Assembly (NCBI RefSeq): GCF_018977255.1
Contig: NW_024704742.1
Coordinates: 125,738,001-125,802,000 of the forward strand
DNA length: 64,000 nucleotides
Direction: 5' to 3'
From: Callorhinchus milii
Lineage: Eukaryota
Each line of letters opens with the position of its first letter. Position 1 is the first letter of the stretch. Positions 1 to 64,000 of this stretch are shown in pieces. Made by a program: the position numbers and the translations under genes. The notes beneath the pieces were generated by a model, which worked only from the letters and a program-made list of their open reading frames with translations, did not search any database and had not been told where the DNA came from.

Positions 1-36
1 TATAAGATTCCAAAGCGCTTTGGGGGTTTTGATAAC

Positions 37-210
37 AATAATAATAATCTTTGCATATGATGTAGCACCTTATCACGTCTTCGAGACGTCTCAAAGCGTT
101 TCACAGAATATACTGCCAAGTGAATTGACTGTATATTTTGTGGGCGAACCACAGCAGCCAACTGCGCACAGCAGTGTCCCACAAACTGTCGTGGATTGAG
201 TGACCACATT
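37..210 (-). mobile_element. SINE 3' half (Deu-like core and L2-like tail)
   Basis: Reverse complement of the SINE body and (ATT)n tail seen in full copies such as 28643-28960. Confidence 0.8.
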
Positions 211-518
211 ATTATTTATTTATTTATTTATTTGTTTATTTGTCATTCCACATCATAGCTGTTTGCTTAACCTAACTTTTTGTAATTTGTTTCATGTTGT
301 CTCTCATTTGAACCGGCAAAAATGTAACCGGCAAGTGTTTTCCTTACTCAATTGACCCTTAACCACAGGTAATACAGACCTAATTTCTCAATCTTTCCAA
401 GATTTCTGAATCTTAAAAAAANTCTAAATGTAGTGAAGATTATAGTAAAAACATCCCTGTATTACTAACTGCATCAAATGTAGCTGATTTAGTGGAGGGA
501 AACAAGCATTTTTCAAAT

Positions 519-1000
519 TTAAGCATCAATTATTTCATACAAGGTATTGTGTAACAATGCACACTTTGATGTGATAACATCTCTTAGACATTCAGCTCCT
601 GTAGCAGCTTTTTCATTCTCTCTAGCTGTTGCTCCTGGCAGCAAGGTTTATATTGGAGGAATTTCAGCTTCTTTTTCAATTTTTCATTCTGTTCTTCCAA
701 CTGCAGAATCCTCTTTTGCATCTCCAACACTGTAGTTATGTTCATAAGTAGTCAGAAGATCACATGGTGGTGTTGGTTCAAACAGATCACATGACTGCTT
801 TGGTACAGGTTCTGCTTTAACTTTCACTTCTGTTATGGATTGTTGTCTTGACGTTAACATTTCCAATTTCTTTGTTTGTTGTTTTGGTCATGTGAAGCAG
901 AATATGAAAGAGACAAATTCTCCTCCACTATTTTGTTGTTACAGTTCTTTCTGAAACAGTCTGCTGTGAAGTGCTCTGAGCAAAGGTTACTGTTTTTGGT
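519..1000 (-). pseudogene. THAP1: Processed, 5'-truncated THAP1 pseudogene
   Basis: Manual minus-strand translation gives [28 protein letters not shown] (human THAP1 from memory: [28 protein letters not shown]), VSFIF (VPTIF), EHNYSV at 732-743 (DHNYTV, the HCF-1 motif), KRILQLEEQNEKLKKKLK...QEQQLERMK (KRIHQLEQQVEKLRKKLK...QERQLEKLK) and ALLHNTLYEIIDA* (VILPNDYFEIVEV). Frameshifts near 915 and 716, stops at 888-890 and 584-586, and no intron. Confidence 0.85.
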
Positions 1001-2130
1001 ATATCGATGTTTTGGTTATAATGTAAAAAAAGGAGATATTATTGTATTTTCACTGGTTAATGAGTTGATAACTAGAAGGCATAAATTTGAGATGAACAAG
1101 AATTATTTTTTAAAAATCCTTGGCTTTGTATTGTACCTTTCATGACTACTTCTAATCTTAGATGTTGTTTTTACTGTGATTTCCAAATTGTAAACTAAAT
1201 ATAATCCTTGCATTTAATATAGCACTTTATCACATTATTAAGACATCTCACAGTGCTTCACAGTGATGTGAAGTTTAGTGACTGTAATTGTGGGGGAACA
1301 CGACAACCCATTTGTACACAGTAATAAACAGCCCATTAAACAAAGGACCAATTTTATTTGGGGTATTCTTGGCCAGGAAACCAAGAGAAATTCCTTCTTT
1401 TTTCAAGTAGTTCACAAAATATTTAATGTCCATTTGAAAAAGGAGATGGGACCTTATTTTAACTCCTCATCCAAAGCACTGTTAGTCTTTCAAAGAACGA
1501 TGGTTGATGCAGAATCCACAATAGTTTTTTTTAACAAGAAATAGTCAAATATTTGGAAAAAAAACATATATTAATGTGTCTAGTATAAGGGCAAGGAAGT
1601 GGGACTGAATAAATAATTGGGTCTTTCAGAGAGTCTTTCATGGACACGATGGACAAACAAATGACCTCCTTCTGTGATATAGTTGCCATGATTCTATGAT
1701 TTTATTTGGCAAATAAATTTATTGAAGGTGATGAAAGGCAAAATAATGTAGTGCCAGATTTGTTTTAATTCGGAACCAGCCAGAATGTTTTTTTCCAGTC
1801 CTGTGGGTTCCAAAGGTTGGTAAATTTACTGATGGTTGTTTAATTGCCAAGAGCTTCAGTAAATCATGAGGAACTGTTGCTTAGCTGCAGGCTTTTCACA
1901 CTTCTCTAGATATTTTGGCCCAGTTAACATTCCACAGTATGACCGTGACCAAAAAGAAAATGTTTCCTTTGTGGGCATGTACGAAACATGTGTAACACCA
2001 CATGATGCTTTCTGCCGATTAGCAGTTTCACACAGCAAGGCAGAGACCTGAGAATGTGATGTGAGTCTCAAGCAGAGCAGCGTTTAACTTCTGCTGAGTG
2101 AAGTGCTCTGAAGTGTGAGCTTCGCCATGT

Positions 2131-2307
2131 TTCCTTGCTCCCTCCCTTCCCTCCCCTCACCCTGACCATTTCCTCCCTCCTCGCTCCCTCCCTTCCCTCC
2201 CCTCACTCTGACCATTTCCCCCTGCTCGGGTCCTGACCCAACTGTGCAGCGCCTTGGGACGTCCTCCTGACGTGAAAGGCGCTTTATAAATGGAATCTTG
2301 TTGTTGT
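2131..2307 (+). mobile_element. L2 LINE 3' end fragment
   Basis: Ends GGGACGTCCTCCTGACGTGAAAGGCGCTTTATAAATGGAATC(TTG)n, like the L2 at 3317-5980. Confidence 0.85.
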
Positions 2308-3316
2308 TTTGCTGAAACTCTAGCGAAAAGCACAATAGATAATCTCAATAATAGCTGTAGTCTTTAATAATGTCACATCAAGAGTGTTTTCCAATAGATC
2401 TCTCAAATGTCACTGACTGTAAGTGACAACCATTCCTCTTGTTCCAAGAGCTTGATCTATTTTACTGCGTGCCACACCTAAATATAAATGCACGTTCATA
2501 TCATTTACATGGGTTTGCTCTGTGTGTCACTCTCGTGAATCAAAAATGTCACTCTTAACATCTTCCTGATCTTGACAACTCTGGCTGTTACCGTCAGTGC
2601 ATTAAAGGAACACTAACTTCAAAACAAAACTTGTTGGTCATTGTTGGGTAAGGAGAACCTATAGGCGGTGTAAGGACCAGTCTGCTGCATGAGGGAGATA
2701 ACAGAGCAGCTGGGTTCTATTTCCAGAAAGAAGACTTTGGTTCTTCTTTCAACTAGTTGAGTTCAGTTCAAATTGTTCCACCTGCTCTGTGCAACAGGAG
2801 CTAGTCTAAACAAAAGGAGCCAAAGATGAACCAGTCTGTGAAGGCTAGGGGAATATGAAATCTTGTGAGAGCTCACGTTTGGCTGAGTAGAGATGTAAGA
2901 AGGAGGAAGTACTCCTGGAAACCACTGCTAATTTCTTCCTGAGGCTCATAGGAAGGACTACTAGAGCAGTCACATTGTGTTGGAAGAATAGCTAAGCAGT
3001 AACTACTGTTAAAAATATGTTTTCTAATTGTTATGAAGAAAATATAACAAGAGGGATTGAGGGTGCAAGTTCCAGAGTTTCGGATACAGTGCTTTATTGT
3101 GTTATCAAAAAATGCATTTTGTTTCATAGGATTTTTGTGTAGGTGAACCCGGTTATCTGAGTATAACGTATATGTACCAATATATCAGACACAATTGCTT
3201 TGCTCCATTAGACACCAGAGATTACCAGCTTCACAGGAATTGATGTATTTTCTGTTCTTCACAGATACAAAGAAAGAACTTGCATTTTTATTGTGCCTAT
3301 AACATTCAAATGTATC

Positions 3317-5980
3317 AACAACAACAACAACAAGATTCCATTTACAGAGCGCCTTTCACGTCGGGAGGACGTCCCAAGGCTCTGTACAGTTGGGTCAGGA
3401 CCCGAGCAGCGGGGAAATGGTCAGGGTGAGGGGAGGGAAGGGAGGGATCGAGGAGGGGGAAATGGTCAGGGTGAGGGGAGGGAAGGGAGGGAGTGAGGAG
3501 GGGTAGAGAGTTGAGACGGGAGCTGAAGGCACGATCAAAGAGAAGGGTCTTGAGACTGGCCTTGAAGGAGGAAAGGGAGGAGGCAAGGCCAAGGCACTGG
3601 GGGATGGAGTTCCAGAGCCTAGGGGCTGAGAGGCTGAAGGCCCGGCCACCGATGGTAGGGCGGTTGGGGCGGGGGATGTGGAGCAGACCGGAGCCAGAGG
3701 AATGGAGGGTACGGGCAGGTAGGTAGGGGGATAGTAGGTCAGAGAGGTAGGAGGGAGCGAGGCCGTGAATGGCCTTGTAGGTGAGGATGAGGATCTGGAA
3801 TTCGATCCTCTGGGGGATGGGGAGCCAGTGGAGACGAGCGAGGGTGGGAGTGATGTGGTCGCGAAGCCTGGTGCGGGACAGTACACGAGCTGCAGAGTTC
3901 TGAATGACCTGCAGCTTGTGGAGGGAGGTGCCGGGAAGGCCGGCGAGGAGAGAGTTCCCATAGTCCAGCCTTGAGGTGATAAAGGCGTGGACCAGAGTTT
4001 CAGCAGCGTGAGGGGTGAGGTAGTGCCGTAGTCTGGCGATATTCCGGAGGTGATGGAAAGCGGTGCCAGTTGTGGCAGCTCAGGGTCAAACAGAACACCA
4101 AGGTTCCTGATTGGCTTTGAGAGGTGGAGACTGCAGTCTTGGATGCTGATGGTGTCAGCGCCTGAGGTGCGGAGGCGCTGACGCGAGCCAATTAGGAGGG
4201 CCTCAGTTTTGCGCACGTTGAGCTGAAGAAAGTTGTCTCTCGTCCAGGACTCGATGTCGGACAGGCAGCTGTCAGGACATCGGTGGTCGTGGAGTTGAGG
4301 GTAGAGGAGGAAAGGTAGAGTTGGGTGTCATCCGCATACATGTGGAAGTTAACCCCATGTCTGCGGATGATGTCACCAAGGGGGAGCATATAGAGGGTGA
4401 AGAGGAGGGGACCGAGGACAGAGCCCTGAGGGACACCGCACGAGACAGTGCGGGGGCTGGAGGAAAAGCCGTTCGTGGAAACAAAGTGAAGACGGTGGGA
4501 GAGGTACGACCTAAACCACTCAAGGACAGGGCTTTGAAGGTTGAGGTGGGAGGACAAGCGGTGGAGGAGGATAGCGTGGTCGACCGTATCGAATGCTGCC
4601 GATAGGTCACAGATGGTCAGGATGTCATTGGTGACCTTGACCAGGGCAGTTTCTGTGCTATGGGCAGCACGGAAACCCGACTGAAGGGGTTCGAATAATG
4701 AATGGGTGGAGAGGAAAGAGCGCAGCTGGGAGGCGACAACTCGTTCAAGGACCTTGGACAGGAAGGGGAGGTTGGAGATGGGCCGGTAGCTTGATAGCTG
4801 CGACACATCAAGGGAGGGTTTTTTCAAGGTGGGAGTGATGGTGGCAGTTTTTAAGGGAATGGGAACAGAGCCAGAGGAGAGGGACAGGTTGACGATGTCT
4901 GTGATAAGTGGGGCAAGGAGATGGAGCTTGGAGATAAGGAGTGGAGTGGGGATGGGGTCAAGGGAGCAGGTGGTGGGTTTCAGGGATAGGATGAGTTTGG
5001 TGACAGAGGGTGGGGAAACGGGTACGAAAGTGTGTAGGGGAGGATGGGTAGGAGTCGGAGTGTGGGAGGGAGGGGGTGGGGGGTGGGTGGATGTTGGAGG
5101 GGAAGTGACCGCGGAGCGAATTCCCTTGATTTTGGATTCAAGGAAATCCAGCATCTCCTCGCAGTGAAGGTTGGAGGAGATGACCTGCGCGGGGTGGCGG
5201 GGGGACGGAGGAGTCGGGATGTCGTAGAAAACAGTAGCCTGGGGTTGTTCTTCGCCTCCAGGATTATCCTGGAGTGGAAGGACGACTTGGCCGAGGATAG
5301 AGTGGAGCGGTAGATTTTGAGGAGGTCCAGCCAGATTTGTTGGTGGACCATTAGGCGCAGGTGCGTTCAGCGGCCCGCACCTGGCTCTTCAGTGAGCGGA
5401 GGTGGGTGGTGAACCAGGGGGAGGAGCGAGAGTAGGAGACAGTACGGGAGGTGATGGGGGCAAGAGTGTCGAGTGTGGAGGAGAGGGTGTTGTGGAGGAG
5501 GGTGAGAGGAGAAGAGGGGTCAGTGAGGGTTGAAGGCCAGAGGGAGAGGAGTTCAGAGGACTCCAAGGCAGCGGTTAGGGATTGTGGGGGTAACTTCTTC
5601 CAGGGGCGGTAGAAGATGGTGGTGGGTCTGGTGGAGGTGGGGAAGGGAGTGGAGGTGGTGAAGGAGATGAAGTGGTGATCGGAGACGGCCTTGTCGGTGA
5701 TAGTGACATCCAAGACACTGAGGCCCCGGGTGATCACCAAGTCGAGTGGGTGGCCATGACTGTGAGTGGGGGAGTTGATGTGGAGGGAGAGGTTGAGCGA
5801 GGAGAGCAGGGAAGAGAAGTCTGAGGAGATGGAGCAGGAGGGGGTGAAGTGCAGGTTGAAGTCGCCCAGGATGATGAGGCGATCAGAGCAGAGGCAGAGT
5901 GATGTAAGAAGTGTCGAAATATTGGAGATGAAGGTGGGAGAGGTTTTAGGGGGCCGGTAGAGGAGGAGGATTTTGAGGAT
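3317..5980 (-). mobile_element. L2 LINE, 5'-truncated, ORF2 (part of endonuclease plus RT) disrupted by frameshifts
   Basis: ORFs 5351-5983 (LYRPP, LGDFNLH, LDLVITRG, SDHH), 4192-5154 ([38 protein letters not shown]) and 3395-4216 (RNLGVLFD). (TTG)n tail. Inserted into an older SINE whose halves flank it. Confidence 0.95.
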
Positions 5981-6335
5981 CAAAGCACTTCACAGTAGTT
6001 ACTGTTATGTGGAGTGACTGTTTTTGTAAGCAAATATGGCAGCCATTTTGCATACAGCAAGTTCCCAGAATCAGACATGATCAATTAATCTGGCAGATTA
6101 TTTGTTGGCCAAGAGATCAGGAAAAACATTTTTCTATGCTTAATCTATTGGTAATTCCCTGCAAGCACAACTTGAAACTCATTTGAAAATGAAAAGCATT
6201 GGATAGAAAAAACGGTATAGTAATTACTTTCTTAGTGATACACTCCTTTTGTTTACCAATAGCCTCTTTCGTGGGGAAAATGTCTCATGAGATAAACCCG
6301 GAATCTTAATATATTTAGAAAATTAAAACAACAAT

Positions 6336-6459
6336 GGGCAAAATGTCTATTCAACACTACACACAGTGCCTTTGGCGATGCTGGGCACTAATAGAATTTC
6401 CCATCGTAGCGGCACATAGCCAAAGGCACTGTGTATAATACTGAACAGAATTTTCACCC
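6336..6459. mobile_element. Short palindromic MITE-like element
   Basis: ACACAGTGCCTTTGGC (6361-6376) is the exact reverse complement of 6419-6434. Imperfect pairing continues out to GGG...CCC ends. Confidence 0.55.
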
Positions 6460-6874
6460 GTGAATATAAATTTGCAATGCTCATGTTTTAAAACTTTTAC
6501 TTACTCAGAAGTGAACTACTTGAAATTTCACTTTCACTTGCTTTTAGTTGTCACTGGGGCAGGTGTTTGGTAGAGCTCTTAGTTTTGTAAAAGGCAGCTG
6601 ATTTCTGTGCAACCATAGCCCAGCACAAATTGCTACCTGAATACTTGTATTTGATACAACAACTTGTATCAAATAAAGCGCCCTTCTAGAGCGGTGGCAT
6701 CTTGGAGCGTTTAACACTGGCGGAGCCCAATATTGAGCTGGGGGGGGGGGGGGGGGGGGGACGTGGGGGCGAGAGTTGACAGGTCGAAGAGCAAATTCTT
6801 AATGAGTGATCTGAAAATGTGGAAGAAGGGGGCAATCAGAGGGATTATGGAGAGAGTTCCAGAGTTTTAGGATA

Positions 6875-7290
6875 CAGTGTCTTATTGTGTTATCGAAACA
6901 TCTCAAAGCGTTTCATAGGATCTTACTGCAGCGAACATGCCAGCCAAATTGACACAGCAATGTCCCATAAACAGCCAGAATGACTAATTTTATCTTTAAA
7001 TCTCTGTGACTCAAAAATTGTGTCCGTGAAATTAATAATCCTTGCATTTGATATAATGCCCAGAATACTGGGAGAAACTCCCTTCTCTTTTTGAATAGTG
7101 TCATGGAAAACATTAATGCCTCCGTGAACAAGCAAATGGGACCTTGGATTAATGGTATCTTTGACAGTGTATCCCAGCATTGCAATAGAATGTCAGCTTA
7201 CACTAGGAGCTCAAACTCAAGACACGGGGCTTGAACAAATGAACTTGCGACTCAGAGGTGAGAATGCTATCAACTGAGCCAGGCTGACAT
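6875..7290 (-). mobile_element. Old SacSINE1/DeuSINE-like SINE
   Basis: Reverse complement of the old SINE family, with its head (TGGCTCAGTTGATAGCATTCTC...CTGAGTC) near 7240-7285. Confidence 0.65.
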
Positions 7291-8289
7291 CTTAAGCAGA
7301 GAATGGGTTGAAGGAGGTAGCATCAAAACAGAAAGAAGAAAAAAAAGTGCAATTCCTTTCCCCAAAATGGCATTCTATTTATACATGGGTTATTACCACA
7401 GACTTAAACAAGTCCAGTGCAAACCAAGAGACATGGGGACAAAACTTCCTCAGTAAAGTAATGGTACTGAAATACTTCAAGTACTTTTACTATGCAATAT
7501 AATTGAGAAGTAATTCACTTCAATCTGAAGGATAGAGCCACCTGTCCCACTATCCAGAATTCCCTAGTGCAGTACAGAAGAAGTCCATTTGATTTGATGT
7601 TTGATCAGTTTCAGCTGCCGTTTGATTCACGACCTCAGTTTTCACTTTCTTTGCAGTTTTTAATTAATCACCGCAGAGTAACTGAGAACTTCAAGTTGGC
7701 AACTTGTCACTTGTTTGAGTGTCTCCTCAATCAACTTTAACTATCTTTAATCGAGATTGAAGATGCACTGTCTATTTAATCAGCAGGCTGTCATTTTAAG
7801 CAGGCTGATCATTTTTTTGTACTGTCAGGTGGGACATAATGGAGCATATGCTGCAATGAGTGCTCCAAATAACAGCTATGTGATGTTAGCTAGTCTGGTA
7901 AATTTTTCAGATTTGTGCCCTGTGCACTTTGATAATTATGATATACTTTCATTGTTACTCATTATATTAGGGTGAAAATTGCGATGTTTCTTAACAGATT
8001 GAATTTGATCCATTACAATTGAATCTAGAGAGTCTTGGAGTACCATGGAGCTGCATGGCCTACAAACTGGACCACCGAGACCACCAGGGAGGAATGACTT
8101 GATTATCATAGTAATAATTCTTGTATTTGATAATAATGCCTTATGATGTTGAAATGTTTCAAAGGTTCTTCACAGAGCTTTTCTGGGTGACTGGGTATTT
8201 CTGGGGGAACACAGTAGCCAATTTGCACAAACAATCAAAACTTGCTTCTATTTTCAAATAGTGCAGAAATGCGTCTTTCTTAGAAGAAT

Positions 8290-8810
8290 ACATTTACATC
8301 GCTAGAGCATCTTTCACGTCAGGAGGATATCTCAAGGCACCTTCCATGGCTGGTCACCCGGGCGTGTGGGGGAAGGTGACTGAAAATGGGGTCAATTAAG
8401 TAATTCTTGAGGAAGGTTTTGAAGGTAGGGAGAGGAGGGGGCATAAGTCGAATGGACTCCGGTTGGAGTTTCAATGAGCGGGGGCAGAATAGTTGAAAGC
8501 TCAACTTCTAATGATAAATAGATGGCAGGAAGAGCTGGGATGTGAATCAGGCCAGTATTCGTTGAGCGAAGGGAACATTAGGGTCATTAGGATTGCAGGA
8601 GGATAAGGATGAGGATCTTGAATCCAATTGCCTGAAGTATAAGGAACCAAGTGAGGCTAAGGGTATTAGGCACAATGAACTTTCTGCAGGAGAGGACAAG
8701 GGCTGCAGAGTTCTGGATAGTCTGCAGTTTGTGAAGGGAATAGCTGAGGAGTCCAGCAAGTAGGGCATTGAAATAATCAAACTTGCACTTGATGAAAGTG
8801 GGAATAAATG
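8290..8810 (-). mobile_element. Degraded L2 3' fragment
   Basis: Minus-strand ORF 8587-8856 (DYFNALLAGL...KLQTIQNSAA) and an L2-type tail near 8300-8340. Confidence 0.7.
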
Positions 8811-9589
8811 AAACAATTAATAATTTTGGGCAGTACTGAACTTCAGTAAACTGCACTTCAGTAAAAGAGTAAAATCAAAGCTTACATTTCCTTTTATGAG
8901 AATTCCTCCTAAAGCAATATTTTAGCTGCATATTACTTTGGATTAATTCTAATGTTGTTATTTCCAACAACTGACTAAGAAATAAATGTGTTGCTTACAC
9001 TCGCCACCAAAGATATTTATTGTGTCAGGTATTTTATTGGCAAAACTTATTCTGCAGCATATCTGTAAAAGGAGTGATACAATGCTGCAAAGTAATATGT
9101 AGTCAACCAGCTCTTGAAAGCATTATCCATTATTTACAAGGTACAAGGAGAAGAATTTCAGATGAATCTATCAATATTTTGAGTCATTCACTAAATCACA
9201 AAGTATCCCAAGTAAATGGATTTTTCCCGGAAAAGAAATTAAATATTATGGAACAATTGCAATGTAATTGCAGCAAACTGAAGCTGGAGATATTGATTGT
9301 TCTTCTGTGATTAGTTATGACATTTGTTATATTTCTACTGTGTTTATAATAATATTGAAGGTTCCTTAAGTAGTGGATAAAGGCCATACTTCGAGGACTA
9401 GGCCATACTCCACTAGGCCACACAGACTCGTAGGTTGCAGGTTCAAATCTGCTGAGTTATCTAATACAAGTCAGAGCAAATGGCCTCCTGAATGCCCTGG
9501 GTTGAAAAGGAAGGAAGGAGTGGGGAGAGGAAGGGGGAATCAGGTAGGCTTTCCATTGTAGGTATTTGTCTACAAAATTATGATGAACT

Positions 9590-9864
9590 TTTATGTTATG
9601 ATGAACCTTTATAATACACTGGATAGGCCTCAGCTAGGATTATTCTCCTTGATGCAAAGCATTGCCTGAGAAGGTGATGGAAGACGATTCAATAACAACT
9701 TTTAAGAGAGAAGTAGATAATTATTTGGGGAGGACAAGTTTGCACGGCTATGGGGAGAGAACGGGGGAGTGGGATTGATTTGGATAGCTCTTTTCAAAGA
9801 GCCGGCACAGACACAATGGGCCGAATAGCCTCCTTCTGTGCTGTATGATTCTATGATTCTATGA
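9590..9864 (+). mobile_element. CR1 LINE 3' fragment with internal deletions
   Basis: Matches the CR1 3' region at 37030-37600 and ends in an (ATTCTATG)n tail. Confidence 0.85.
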
Positions 9865-10499
9865 AATTATAATCCATATTAAAAAAATTAGGCACTGAAT
9901 CCATGACTGTTTGTGTTGGTTGCCCCATTTTGCCCACAAAATACACAGTCAATTCATTTTACAATATATACTGTGAAGTGTTTTGAGATGTCGCAATGAC
10001 GTGGTAAGGCATGATATTAAATGGAAGGATTATCAATATTATTACAAAATAGTCACTATGCTTTACAGTAAATCATGTGAAGTGCTTTGAGATGTCCTCC
10101 AATGTGAAAGGTGCTATATTAAATCCAACAATTATTACTATTGTTATTATTTTGAACTCCATGGTCACCATATTAAATACTTCAGAATTCGATCTGGCCC
10201 ATTCTGCCTCACAAAATGACATTAACACCATTGTACATTTAACTTATGAAATCTCCATAAAAATTACCAAGGTTACATTTTGGCATTTGAACAAGACACT
10301 GAACAGATTTGCACTAACTCAATATAGACTGCACAGCCCTCCATTAAATCAGGAGGAAAATAGACCCATTAATTGGTATCTTTACACAAGCCATGCACGC
10401 AGATTAAATTAAAGTGGTGGACTCTCAGAATGTATTTGTCTCTTTATTTAATGGAAATTGTGTAGTCTGCATCACTGAAACCTTCAGGGCAGTTCACAG

Positions 10500-10693
10500 A
10501 ACAACAACAACAACAAGATTCCATTTATAGAGCACCTTTCACGTCAGGAGGACGTCCCAAAGCGCTGTACAGTTGGGTCAGGACCCGAGCAGGGGGGACA
10601 TGGTCAGAGTGAGGGGAGGGAAGGGAGGGAGCGGTGAGGGGAGGGATGAGGGGGGAGAGTCGAGAGGGAAGCTGAAGGCACGGTCAAAGAGAA
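10500..10693 (-). mobile_element. L2 3' end fragment
   Basis: Closely matches 3317-3545 and carries a (CAA)n tail on the + strand. Confidence 0.85.
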
Positions 10694-11481
10694 CCCCCCC
10701 ATTCAGTCCTAATCACAGCCACATTGAGCTGTAGATTTAGTGATTTAGAGTAATTGTATAATTCCTTTCCTGCCCCTACGCAATTGGAGCATGAGTTGTG
10801 TGATTCCACATGCATTCTGCTATCACCTTGCGGTCTCCTGAACCACACAACATCTGTAGCTGAGATGATTGTTTTGGCTGCACATGAAACATGGCTCAGG
10901 AGACTTTGCAGCTGGGTATCTGACCTGCAGAATCCAAACCACACTGAGAATATTACATATGTATACCACCAAAACATGGAGATTATCCTGTGTCTGGAAT
11001 GGGTCATGCTCTCTCTCCCTGGAGAGATATACCCTGCTTACCTACCTAGGATGTACCCTAATTCCAAAAGAGTTTTAGCCGCAAGTTGGTAAGAGCCAAG
11101 GCTTGGGCCAAACTACAACTAATACTCAGGAGACCAGATGGGAATGACAAACTAGGGAAACATTCTATGGAGAGCAAGATGCCCTCATAAAACTTCAGTG
11201 TCAGGAAGGGTGGTCTTGTGATATTTTTATTAGTTACAGCTGCTGTTTTTCATCTTCTGTTAATTGTTGTAACTGGCCTTTCTGGGCTCAATTGTTTAGT
11301 AACCTCTGCTGAAACATGGGTGTGTGTGGACATTGGACAATGGCCGGATTTGATCTGTGTGATTCCCACTGTGGTCGAATGACTTGTCTCCCAGCACTCA
11401 CTGTCACCAGGCTCGCTGTCACACCATGAACATCTGGGAGAGGCAGCGAGAGTAATCAGCATTTACGGAGCAGCCCAGGTA

Positions 11482-11877
11482 TCAGTTTAGCTCAGTTGGT
11501 AGCTTTCACCTCCAAGTCAGAAGGTTTGAGTTCAGGCCCCAGGTCATGATCTCACAGTCTAGTGCTCACGGAGCACTGCATGGTTGCTGATGCTGTCATT
11601 CAGATGCAGCATTAAACAAAGGTCCGATTTATCTATGTGGGTGCGTGTTAAAGATCCACTGGCACTATTCAAAAATAGAAGGGAGTTTCTCCTGGCCAAA
11701 AATCCTAATAAAATTGGTCTCCATTGGCTATTTGTGGGAAATTGATGTGTGCAAATTAGCTGCTGGGTTTGCCTACAAATACACGCTCACTACACGTCAC
11801 AGTGAATTTGTGTTAAGTGCTTTAAGATGTCTGATTGATGTTATAAAGAGCTTTATTAAATGTAAGGATCATTATTA
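11482..11877 (+). mobile_element. Old SacSINE1/DeuSINE-like SINE
   Basis: Head GCTCAGTTGGTAGC...AGTCAGAAGG, core TGTGTGCAAATTAGCTGC and tail GGATCATTATTA. Confidence 0.7.
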
Positions 11878-12205
11878 GGAGTCCTGTAGCTCAGTGGTTG
11901 AGCACTCGCTTTGCAAGCTAGAGACCTGAGTTCAATTCCAGGCAGGGCGAAACCTTGGGCAAGTTTCCTTACTCCACACGCCTAATAATAATCCCTCCAA
12001 AACCAAAAACAATAATAAATTGGTCATTTTCAATCCACGACTGTTTGTTGGACATTGCTGTGCGCAATTGGCTGCCGCGTTCGGCCACAAATATACAGTC
12101 AATTCACTTTACAGTGTGTTCTGTGAAGCGCTTTGGGACGTCCTCCCGACGTGAAAAGCGCTATATCAAATGCAAGGATTATTATTATTATTATTATATT
12201 ATTAT
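11878..12205 (+). mobile_element. Young tRNA-derived SINE, full length
   Basis: A-box TAGCTCAGTGG, B-box GTTCAATTCC, Deu-like core GCTGTGCGCAATTGGCTGCCGCG, L2-like tail and (ATT)n. Confidence 0.9.
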
Positions 12206-15200
12206 ATAGAACCGTAATCCAGTAGAAGAAAAAGTAAGTCAAACACCTTCTGAAGAGGGATAGAAAGAAAAAATTCAGAGGAGGAGTGACCGGACTATTT
12301 ATTTGTTATAGGTTTAGGTACAGGAGCCTTGAGGACAAAAACAGTTTTGAGGTCACATATAAACAGGTAAGCAAAGTATTGTAATATAGCGGCTTTGATC
12401 TGGATACATAAGTAGGTCATGATTTAAATCAGATATAACCATGATAATCAGAAAGATAGTGAGTCTCACAATCATTCTCATTTCCTTTACCAGAATCATA
12501 CAAGTTCTGCATTTGTTTGCTCGGGTATTCTCTATTACAACAATAATAACTTAGATTTATATAGCGCTCTTCACACAGGTAGTATCTAGGAGCATTTAAC
12601 ATTGGTGGAGCTTGATGCCGAGCCAGAGAGAGAAGGGAGGTGACCTTAGGCATGGTCAAAGAGGAAGGTTTGCAGATCCGATCTGAACAGTACTCTGTAT
12701 AGTATAATACAATACAATCTGCCTAAGTTATATATTTCTTTACTCTTTATCAAACTACTAATTTCTAAGTTTGGTAAGTATAGATTTTTCAGTCCCACAT
12801 TACTATCATTGCGGGTACTTCTGGATAGTTCCTGTCCAGCCAGAAAAGAAGTGTGAAAAATAAAGAAGGTGGAGGAAGTCAGACAAGATAAAGAGTAGCC
12901 CAGATTTGTTTGTCTGTGTTGGTGACCTGTCGATCAAATCAGAGATATGGGGAAAGGTAATTAATTGAAACTGAATAGATTCTTTTTCGAAAAGCCAGCA
13001 CAACAGGATGGGAATGGTAGTTGGAGGTTTATGGCATGCTTTTATGTTGTGTGTGCATGTCTTGTATGTGTGTGTTCAAACAATTTAATTTGGGATCTTT
13101 TGCTATTTAACATTTTTGGAGCAAATCCTATTGTGCAAACTGAACAGCTTGTTTTTTTTTACTGTTTATGTACACCTTCTATGTCAATGTGTGAGTCTTT
13201 CCAGTTATAATGGTTCCCCTTATCTCTGCTCCGTGCTATTTGGGAGTCGATGTTTAAGGAACCACATAGTGTTATATTTACAGACTCAAAATTCCATCTA
13301 GTTCTCGGCTCTAAGAATATTTTCTCTTAACATTTAATATACTGCAGAATTATGAAGACATGTTAAATTTACTTTAAAACTGAATCTTCGGATAATTATG
13401 GGTAAACCAGGTGTATATGTATACTTAATTCATTTTCCACAAAGAACCTAATAGTCTTAATCAATATCTGCAATTAAAAAAGACTTGCAGCGATATGGCC
13501 TCCTCTTCCTTTTGCCACTTAATTAAACATATTTTTGCCAGTCTATTCCTTAAGTGTGAGTGACATAGAGTCACTGTACTTAACAAAAACCGACAATGCC
13601 CGAAATGCACAATAGGTTGATCACCATCTGGATTTAGCACGGGATCCATTTCAATTATTTCTTTTTGAGGCCTGTTGTTCATCGGTCGCTATACAGTTGC
13701 TTGGAGAATCATGGTTTTCCTATACACAGTGGTTAAAGGGAAAATAGCATGTCCTGGTTTTGCTTACTTTAAGTGAGGCTTGTCATTGCTTGTGATGGGT
13801 AAAATCTTGTGGTTCTTTATTTTTAATTGAAGAGCTTTGATGGACAGCCAAGGTGAGGAACACCACAGAAATTCAAAAGGTAGGAAAGAAAACAAGGAGA
13901 ACAATAATAACTTGTGTATAGCTCTCTTTGTGTAAGATAACATCTCAGAGTACTTTACAGTTACATGGTTGGATGCAGAGCAATAGAGAAGGGAGTGGTG
14001 AAGGTGGAGGTGATGCTGGTGTGGTTAAAGAGGTAGGATTAAGGCAGCATGGACAGAGAGTTAGATGGAAGGGTAAAGGAAAGGAGTTCTGGAGGTTAGG
14101 GCCATGGTTGTTGAAGGTTGGCCATCGATGATGGTGCAGAGACAGGTCAGGGGTGTGTGCAACAAATGAGAGTTAGTTAAGCAAAGGGGAACAGCAGAGG
14201 AGTGGGGTAAGAGAAAATCACAGGCATAGGGAAGTACTAGAATGTGAAGGGATTTATAAATGAATATGAAGTCGATCGACAAATTTTGGGATGTTCTCCT
14301 GACACAAAAGAACTTATTATAAATGTAAATTGAATTGTAAGTGAAGGAATTACAGTTTGGTGATGCCAAGCTCAAGATATTAAAATTACACATTGTAGAA
14401 GAAAGGAAAGATGGATGCATGTAAGGGCTTCAATAGTTATTAAAGTCATGAAAAGAATACATTGGAGATGGTGGAATGAGTTTGGATAACGACATAAGGA
14501 TACGGGAAAGAGGATAACTATATTGTTTGTTTGGCACTTGATAGGAACAAAAAAGAGGAATGTTCAGAATGTTGAGTTTTCATAGGTTCATTGATTAAAC
14601 TCAGAAAGATAGTGTAAAAATGTGTTCCATTCCTGTCTTCAACTTATTAAGTGCAAGGAAATTGTATTTCATTTTCACCTTCTAAATATTTGCGGGCCAA
14701 ATTACAATGATAAAGTTTTGATAATGGCAGATCTGGCTCAACTGACTCCTCATCCCCCAGTGGAGCGATTTCAAAATCCTTATTCTGAAGTTCAAATCAC
14801 TCCTCAGTCTTGCCCTACCCTTCCTTTGCAGCTTCCTTCAGCCACACTGATTAGACTATTCCCTTTGCTCACAGACCACTGGTCTGCTTCATGTGCCCCA
14901 CCATATCCGCCCCACCATTGGCGGGCGAGCTTTCAGCCACTCTGGCCTTCCATCTCAGAGTCCCTCCAACTCGCTCCTTGGCCCATCTCAAAATGTACCT
15001 CTTTGACTGCATTTTTCCCCACCCTCCTCTCCTCCCACCCCCAACTCTGTAGATCTAACGAAATTGTCAAGTGCTTTGAGATATCCTTCTGATATGAAAG
15101 GAGCTAAATAGGTGTAAATTGTATCGTATCTTCTGATTAATATTCTCCTGTATAGTTCTAGCTCTGAGAAATTTGAGTAATCATTCGCAAAGGTCATACA

Positions 15201-16195
15201 GCAGGGTTTTATCATTTAATTTCCTCTGCCAATGGATCCAAATGCAAACTCATTTTCATCTTAATAATATTTGACGTTTTATGCTATTGGTTTTTGCCTT
15301 TCAAGGCTGCTGACCACATCATCTCTCATCTCAAAGTGCTTAGTGCTGCAAAAGTCTTTTTACTGCTGTCCAGAGGCCCCTCAGCCCCACAAAGCATCCA
15401 AGGCATGCGGCAGCAACACAGCATCCTGATTGAGCTAACCCAGAACCTTATTTTTAGCCGCAAAAATACACGGTTTTCTGTTATTTGAGAGCCTGAAAAT
15501 CTTCAGGCTCAACCATTATGCCAAAGCTCGAGGATGTTCCTATTTTCCGCTCACTATCAGTAAGCACAATTCAAAAGATGCCAGACAAGTTATATTGAAA
15601 AAAAGGCTTCAGACTAACCCATTGCGTCAAAATCAGGGCTACAAGGAGGAGGATGATGTTCACTTCCAATTATCGACTAAAATTCTACTGTTTCTGACCA
15701 GATTTGCTCATACGATAAATATGTTGCAATTTTTCACCTCTTCTCTAATCTTTAACTTACATGAGTTAAAATGGTCTTACTCTTGTTCAAGAAACAACTT
15801 CTGGTCTTAGATATTGTCCATTTAGTTATGGATTCAATAATAACATTTTCAAATTGTAAAATAAATATAATCCTTACATTTGATATATTGCCTTATCATG
15901 TCATTCACAGGATTTACAGTGAAGTTCATTGACTGCATTTGAGGGCGAACATGGCAGCCAATTTGCCTTCTTGATGGCCACATGTTGGCCACCACTGGAC
16001 TGGAGTGTCAGCCACAACCTTCTGATTCTGAGGCAAGAGTGCTACCCACTGAGCTAGACTGAAACATAAGTTGATGAAATATTTTAAGAACCAAACGTTT
16101 CAAAATGCAGAAAAAACATCACATCACAAAAAAATGTTTTAAGTAACTTTGGAAATGTTAGCTGTCGTTTCAAGGAGACTTCAGAAAAAAACACA

Positions 16196-16404
16196 GGGAG
16201 CGGTTTAAGCTCCTGCTGGTGGATCATTACCTCCCAGTTTAAGTGAGGCTCGTCATTGCTTGTAATGGGTAAAATTTCCATTATTAGTGGCCATTCACCA
16301 GACCCGAGCATCGAACCAAGCGAAAACCAGAAGTGATCTGAGCTGAATTATGAGCCTCAGTTAAAATGGGAGGTAATGAACCACCAGGTGCTTAAACAGC
16401 TCCC
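16196..16404. mobile_element. MITE with ~55-bp terminal inverted repeats
   Basis: Left end GGGAGCGGTTTAAGCTCCTGCTGGTGGATCATTACCTCCCAGTTTAAGTGAGGCTC; reverse complement of the right end GGGAGCTGTTTAAGCACCTGGTGGTTCATTACCTCCCATTTTAACTGAGGCTC. Confidence 0.7.
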
Positions 16405-17782
16405 AATGATTTCTCTTAACTCAATTAGAATAATCAATCAACCAGAGTTTTGTCCAAATACCACAACAAATGGATTTGTTCAGATGCCAAATAATCCTTA
16501 CATTTTGGCACAGCACCTTTCATATTAAGAAGATAAGCGTGCCTGGGACCCTACCCCGTGTGAAGGGCGCTATATAAATGCAAGTTGTTGTTGTCTCAAA
16601 GCACTTCACAGATTTTAGTGTTCAGTGTAGTGACGTGAAATTTGTAGACGGAGAAGCAGCCAATTTGCACACAATAATGTCCCACTAACAACCATGAAGG
16701 AATGATCGATTTTATCTGGGAGATAACATATTTATCGCATGTGCACTCTTCCAATAGTTGCTTGAGATCTTTAATGTCCACCTGAATAGACAAGTGGCAT
16801 CTTGGTTTAATGTCTCATCCAAAGGACCTCAGGCAATGCATTCCATTCCATTCCATTCCATTGGAGTGTCAACCCAGAACTTATAGTTCTAAGGCCCAAT
16901 GTGGGCCTTCCAGCCAAGAAAGCAAAAATAATGTCAGAACATTTTGAGAGGTTAAAAAAGGAGAAGGAATAATAATGAGTGAAAGGGAATTAAGAAAGTA
17001 TGTGGTGGATGTTGATAGGATGTTTCCATTTGTTGGTAAGGTAATAGTAGATCTAGTGGGGAGTTTAGGAGGAACCTCTTCATGCAAAAAGATGGTGTGA
17101 ATGTGGAACTCACTGCTGAAAGCAGTGGTTCAAGTATAAAACACCAATGTATTTAAGAGAACTTTCTGCAGGCATGAGCGAAAAGGAAATAGAGGTGTAC
17201 GGGAGAGGAGATTAGGAAGATTGGAGTTTGTGTGGAGTATACATACTGGCATGGACTAGTTGTGCCAAACGACCAGTTTCCATGTTGCATCATTCTATTT
17301 AAAATGGATGAGGGGGGACATATTAGAGGATATGAATTGTATGAAGTGAAAATAATATAAGAGAGCTGGAAGAGGAGGATGTAGAGAACATAAAGGACAT
17401 TTCGTAGATTCAAGTTTTTAGAAACTAAATACATGTGCCTATTCTTCAGATGGATGTAAAGATCATGTGAAGCTGTTTTGATGTAATAGTGCTGTAAATC
17501 CACTTGTTTCTTTTAACTCATTGGACAGAGAAAAATAGAGTGGAGACCTGCTTTAACAATGAGTGTTGCAATATACTGCACGTATTCTATCCTGTTGGAT
17601 CTAAAAATCCATGGGGAAAAATTCCACCAGGGTCTAGATTTACTCTATTCTCAACATGTTAGAGTGTCCAAGCTTTGGCAAATTTCTTAAATGCAGCCTT
17701 AATCATTGGAATTAGTTTTCTGTAAGTTTTTTNGAGAAGTAAGGTAAACCAGCCTCAGTGTTAAGAATGAACTTAATAATTT

Positions 17783-18222
17783 GCAGCCTGGCTCAGTTGG
17801 CAACTCTCTCATATCTGAGTCAGAAGATTCTAGGTTCAAGCACCACTTTGGGAATTCAAGTTTATAATCTAGGTGTAGGCTAAGACTCCAGTGCAGAGCT
17901 TGGAGTGTACTGCATTGTGAGAGGTGCTGTCCTTCAGATAAGATGTTAAAGCAAAGTCTCAACAACCTTGTTAAAGATTCAATGGCATTATTCAAAAAGA
18001 GAAGGAAGGTTCTCCTGGTGTCCTGGCCAACAAAATCCCCAAATAAAATTGGTCACTAATTTTGTGGCTGTTCGTGAGATATTAAGTGTGTAAACTGGCT
18101 GCTTTGTACGTCTAGAAAATATACAGTTATTACACTTTACAGTAAAATCCTATGAAGTGGTTTCAGACTTTCTGTAATGACATGATCAGATGCTTTATTA
18201 AATGCGAAGATTAGTATTATTA
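17783..18222 (+). mobile_element. Old SacSINE1/DeuSINE-like SINE, near full length
   Basis: Head GGCTCAGTTGGCAACTCTC...CTGAGTCAGAAG...GGTTCAAG, body CTCCAGTGCAG...GATGTTAAA and an ATT tail. Confidence 0.75.
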
Positions 18223-19379
18223 TAAATTCTGGACTGTGAAATGTAAAATAGAGTAAACCTAGCCCTAGGTACAATGTCCCCCTACTAACTCTTTGTTTAA
18301 GGTGCTAAAATACACACATGTCATGTGCCTCTGTACATACCTTTTGTGCTCAGTTTAGATGGAATTTGCAGTCGTTTCTCCATCCACAAACCTTTTGAAA
18401 AATGTAGAATTGACAAGGGTAAATGAATCATGGATATGACCAAGGAAATTGGCAAGAAATGCAAAAATCGTAGTCCTGACATTATAATTCAGCCATTGTG
18501 ACAATCCAAATCTTCTTTTAACTTCTCACACGGGTCATAAAGCATTTGCTTATTAAATGTTAATCTCTGAAAACAATGCAGATGAGACTAATCTAAAAAA
18601 ANGGATTGCGGCATCTATAAATCCTCTGTGATATTTCAAGGGTATTACTCGCACTGATACGATCCACCAGTGTGAAACTTGCAAAACACGCAGTTTGAGA
18701 TCAGGAGCTGTTCATAATGTGTGTGGACATAATTTACATCATGCCACATCATTCTGAACAATAGCATAGGAAAATGAAATATTTTTCAAAAATAATAGGG
18801 CAGCTTGTAAATTAGTTTCATTCCTATACGTGCAAAACATTCAGAGTGTGGAGTGACCAAATAAAACATTTGCATGACATAATGCAGATGAAAGTGTATA
18901 CTGTAGCAGCATTCTTGAAAATTGACTATAATCTCACAATGTTTCCTAATTCATTTAAGGAATGAAACATAAAACAGATTGCACTGTAATCTGTTACTAG
19001 GCTGACCAAAGAAAATGTACACTTGAGACCAATATAAACTTAATAGGTAATTCCTATGGTGTTCCAATTTTCACAATTCATCCAGACAATGGAACACAGG
19101 GTGGTTTGCACTGCAATCTGTTACCAACATTGGCAAAGAGCAAGTGCACTTGACAGTATAAAAAANTCTTCATCCTATTGCAGTGACTCACAGCAACAAT
19201 CCTTGTCTTCGGAGGTGATTGTATTTGGCATAAATTGATGAGAAGCTTCAGTGGCGGATACAGTGACAATGCAGAAGACGAGGTTGGTGTCTCATATTCA
19301 ATCCAGAATATTTATTGGAAGGACTCTGAAGTATAACTACGCTATCTTTATGTTCCCTACAAGGACACTCAATATATTA

Positions 19380-19870
19380 TTATCGAGGTAGGGGTTCTAG
19401 ATGGGCTCAATAGGTTGAACAACAATAAATCACCCAGGATAAAGGAATTATAACCCAGAGTACTTTGAGAGTCAGAGAGGAACTATGGAGAAATGTGGCT
19501 GTTTTGAAGGAATTGATGAATACTGGGAACATTTGACAGACACAATGAGCACAATTTCATTTATGAATTTGAAGATTTGTAGGACATTGGAAACCACAGT
19601 GTATAACCACAGATCCATATCTCTACAATCAGTAAATATAATGCCATAAAACTGGAATAAAATAAGTTAATAAACATCAGTCAGGACAGCTTAAAGAGGG
19701 TTATACCTTGCACCCAAAACCTTTTTTGAGGAGTTTACTTCCCAAATTGACAGTTTGCAGCCATGTGATGCAATGCGAATAGAATCCTACAAGGCCTGTA
19801 ATAAAATATCTCGTTGGAGACTCCTGTTCAGTATAATGGCCACGGGTGTCAAGTCTAAGACTTCAACATA
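19380..19870 (+). mobile_element. Highly degraded CR1 ORF2 fragment
   Basis: AATAAATCACCCAGG...CCCAGAGTACT...GAGAGTCAGAGAGGAA resembles the CR1 KSPGPDGxHPRVLRE region at 36355-36410. Confidence 0.5.
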
Positions 19871-19878
19871 GACTAATA

Positions 19879-20250
19879 TAATAATAATAATCCTTGCATT
19901 TGATATTGTGCCTGATAACGTCTTCGAGGCATCTCAAAGCACTTCACAGAATATACTGTATAGTGAATTGACTATATTTTGTGAGCAAAATGTGGTAACG
20001 AATTGCATAAAGCAGTGTCCCACATACAATCACGGATTGAGTGACCAATTTTTTAAAAAAAATTTAAGTAATTTAAGTAATTTAATTTAAGCGATCTGCC
20101 AATCAACCAACAACCGGGTTCCTACTTACTGCTAGGTAACCAGAGGCATGTGGTGTAAGAAAACTTGCCCAACGTTTCGCCCTGCTGGGAATTGAACCCA
20201 GGTCCTCTCTCTTGCGAGGCGAGTGCTCTAACCACTAAGCTACAGGACCC
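19879..20250 (-). mobile_element. Young tRNA-derived SINE (long-middle subfamily)
   Basis: tRNA-like head at about 20180-20250, a middle block containing CAGTAAGTAGGAACCCGGTTG, and a tail at 19879. Confidence 0.9.
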
Positions 20251-21174
20251 TGTGTGACTAAAGGGACTGAGCTAAGGATAGTTGTAAAGCAACTTAGATC
20301 AAACTGCAAAAGTATTGAGCAGGTTACTGCAGGGATTCATTCTTGGAACCTTGTTGCTCCTAGGAACATAAATGCATTAACTTACTCATGAGAAGGTAGT
20401 TACATTGGAAGGAAACGCCAAGATTGGCAGCAATGTGGAATCAGAGAAGGTAACCAAGATCTTATAACATTTGAGAGGATGAGAGTTATAGTTATGTAGG
20501 ATTCTTTATTGTGATTTAATCATTTTCTTTTAGTTTGTGACAGCCAAATCTCAAGCAGTGGCATCTTTTCATTCCTGGATCTTCCTATGTTCCAAAGAAA
20601 CCCTGGGATATTTGAGGTCCCAATGTCTCTTAAGGCAACAATATGCACTTTTCACATTGGAGAATCTTTGCAAAGATTTACAAAGAATGTACAGCACAGA
20701 AACGGGGCCAATCAGTTAACACCAGTATTTAAACACCATAAGGGTCTTCACCAATTCCTTACTCTCTCCTAACCTTTCTATTCCCCTCTCCCTCGTATAA
20801 AGGTGAAGTGCTTAGTGCAAAAGGGTACAATTCAAGGAAAAGGACAAAGGGTAATCAACAGATGGAATGGGTTACCAGAAATTTGGTGGAGGTCAGGACA
20901 TTAGACTTAATGAAAAAAATCGAAAAGCTCGATGCTGTAATGGGAAGATAGTTGAGTGGGGTTCTGGAAATATGAAATGGACTAAAATGGATTCCTGATC
21001 AAAAGCTTTCCTATGATCTTCTGAGAGTGCTCAAGTGCAAAAAAGGTTGATAGTATAAGATACCATGCATTTCATCAAGCTATATCATTCCTTTTGAAAT
21101 GTACATTGTTATTCAAAATGATATATATTTCTACAAGATAGTTGAATCTTCAATAACTTCCTTACATTAGTAAC

Positions 21175-21540
21175 AAAGAAGGTTGATGGGTAACCTGATA
21201 GAGGTTGTTAAAATTATGAGGGGTTTTGATAGTGAATAGGGTGAAATCATTACCACTGGTTGGTGAGTCAGTGACAAGAAGACATCAATTTAAGATAGCT
21301 AGCAAATGGGGAGTTTCGAGAAATGTTTTCACACATAGAATGGTTAGGATATTAAATGCTTCCCAAGGAGCAATGTCCAGAATCCATATTAGCTTTCCAA
21401 ATGGAACTAGACAAATATGTCAAAAGGAGTAAACTATAGGAATATGGGGAAAGGTCAGGTAAATGGAACTGAAAGGATTGCTCTTTAAAAGAGCCAGCAC
21501 AAACATGATGGGCTGAATGGCCATCTTCTACGCTATTTAG
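21175..21540 (+). mobile_element. CR1 3' fragment
   Basis: ORF 21226-21432 (PLVGESVTRRHQFKI) and the 3' UTR motif ATGGGCTGAATGGCC. Confidence 0.75.
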
Positions 21541-22030
21541 AAATTTACGTTGTTCCAGCCTTTTCAAACATAAAAAAAACACTCAATCCACAACGTTTTG
21601 TGGGACACTGCTGTGCACAATTGGCTGCCTCATTTTTCCCACAAAATCTACAATCAAATCATTTTACAATATAATCTGTGAAGCGTTTTAACACACTTTG
21701 AATACCTGATAAGGCGCTTACCAAATACAAGGTTTATTGTTATTATACATTTATATCATCCTATACATTTTGCACCATTTTCTCTTGTATCAAAATCAGC
21801 CACTGTTTAAATGTTCTTAATGATTGGAGCATTGATATAATTTTGCTACTTACATGAACCAGCATAAGTGTTTTTAGACTGCTGTGACTTCTGTCTGCCA
21901 TCTAAGCATGATACATCTAATAATTCCTTCAAATAATGATAATAATAATTTGGTCACTCAATCCTCGACTGTTTTTGGGACACTGCTATGCGCAATTGGC
22001 TGCCGCATTTTGCCTACAAAATGCAGTTAA

Positions 22031-22336
22031 TTGCATTTGCATTTTGCATTTTTTTTTGATATAGCGCTTTTCACGTCTTCTAGACATCTCAAAGTGCTTC
22101 ACAGAATATGCTGTAAAGTGAATTGACTGTATATCTATGGGCGAAACACAGCAGCCAATTACGCACAGCAGTGTCCCACAAACGATTGGGAATTGAAAAT
22201 GACCAATTTTTTTTGGAGGGATTATAATTAGGCGTGTGGAGTAAGAAAACTTGCCCAAGCTTTCACCCTGCCTGGAATTGAACCCAGGTGTCTCGCTTGC
22301 AAGGTGAGTGCTCTAACCACTGAGCTACAGGACTCC
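22031..22336 (-). mobile_element. Young SINE nested in an opposite-strand SINE (21940-22431)
   Basis: Full head-to-tail copy. The host SINE breaks at GCAGTTAATT and resumes at TTAATTCACTTTACAG. Confidence 0.85.
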
Positions 22337-22893
22337 ACACTTTAATTCACTTTACAGTGTATTCTGTGAAGCGCTTTGAGATGTCTTGAAGACATGATAA
22401 AGAGTTATATCAAATAAAAGGATTATTATTATGATACAATCTGTTAGTAGTCTTTTTCAAAACCCATTCCTCTATTAGTATGTTATTGTTATGTGATGTC
22501 TTATTTGAAGATTAATATTTTGCTGTGAATATTAAACAGGCAATATAGGAATGAGTTTCTCAAGAGCCTACCAAGAATGATATCATTGGTGATAGTGAAA
22601 TACTGTCAGCTGTATGAAAGATGGATGCTCCTAGCATCTAGCCTGTTCCATATATTTGCTTGAAAAAAGGGCAAAATATTTCTAGGTGAAATATTTGTTT
22701 TGTCAAGATGAGGAATGTTATTTTCGCTGCTCATATTGTTCTGGCTTACTTTGCAGTAATAGCATTATCTTATCACATTGTTTGCTATTTATAATTTTTT
22801 CTCAAACTGAACAGATTTCTTTCTAGCTTGCAAAGCTTACCTTTTGTGTGCTTTCATTGCTGCTCATTTCCTTTGCTAGAATCATAGATTCAT

Positions 22894-25770
22894 ACAACAA
22901 CAACAACAACAGCAACAACAAAATTAAATTTATAGAGCGCCTTTCAGTTTGGGAGGATGTCCAAAGCGCTGAACAGTCAGGTGTCAGGGTCCAAGCATGG
23001 AGGAGGGGTGGTGTAGGGGTGAGGGAAGGTAGAGAGGTGGGAGGGTGACCAAAGGCACGATTGAAGAGAAGGGTCTTGAGACTGGCCTTGAAGGATGAAA
23101 GGGAGGAAGCAAGGTGAAGGGACAGTAGGATGGAGTTCCAAAGTGTGGGGGCAGAGAGGCTGAAAGGAGCAGACCGGAGCCCGCTGAACAGAGGGAGCGG
23201 GCAGGTTAGTAGGGAGTCAGCAGATCAGAGAGGTAGGAGGGGCAAGGCCATGAATGGCCTTGAAAGTGAGGATGAGGGTCTTGAACTTGATCCTCTGGGG
23301 GATGGGGAGCAAGTGGAGTTGGGCGAGGGTGGGAGTGATGGGGTCGCAGATCCTGGTGTGCAAGAATACATGAGCTGCCAAGTTTTGGATGATCCGCAGC
23401 TTGTGAAGGGAAGAGTTTGGAAGGCCGATGAGGAGGGAATTTCCATAATCGAGCCTTGATGTGACGAATGCGTGGGTAAGGGTTTCGGCAGCCTGAGTGA
23501 TGAGGCAGTTCTGGTCATGGCGCAGATGTAGGGGAGAAAGGACAGTTCAGGGTCAAACAAGACACCCAGGTTCCTGACTGGCTTAGTGAGTTTGAGTGTG
23601 CAGCCATGGAGACTGCTGCCAGCGCCCGAAGTGTGGAGATGCTGGCGCAAGCCAATCAGGAGGGCCTCGGTCTTGCTAATGTTGAGTTGGAGAAAGTCAT
23701 CCCTCATCCAGGACTTGATGTCGGATAGGCAGTCGGTCAGGACGCCAGTAGTCCTGGAGTTGAGGGTGGAGGCAGAGAGATAGAGTTGGGTGTCATCCGC
23801 ATACATGTGGAAATTTACCCCATGTCTGTGGTTGATGTCACCAAGGGGGAGCATGTATAGGGTGAAGAAGAGGGGACCAAAAACAGAGCCCTGAGGAACA
23901 CCGCAGGAGATGGTGCGGGGGCTGGAGGAGAAGCTGTCAAGGACAGAACCTTGAAGGTTGAGGTGGGAGGAGAGGCGGTGGAGGAGGATTGAGTGATCCA
24001 TGCTGTCAAAGGCAGTGGAGATGTCAAGGAGGACGAGGAGGCAGAGGAAGCCCTGGTCCCACATGGTCAAGATGTCATTTGCTGTGGAAACCCGATTGGA
24101 GAGGTTCATGCAGGGAGTGGGAGGAGAGGAAAGAGCGAAGTTGGGAGGCAGTGGCTCTCTCAAGGACCTTGGATAGGAAAGGGAGTTTTGAGATGGGCCA
24201 GTAGCTAGATAGCTGTGATGGGTCAAGGGAAGGTTTTTTCAAGATGGGGGTAATAGTGGCTGTTTTGAGGGGGAAGGAACAGTGCCAGATGACAGGGAGA
24301 GATTGATGATGTCGGTGAGCAGTGGGGCAAGGAGGTGGAGCTGGGATTTAAGGAGAGGGGTGGGGATGGGGTCCAGGGAGCTGGTGGTGAGCTTCATGGA
24401 GGATATGGTGGTGAAGACAGAGGAGGAGTTGACAGGTTCAAAGGTGTGGAAGGAGGGATGGGTAATTGTCAGAGTGCGGGGTGCGAGTAGGAGGGGATGT
24501 AACTTGAGGTGGCAATGGCAGCTGAGCGGATTCCCTCAATTTTGGACTTGAGGAAGTCCAGCATTTTCTTGCAGTGAGAGTCAGAGGAAAGAATCTGCGA
24601 GGTGTGGTGGGGAGGACGTAGGGGCTGGCTGGTGGTGGAGAACAGGAGCCTGGGGTTGGCTTTCGCCTCCAGGATTAATCTAGAATAGAAGAACGATTTG
24701 GCTGAGGCGAGAGCGGTAAGTTTTGATGAGGTCCAGCCTAATGTGGCGGTGGACCGTTAGGCCGGATTTGAGCCAAGTGTGTTTGGCAGCCCACACCTGG
24801 ATCTTAAGCGAGCAGAGGGGACTGATGAACCAGGGTGAGGATCAGGAATAGGAAACAGTTCAGGAGGTGAGGGGGACAAGCGCGTAGAGCCGGGTCAAGC
24901 GGGTGACTGTGGGTGTGGGTATCAGAGTAGATGTGGAGGGAGAGGTTGAGAGAGGAGAGGAGAAGTCTGAGGAGGTGGAACAGGAGGGGGTGAAGTGGAG
25001 GTTGCAGTTGCCAAGGATGATGAGGCGGTCATCGTAGAGGCAGAGGGAGGCTAGGAGGTTGGAGATGTCAGAGATGAAGGTGGGAGAGGATTCTGGGGGG
25101 CGGTAAACTAGGAGGATTTTTAGAGAGAGGTGGGAAGGATGGCAGAGGGTAAGGTGTTCGAAAGAGGGGAATGAGCCAGTGGAGTAGGGGGATAGGGCAA
25201 GTGATGCCCTGATATGAGGGAAACCCCGCCACCACGGCGGTTGGGGCATGGGGCATGGTGGTAGGTGTAGCCGGGTGGCCTCAGTGAGGGAGAAGGTGTA
25301 ACCTGGGCTGATCCAGGTTTCCATGAGGGCCATGATGTCAATGTTCTCATTGAGGATGAGTTCATTGATGGCCAGGGTCTTGTTGGAGATGGAGCGGATG
25401 TTTTGAAGGCCAATGCAGAGTGGACAGTTGGCAGGGGATGTGTGGGATGGGAGGGGTAGGAGTGGATTGGTTGGCAGGGAGAGTCGGGATGCAGTTGAGG
25501 GAGGAAAGGTTAGCCCCCGGGTCAGGGTCCGGGGTGGCTTGTGGTGGTAGTGGGGAGTGGGGCAATCGGTGTAGCTGCTGCTGGACAGCTAATGCTGAGT
25601 AACACGATGAGCCCAGTGGAAGATTCCCAGGCTGGAGCAGAGGGAGGCAGTGGGCATGTCAAGCAGAGATAGGAGGCAGAGAGGGCGGAGAGAGAGCAGG
25701 ACAAAGGGGAGAGTTGCAGGGAGGTGAGGGAATTTGAGGGAGGGCCAGCTCGGGTCAGGGCACGGCAGCC
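22894..25770 (-). mobile_element. L2 LINE spanning nearly all of ORF2, decayed
   Basis: Endonuclease N-terminus (ALMETW, ORF 24860-25333; LVYRPP), RT ORF 23225-24226 ([26 protein letters not shown]) and a (CAA)n tail. Probably continues at 26036-26220 beyond a CR1 insertion. Confidence 0.92.
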
Positions 25771-25920
25771 AAGATTGATAGATTTCTTATTGCAAAAGGG
25801 ATTAAGGGATATGGGGATAAGGCAGGGTCAGGTTATTAGCTGGAGTTAGATTAGAAGATCAGCCATGATTGAATGGCAGGCCAGGCTCGAAAGGCAGAAT
25901 GGCCTACTCCTGCTCCTACA
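25771..25920 (+). mobile_element. CR1 3' end fragment
   Basis: 3' UTR motifs GATCAGCCATGAT and GAATGGCCTACTCCTGCTCCTA run directly into a microsatellite tail. Confidence 0.8.
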
Positions 25921-26033
25921 TGTTATGTTATGTTATGTTATCTTATGTTATGTTATCTTATTTTATCTTATCTTATCTTATCTTATCTTATCTTATGTTA
26001 TGTTATGTTATGTTATGTTATGTTATGTTATGT
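25921..26033 (+). repeat. Compound (TTATG)n/(TTATC)n microsatellite
   Basis: Direct inspection. It expands from the adjacent CR1 tail. Confidence 0.95.
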
Positions 26034-26220
26034 TAAGATGCACACGCTGAGACGAGAGGCGGCAGATTAGTGGGACATTGTCAGCCTGCAGAAGGCTGGT
26101 GGGGGCTACAGGTGGCACAGACGGGGGAGGGGGCTCAATGTAGTTAGCAATGAGCAGCCTGCAGGGGAAGGACAGGGGAGACAGACAGACCGAGGATGGG
26201 AGGGAGGGGAGACAGACAGA

Positions 26221-26530
26221 TAGAGTTCTTACACCACAGATGGAGACCATTCATCCCATCGTGCCTGTGCCGGCTTTTTGAAAGAGCTATCCAATTAGTC
26301 CCACTCCCCACTCTTTCCCATAGCCTTGCAAATTGTTTTTCTTTTCAAATAAATATATAATTCCCTTTTGAAAGTTATTATTGAGTTTGTTTCCACCACA
26401 CTTTCAGGGCAGTGCATTCTAGATCACAACAACTCACTGTGTATATCATATATATATAAAAGAAAGTTCCCCTCATCTACCTTCTGGTTCTTTTGACAAT
26501 TATCTTGAATCTGTGTCCTCTGATTACCAC
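26221..26530 (-). mobile_element. CR1 3' fragment
   Basis: Reverse complement of the CR1 3' end (AAAGAGCTATCCAATTAGTCCCACTCCCC on +). Confidence 0.8.
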
Positions 26531-27434
26531 AAGTAGCTGTCAGCCCAAAATAAACCGAGCACCACACCTGGAGATCATGCACGTAACTGCCTACGGAAGG
26601 AAGTCAGAAAGACCAATTCTATCCTCTTTGCAGTTTCTTTTCCTGAAATGTTTCACTTGATTTTACTTTTTGCTTTAATGTTTAGCTAAGGTCAGGCACG
26701 TTCCTCTGGGGAGAGAGCATGCCTCCCATCCAGACAAATAGAAACCATACATACGGTTGACATGTGGAACTTTCAGACTTTCAGACCTGTCTTCTTTTCC
26801 TCTACAGATCTCACCAGGAAAATGATTTGAACTGTTGCAGTTTGAATATAGATCATGCAAATCACTTTGGTCTCCACCGACTCTTAAACATGTTTATGAG
26901 TTTCATAATGAACATTCATCCAGCTGACGCCCACTGGTGGTCACTGTGTATTTTGTATTCAAACACATTGGCCAACTTGTGCGCAACAATGTCTCATGAA
27001 TAGCCATGAAGTGAATGGACAATTTTTTTATCTGGGGCAATGTTTGCCAGGACAGATGGGGGAAATGCTCTTCACTTTTCAAATGAAGTGCAAAGGGCAT
27101 CCATCTGAACATGCAGATGGGACTTCTGTTTTTAACACCTCATCTGAAGGGCAGTATCTCCAACAATGTTGAGAATTCCTTTTGATTTCAAAGTCCTGAC
27201 ATGGGGCTTGAACCCACAACCTTCTGACTCAGAGCTGAGAATGCTAGCTGACTGAACTAGGCAGTCAGGGGTTGAGCCCAAGGGCTAGACCAGTGGAGGC
27301 CAACTTTTGGCCTGTGGTCCAAAAGTGACTCATGGGGCCATCAAGAAATAACCCCCTGCCCCCCAAACATTTACACAAGTCTAGGTAAGTCCGCGGTCGA
27401 TTGGTAGTGTGTTTTCAGTTTTATCTTAATTGAA

Positions 27435-27540
27435 TATCAGTGACCAGTGGCCAACAAAATACATTTTCTCGATTGAATAATTCTTAAATTAAAAAATATT
27501 CAATCGAAAAAAATGTATTTTGTTGGCCACTGGTCTGATA
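27435..27540. repeat. ~105-bp near-perfect palindrome (MITE-like)
   Basis: Arm 27442-27479 pairs with 27497-27535 with one mismatch and one 1-nt indel. Confidence 0.8.
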
Positions 27541-28642
27541 CCCCAGTGCAGTGTTGGGGGAGTGCTACATTTCAGAGGTGCCGTTCTTCAGATGAGATGT
27601 TAAACCAAAATCTCGTCTGCCTGTTCAGGTGGGCATTAAAGAATGCATGATACTATTTGCAAAGAGTAGGAAGTTTCTCCTTGTTTGTTTTCCTGGAAAC
27701 AAATTAAATTGATTAGTCACCTCTTGACTGTTTGTGGAACATTGCTGTATGAACATTGGCTGCTGTGTTCACCTACAAACACACAGTTTCTACCCTTAAC
27801 AGTAATTACTGTGAAGAATATTCAGACATTTTGATGTTGTAAGGCACTATATCAAAAACAAGGATAATTAGAAAGAGCTTTTTCCAGCACCAGCAATGCT
27901 AACTCTTTCAAATGCAATACTTTTTCAATCCCAATAAGGTGGAAAATGATGCTGTATTTTTCATTAATATATTAAAATGTGGATTACAAGAGCCGAATCA
28001 TTTGAAAACGGCAAATCTTTGCAGAGTAATTACAGGATTCAATTTCTTAAATGCTGTGTTGCTTTGAAAAGCATAATCTACACCCACACAATTGGCTCCA
28101 TTTAAACGTTTCTACTTGATTGTGGTTACAACGTCTGCCACTTTCCTCATTCAGCTTTGCTAGTGATGCATTTCCTGAACGCACAACTTCCGGCTTGACC
28201 ATCTATTCAACCAAGCGTTTCATCCGGTGTCTGAGCAAAACCCAAATAAAACACTATTTTTCAGAGTAACCTTTATGGAAGAGAGAAAAAAAAATTACTT
28301 GATGCCAGATCATTAGAACGAGAAAAAATATTTGGTTAAAAATACATCCAATGCAATTTACATTCATCTAGCACCTTTCATGTCTCCAACCTTAACACAA
28401 AATGGTTTTATAGGCTAAAAGTGTGTGCAATTTCAGACCTCTGCAAGTTCCCCCTCCTAGGTTACTACACCCCATGTTAATTAAACAGGGGTACTGACAT
28501 CCCTATAGTCCTTGGTCCCGTTTCTCAGCAGATATATTTATTCACCCCATTAAAGGGTGACACCCCATATGTTAACTAGGCAGTTGGTAGCACTCTCCCT
28601 CTGAATCAGAAGGTTGTATGTTCATGCCCCTTCTTGGGACTT

Positions 28643-28960
28643 GGAGTCCTGTAGCTCAGTGGTTAGAGCACTCGCTTTGCAAGTGAGAGACCTGAGTTCA
28701 ATTCCAGGCAGAGGGCGAAACTTTGGGCAAGTTTCCTTACTCCACACAGAGCCTAATAATAATCCCTCCAAAACCAAAACAATAATAAATTGGTTATTTT
28801 CAATCTACGACTGTTTGTGGGACATTGCTGTGCGCAATTGGCTGCCGCGTTCGCCCAAAATATTCAGTCGATTCACTTTACAGTGTGTTCTGTGAAGCGC
28901 TTTAGGACGTCCTCCCGACGTGAAAAGCGCTATATCAAATGCAAGGATTATTATTATTAT
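28643..28960 (+). mobile_element. Young tRNA-derived SINE nested in an old SINE (about 28575-29270)
   Basis: Complete head with A and B boxes and an anticodon-like arm CTCGC-TTTGCAA-GTGAG (TGC, Ala-like), plus Deu-like core and tail. Confidence 0.9.
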
Positions 28961-30432
28961 ATTGTGTTATGTTTGCTCTCCAATGCAGTGCTGGGATGTG
29001 CTGCAATGTCGGAAATGCTGTCCATCAGATGAGACAATAAACCAAGGTACTATCTGATGGATGTTAAAGATCTCACAGCATTATTTGATAAGAAAAGTGA
29101 GCTTATCCTGCTGTCCTGGCCAACAATCCCCCAAATAAAAATGAACTACTCTATGGTTATTAGTAAGTCATTCTCGTGCACAAATAGCTGCTGCATTTGC
29201 CCACAAAATGCACACAGCCATATCACTTTACAGTATATCCTGTGAAGCGATTTGAGACATCTCAACAACATAATAATAATAATAATAATCCTTGCACTTG
29301 AAATAGCGCTTTTCACGTGATATAGCATTTGATATAGCGTTTCTAGACAAGGCGCTGTATCAAATGCAAGGATTATTATTATTATTTATTATAAAAAAAG
29401 CATCAATTAACTCAGAATTAATGACTTCATTGTTTAGACTGTTCCACGTAGCTGCCACCCTATCACCATGTGAGAGGAAACAATTTTAACTTGCTTGTGA
29501 ATGTTGCATTATATCCATCTTTAGATAATGAAGAGCTTTCTAAATATCCAACTATTAATTTATTTGCTCATTCAGTTATTTATTAGGATAATTCATTTGT
29601 TCATTTATCTTTTTTCATATCATTCATCAAACACCAGTTCTTTTCACAAACTGTGGAAACTGAACTTCATCCAAATTAAATAATAATAATCCTTGCATTT
29701 GATGTAGCGCCTTATTATGTTGTAGAGGCGGCACAAAGTGCTTCACAGGATTTACTATAGAATTAATTGGTTATATTTTGTGGGTGAAACAAGGCTGCCA
29801 GTTTGCACATAGCAATGTCCCACAAACAGCCCTAGCTACGTTTTATCCACAAATACACAGTCAAACCACTTTACAGTAAATCCTGTGAAGCGCTTTGAGA
29901 CATCTTGATAACTTGCTAAGGTGTTATATTAAATGCAAAGATTATTATTGAGTGAGTGATCAATACATGACCTTGGTTTAATGTTTCATCCGAAGAACAG
30001 CACTTCCAACAGTGCAACCCCATCTCCCCAGCACTGCATTGAAGTGTGAGCTTAAACTATGTGATTCCCAATCCCAACATGGGGCTTGAACCCACAACCT
30101 TCTGATTCAGAGGGGAGAGTGCTTTGCTTCCAACTGAGCCAGGCTGACACACAAACTGAAGCAAAATTTAAGACATTTTGCAAAATTCTTCAATTTAAGA
30201 AAATGGTTCTAGCTATTTAAAATGACATAACTTAGGTTCGGCATTAATGTAGTTGGTTGTGAGGTTCAACCCAAAGTACTTTTTTCTTTCAGATGCTGAT
30301 CAACCAGCTGTGAATTTCCATTCTCATCTGTATCAATTTCAGCTCTGCACCATTTTATGATTTTTCTTCCCTTTTCTACCACAGGGATCTGTGAAGCAAC
30401 TTTTACTTTTCACTGACGTGCTCCTTCCAGTT

Positions 30433-30878
30433 ATCGAATTCAAGATCCTCACCCTCACCTACAAGGCCATTCACGGCCTTGCTCCCCCCAACCTCTCCGA
30501 CCTACTATCCCCCTACCTACCTGCCCGTATCCTCCATTCCTCTGGCTCCGGTCTGCTCCACATCCCCCGCCCCAACCGCCCTACCATCGGTGGCCGGGCC
30601 TTCAGCCTCTCAGCCCCTAGGCTCTGGAACTCTATCCCCCAGTGCCTTCGCCGCTTCCTCCCTTTCCTCCTTCAAGGCCGGTCTCAAGACCTTTCTCTTT
30701 GATCGTGCCTTCAGCTCCCCTCTCGACTCTCTACCCCCTCCTCGCTCCCTCCCTTCCCTCTCCTCACCCTGACCATTTCCCCCCTGCTCGGGTCCTGGCC
30801 CAACTGTACAGCACCTTGGGACGTCCTCCCGACGTGAAAGGCGCTCAATAAATGGAATCTTGTTGTTGTTGTTGTTGT
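30433..30878 (+). mobile_element. L2 3' fragment (young)
   Basis: [16 protein letters not shown]...[15 protein letters not shown] and a (TTG)n tail. Confidence 0.9.
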
Positions 30879-32993
30879 ATTAATAGCAAACATTTTATTT
30901 GCCTTATTATAAATAAAGTCTGTTTTTAAACAAAAGCAGAGTTCCCTTACTGGCAATGTCAACTATATCTGTTTAAAGGGACCATCCTCTCTTTAAAAGG
31001 GCAGTAACTTCTTTACCCAGAGAGTGGTGGAAATGTGGAACTTGCTACCACAAGGAGTAGTTGAGGCGAATAGCATACATCCATTTAAGGGGAAGCTAGA
31101 TAAGTACGTGAGAGAGAAAGGAATAGAAAGTTATGCTGATAGGCTTTGAGGAAGGGCAGGAAGAGACTCATGTGCAGCATAAACTCTGGCATAGACCGGT
31201 ATTGAGACGGGCTTTGAAGGAGGCAAGGGAAGGGATGAGGCGGATGGACTTCCAGAGTATGGGGGTAAAAGGGTTGAAGGCCCAACCACTGATAGTGGAG
31301 CAGGTGGGGCAGGAGACATGGAACAGAGCCGAAAGAGTGGACAATATGTTTTTCTTAGAGTCCTGGCCAACAACCCCCAAATGAAATTGTCATTTTTGGG
31401 ACATGACTATGTGCAAATTTGATTGTCATGTGCGCCTACAAATACACAGTCACTACACTGCACTGTACAGCCCTGTGGAGACACCTTAATGATGTGATCA
31501 GGTACTATGTCAAATGCAGAATTATTACTACTGTTATTCATAAGGAATCTGAGTTGTGCAACAGGTGAAACTTGTGGGGGGAAAACTGAAATTTATGGCA
31601 AAAGTCATTGTGACACAATCTACCTCCAGAGCAGAGTTCTCATAAACTGACTGGAATTCTGATGGGAGTTCCTTATTATGGAATACTGTTTTGAAACACC
31701 TGTAATTAGACCCTTTAACTTTTACTTAAAATAAGTTAACAGATGTAGAAGTAAGCTCACAGGATTGGGTTGGATGAAGAATGCCCTTCAACCTGTTTGA
31801 TCTCATCCTTCCAGAATACTCAACCTACTGTCCTCCCATTACAGCATGAAACCATTCTTTAAATTAGACCAGTGACTTGGCATCTCCGCAAGAGGGGTCT
31901 GCAATTGTTATCACTGGGGTTTAAATTGCACTGATTCCTTAATAAATACTGTGAGAGGCAAATACAGACTCCTTCCAATAACTGGAAGCCACTACATCTT
32001 CGCTCTGACAAAATCTACAGAGTTTCAGTGGGTCAGCATGACGTACTTCTGGTTACTAAACAGAGTCCCCTTCCACACCCCCCCACCCCCACTCCACACC
32101 CACTTGTGACCTGCAGCTTCTATCGAGGACGCCCATGATGAATCCCTGACTGTGAAACATTGGAAAATTGTAGAGAATTGACATTTTCAGCAAATGAAAC
32201 CCAACCGAGCTAATGTAAGCTGGCTGTGATTCAGAGCTCAGTGCCGGTGCAAGCCTGTATTTGACCTGCCCAGCTCAGCTTTTTGCCAGCAATCTGCCTC
32301 ATACTGTGTGCCATTAGTGCATGGTCCAATTGCTCCACCCTCTGTTTTGATTTATGAAATTGAATTTTTCTGAACTTCTGTGCATGTCCCTTCTGTGGTT
32401 CACAATGATCAAATAGAGGTTCGCATCCTATACTAAAACAATCTTTTCCGTTGTTCGTTTCGTTTAATGATTTTAAAATCAAATTTGACATTTTGATTTT
32501 TTCGACAATTTTCTCTGCCGACAATTTTTTTCATCCCCCCCACCTTCTCCTTAAGGTAACTTTGACTGCAATATTCATGTGTAAAACTTAACAGCAATTC
32601 CTGGCAGGCTGTTTGACTGTGGGGGAAGGAGGGGTTGATCACAGCTGAGGCTGCCTGATGTCCGCATTGCAAACACTCTCCAGCAAGCGTCTCTGAATGG
32701 TAATCAGGAGCAGAAACTGGCAGACTTTCCCCTCCCTAGCCTGGGCTGATAAGGCTAATTGTAAAGCGGTGACTACTGTTCCAATGAGATCAACTAATTC
32801 AGTACAGGGTAGAATCCCGGGGCTTTCTCAGTTTGCATGCTTAGCTGCTGACTAGATAGTTATTGAAGCATTTCTGTATACATTTTTAATCATCCAGATA
32901 AAAAATCTGTTAGCAAGCAGCATATATTGACTTCTGCTTTTGAAATGACTGTAGATGCTAAGAAAATCATCTGAATCTCCATCAAATATTATC

Positions 32994-33292
32994 AGGGCGA
33001 AACATTAGGCAAGGTTCCTTACTCTACACACCTATGTTTACCCAGCAGTAAGTAGGAACACGGTTGTTAGTCGATTGGCGTATCTCTTTTCTGGGTTAAT
33101 AGTCCCTTCAAAAAAGACTAAATAATAAAATAATAATAACTTGATCACATAATTCCTGTTTGTGGGACACTGTTGTGCGCAATTGACTGCCGCGGTTCGC
33201 CCACAAAATATACAGTATATTCTGTGAGGTGCTTTGAGACGTCTTGAAGACGTGATAGGTCACTATATCAAATGCAAGGATTATTATTATTA
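32994..33292 (+). mobile_element. 5'-truncated SINE (long-middle subfamily)
   Basis: GGGCGAAAC...CAGTAAGTAGGAAC..., Deu-like core and (ATT)n. Confidence 0.8.
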
Positions 33293-33559
33293 TAATAATA
33301 GAATAATCCCTTCATTTGATATATCACATAGTTGAAACATCTTAAAGCGGTTCACAAGATTTTTCTATAAAGTGTAGAGACTGTGTTTTTGCAACCAATT
33401 TGCGCACAGCATTGACCCACAAACACCCATGAAGTGAATGACCAATTGTATCTGAGGGATTGTTGGTAGGACAATAATATCACAGGCCTACTAAAATGAA
33501 AGGTTCTGATAGATGTCCCTTATGTCCTCCTGTTAATTTGTCCCTCAGATACTAATCTA

Positions 33560-36500
33560 AGCAGAGAGCCCAGCAGCGTGAGGAGGAAACTGAATGAGAT
33601 GGAACACAGTGAGAATTTTGTTAAGGAATTTGGTGAGAGTGGGAATTTGGTGCAGAGGGGGAAAGAAGTACATAATTATAAAATATATAATAGTTATATT
33701 AAAATAATATACAATATGTCTGGGAATGTGGCAGAGCAGCTAAGACCACTTGCAGGTACAATGTGTGCTGTGTGGGAACTCCAGGATGCTTTGGGTGCCC
33801 TGGACAGACACGTGTGTAGGAAGTGCCTCCGGCTGTTCAAGCTTGAGCTCAGGGTTTCTGAGCTTGAGGTGAGGCTGGTGTCACTACATAGCATATGGGA
33901 GGCTGAAGAGTTCATGGATCAAATGTTTAATGACGTGATCATCCCACAGCCACAGAGGGTTCAGAAGGAGAGTGAGTGGGTGACCACCTGACATGGTAGG
34001 AAGAGGGGACAGGCAGCGCAGAAATTCACTGAGAGTGTGGCACTCACAAATCGGTTCTCTATACCGAATTCCGGGCAGGGTGATGACACCTCTGGGGAGG
34101 GGAGTCAAAAGCAAATGGATGCACAGGGGGAGAGAGGGAAGAGTGTCAATGTAATTGTTATTGGCGACACAATGGTGAAAGGAGTAGACAGACATTTCTG
34201 GAACTCAAAAAAAAATGACTCTCGCATGGTATATTGCCTTCTTCATGCCAGGGTTGAAGACATCATGGAACGGGCACAAACATTCCACAGGGGGAAAGGA
34301 AACATCTAGAAGTCGTGGTCCATGTAGTGATCCATGACGCAGAGAAAAAAAGGCTGAGATCCTACAGGGAGAGTATCAGAAGCTAGGGAAAAAGCTAAAG
34401 AGTAGGACCTCAATGGTGGTGATCATTGGATTACTCCCTGTGCCTTGTGCAAGTGAGTATCAACATAGCAGGATCAAACACATGAATGCATAATAATAAT
34501 AATAGTAATCCTTGCATTTGATATAGTGCCTTTCACGTCGGGAGGACGTCCCAAAGCGCTTCGCAGAACACACTGTAAAGTGAATTGACTGTATATTTGT
34601 GGGCGAACGCAGCAGCCAATTGCGCATAGCAATGTCCCACAAACAGTCGTGGATTGAAAATGACCAATTTATTATTGTTTTTGGTTTTGGAGCGATTATT
34701 ATTAGGCTCTGTGTGGAGTAAGGAAACTTGTCTAAGGTTTCGCCCTCTGCCTGGAATTGAACTCAGGTCTCTCACTTGCAAAGCGGGTGCTCTAACCACT
34801 GAGCTACAGGACTCCACAATAGTTGGAGAAATGGTGCAGAAAGGAGGGCTTCAGGTTCCTGGATCATTAGGACCAGCTTTGGGGCAGGTGGGACCTGTAT
34901 AAGGAGGATGGGTTACACCTGAACAGAGCTGTGACCAATATCCTCACAGGGAGATTAACTGGTGCTGTGGGAATTTTGAGGGGGGAAGGGAATCAGGATG
35001 TAGCATTGGAGAGGAAAACAAGTTATATAGAAGGCTGGGAGAGTAGCAATGTAGTAAAGAGAAATGCAGAGCAGATTCAGTCGGTCTTGGAGTGTGTAAA
35101 TGCACAGAGTGTGACAAATAGGATTGGTGAGCTGCAGGTTCAAGTTGCCACATGGGGTTATGATGTAATGGCAATGACGGAGACCTGGCTCAAACAAGGG
35201 TAGGAATGGGAGCTGAGTATTCCTGGCTACAATGTATTCAGGAGGGATAGGGAAGAAAAAAAAGGAGGGCGTGGCAATATTGATTAAAGACACAGTTATG
35301 GCCCGGGAAAGGAATGATGTGCTAGAGGATCCAAGAATTTGGTTAGAGTTAAGGAGCGGAAAAGGAGCTGTTACTTTGTTAGGTGTAGGCTATAGACCAC
35401 CAAATAGTGGGAAGGAGATAGATGAGCAAATATGCAAACAAATTTCAGAAAGATTCAAAACCAATAGAGTTGTGATAATGGGGGACTTCAATCATCCTAA
35501 CATAGACTGGCAAAATAACAGCATAAAAGGCAAGGAGGGGAAGGATTCCTGAAATGTGTGCAGGATAACTTTCTGGATCAGTATGTTTCCAGCCCAATGA
35601 GAAAGGAAGCAGTGCTGGATCTAGTTCTGGGGAATAAAGTGGGCCAAGTGGAGCAGGTTTCAGTAGGAGAGCAGCTGGACAACAATGATCACAACATCAT
35701 TAGGTTTAGAGTACTTATGGAAAGGTTACATGGAACAATCAAGATGAAGATACTCAACTGGAAGAGAAATGTAATCAATTAATTAAAAAGGGATCTAGCC
35801 AAGGTGCACTGGAAAGAAAGATTGGCAGGTAAAACAGCTAAGAAGCAATGGGAAGCCTTCAAGGAGGAAATAGTTCAGGGACAGAACAAATACATTCCCA
35901 CAAAGGGGAAAGATAGGGCATCCAAGCACCCCTGGACGAATAAGGAAATTGAGATTAAAATAAAACAGAGAAAGGAGGCTGATGATAAATATCATGTCCA
36001 AAATACAGAAGATAATCAAATAGAATATAGAAAATACAGAGAAGAACTGAAAAAGGAAATAAGAGGGGCAAAGAGATTTTATGAGAAAAGATTAGCAGGC
36101 AACATAAAAGGGAACCCTGAGATATTTTATAAGCACATAAAGAAGAAAAGGTTAGTCAAAGGTAGGGTGGGTCCAATTAGGGACTAAAGAATAAATCTCC
36201 TTATGGAGCAGAGGGCATGGATGAATACATTGCATCTGCCTTCACAAAAGAAGAGGATGCAGCCAATGCCCAATATCGGAGGAGAGGGTAGAGAAATTGA
36301 ATACGATAAGAATAAACCGAGAGGAGGTACTAAAAAGGTTATCAGTGCTCAAGGTAGATAAGTCACCCGGTCCAGATGGGATGCATCCCAGTTTACTGAG
36401 GGAAGGATGGAAATAACGGTGGCTCTGGCCACAATCTTTCAATCCTCCTTGGACACCGGGGTGGTGCCAGAGGACTGGAGGATTGCAAATGTTACTCCCC

Positions 36501-37600
36501 TGTACAAAAAGGGACAGACGGATAACCCGGGAACAACAGGCCAGTCAGTCGAACATCAGTATTGGGGAAACTTCTAGAGAGGGTGGATGAAGGTAGTGCA
36601 GTTGATGTAGTTTGATAAAGTGGTCAGTATTGGAACCACTGCTGTTTTTGATCTATATAAATGACCTGGACTTGGGTATGGGGAGTACAATTTCCAAGTT
36701 AGCAGATAATACCAAGCTAGGAAAACTAGTAAACAATGACAAGGAATAGTAGCAGACTGAAAGAGGACATAGACAGACTGGTAAAATGGGCAGACAAGTG
36801 GCAGATGAAGTTCAGTGTGGAGAAATGCAAAATGATGCATTTTGGGAGGAAGAATGAGGAGAGGCAATATAAGCCGATGGTAGAATCTTAAAGGGGTGAA
36901 GGAACAGAGAGGACCTGGAGGTTCATATAAGTAAGTATTTGAAGGTGGCAGGACAGGTGGATAAAGCTGTTAAAAAAAGCATATGGGATACTAGGTTTTA
37001 TAAATAGGGGCATAGAATACAAAAGTCAGGAAGTTATGATGAACCTTTATAAAACACTAGTTAGGCGTCAGCTAAAATACTGTGTTCAGTTCTGGGTACC
37101 ACACTTTAGGAAGGATGTCATGGCATTGGAAAGGATGCAAAGGAGATTTACCAGGATGGTACCAGGAATGAGGAACTTCAGTTATCAGGAGAGATTAGGC
37201 AAGCTGGGATTATTCTCCTTGGAGCAGAGGTTAAGGGGAGACTTAAGAGCAGTTTTCAAAATTATGAGGGGATTCGATAGGGTGAACAAGGAGAAATTAT
37301 TTCCACTGGTGGGTGAGTCGGTAACCTGAGGACACCAATTTAGAATAGTTAGTAAAAGAAACAGGGTAGGTGAAGAGAAATTTTTTCACACAGCGAGTTG
37401 TTCGGTTCTGGAATGCGTTGCCTGAAGGGGTGGTGGAAGTCGATTCGATATCAATTAATAGAGAAGTAGATAATTATTTGGGGGGACAAGTTTGCAGGGC
37501 TATGGGGAGAGAGTGGGGGAGTGGGATTGATTTGGGTAGCTGTTTTCGAAGAGCTGGCACAGACATGATGGGCCGAATGGCCTCCTTCTGTGCCTGTATA
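33560..37600 (+). mobile_element. Near full-length CR1 LINE (ORF1 and ORF2), decayed
   Basis: ORF1 has a Cys-rich motif (CAVWEL...HVCRKC), a coiled coil and SGNH-esterase motifs (VIGDTMVKG; DGLHLN near 34906-34925). ORF2 has endonuclease motifs (MTETWL, YRPP, MGDFNHP, LDLVL) and a C-terminus (LYKTLVR, QFWVPH, RNFFTQRVV). The RT carries deletions near 36580-36640. Confidence 0.93.
34491..34815 (-). mobile_element. Young SINE inserted in CR1 ORF1
   Basis: Near-identical reverse complement of 28643-28960. Confidence 0.92.
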
Positions 37601-39750
37601 ATTAAAAAGAAAAAAAGATATGTGCTCGTATTCAGCATTACGTACTCTGTTTGTATCCAGAGTGGTGGTTGTAAAACCATGGATGTGTTTGATCAGTCAT
37701 GCAACAATACGAGAATGTTTCGACTGATAACGGTGATTAAAGGTATTTCAGCAGATTTATGAAGTATGAAAAATGTGCGACGAGTGCGTCACGCACCATA
37801 GTGTGGAAAATCATGAGGAAGAAAATCATGCAAAAGAAGCTTTGATGGATAGAATATTTCATGCAGTTATTCATATTTTGATTAAAATTAAAGGCACTGA
37901 AAATCAACAATCTATGAAACCTATTTACAGTTTTTTTTGGTCAAACAGTTTTAGAGTTACAGCTTATTTTGTTCAAAATATTCAAAGTATCATGTATAAC
38001 TTTTAGTCTGTAAATCATTACTCTCTTTGGTTTTGAATTTGAATCAATTATTTCTGTATTCAAATGTAATGGTCCATTGCTTTCATTTGAAGAGCATTTG
38101 CCAATTTATTATCTTATAATAATATAATAATCCTTACATTTGATAAGGTGACTTTCACGTCATTGAAATGTCTCAAAGGGCTTCGCTTCACAGGATATTC
38201 TGTAAAGTGGATTGACTGTGTATTTTGAGGGTGAAACGTGGTAGCCAGTTGCGCACATCAGTGTTCCACAAACAGTCATTGGGTGAGTGACCAATTTTAT
38301 TTTGGGGAATTGGTGGCCAGGACTCTTCATCAACTATGGTTCCATTATCTAAGCAGCTTTATTGATCAACCTTAAATGTCAGTTCCCTATAGAAGTGAAG
38401 TAAAGAAATTAACTTATACTCCCCACCTTGAGGAATATTAGTTCAATTCACAGATGATACATATATGAAAAATCTTTGCTGTGGCTGTTGAACACTATGA
38501 TGCAATGATGGAATTTTGCACTGAAACATGACATGGATTGTGAAGCTGTCTTGCGGGTCAAGGTGTGCAGTTCATGCCAGTGATCAAGACACCAGCGTTT
38601 TCACTGTAAACAAATCACTAGAAACGAACCATCTTTAGCAATGTCAGCCTAGTTCAGCTGTTAGCACTCTCGCCTCCAGGCACGAAAGTTGTGGTTTCAA
38701 GGCCTACACTGGGACAGTGAATTCAAAGACTCGCCTGACTATGTCATAGAACACAGTAGGACAGAATCCACTAAATTTCAATATTCTTCTTCAATTACTA
38801 AGATAGTGGATATAATAATGTTAAAATAAATCCACTATTTGAAACAATGGAAATCCCTTACAATCGTATTACCATTACAGAAAAAAATCCTGGCAATTAC
38901 CAAAACATTGTTTTATTGAAATGTTTTTGAAAATGTTTAAATGTTCCTTTACATCTTACTAACACTGCTTCAACATACAGAGTGAACTAATTTAGCCCAT
39001 TAAATCTTTATGACCACTCATTACAGTTGTGGCAATGGGGAACATTAGATTGGTGTTGAGTGAGATGTGGGCAGCAATCAGCTGCCAACACTCAGCCAGT
39101 GTTCCATAACCCACAAGCAGCTCCATCTAGTGGCTCAATCACAGAAATGAAATTTGTCAGAATTTGGTTGGCTGATCTTATTGTTATTGCACAAGATCAC
39201 AACATCAGTTTGGATGAGGAAGGTAGTTCAGCCTGTCTAACCTCATCCTTCCAGAATACCCACCTCATCGTTCTCCCATCTCAGCATCAACCTACTTTTT
39301 GTAAATGAATCCAGTGTTATGGAACCCTGATCCAGTCATTAATTACCATCTGGGCAAAGAAAAACTTCCTGGTATTTGTCCTGAAATTACCATTTGCAAC
39401 TATAAACCCATGTCCTCTTGTTCAATGCAAAGCACTCTCATACCTGAAAGTTCAGATTTGTTACTGATAATAATCCATTTTGCTCTTTACTTCCTTTGAC
39501 TGCTTTTGTCTCAGTTAAGACAGCAAGTACTGTTTCAAAATTACTGGGTCTTAAATTACCAGAAGTGCCAAAACTGTTGAGCTCATAACATTTATGAGTC
39601 GAAAACCTCAAAGGAGGTCATATAGATCTTGCACTTCTGGTGTAACTTCTTTTTCTGAAAAGTCAAAACTAGTATCTAACTAAAATGTTACTAGTGACAG
39701 TGTTGAGAATACTGTTCAAGCAGCACTGTTTGCTATTCAGCAGACGATGA

Positions 39751-40085
39751 ACAACAACAGCAACAAAATTAAATTTGTGTAGCGCCGTTCACATCAGGAG
39801 GACGTCCAAGGTGCTGAACAGTCAGTGTTTCGGACTCGGGCTGGGGGGCGGGCTTGGGAAGGGTGGAGGTCAGTGAGGGAACCAGGGTGATCGAAAGCAC
39901 GGTCGAAAAGGAGGGTCTTGAGATGGGTCTTGAAGGAGGAAAGGGAGGGGGCAAGGCAGAGGGACTGCGGGATGGAGTTTCAGAGGTGGGAGCAGAGTGT
40001 CAGAAGACCCACCCACTGAGCACGCAGGATGGTAGGTGGTTAGGAGATCAGGCCTTGAAGGTAAGGACCAGGATCTTGAAATGAA
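39751..40085 (-). mobile_element. L2 3' fragment
   Basis: (CAA)n tail and L2 3' UTR similar to 22894-23160. Confidence 0.8.
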
Positions 40086-42917
40086 GCACTGAGGTCTGCA
40101 GGATACAAAGGAAGTGAAGAAAGAAAGAAGAAAGCTATGTTCACTAAGATTGATTTCTTCCCTTAAATCAAAAGAGCAATCAAACAAGTTTTTTTAACAA
40201 AATGCTTGAACAAAAAGGTCTTTTTAAAACCTTGAGAACTTCATGTTTTTTTCAAAAGGCAACATGCCAAGTTGACTGTAAGAAGCCATATAATGTAGTG
40301 TACTTTGACTCCAAAGGGCTTTTAATAATCCTTGCATTTGATTTGGGACCTTATCACAATGTCAAAATGTCTCCAAGAGCTTCACACATGTAAAGTGCAG
40401 TGACTATGCGCTTTAAAGGCAAATGTGTCAGTGAATTTGCATTCAGCGATTTCCCTCAAAACAGCCATAAAGTTAATGATGAATTTTATCTGAGTGGATT
40501 CTTGGTCAGCACCCTGGAAGAAACTTCCTTCTCTTTTCGAGTGGTGTCATGGATCTTTAGCATCCTGAACAGGTAGACAGGACCTCAGATTAATGTCTTA
40601 TCCAAAGGACAGCACTTCTGACAATGCAGCACCCACCCCCTCCCCACCCCAGCATTGCACTGGAGTATTCAAAGTCCCGATGAATAGGAATGATTGTTTG
40701 CAGTACAAACACAGGCATGGACTGATTGGGCTGAGTGATCTGTTTCCATGCTGTACATTCTTTGAATATGGAGGGAGACAGGATGAGAGACAGTGCTGAG
40801 ATAGGTGTGAAGACATCCAGCGGTTTGTGAATTGTAGAAATTTAATGTAGAGAAATGCTGCCGCAGCATGGAAATGGACCAGTCATCCCAACCAGTCTGT
40901 GCTGGCATTTTATAGTGCAGATGAGACTCCACCCCTATTGCTCTCACCTATACACATCTGTTCCTTCTCTGTCACGCATGCATCAAGTTTTTTCTTAAGT
41001 ATATTGACATTATTTGCTTCAACTGAATATATGAATGTCATCTAGCAGACATTGTAAATATTGGCATCTGGATTTTCTTCAAACCTCATCATTGACCGCC
41101 AACAACAACAAATTACATTTAAATAGTGCCTTTCACGTATAGGAGATACATAGGTGATATGGCTTGGATAAAGACAAATACAACATTGGATTAAATTAGT
41201 TATTTAAAAATCGATGTTCTGGCCCTAAAAAAAATCATGGTGACACAAGAATTTACAGCTCTGAGAAGTTTTAAACTAAGTGCAGCAAAGTCTAATAGGA
41301 TTCCCTGAGAAGGAACTGCAATAGGGATTCTTCGGTGGCTGGAAGTGAGTGAGGCATGACTTTTGGGAACAGCATCTGAAAATAGATTTTTATTACATAC
41401 ATTATTATAGAATCCTGTTAGAAATCACTGAATATTAAAGCCTGATATTCATTATTGTGGAAACAATTATGACCTGTGATGTATTAATTAGATATCTTTG
41501 AACACTGTAGCAAGCCAATATATTAATTTCACCTACAGGTCTGTGAGTGCGGTCCAAACCCTCACCCAACCACACTCTCACTGGATACTCAACCCCACTC
41601 TCCAAACAAACCCCTGATTGTCCCCGATTCAGCCACAGTCACCCATGCACAAGGGCGAACTGGCTACATGGTCAATTTCCTGAGTGTCCCAATGATTGGC
41701 TCCCAATACTTACCACCCGAAAGCTCACCCTCCCTGATGAGTGACAACTACAATAGACAATCATTGCCCAGACTAAATAAATGCTGTTTCACCCCCACTA
41801 AGGTTTTAAATGCGCAGAGATTTTATCACCTCCCCCTACAATTTGCCCCCCCCTACTCAGCATCCCCATTTTACCTGAAAATCCCGAACCCTTTCTGGCA
41901 GCCAGAATGGGCAGCCCGCCACTGCCCATACAGTGCCTGCTTCTCATACATTGTTGCATTAAGTTGGTATCCTGCTAACCAGCAGGCCACAAGTTCAATG
42001 GACAATGCTGGCGGCTGCATTATGATGGAGTAGGGGAGGGGAAAGAACACAATCACCGACCAGTCCAAATATTAAGATATCGGACTGGCTTCATTTTTGA
42101 ACATAGCATTAATTGATGCCATTGTCCGTAGAAAAAGTCATTTTTTGAAAAATCGATACCAGTTAGCGTGAGCGTGTCAATGAGCAGTATTACACGTCTT
42201 CAAAGGGGAAATCGTGGTAAGGGTTTCTGTGGCTCAGTAAACAACAAATAACAACTCTGAATGAGCATTCTCATGGTCAGCTCTCTGCCTCATCAAAAGA
42301 AGGCCCGAGAAACCACCACAGTCATCTCCGACCCAAAATCTGCTGAATGTGCTCCTGGTCCCAGGCACTATGGTCCAGCAATCAACACTAATTATTGTCA
42401 ATGTCCTGTCTTTAGTCTGTCTTTTATATTTCTGGTTAGTATTGGGAGTGGGGTCTGAGAAGGGAGAGTTCTCCCACAAAATATAGTCAATTTAATCCAC
42501 TTTACAATATATTCTGTGAAGCACTTTGAGTCATCTCAACAACATGAAAAGCGCTATATCAAATCCAATGATTATTATCATTATTATTATTCTTTTCTGT
42601 GAATAGCTGTGAACTCTTCATTGAAATTCAGTGGAAAACCACCAACTGATTCAATCTCCATAATTACAACAGCCTCGGAATTAGACCAGAACTGCAACTT
42701 CTCTGTGACAAGGTACTCTCTCAATTAGGTGGAAAGAACTCATTCACACTCAGGTATTTTAATCGCTCCGGGACGCTATCCCGTGTGAGGGGTGCTATAT
42801 AAATGCAGATTGTTGTTGTTGTTACTCAATCCTGTAGCATTAATATCATCCGTGCAGCTGAACAAGACAGTTGAAAATAAATCATCCATGTTCCGGGCAC
42901 TGAGTTTGTGACAGCGT

Positions 42918-43232
42918 TATAATCATAATAATCCTTGCATTTGATATAGCGCTTTTCACATCTTCTCGACATCTCAAAGTGCTTCACAGAATAGACTGTA
43001 AAATGAATTGACCGTATATTTGTGAGCGAAACGTGGCAACCAATTGTGCACAGCTGTGTCCCACAAACAGTCATGGATTGAAAATGACCAATTTATTATT
43101 GTTTTGTTTTGGAGGGATTATTATTAGACTTGTGGAGTAAGGAAACATGCTCAAGGTTTCACCCTGCCTGGAATTGAACCCAGGTGTCTCGCTTGCAAAG
43201 CGAGTGCTCTAACCACTGAGCTACAGGACTCC
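42918..43232 (-). mobile_element. Young SINE, full length
   Basis: Head ends CTGAGCTACAGGACTCC at 43232; core and tail are present. Confidence 0.9.
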
Positions 43233-43619
43233 TATTATTATTATTATTAATAATAATAATATTAATAATAATAATATAATAGTGTTAATGATAACAATTT
43301 CCACCAGACTGTGTGGTGGACAGACTCACAGAAAAATACAGTGGCATGTGGAAGGTGAGCCCATGACAGACATACCAACAATAAAGTAACCAATAGCATG
43401 GTAAATGGAGAACAATTACATGTATTTCTATTTTCACACAGGGTGGAAAAACCTAGTGTCTCAAATGTATTGATCTTGTAGTATGAACATTTTGCAGGCT
43501 GTGTAACTGCCACTCTGTGTGAGGTTACAAGTCTTGTCAAAGTCTGTTAAAATTCAAGCTCCAGGATCCTGAGCCTTTCATACCTCACTGATAAATTATT
43601 AACTCGCAAAAGAATGACT

Positions 43620-44801
43620 CAGCCAAGGAAATTCAAGGAGATACTGGACTTCCTCGAATTTAAATCGAGGGGATATGTTCAGCTACCTCAGCCCTGTCCA
43701 CAGCCACCCCCACCTCACCTCTCCCTCATGACCCACCCCCCACCCATCCCCCTCTATACTCCTTCGACCTTATCTCTCCCTCCTCCCTCACCACGACTGT
43801 CCGCAACCTCAAACCCACCACCTGCTCCCTCGATCCCATCCCCATGTCTCTCCTCGTCACCCAGCTCCAACTTGTGGCCCCTCTCCTGTCCCATGTCATC
43901 AACCTTTCCTTGTCCACTGGTTCAGTTCCCACCCCCCTAAACACAGCTGTCATCAACCCCATCTTGAAAAAACCTTCCCTGGATCCATCCCTCCTCTCCA
44001 GCTACCGCCCCATCTCTAAACTCAAATTCCTCTCCAAGGTCCTGGAATGAGTCATCGCATCCCAGCTCCGTTCCTTTTTCTCTCGCCATTCCCTCTTTGA
44101 ACCCCTCCAATCCGGCTTCCGCAATGCCCACAGCACGGAAACAGCCCTGGTCAAAGTCATTAATGACATTCTGAACATCTGTGATGAGAGCTCCCTCTGC
44201 CTTCTTGTCCTCTCTGCCGCCTTCGACACTGTCGACCACTCCATCTTCATACACCGCCTTTCCGTTTTACTCAATCTTCACGGATCTGCCCTTGCCTAGT
44301 TCAATTCCTATCTCTCTCACCATCTCCACTTCATTGCCTCTAACAGTTTCTCCTCCAGCCCCTGAATTGTCACATATGGCATCCCCCAGGGCTCTGTCCT
44401 TGGTCCTCTCATCTTTAATATCTACATGCTCCCCCTTGGTGACATCATCCGCAGTCATGGGGTCAACTTCCATGTGTATGCAGATGACGCCCACTCTATC
44501 TTTCTGCCTTCACTCTCAACTCCAGGACCACTGCTGTCCTGACAGACTGCCTGTCGGACATCAAGTCCTGGATGAGGTCAAATTTCCTATAGTTGAATGT
44601 GAACAAGACTGAGGCCCTCCTGATTGGCTCGCGCCAGCGCCTCAGCACCTCATGCTCTGACAGCATCAACCTCCATGGTTGCACACTACTACTCACCAAG
44701 CCAGTCAGGAACCTTGGTGTCTTGTTCGACCCTCAACTGTCTTTTCTACCCCACATTCAAGCCAAGACCCGCTCTGCCTTCCCTCACCTCTGTAACATTG
44801 C
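43620..44801 (+). mobile_element. L2 ORF2 (RT) fragment, interrupted at 44801 and resuming at 46506-46545
   Basis: YRPISKLKFLSKVLE, TATGCAGATGAC (YADD) and RNLGVLFD. L2 sequence resumes as ATCGCCCGACTCCGCC at 46506. Confidence 0.9.
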
Positions 44802-46505
44802 AGATGAATGTCAATGTGGAGAAATGCGAGAAATCCCTCTGAACACTAACACTATCTAGTCTCTCCCCCTCTAGAAGACAATCTGCTTTTCTGTTTTTAC
44901 TAGCTAGGGGAATAGCTTCACACTTCCCCACATTATATGCCATTTGCCACCTTCTTGCCCACTCACCTAGCCTATCTATATCCCTTTGCAATCTTTTTGT
45001 GTCATCCTCAGAATTTACTCTCCCACCTAGCTTAGTATCATCCACGCATTTAGATATTTAAAGTTCTATGTTCTCGTCTAGATCATTGATATAAATTGTA
45101 AATATAACCTTGTGAATTTCCTTTGCACCCTCTCCAGTGCCTCTACATCCCTCCTACAATGTGGGGACCAGAACTGCACACAGTATTCTTTCGCCCACAA
45201 ATATAAGGTCAATTCACTTTACGGTCTATTGTGTGAAGCGCTTTGAGACGTCTAGAAGACGTGAAGAGCGCTATATCAAATGCAAAGATTATTATTATTA
45301 TTAAGTGTGGTCTAACCAAGATTCTACAAAAGTTTACCATAACTTCCGTGCTTTTCATTTCTATCCCTCTAGAAATGAATCCCAATGCCTGGTTTGCCTT
45401 TTTTATGGCCTTATTAACCTGGGTTGCTACTTTTAGTGAATTGTGTATGTCTATCCCTAGATTCCTTTGCTCCTCTACCCCATTTAGGTTTTTATTTTCC
45501 AGGATGCATACGACTTCTTTATTCCTTCTACCAAAATGTACCACCTCACATTTTTCTACATTTGAAATGCATTTGCCATTTAAATGTCCATTCAGCACGT
45601 TTATTAATGACTTACTGTAATTTGTTGCAGTCCTCCTCTATACTATAATCCGGGACAGAATAAATCTTCAATTAGAAGAATATGGGTTAATTAGGGACAG
45701 CAAGCACAGATTTGTTAAAGGCAAATCTTTTCTAACAAATCTAATAGAATTTTTCAATGAGGGGGTAAAATAACTGAGAGACCTGGGGGTTCAGGTAAAT
45801 GAATCCTTGAAGGCGGCAGGACAGGTAGATAAAGCTGTGAAAAGGGCGTATGGGATACCAGACTTTATAAATAGGGGCGTAGAGTACAAGAGTCAGGAGG
45901 TTATGATTAACCTATAGAAAACACTGGTTGCCTAATATTGCCTAATATTCAGTTAGAATATTACGTCCAGTTCTGGGCACCACACTATTGGAAGGATGTT
46001 AAGGCATTGAAAAGGTTGCAGAGGAGATTTACAATGATGGTACCAGGAATGAGAGACCTTGATTATGAGGAAAGGCTACAGAGGTTAGGATTATTCTCAT
46101 TGGAGCAGAGAAAGTTACGAAGAGACCTAATAGAGGTCTTCAAAATTATGAGGCAGTTTGATAGGTTAGAAAGGGAAAAACTGTTTCCACTGGTGGGTGT
46201 GTCGGTGACTCGAGGTCACAGATTTAAAATAGTCTCTAAAAGAAGCAGAGGGGAGGTGAGAAGAAATTTTTTCATGCAGAGAATTGTTTGAATCTGGAAC
46301 GTATTGCCTGAAAGGGTGTCGAGGCCGTTTCGATAACTACTTTTAAAAACGCGGTGGACGGGTGTTTGAGGAGGACGGGTTTACAGGGTTATGGGGAAAG
46401 GGTTGGGGAGTGGGATTGACTTTACATTGCTCTTTTCAAAGAGCTGGCACAAAGTCGATGGGCCAAATGGCCTCTTTTTGTGCTGTATGATTCTATGATT
46501 CTATG
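44802..46505 (+). mobile_element. Composite insertion copying the 59221-61263 nested CR1/SINE stack
   Basis: Colinear with 59221-61263 except for a 353-bp deletion. Ends in an (ATTCTATG)n CR1 tail and is flanked by ATTGC and ATCGC. Confidence 0.88.
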
Positions 46506-46970
46506 ATCGCCCGACTCCGCCATTACTTCACCCCTCAGGCTGCTGGAAAATTGTGATTTTAATGTATATTTAAAACCAAGGGATGAGTGTGCAACTGTCA
46601 CTAAACACAAAAGGTTAGATTTGCCCTCTGATTCATTGTGTAAGAAGAACTAGGTGAGCCTCTGATTAATATTTTTTAGGATCTCTGTAAACACTGGAGA
46701 TATAAACATAACAATAGAACAATCATTACATTTGGTATAGAGATGTGTCACACTGTCAAAATATCTCGAAGTACTTCACAGGATTGATTGCGTAATGATT
46801 ATATATTTTCTTGGCATGTGCGGCAAGCAATTTTTGCACAGTGATGTTCCACCAACAGCCATGAAGTGACTGAATTTTTTTTTAATCTGGGGTACTGTTG
46901 ACCAGTACACTGGGGGAAACTCCATTCTCTTTTCAAATAGTGCCATGGGATGCTGAAAGTCCACTTGAAA

Positions 46971-47662
46971 TCCATAACATCGCCAACTCCGCCACTCCTC
47001 TCAAGCCCCCAGGCCACTGAAACTCTTGTTCATGCCTTCATCACCTCCAGGCTCGACTATGCAAATGCCCTGCTTGTCGGCCTTCCCAACTCCTCCCTCC
47101 ACAGGCTGTAGATAATCCAGAACTCTGCAGCCCGTGTCCTCTCCCGCACCAAACTCTGTGACCCCATCTCCCCCACTCTCGTCCATCTCCATTGGCTCCC
47201 AATCTTTCAGAGGATCCAGTTCAAGATCCTGGTCCTTACCTACAAAACCCTCATGGCCTCGCCCCACCCTACCTCTGCGATCTCTTAACCCCCTACCAAC
47301 CCATCCGTTCCCTCCGCATCCTGCTCCACATTCCCCGACCCTCCCTCCGTTCAGCCGGCTCTGGCCTGCTCCAAGTCCCCCGACCCACCCACTCCCCCAT
47401 TGGTGGAAGAGCCTTCAGCCATTCTGTCCCCAACCTCTGGAATTCCATCCCCCAGTCACTCCGTCTCGCTCCCTCCTTAGCCTCCTTCAAGTCTGCCTCA
47501 AGATCCTCCTCTTTGACCATGCTATCGGCCACCTTCCTTCCTCTCCCCTCCCTTCTCTCCCCCTGATCCCAGCTCGGATCTGAAATGCTGTGCACTGTCC
47601 AGCGCCTTGGGATGTCCTCTTGATGTGAAAGGCGCTTTACAAGTGTAATCTTGTTGTTGTTG
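46971..47662 (+). mobile_element. L2 3' fragment
   Basis: SRLDYANALL...GGRAFSHSVPNLWNS and a (TTG)n tail. Confidence 0.88.
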
Positions 47663-47991
47663 ATAACTATAGCTTTCTCCTATAACAAAATGCAAGGATA
47701 CTGATGGTAATATGAGGTAACCTTGCTGAGTTCAGCTAAATTAGCATAGACTGAGGTTTGAACCTGGGATCTGTAACAACAATATTTTTTTTCTTTTCAT
47801 GTATATATACAATTCCCTTTTGAAAGTTCTTATTGAAGCTGCTTCCACCACCCTTTCAGGCAGTGCATTCCAGTTCTTAATATCTCCCACGTTCTAATAA
47901 CTCTCTGTGTGAAAAAGATTCTTCATTTCCCCCTCCCTCTTAAATCTGACAGTGACATTCTTGAACTAAGGTGCCTTTATTATCCATTTGT

Positions 47992-48342
47992 GGAGTTCTG
48001 TAGCTCAGTGGTTATAGCATTCGCCTCACAAGCGAGAGACCTGGATTCGATTCCCAGCAGGGCGAAATGTTGGGCAAGTTTCGTTACTCCACACGCCTCT
48101 ATTTACATAGTAGTAAGTAGGAACCCGGTTGTTTGTCGATTGGCGAATCGCTTTTCTGGGGATAATATGCCTTAAAAAAAATTTGGTCAGTCAATCCACG
48201 TCTGTTTGTAGGACACTGCATTTTGTCCACAAAATATACAGTCAATTCACTTTGCAGTATATTCTGTGAAGCGCTTTGAGACATCTAGAAGACATGAAAA
48301 GCTCTTTATCAAATGCAAGGACTATTATTATTATATTATTAT
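47992..48342 (+). mobile_element. tRNA-derived SINE (long-middle subfamily)
   Basis: A and B boxes, a GTAAGTAGGAACCCGG middle block and an (ATT)n tail. Confidence 0.88.
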
Positions 48343-48828
48343 TAACCTGTAACTCTTTAACCCATAGGCATGAATGCTACCAACTGAGCCAAATGAGTGC
48401 TTATAATTCTGAGAATAAAGGATACTCAATAGTAATTACAAGACAGTAATTACAGATTACTTAACAAACCACACAAAAGATCAAACATTTTATAATTGTA
48501 TTGTCAGCAATCCTCTGTAGGACAAGAGTCTGTGAAGCTTATTTATGGAATGTCTGAGGCTGTTTTTGTGTTCACATAATGGGAAACACCCATTGGTGAA
48601 ACAGTGCAACTTGTAACAGCTTTTAACATCAATGCTATTTCCTAGTAACTTACTTTAGACTTACTGCTCCTATGATGACAGTAAGCTATTTGTTTTGGTT
48701 TCAAGCCTACATTGGGATATTAAACCCTTAGCCTTTGCTGACACTCCAATTCAGTGCCAGCGAGTACTGTTTTTTCAGAGGAGCGATCGTTTGGTGAGAC
48801 ATCAAACTGAGGTCCCGTCTTCCTGTTC

Positions 48829-49793
48829 AACAACAACAAGATTACATTTGTATAGCGCCCTTCACGTCGGGAGGACGTCCCAAGAAACTGGACAGTGTAC
48901 AGCATTTCAAACCCGAGCTGGGATCAGGGGGGAGAAGGGAGGGGAGGGGAAGGGGGATGGCTGATGGAATGATCGAAGAGGAGGGTTTTGAGGCGGGACT
49001 TGTAGGAGGCTAAGGAGGGGGCGAGGCGCAGTGACTGGGGGATGGAATTCCAGAGGTTGTGGGCAGAGTGGCTGAAGGCTCTCCCGCCAATGGTGGGGCA
49101 GATGGGTCGGGAGATGTGGAGCAGGCCGGAGCCGGCTGAGCGGAGGGAACGGGCGGGTTGGTAGGGGGTTAGGAGATCGCGGAGCTAGGGTGGGGCGAGG
49201 CTATGGTGGGCTTTGTAGGTGAGGACCAGGATCTTGAACTGGATCCTCTGAAGGATAGGGAGCCAATGGAGACGGGCGAGAGTGGGGGAGATGGGGTCAC
49301 AGAGTTTGGTGCAGGAGAGGTCACGGGCTGCAGAGTTCTGGATTATCTGCAGCCTGTGGAGGAAGGAGTTGGGAAGGCCGATAAGCAGGGCGTTTGCACA
49401 GTCGAGCCTGGAGGCGATGAAGGCATGAAGAGTTTCAGCAGCCTGACGGGTGAGGTAGTGGCAGAGTCGGGCGATGTTACGGAGGTGGGGAAGGCAGAGC
49501 TGGTCATGGCTTGAATGTGGGGGAGAAAAGATTGTTGAGGGTCGAACAAGACACCTAGGTTGCTGACTTGCTTGGTGAGTTGTAGTGTGCAACCATGGAG
49601 GTTGATGCTGCCAGAGCCTGAGGTGCTGAGGCGCTGGTGCGAGGCAATCAGGAGGGCCTCAGTCTTGTTCACATTCAACTATAGGAAATTTGCCCTCATC
49701 CAGGACTTGATGTTCAACAGGCAGTCTGTCAGGACAGCAGTGGACCTGGAGTTGAGGGTCGAGGCAGAAAGATAGAGTTGGGTGTCATCCGCA
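48829..49793 (-). mobile_element. L2 3' fragment
   Basis: ORFs 49185-49592 and 49343-49678 (KTEALLI, NLGVLFD, LHWLP) and a (CAA)n tail. Confidence 0.9.
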
Positions 49794-50277
49794 ACCATGT
49801 CATTGCTTACAGCCATTGCTTACCTCTTGGCACACCAATTAAGGTGTTTACCATTCCCTGCATATACGAATGTGTGCCCACATTAATGGACTCCAGTTAA
49901 CATCTTGCAGCAGTTGTCATCAAAAGCCTCAACATTTCCTCATCAGCTATTTGCTGGACATCTGTTTCAACATGTTGAGAAGATCTTTACAGGCCAGTTT
50001 GTGAGATGTCAGCCTCAATAGCTTAACCCAGGTCAATATATGAGGGATTTGGGCAAAATAAACACAAAAACATGAAATAGACAACCTCAAGGGTGATCAG
50101 CAGCAAGGCAAGGTAGCCTGAACCCAACCCTCCCTCCCTGCAACCGTTTCTCCTTTTTACCATAAAGATTTACCACTGTTCAGTCCTTCACTTCACAAAT
50201 GGCCAGTTGGAAAGCCATCTGGTGTATACCCAGGAGATCAGAACCATGTAGAAAACTGTCTGAACACAAGTCCTATC

Positions 50278-51452
50278 CAACAACAACAACTTGCACTTAT
50301 ATAGTGCCCTCCATGCAGGGTAAGATTTCAGAGTGCTTAACAGTGGCGGATCCTGACTCCGAGCCAAGAATGGGAGGTGGGGAGGTGACCATAAGCACTG
50401 TCGAAAAGGAAGGTTTTCAGGCAGGACTTGAAAAAGGGGAGAGAGGGGGCAAGGCAGAGGAATTGAGGGAGAGTGTTCCAGAGTTTTGGGGCATAATGGC
50501 TGAATGCGTGACCTCCAATGATGGAGCAGAGGGTGCAATGGACAAGCAGGAGGGCCCGTGCCAGTCGAGCAGAGGTGCTGTGTGGTAGATTGGGGAGTGA
50601 GGAGGTCGGAGAGGTAGGGAGGAGGGGAAACCGGCGAGCAGTGCGTTTGAGTAATCCAGGCGGGAGGTGACACATGCATGCACGAGGGTATCGGCTGCAT
50701 TTGGGATAAGGTATGGTCAGAGGCAGGTAATGTGGTGGAGGTGGAAGAAGGGAGTCCTGGTCAGGGACTGGATGTGGGGGAGGAAGGATAGCTGGGGTCG
50801 AACCATAAGCCTAGATTACGCATTGGTTCGGTGAGTCTGAGGAAGAGGCCAGGGAGGTTTAGGAGGTCAGATCCGTAGGTGTACAGACTTTGATGGGAGC
50901 CAAGGAATATGGCTTCTGTCTTGTCCATATTCATCTGCAGGAAGTTTACACTCATCCAGGCCTTGATGTCTGCCAGACAAGCTGATAGAATCGGCGGATA
51001 TGGAGTCCAGCTGGAGGAGTCAAAATAGATATCTAAGTTATCCACATACATGTGGAAGTTTACCCCGTGTCTGCAGATGACATCACCAAGATGTAGATGA
51101 GGAAAGAAGAGGACCAAGGATGGAGCCCTGGGGTACCCCGCAGGCGACTGGGTGAGGCCGGCAGAAGAGACCATTTGCCGAGTTGAAGTGGAGGCAGTTG
51201 GTTAAGTAGGACTCATGCCATGTGAGTGCAGTCCCACTAAGGTGGATGAGGGAGGAGAGGCGGCGGAGGACGATGGCATGGTCGACTGTGTCGAACGCGG
51301 CAGAGAGATCCAGGAGGACAAGGAGGCAGAGGGAGCCCTGATCACAGATAGAGAGGACGTCATTTGCGACTTTGACAAGTGCTGTCTCTGTGCTGTGGGC
51401 AGGGCGAAAACCAGACTGCAAGAGCTCGAGGAGGGAGTGGAGGGAGTTGACC
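50278..51452 (-). mobile_element. L2 RT/3' fragment (divergent subfamily)
   Basis: [30 protein letters not shown] and GVPQGSILGP. Confidence 0.9.
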
Positions 51453-52677
51453 TGAAACAATGCGTTCCAGAATTCTTAGCTTGGTTTGGATACTCTTAAG
51501 CAATTGATGGGTTTCTGCATGTGTCAGACACATGGCTGACCAATTTTCTTTTCCCCTGTAATCAGATATTATGTACTGCAAGATAATGCAAGTCTCATAT
51601 TCTTTGGGCCTGTAATTCCTATATTGTAGAATCACAATGGAACTTAATATCACAAGATAGGTTTGGATGAAGAAGGCGCTTCAATCCATTTATAATAATA
51701 ATGCTAGCATTTGATATAGCACTATTCACGTTAGGAGGATGTCTCAAAGCACTTTGTAGGATTTACTGTAAAGTGTAACGACTTTTATAGGCAAAAGTTG
51801 CAGTCAGTTACGCTTACCCACAAACATCCATGAAATGAAATGATAAACTGTATCTGGAGAATTCCCCTGTACATTCCCCTATTTGGGGAGGTGTCTGTGG
51901 TTTCAGTGTCTCACATTTCGGGCAAAGCCTGAAATGTTCTAAGGCACTTTTAATAGATAAGCAGCTTGTCTGACTCACCATTAGTGGAATGAAAAAATTT
52001 CTTCAGATTATACGATACTTGCATTTAATATCATATCCCTTCAAAACCAATAACACATTGACTGTATATTTTGTCCAAAACACTGACTGTTCAGCGCTTT
52101 GTGACGTCCTCCCGATGTGAAACGCGCTCGATAAATGTAATTTTGTTGTTGTTGTATCATACTCATACTTTTTTCTTTTATATGCTTTCAGTCAAAAGGT
52201 TTTAAACTCAGTATCTGAACCTAGTATGAGGTAGTTTATTGTTCTAGATGACTAAACATTCAATGAGATATAACAAATTCATACCTAGCACGTATTTCTG
52301 AATAATAAAGTATATCTAGAACAGGTGATATTAGGGCAAAATTAACCAAACTATTATCTTCAGTGTATTTTAAGTTCTTCTCTATTAAACATGTAGGAGA
52401 CATGAACTGTGCACACTTCAAGTACAACTACAAATTGGAACAAAACACGGAACTCCGCATAGATTGCAGAGAAACACTGGGATAAAATTGATGGTATTTG
52501 CTGTCTATCACATTTATGTTGTAATGTTCTGCCTGGATAGGTAAAGCGGAGAAATTTCACCTGGGACTTGACTTACTCTATTTATAATAATCTTTGCACC
52601 TGATTTAGAATTTTATCATGTTGTCAACTTTTCTCAAAGGGCTTCACAGGATTTTTTCTGTGAACTGTGGTTATTGT

Positions 52678-53452
52678 ACACGTCAGCAAGACCGAGGCCC
52701 TCCTGATTGGCTCGCGCCATCGCCTCCACACCACGAGCACTGGCAGCATCAGCATCCACGACTGCACACTCCACCTCACTAAGCCAGTCAGGAACCTGGG
52801 TGTCTTGTTTGACCCTGAACTGTCCTTTCTCCCCCCCATCGTGCCATGATCAGCACTGCCTACCACCACCTCCGCAACATTGCCAGACTCCGCCACTGCC
52901 TCACCCCTCAGGCTGCCGAAACCCTCACCCACGCATTTGTCACATTAAGGCCTTCCCAACATTTCCCTTCGCAAGCTGTAGATCATCGAAAACTCTGCAG
53001 CTCGTGTACTCTCGCGCATCTGGCTCCGTGACCACATCACTCCCACCCTCGACTCCACTGGCTCCCCATCCCTCAGAGGATCAAATTCAAGATCCTCGTC
53101 CTCACTTTCAAGGCCATCCATGGCCTTGCCCCCTCCTATCTCTCTGACCTGATGACTCCCTACCAACCTGCTCATTCCCCTGTTCAGCGGGCTCCCGCCT
53201 GCTCCATGTCTCCCACCCGACCCGCCCTACCATCAGTGGCTGGGCTTTCAACCTCTCTGCCCCCACACTCTGGAACTCCATCCCACAGTCCCTTTACTTC
53301 ACTTCCCCCATTGCCTCCTTCAAGGCCAGTCTCAAGATCCTCCTCTCTGATCGTGCCTTCGGTCACCCTCCCACCTCTCTGCCTTCCCTCACCCTTGCCC
53401 CACACCTCCCCCATGCTCGAGTCTTGACCCCTAACTGTCCACCACCTTGGGA
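52678..53452 (+). mobile_element. L2 3' fragment
   Basis: [21 protein letters not shown] and HLRNIARLR. Confidence 0.88.
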
Positions 53453-53589
53453 GCTGTGGGGGTAGAGAAGGAGACATGTAATCAAAAGCAGAGTCAAAAC
53501 GAAAGGCCTTAAGGCAGACTTCATAGAGAGGGAGGGCGGAGGGGGTGGGATTGAGGTCCAGAGAATTTGGGTAGAATAATAATCTTTGC

Positions 53590-53995
53590 ATTTACATTAG
53601 AATACATTAGAATATGCAGCACAGAAACAGGCCATTCGACCCAACTGGTTTTTGCCGGTGTTTATGCTCCACATGAGCCTCCTCCTGCCCTTCCTCAACT
53701 AAGCCTTCAAGCATAACCTTCTATTCCTTTTTCCCTCATGTACCTATCCAGCTTCTCTTAATACATCTATGCTATTTACCTCAACAACTCCTTGTGGTAG
53801 CATGTTCCACATTCCCACTACTCTCTGTGTGAAGAAATTTCTGCTCACTTCCCTCTTTGATCTATTTGTGACTATTTCATATTGATGCCCCCTGGTTTTG
53901 GTCTCCCCCACAAGTGGAAACATCTTCCCTTTGTCTACCCTATCAAAACCTTTCATCATTTTAAAGACCTCTATCAGGGCACCCCTTACCCCCTT
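53590..53995 (-). mobile_element. CR1 3' fragment
   Basis: ORF 53744-54100 (LIEVFKMMKGFDRV...RNFFTQRVV) and a tail reading (TACATTAGAA)n on +. Confidence 0.88.
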
Positions 53996-55879
53996 ATCCT
54001 TTGATACAGTGCCTTTCATGTTGAGAGGACATCCCAAAGCACGCAAAGGATTTTTTGCAAAGTGAAGTGACTGTGTTTCTAGGCAAACTCGACATTCCAA
54101 TTGTGCAAGTGAGCAAGCTCCTCCACCGATGTCAAAGTGGATCGGGCGGAGGACATGAAACAGGCCGGTGTTTGCAGAGCAGAGAGATCAGAGGGAAAGG
54201 TTGGGTAGTGGGTTGCAGGAGGAAACAATAGGTAGATGGTGAGGCCACGGAGGGATTTAAAGGATCATAACTTCTATCCACTCAGGAATAAGTAACAAAA
54301 TGGAGCGAGTGTATTTCATCTGATGAGTTTTACTGAGATTGATAAACCACTTTGCTCTTGCGATCAATGACACAACTATATCTGTCTGTAAGCATCACTG
54401 CCAGACAGCATAATACGGACCGCTGTATAATACGGACTGCACATAGAAATACTTTCAATCAACTGCGGATTACTTGCCGATGAACAATGCAGCAAACGCA
54501 TCATAATCTTTAATCTTCTGGTGTGAATTTTGTTACTCACAGGTCTGCCAGCCCCAGCAGACATCTGAATAACACAAAATCCCTCGGAGCAATGAAACAG
54601 CACATTAAATGAACAGTAGTCAATCATATTGTTTTGTTGTGATCTTTATTAATCAAAGTGATGACTATAAACCCAATCCAGTCTTTATTCTCCAGGTATA
54701 TCATTCGTGTCTGGATAAAATGAAACTATATACTAAAAATGCCTACCCACACTAAACTCCATACCCCCATTGCATCCTATCTATCCAGGCTCCACTCCCT
54801 ATCACCGATTGATTTCAAGATCCTCACAATTAAATCCCTTGCTACCCTGTGACCTCCCTACCTCTCTGACTTTCTTACTCTCCAATCCACTACCCATTGC
54901 TTACATCGATGGCCTCACTTTCAGCCACTACGCCCCGAAACTCTAAAACACTCAAGCTGTCCACTTTGTCTCCTACTTCCCCATCTTCAGGCCGCACCCG
55001 AAGAACTTCCTCTTCGATCGTTCCCATGATCACCTCCCCCTGGCTCAAGCGCTCTGGGCCACTGCCTGCGTGTGGGGCGCTAAATAAATGCAAGTTGTTG
55101 TTGTTGTATATCTTGGTGCTGGTGATTTAAAACATCTGCGGTTTAAATTGCTTCCAATCTGATAAAGGAGATCTCCCTGATCATACAATGCTTTGCAGCA
55201 TTGACCTCCTGAGTGAAACTGGCACAGATGCATAATGATTATATAAGCAGAGGGAGAAGAAAAAAAAGACAAGGGACTATAGAGCAGTCAGGATCAGGGC
55301 ACCAGGGGCAGGATATTACAGGAATATAACTGTTACTGACACAGCTAATTAATTTACAATCATGCACAAAACTCCGGACCCCCATCACACCAGACCTTGC
55401 CAGGCTGCAATGTCCGAACGGATCGACTTCAAGATCCTCCTCTCTTTTCAAATCCCTTCATGCCCTCGCACCTCCCAACCTTTCCGACTTGCTCACCCCC
55501 CACTCCACCACCCAGCCCCTCCGCTCCACCATTGGCAGCCATTTAGTCACATTTAGTCACAGCGCCCCGAAGCTCTGGTACTCTCTCCTCTAATCCCTCC
55601 GCCTTGCCCCCTCCCTCCCGACTTTCAAATCCCACCTAAAGCCCTTCCTTTTTGATCGTGCTTACGGTCAGGCTTGCGGTCACTTAGAAAACACCTGCTG
55701 AGACAGACACCATGTGGAACCAGACAGGACACCAGAGCTTTATTCCTTCCACTGCTCACTGTCATCAAAACACCAGCATTTATCTGAACAAAGTGCAAGG
55801 TGAAAGCTGCACCTTTCCCTAATTGCTCTTGTGCAATGACTTATTTCTTGTGTCAATAACGTTTGGGCTCAAAGTTTCT

Positions 55880-56274
55880 GCTGGAGGGGAGAGTGAGGGG
55901 AAGGGGTGGTGGGTGGTGCTGGAGGTGGTAGAGAAGAGGTTGCATTTTCGATCAGGAGAGATCGCTACATGCGCACGTTTTAACCTTCAGGAAGAAGAGA
56001 CGACAGAGGAAACCGAGAGAGAGAGAGAGAGAGAGAGAAAAAGGAGGGGGTTGAGTGCAGACAGGAGGAGTGCAGACACACCGAGAGAGAGAGAGAGAGA
56101 GATTGAGGATACACACACACACGCACACAGGAAAGAGAAGACGGGGGGAGACTGAAGAATAGAGGAAGTAACATTAAAGAGAGAGAGAGAGAAGTCAAGA
56201 GAATCAGACAGAGACGCGATCAGAAAGACCAGGGAGGTCTGTGAATCCCAGTCACCATCACCACTGAGGTCAAC
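55880..56274 (+). promoter_or_regulatory. Probable promoter/5' UTR with (GA)n and (CA)n tracts
   Basis: Non-TE, purine-rich sequence with retained CpGs (ATCGCTACATGCGCACG, GACGCGATC) directly upstream of an ATG exon. The start site cannot be determined. Confidence 0.5.
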
Positions 56275-56347
56275 ATGAGCAACGCACGAGTGACACACAG
56301 CATCTCCACCATCTACCTGCTCCTCCTCTGCTGCCAGGTGCACCCAG
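56275..56347 (+). CDS. Probable first coding exon (signal peptide) of an unidentified secreted or membrane protein
   Basis: CAACATG with A at -3. Encodes MSNARVTHSISTIYLLLLCCQVHP plus 1 nt, with a hydrophobic core and C/G-rich third positions. Ends at a CAG|GTAAAG phase-1 donor. No in-frame exon 2 found in the window. Confidence 0.65.
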
Positions 56348-58835
56348 GTAAAGCCTCCAGATCTGGGTTAGGAGGAGGGGAGGGTAGGATGGGGAGGGAG
56401 GAGGAGGAGGAGGGGGGGTAGAGATTGTTATTTAACTGTCTTTGGTCGATACAAGTCATCCCACCAAAGCAGCCTCTCAGCCACATCAGCCTCACGTTTG
56501 CTCTGCGAACCCATCTGTTCTGAGATGGTACGAGTTTAAAGCGAAACAACCGGTGGATCAACGCCTCCTACACGATGGTGGAGATTTTTTTTTTTTTTTT
56601 GGGGGGGTGAGAAATATGTATTTTTTGGGGTATATTAAATGCAACAATGCGCGTTTTTTTTTTTGTAGCTCTTAGCCTTGCATTTCTCTCCCCCATCCTC
56701 CTCCTCCTCCTCCTCCCTCTCGTGTTACTGACTCACCGACAATTCACCTTTGCTGCAGAGAAACATGTCCTTGATACGTGACAAAGCAACACTGGCCAGA
56801 AACCTGCCCAGCACATGGGGAGCCAACATGTTCCTGAAGGTTTCATCAAAAGTGGATAGAACGGATTGTTATTATAGTGGAAAAGAATCCAGCAATAAAG
56901 ATGGTTAATAATAATAATAATAATAATCCTTGCATTTGATATAGCCCGTTATCACGTCGTTGAGACGTCTCAAAGCGCTTCACAGGATATGTTGTAAAAA
57001 TGGATTGACTGTGGATAAGGGCTCTGGGGGAAAAGACAGATGAATGGCTTGAACCATTACTCTTTCAAAGAGTACCATACACAAAATGTCCCTCTCTGTG
57101 CTGCTTATTTTTGTGTTTCTTAACAGTTTGCCAGTACGTAAAGTGGTATGTTTTGACTGGCGCGAGATTATTTTTTATCCAAATGTGTAAGAATCCGCAG
57201 AATAATGGAAGTTTAAAAAAATGTACAGCGGAGACGGTGGTGGTGGTGGGGGGAGGGGGGGATTGAAATAATAATAATTACATTTTGTATTTGATATAGC
57301 ACCTTATCACGTGTTTGAAATGTCTCAAGGGCTTCACAGAATATGGTGTACATATATATAAAAAACAAAAAGAAAAAAAATATATATAGAATATATTGAA
57401 ATCTTACATGATCAAAATAATTAAACTTCTGTCGGGCAATGTCCCACAATATTTAAAGTCACCCTACGGTTTGCTTAAGTATGACACTGTCTCTGCCATA
57501 ACATGATTGTAAACATTACTTTGCTCTGTGTACGTGGCAGGATATAGCTTGATAACCACTTGGCACAATTCTTGCTCAACCCCAGTTACTAAATCATTTG
57601 ATGGTTTTCGACTTAGTTGTGTGCAGCTTTGCATTGCTGCTCAGTCTAGATTGTCACATCAGGATGGGCGTACATTATTTTCGCTCAGTTGGTAGCGCTA
57701 TCTTCTCTGCATCAGAAGGATGTGGGTTCAAGCCGGATGCCCGGATTTGCACTCATACTCCATGCTGATGCTCCAGTGCAGTATTGGGTGAGCACTGACT
57801 GCACTGTTTGGGTTGCTGTTTTTCAGGTGGCCTGTTCAGGTAGACATTAAAAGTAAACTCCTGATAACTCGTCACACGAAAGGAAAAGTTGAGCTGTGTT
57901 GCTTCATGCTGAGCTGTGTTGCCCACCAAGGAAGCTTGCAGGGAGTTCCTGGTATCTACCATCTACTTAGTGAGGGCTCAAACTCCCACGTGTCAGAGGT
58001 CAAATGACCAACTAGTGACTATCCTCCGTGGGGGGGAGGAAAGCGGGGTCTTCTTGGAGTTGAATTGGCTCCAAGGTGACATGTTTGGCAACAAGGTTGA
58101 GTGATCCCCCTGTAGGGGATTCAGTAGTCTGGTTCCTGAGACAGGCACATCCACAGCACTCCAGGGCTTTGCTGATGGTAGCATAGACAGCCTGGCTCAT
58201 CGGCAGGACTTGGAAAGGCAGACCAGTCACTTGAACCAGGGATTCTTCTCATTCAGCTCCTGTTAACTTTGCAAGCTAAATCCCCAATGGTCCTAGATGG
58301 ACAAACCATGGAAAGCTTGCCAGGCAGTGTGCTCAATAGCAAGCTATATGGTTTTAGCTGTTTAGACTCCCAACACACACTCCGGGGACGCCAAGCCTTG
58401 GCTCTTGCCAAACTGCACCTAATACTTTCTGGAATTAGGTAACCAGGATGTGTCCCTCTGGGGAGAGAGTGCACATTCCTTTCAAACAATTTATCTCTAG
58501 AATTTCCATGTGTAGATGCGATGCAAGGAATTCTCAGTTTGTGTTGGATATTCTTATTCTTAAGCATGGTGATGGGTTTCCGCATGTGGCAGACATCTGG
58601 CTGACCAAAAAGAAAGGGGAAAGGGCTCAGTGATGAGTTGTCCAGAGTGGCGAGTTAGGCATATGTATAAATATATAAATAAATACGGTTGGGGAATTGA
58701 CAGGATGATGACTTAAGTAATAGCGACAAGTTAAGCCAGGGTCGAGTTATCAGGAGTTTCCTATATATCATTACAATATTGAAAAGAGAAGGTCAATAAT
58801 TCTACAGATAAATTGGTTATTCACTTTATGGCCAC

Positions 58836-61800
58836 TTAGAATACATTAAAATATACAGCACAGAAACAGGCCATTCAGCCCAACTGGTCTATGCTGGTGT
58901 TTATGCTCCACATGAGCCTCCTCCTGCTCTTCCTCAACTAAACTTTCAAGCGTACATAGGAACATAGGAATTAGGAGCGAGAGTAGGCCATTCTAGTAAA
59001 TCTATGTTGCAACCCCTCCAAGGCAAGTATGTCATTTCTTAAATAAGGAGACCAAAACTGCACACAATATTCTAGGTGCGGTCTCACCAAGGCCCTACAC
59101 AGTTGCAGCAAGACTTTCCTACTCTAAACCTTTGCAATAAACGACAACATGGCATTAGCCTTCCTAGTTGCTTGCTGTACCTGCATACTACCTTTTTGTG
59201 ACTGGTGTACAAGGACACCCAAATCCCTCTGAACACTAACGCTATCTAGTCTCTCCCCCTCTAGAAAATAATCTGCTTTTCTGTTTTTACTAGCTAGGGG
59301 AATAACTTCACACTTCTCCACATTATATGCCATCTGCCACCTTCTTGCCCACTCACCTAGCCTATCTATATCCCTTTGCAATCTTTTTGTGTCATCCTCA
59401 GAGTTTACTCTCCCACCTAGCTTAGTATCACCCGTGAATTTAGATATTTTAAGTTCTATGTCCTCATCTAGATCATTGATATAGATTGTAAATATAACCT
59501 TCTATTCCTTTCTTCCTCATGTACCTATCTAGCTTTCCCTTAAATATATCTATGCTATTTGCCTTCAACAACTCCTTGTGGTAGCATATTCCACATTCCC
59601 TTTACACTCTGTGTGAAGAAATTTCTTCTAACTTCCCTATTTGATGTATTTGTGACTATTTTATATTGATGGCCCCTGGTTTTGGCCTCCCCCATAAGTG
59701 GAAACATCTTCCTTATGTCTACCCTATCAAAACTTTTCATAATTTTATAGACCTCTATCAGGGCACCCCTTACCCTCCTCTTTTCAAGAGAAAAGAGTCC
59801 AAGCATGTTCAGCCTTTCCTGACAGGTATAACCTCTCAGGTCTGGGATCTCCTTGTGAATTTTCTTTGCACCCTCTCCAGTGCCTCTACATCCCTCCTAT
59901 AAGTGGGGACCAGAACTGCACACAGTATTCTTTCGCCCACAAATATAAGGTCAATTCACTTTGCAGTCTATTGTGTGAAGCGCTTTGAGACGTCTAGAAG
60001 ACATGAAAAGCGCTATATCAAATGCAAAGATTATTATTATTATTAAGTGTGGTCTAACCAAGGTTCTACAAAAGTTTACCATAACTTCCCTGCTTTTCAT
60101 TTCTATCCCTCTAGAAATGAATCCCAATGTCTGGTTTGCCTTTTTTATGGCCTTATTAACCTGGGTTGCTACTTTTAGTGAATTGTGTATGTCTATCCCT
60201 AGATTCCTTTGCTCCTCTACCCCATTTAGGTTTTTATTTTCCAGGATGCATACGACTTCTTTATTCCTTCTACCAAAATGTACCACCTCACATTTTTCTA
60301 CATTTGAAATGCATTTGCCATTTAAATGTCCATTCAGCACGTTTATTAATGACTTACTGTAATTTGTTGCAGTCCTCCTCTATACTATAATCCGGGACAG
60401 AATAAATCTTCAATTAGAAGAATATGGGTTAATTAGGGACAGCAAGCACAGATTTGTTAAAGGCAAATCTTTTCTAACAAATCTAATAGAATTTTTCAAT
60501 GAGGGGGTAAAATAACTGAGAGACCTGGGGGTTCAGGTAAATGAATCCTTGAAGGCGGCAGGACAGGTAGATAAAGCTGTGAAAAGGGCGTATGGGATAC
60601 CAGACTTTATAAATAGGGGCATAGAGTACAAGAGTCAGGAGGTTATGATTAACCTATAGAAAACACTGGTTGCCTAATATTGCCTAATATTCAGTTAGAA
60701 TATTACGCCCAATTCTGGGCACCACACTATAGGAAGGATGTTAAGGCATTGGAAAGGGTGCAGAGGAGATTTACGAGGATGGTACCAGGAATGATGGACC
60801 TTGATTATGAGGAAAGGCTACAGAGGTTAGGATTATTCTCATTGGAGCAGAGAAGGTTACGAAGAGACCTAATAGAGGTCTTCAAAATCATGAGGCGGTT
60901 TGATAGGTTAGAAAGGGAAAAACTGTTTCCACTGGTGGGTGTGTCGGTGACTCGAGGTCACAGATTTAAAATAGTCTCTAAAAGAAGCAGAGAGGAGGTG
61001 AGAAGAATTTTTTTCACACAGCGAGTTGTTCGAATCTGGAACGCATTGCCTGAAAGGGTGGTCGAGGCCGATTTGATAACAACTTTTAAAAACACGGTAG
61101 ATGGGTATTTGAGGAGGACGGATTTGCAGGATTATGGGGAAAGGGCTGGGCAGTGGGATTGATATTACATTGCTCATCTCAAAGAGCTGGCACAAACTCG
61201 ATGGGCCGAATGGCCTCTTTTTGTTCTGTATGATTGTATGATTCTATAATTCTATGATTCTATATTAACTACTCCGCCAATTTGGTGTCGTCTGCAAATT
61301 TTGAAATTGGCCTGCTGATTCCTGAGTCCAAATCATTAATGTATATTGTGAACAACAGTGGTCCCAATACCGATCCTTGTGGAACACCACTGCCCACCCC
61401 CTGCCAGTCTGAGTAACTACCCTTTACCCCTACTCTGTTTCTGTTTTATAGCCAGCTTGCTATCCATTCTGTTATTTTTTCCCTAACTCCACATGCTCTG
61501 ACCTTATTCATTAGTCTATTATGTGGTACCTTATCGAAAGCCTTTTGGAAATCTAAATGTATTACATCTACCACATTACCCTTGTCTAGTCTTTCTGTTA
61601 CCCCTTCAAAGAATTCAATAAAGTTGGTCAAGCATGACCTTCCTATTTGAAATCCGTGCTGACTATTCTTTATTATGTTTTCTGTTTCTAGATGTTTTTC
61701 AATTATCCCCTTCAGTAAGGATTCCATTGCTTTCCTACTACCAATGTTAAGCTGACAGGTCTGTAGTTCCCTGGGCTTGTTCTATCTCCCTTTTTAAATA

Positions 61801-62030
61801 TAAGCATAACATTAGCTATCCTCCAGTCCTCTGGTACTACTCCCTCTTCTAATGAGTTATTATATATGTGTAATAGTACCTCTGCTATCTCTTCCCTCGA
61901 TTCTCTTAATATACATGGATACAATCCATCTGGACCAGGGGTTTTATCCTCTCTGAGTTTCGTTAGTTTTTCGATTATCTCCCCTTTGTATCTTAAATGT
62001 ATTTATATTATTTTCAATCTCTTCTTCTAC
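58836..62030 (-). mobile_element. Host CR1 (RT plus 3' end) carrying three nested insertions
   Basis: Minus-strand ORFs 61712-61924, 61446-61727 (QHGF, LDFQKAFDKVPH), 59951-60340 and 59555-59806, with the tail at 58836. Nested inserts: CR1 (-) about 58954-59492, SINE 3' part (+) about 59930-60043, and CR1 (+) 60385-61263. Confidence 0.9.
60385..61263 (+). mobile_element. 5'-truncated CR1 inserted antisense in the host CR1
   Basis: ORF 60680-61162, an (ATTCTATG)-type tail, and TCTATA on both sides (60379-60384 and 61259-61264). Confidence 0.92.
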
Positions 62031-63084
62031 TTGTGGGAGTTTGTTTTGTGCGAAGTATCTGCCCACAAATCCACAGAGTCCTCACTTGACAGCGACTATT
62101 GTTAAGTGTAGTGACTGAACATTTGTATGTGAACCGAACAGCCAATTTGCACACAGCAATGTCCTACAAACAGCATTAAGTGAATGACCAATTTTACTTT
62201 TTAGCCAGAATACCAGGAGAAACTCCCTTCTGTTTTTGAATACTGCCGTGAGATCTTTAATATCCAGCTGCATACGCAGATGGAAATTCAGTTTAACATC
62301 AAATGTGAAGGATTTACTGTAAAGTGTAGGGACTATTTTGTAGGCAAAACATAGACATTGTGATATCAATAGCATTAAAATGTAGATGTGACCACATTTT
62401 CTAAAATGGGCCTAGATTGTCTTTACTTGCATTTTCTTCTGTGAAGAGGTAGGTTTGTTTTATCGCAGAGGCTAAGCTATGTTTTCTGGAATAACCAGCT
62501 ATGAAAACAATGCTACAATCCACCATATGAGCTGTCAGGACAAGCTCATGTTGCAGCAGCTGCTAAAGCACAGAATTTGCAATTAGATCTTCATATAAAT
62601 GTTTTATTAAAAGAGATAGCAGCCATAGAATGAAGGTCTTTCAATGCAGTTTCTCCTCCCCCTCCGATCATTTGTATCACCTTTATTTGCAAAACAAAAC
62701 GATCGGAACATCAGTCTGTATTACTCTTAGCTCTAGGTTACAGGGTTATGGACCTGAGAAACGCCGTAAGGCTTGAAGATACAATCTAGTCTGAAAATTG
62801 AGAACATTGCTGGTAGAGAGCTGCATTGTTGGAATACAGTAGTTGCTGTTCAATGAGATCTTGATTGCCTTTTCTGAAATCCTGTCTACACTTGAATGAT
62901 ATGTCACCCTCCTATTCTAAGGTCCTGTCATCTATTCTGGTGATCCTGCTGGATGGTTAAGGCCCTATTAATGTCACTTTTTTTAAAAAAGTGGCAAAAT
63001 AGTGACATGGCCTTGACCAATATTCCTCCCTCATCTAAAATTCATCTGAAACTCAGAATAACTGGCTTTTAACTTGTTATAAGT

Positions 63085-63490
63085 CAGCCGGATGAACTGG
63101 TAGCTGGTACTCTTTCCTCTGAATCAGAAGGTTGTGGTTCATGTCCCACATCAGGACTTGGAATCACATTATCTAACCTGACACTCCAGTGCAGTTCTGG
63201 GGAAGTGTTGCATTGTTGGAGGCATCACCCTATGGATGAGACAGTAACCCGAGATCCCTTCCGCTGTTCAGGTGAACGTTAAAGATCCCATGGCACTATT
63301 CGATAAGAGAAGAACATCTCCCGATGTTCTGGCCAACAATCCCCCAAATACGATTGGCCACTCACGTCTGTTTGTGGGATATTGCTGTGTGCAACTAGCT
63401 GCCGAATTTCGCCCACAAAATACACAGTCAATCTACTTTACAGTATATCCTTTGAAGTGCTTTGAGACGTCTCGATGACGTGATAAGACG
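63085..63490 (+). mobile_element. Old SacSINE1/DeuSINE-like SINE
   Basis: CTCTGAATCAGAAGGTTGTGG...CTGACACTCCAGTGCAG...AAAGATCCCATGGCACTATT followed by the Deu-like core. Confidence 0.8.
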
Positions 63491-63639
63491 CGAAGATTGC
63501 TGGTACAAAATACTTGACACATTTGGTTATGTAAAGACGGTAACTACTTTAAAGTAATTCACCATCTGAAACACTTTTATACATTTCAATTTGATGCTGT
63601 GTTGTATCAAATGCATTATTATTTTACTTATTGAAGATG

Positions 63640-63950
63640 GCACAGAAACAGGCTATTCAGACCAAATAGTCCATACTGGTGCTTATACCCCACATGGAGT
63701 TTCACCCTACCTATTCACCTCTATTTCTTCCTCCCTCATGTATGTATCATCTTTGCTCATAAATGCATTCAAGCTTTCTGTTTCAACCACATCTTCCGTC
63801 AATTAGTTCCAAATTCTCACAACCCTGCGCATAAAGAAGTTCCCCCCAAACTTCCTTTTAGATCTGCTATTATCTATCTTACATTCATGCCTCCTTTGTT
63901 TTGGGCTCACCAACAAATATTGGAAACACCCTGTCAACATTCACCTTATA
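63640..63950 (-). mobile_element. CR1 3' fragment
   Basis: GCACAGAAACAGGCTATTC... as in the 53590 and 58836 copies. Confidence 0.7.
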
Positions 63951-64000
63951 TCCACGACTGTTTGTGGGACACTGCTGTGTGCAATTGGCTGTCGTGTTTT

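Follow-up and report, generated by a model that had tools for sequence, protein, structure and literature searches.

The window, i.e. the whole 64,000-nucleotide stretch of Callorhinchus milii DNA that was analysed, contains a stack of nested CR1 and SINE elements in intron 1 of the embigin gene and a second, partial version of this stack in an L2 element. The features of the intronic stack are as follows:

56275..56347, plus strand: coding part of embigin exon 1, with the splice donor GT at 56348
58836..62030, minus strand (CR1-A): donor stack in embigin intron 1, a CR1-A interrupted by CR1-B, a SINE and CR1-C, recognised by reading frames and RVT_1 matches
58955-59493, minus strand: donor CR1-B, within CR1-A
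59931-60045, plus strand: donor SINE, within CR1-A
60385-61263, plus strand: donor CR1-C, with TCTATA on both sides

The gene starting at 56275, which a preliminary description of this DNA had proposed, is real and lies on the plus strand, and the pre-mRNA of embigin intron 1 would cover the stack in the right orientation. Its first 25 residues are identical to those of protein P0053 (source name embigin isoform X2); no other part of this protein aligned significantly within the window. The CR1-A pieces at 58836-58954 and 59494-59775 are contiguous in a paralogue at 53597-53991. A Pfam scan covered 188 frames, of which 5 were repeat frames and 183 came from a set of 344 mostly non-repeat open frames; it yielded two RVT_1 matches, one of them above the cut-off, and one sub-threshold Cep192 match. 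Among the protein matches (24 and 28) no subfamily-level relative of CR1-C was present, the best showing 71-72% identity, and an exact-pattern scan of metagenome contigs gave 0 matches.

The second locus comprises the following features, in which "copy" and "donor" refer to the direction of duplication given below:

43636..44801, plus strand: left arm of the L2 that served as target, aligning to other L2 copies and containing RT-like frames
44797..44801, plus strand: ATTGC, left copy of a probable 5-bp target-site duplication; L2 paralogues across the site read ...AACATCGCCCGACT
44800..44830, plus strand: sense CR1 ORF2 stub of ~30 nt, reading QMNVNVEKCE; not donor-derived, putative 5' remnant of a resident truncated CR1
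44831..45103, minus strand: copied antisense CR1-B part (donor 59221-59493), with 15 differences in 277 columns over donor 59221-59501
45104..45642, minus strand: copied antisense CR1-A pieces (donor 59494-60384 minus a gap), interrupted by the SINE and ending in TCTATA, from alignment and frames
45108..45111, no strand: CCTT microhomology where the alignment jumps over donor 59502-59854 (353 bp)
45189..45303, plus strand: SINE 3' half with (ATT)n tail (donor 59931-60045), with many paralogues in the window
45389..45878, no strand: 490-bp tract identical to donor 60131-60620 (0/490 differences)
45643..46250, plus strand: sense CR1-C of donor origin that retains the donor's internal deletion (~45761) and TTGCCTAATA tandem (45928-45947)
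46251..46505, plus strand: CR1 3' end with its (ATTCTATG)n tail, differing from the donor by 11% and probably part of the resident CR1
46506..46548, plus strand: ATCGC, right copy of the duplication (46506-46510), and 43-nt right arm of the L2, 88% identical to 49475-49433

The duplication of 59221-61263 at 44831-46505, claimed in the preliminary description, was borne out by two aligned blocks: copy 44831-45111 against donor 59221-59501 with 94.7% identity and copy 45108-46507 against donor 59851-61250 with 96.2% identity. The offsets between donor and copy are 14390 and 14742-14743, which places the landing site 14.4-14.7 kb upstream of the donor, and the duplicate has a length of ~1.4-1.7 kb. 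Both loci share the nesting junctions that had been listed, namely the B/A junction AATATAACC, both SINE edges, the A/C junction and the TTGCCTAATA tandem. The copy was made from the stack at 59-61 kb. There the elements are in their native context, as had been proposed: CR1-B runs on to the left of 59221, CR1-A resumes past the CR1-C tail, and the TCTATA on both sides of CR1-C supports this. The copied CR1-C has in common with the donor non-family letters up to 46079 and a G-to-R change at donor 60863. The duplicated product is non-coding and probably neutral.

Three features had been omitted from the preliminary description: a 353-bp gap in the copy, the CR1 stub at its 5' end and the uneven divergence along its length. 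The 353-bp stretch is present in the donor and in the donor's paralogue but missing from the copy, and the upstream flank carried along is therefore ~810 nt instead of the ~1.1 kb originally given. Splicing was ruled out as the origin of this gap, since no GT-AG was found at its edges in 5 registers on either strand. The gap may have arisen, bounded by microhomology, as the new copy was made; a later deletion is a possible alternative.

The copy splits the L2 cleanly, as had been stated, for both arms are contiguous in paralogous L2 copies in the alignment; L2 44479-44801, for example, matches 49793-49471 at 92%. The copy lies within a transposable element, and its donor can be identified on the same chromosome. 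The proposed 5-bp target-site duplication is in part upheld: ATTGC and ATCGC fit, and their length is in the range of CR1/L2 elements, whose target-site duplications peak at 3-5 bp in the accessible text of PMC4245944, but a 2-bp overlap (AT) is equally parsimonious. At its 3' end the copy stops in the (ATTCTATG)n tail, without homology past it. Homology extending beyond the tail had been named as a sign of duplication at the DNA level. This comparison was carried out and gave none: the best local scores of the ~500-nt flanks were 24 (right) and 20 (left), within the range of a shuffled control for the right flank (mean 20, maximum 30). The sequence ACTCCGCCA just beyond both tails was rejected as extended homology and regarded as a chance L2/CR1 overlap, with the flank score within the shuffled range. 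The absence of homology past the tail cannot exclude copying at the DNA level, because repair begun in a resident CR1 also ends at the tail.

The stub is a collinear piece of CR1 ORF2; between the left duplication copy and the CR1-B part it occupies 44802-44830. Its best match in the window is 26/31 to the CR1 at 36801; on this element (36.4-37.6 kb) the stub is positioned 65 nt upstream of the start of the CR1-C 3' segment. The stub motif stands 26 residues before RDLG in 19 of the 20 motif-bearing CR1 proteins (24 examined). The nearest relative of CR1-C in the window is matched equally well by the stub (26/31) and by CR1-C itself (103/124). The matches to the donor's own CR1-A (25/32) and CR1-B (22/31) are too poor for the age of the copy, and a fold-back origin from either donor motif was rejected. 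Polymerase-theta joining, suggested by a direct repeat of 7 nt that spans the 5' junction, was likewise dismissed, since 260 of 3000 random joins reach at least 7 nt.

Along the copy, the differences to the donor are, in order, 15/277, 9/276, 0/490, 13/372 and 27/240, with 64 substitutions in total. The identical run of 490 bp was reached in 0 of 100000 permutations and could be the result of a later gene conversion or an assembly effect. Interlocus gene conversion occurs between nearby direct repeats. An identical tract in a duplicate that is otherwise 3-11% diverged resembles its products, but an assembly effect may account for the tract as well. A change point of divergence lies at copy 46226-46276 (reached by 28 of 5000 permutations). 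The 3' end, i.e. the last of the five segments, is more diverged than the CR1-B part, i.e. the first (Fisher p=0.023; non-CpG p=0.016), and than all other non-identical non-CpG columns (p=1e-4; scan-corrected 318/100000). Differing CpG columns are not commoner there (6/24 versus 10/35 in the other non-identical segments).

Changes shared by donor and copy were compared in three ways, all of low power for the 3' end. Among the 34 family-letter rows listed within the copy, from which 3 minor variants were dropped, 12 of 27 non-family letters are shared as far as 46079 and 0 of 4 past it. With the outgroups in the window, shared private changes amount to 16/174 upstream and 2/59 in the 3' end; at conserved residues, 1 of 12 changes in the 3' end is shared. 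Of the changes in the 3' end, 9 are donor-derived, 15 copy-derived and 3 ambiguous (symmetry p=0.31), as polarised by other CR1 subfamilies, so that letters specific to the master could inflate the copy count; 4 of the 15 copy-derived changes were confirmed as private by family letters. The 3' stem-loop of the copy is intact (-17.9 kcal/mol). That of the present donor is weak (-10.5 kcal/mol versus -17.2 to -21.2 kcal/mol in the other three tails), which may be due to a change postdating the copy.

In a search for sequencing runs that contain this DNA, the best shares were 0.28-0.35 and no RNA run was among the 24 listed. The contigs of 4 of these runs were compared at a likeness of 85%, and the outcome was dominated by paralogues. 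The listing covered 32 pieces, none of which spans the whole insert, together with 15 joints out of 970 and 40 variant rows out of 301. One contig from another sample (X2 record 32, 46479-46900) crosses the junction of tail and L2, with 27-29 letters on the tail side, which is below the 31-letter rule. The joint 45188 to 45302, seen in contigs of 4/4 runs, marks SINE-free relatives of CR1-A. The joint 44799 to 46509 (4/4 runs) was not counted as an empty allele, being indistinguishable from intact L2 paralogues. Missing copy-private letters at some sites were likewise not counted, since contigs drop variants.

The 1.7-kb stack was probably copied during repair of a break inside a resident CR1, with a nearby homologous CR1 as template. 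The stub and the diverged tail suggest that such a resident may have predated the duplication. It would have been an ordinary CR1 of the CR1-C subfamily, truncated at its 5' end to ~840 nt and inserted in the L2 at 44.8 kb. Its sequence would have begun at the WQMxxNVEKCE codons, and the tail, the 5-bp duplication and the 5' stub would all stem from it. A double-strand break in the germ line near its 5' end would then have undergone one-sided repair. The right end would have invaded the homologous CR1-C 14.7 kb away, overwriting the resident leftward from ~46250. Synthesis would have continued beyond the homology, across the internal deletion of the donor and then CR1-A, the SINE and CR1-B; 353 bp would have been left out at CCTT, and the process would have halted at donor 59221. 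The left end, the ~30-nt stub, would have been end-joined without a partner, because the donor CR1-C lacks that stretch. Later gene conversion between the two direct repeats may finally have produced the 490-bp identical tract. The hallmarks of retrotransposition are explained equally well by the earlier, ordinary insertion of a CR1 at 45 kb. Some points speak against copying by repair: no allele or relative bearing a plain CR1 at this position was seen, differing CpG columns are not enriched in the 3' end, the uneven divergence could also stem from repeated conversion of a single old copy, and the donor is located within a sense pre-mRNA, as a mechanism based on RNA needs. Moreover, ~1.4 kb were copied over a distance of 14.4 kb, and the proximal class of repair-made duplications comprises, in the accessible text of PMC2671141, segments of <=619 bp with a donor less than 5 kb away.

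The preliminary description had instead inferred that a CR1 reverse transcriptase was primed in trans at the dead CR1-C tail in embigin pre-mRNA. With the features found here, the enzyme would have copied ~2 kb with a 353-nt jump, added a scrap of CR1 at the 5' end and inserted the product 14.4 kb away, and later conversions would have homogenised all but the tail end. The direction, the end at the tail, the duplication within the 3-5 bp peak and the strand of the donor in intron 1 all stand, the donor-derived and copy-derived changes in the 3' end do not depart significantly from symmetry, and extra nucleotides at the 5' end occur, according to the available part of PMC2666801, at ~40% of L2-type inserts. 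Nevertheless, this mechanism is not the best fit and appears improbable: a single RNA event does not predict a collinear stub, a tail end that is 2-3 times more diverged or a local landing site, for which it gives no reason. Extra nucleotides are, in the available part of PMC4245944, mostly derived from the flank, whereas the stub is a collinear piece of ORF2. Later conversion could account for the uneven divergence, but additional conversions are then needed for a tail 2-3 times older. The weak stem-loop of the present donor is also unfavourable, even if it may have arisen after the copy. No mark of RNA was found: the gap is not GT-AG, and the substitutions from donor to copy show no editing skew (A>G 15 versus G>A 14, T>C 9 versus C>T 10), which is possible for an unspliced RNA as well. 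The enzyme may also have started on the RNA of an active CR1 and switched by homology to embigin pre-mRNA near 46250; after copying the stack upstream, it would have returned to a CR1 RNA for the final 30 nt. A single event would then yield the tail and the duplication as well as the stub and a 3' end of independent origin, with the embigin RNA in the right orientation, but we see only a small chance for this course, which needs two or three switches in addition to a local landing site. It also predicts a young 3' end of the copy with ~6 copy-derived and 21 donor-derived changes, and the observed 15 and 9 differ from this expectation (p=3e-5), with the reservation that the outgroups are other subfamilies and may inflate the copy count. 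On the whole, it is unlikely that a tail-specific CR1 enzyme acting on nascent embigin pre-mRNA, whether primed at the tail or switched by homology, wrote intron sequence back ~14 kb away.

Repair from several templates (MMBIR/FoSTeS or chimeric SDSA) would do without a resident CR1, taking filler from some CR1 and then switching to the donor. For repair-made duplications, Table 1 of PMC2671141 lists short duplications, acceptors of chimeric make-up and fillers 1-68 nt long, and template switches across 7-32 kb are described in the accessible part of PMC4888836. The end at the tail would then be due to chance, however, and this exact end and the collinear stub would be two coincidences; with the diverged 3' end left unexplained as well, such a course is very improbable. 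There is just as slight a prospect that the copy belongs to a composite mobile family with its master elsewhere or is an assembly artefact. The identical tract could be an effect of assembly or polishing, and the window contains four single Ns, but misassembly is unlikely to make 64 substitutions and a clean split of the L2. The native context of the donor marks it as the source, against a master elsewhere. The residual contig depth in X1 was 10-43 at 6 of 12 letters private to donor and copy (single-copy ~18-22), and a high-copy family would be expected to be far deeper at every site, a weak argument in that depth is no copy number.

Copying by repair has counterparts in other animals. The repair-mediated duplications of Pace et al. 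2009 (PMC2671141, accessible text), known in vertebrates including zebrafish and chicken, likewise lie inside transposable elements, have a nearby donor on the same chromosome, this proximity being one of their marks, and possess breakpoints with microhomology, filler and sometimes a short duplication. The present duplicate is longer and lies farther from its donor than their proximal class; one of its ends would have used long homology between two CR1 copies, and its LINE tail and duplication would be inherited from the resident element. In duplication-dependent strand annealing, DDSA (Fiston-Lavier et al. 2007, as far as summarised in PMC3276153), a broken repeat is mended with a second copy as template, sequence next to that template is duplicated along with it, and a gap bounded by microhomology marks the new copy. 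In agreement with this, the copy has such a gap at CCTT, and one end of the duplicate lies in the CR1-C 3' end, which is homologous at both loci, with the change point near 46250. DDSA was described for larger segments in Drosophila, in contrast to a CR1 LINE in a cartilaginous fish whose resident state is deduced here. In 5' transduction by SVA/L1 (PMC3287187) and trans-mobilisation of SINEs via shared LINE tails (PMC3747384), upstream non-self sequence is also joined to a retroposon 3' end, with an end at the tail and a short duplication. The products described in the accessible parts of these papers are dispersed and stem from single transcripts, whereas the copy reported here landed nearby, its tail is older than its body, and it has a collinear CR1 stub and no mark of RNA processing. 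No paper title on 5' transduction from dead CR1 tails was found in a search that covered the subscription literature thinly.

If a reading based on RNA were true, every dead intronic CR1 tail would be a handle for local, RNA-templated duplication in genomes that are said to produce few retrocopies, and the stringent CR1 enzymes, which are thought to limit the formation of retrocopies (PMC5470649, accessible part), would be able to move host intron sequence locally. Most likely, the event is a known kind of repair accident and not a new route by which LINEs carry host DNA; in the best reading it was one neutral accident among dead repeats. A duplicate ending at a LINE tail and flanked by a target-site duplication is not necessarily a transduction: both features are inherited when repair starts within a LINE already present at the site. 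The signs to look for in such cases are a collinear 5' stub and a tail that is older than the rest of the copy.

The local duplication of dead repeats is real and probably a one-off event. In the window self-comparison, the copy at 45 kb matched the nested stack at 59–62 kb in two blocks (44831–45111 to 59221–59501, 94.7%; 45108–46507 to 59851–61250, 96.2%). All nesting junctions listed in the preliminary description, which involve CR1-A, CR1-B (antisense), a SINE and CR1-C (sense), were found at donor and copy alike. The proposed direction was also confirmed: 59–62 kb is the source, because CR1-B extends left of the stack and CR1-A picks up again past the CR1-C tail, and because an independent CR1-A relative (53713–53991) has a match to 353 bp that the copy lacks. 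This stretch (donor 59502–59854) was left out at a CCTT microhomology, and no GT-AG occurs at its edges in any register of either strand. As described before, the copy stops at the CR1 tail: no homology extends past it, and similarity ends at both borders. Donor and copy are free of N; four single N occur at 422, 17733, 18602 and 19166.

The gene at 56275 is embigin, as shown by 25 identical N-terminal residues and a phase-1 donor site. The matching protein is recorded under Callorhinchus milii, which suggests this chimaera, or a species close to it, as the origin of the window.

56275–56349, + strand, first coding exon of embigin (protein identity)

A GA-repeat-rich leader is located upstream of this exon. 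No further embigin exon was found within the window; exon 2 lies beyond 64000, and intron 1 exceeds 7.6 kb. With exon 1 at 56275 and no other exon in the window, intron 1 contains the donor, on the strand that is transcribed, as had been assumed.

At 45 kb, an L2 is indeed split, its arms being contiguous in paralogues. ATTGC (left) and ATCGC (right) had been taken as a plausible 5-bp target-site duplication, but a 2-bp overlap describes them equally well. The target L2 (44479–44801) has an inverted relative with 92% identity 5 kb downstream (49471–49793). Its right arm is left at 43 nt only (46506–46548), and a separate L2 piece (46971–47663) begins 420 nt further on at nearly the same L2-sequence position, possibly by coincidence. 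For 46581–46881, run X1 yielded two contigs of equal depth (8.8). One is the window sequence; the other has 20 different letters and 2 gaps, agrees with organism B in at least one position (46646), and is either a paralogue or an allele with strong divergence.

The 5' end of the copy adjoins a CR1 stub of about 30 nt (44800–44830), which does not derive from the donor. It is a sense piece of CR1 ORF2 (translation QMNVNVEKCE) with its top match within the window in the CR1 at 36801 (26/31), and the donor's own motifs reach only 25/32 (CR1-A) and 22/31 (CR1-B). The CR1 at 36801 is also closest to CR1-C (103/124, versus 68/122 for A and 68/123 for B). On the element at 36.4–37.6 kb, the stub ends 65 nt upstream of the point where CR1-C resumes beyond its own internal deletion. 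This large deletion (donor 60503–60504) joins the RT-domain start to the region just before RDLG and spans about residues 587 to 757 of the database protein P0002. CR1-C's closest relative in the window, at about 35090–37620, is a CR1 ORF2 close to full length; it includes endonuclease and RT parts and has several stretches deleted internally. P0001, P0002 and P0004 are CR1 reverse transcriptases that carry bacterial names and come from short contigs; the assemblies concerned probably contain vertebrate DNA. The database protein P0017 starts with about 100 residues of the CR1 ORF2 C-terminus, after which come an Ig-like domain and a membrane segment; it reflects either an error in the gene model or exonisation of a CR1.

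Differences between copy and donor are unevenly distributed over successive segments (15/277, 9/276, 0/490, 13/372, 27/240). The clean run of 490 bp was matched by 0 of 100000 permutations and calls for either a subsequent conversion or an effect of the assembly, whichever model applies. The 3' excess persists in non-CpG columns without the clean tract (p=1e-4; scan-corrected 318/100000), with a change point at copy 46226–46276 (28/5000 permutations). Family letters were obtained from contigs of four runs aligned to 44500–46900. Among 40 of the 301 variant rows, 34 lie inside the copy (19 copy-private, 12 common to donor and copy, 3 dropped as minor variants); in this low-power set the shared ones extend to 46079, beyond which 4 private and 0 shared ones follow. 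Relative to outgroups in the window, shared differences occupy 16/174 columns upstream and 2/59 in the 3' end (46251–46505), where conserved residues show one shared change in 12 positions; both comparisons have low power and mix private and subfamily letters. At 46354 (in 46290–46370), organism A had summed depths of 51711 and 60889 in two runs, and organism B 0 and 41 in two others. This hints, depth not being copy number, at an expansion of the CR1-C subfamily after the split of A and B; organism B would then be unable to show the resident-only state.

From this anatomy and these statistics we infer a resident CR1, a break and a conversion, and it is rather likely that one-sided repair at such a resident produced the copy. 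An ordinary truncated CR1 of about 840 nt, from stub to tail, would be the source of the tail and of the short duplication; target-site duplications of CR1 and L2 peak at 3–5 bp (PMC4245944, in excerpt). A break close to its 5' end would have left the left end without a partner, because the donor's CR1-C lacks the stub stretch, and the right end alone would be able to invade the donor. Synthesis would then continue beyond the homologous stretch into the neighbours that lie upstream in the donor, followed by non-homologous joining to the stub. This pathway would be DDSA, a form of synthesis-dependent strand annealing; a template jump during DDSA results in a microhomology-bounded gap in the new copy (PMC3276153, in excerpt). 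Across vertebrates, breaks within transposable elements are documented to capture nearby DNA (PMC2671141, in part). In the human cases given there, the donor was <5 kb away in 824/1136, and a poly(A) tail occurred at 0/39 proximal breakpoints examined versus 17/29 interchromosomal ones; compared to this proximal class, the copy at 45 kb is longer and its donor farther away. The CpG columns count against a resident CR1, since they differ no more commonly in the 3' end (6/24) than in the other non-identical segments (10/35).

An RNA origin is rather unlikely, even with all routes taken together. According to the preliminary description, a CR1 enzyme was primed in trans at the dead CR1-C tail of a read-through RNA. 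It is established that 3' ends are recognised stringently and that a shared tail allows trans-mobilisation (PMC3747384, PMC8665684 and PMC5470649, each in part), and the end at the tail, the short duplication and the strand of the pre-mRNA agree with this route. However, splice and editing marks are both absent from the copy, and additional 5' nucleotides of L2-type inserts derive mostly from flanks in the excerpted text of PMC4245944. Priming at the dead tail is quite improbable; moreover, no element of the model explains why the insertion is local, LINE insertions being dispersed in general. A template-switch chimera, to which we give the same low probability, accounts for stub and tail but expects a younger tail than observed. 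When the 27 tail-end differences were polarised by window outgroups, 15 fell to the copy and 9 to the donor, with 3 ambiguous. This 15:9 split speaks against an active master as the source of a young tail (p=3e-5, 6:21 expectation), with the reservation that these outgroups belong to other CR1 subfamilies. Multi-template repair without a resident is very improbable, and so is a composite family or artefact. A large composite family is unlikely, as residual depth in run X1 was 10–43, near single-copy, at 6/12 sites with letters private to both loci, although depth is not copy number. A single contig from another sample extends over the tail/L2 junction, slightly under the bridging threshold. 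Other explanations deserve hardly any weight.

Although its ends resemble those of a 5' transduction, the copy does not pass the test of a single template, and repeat-initiated repair duplication is the class that suits it best, as a new example.
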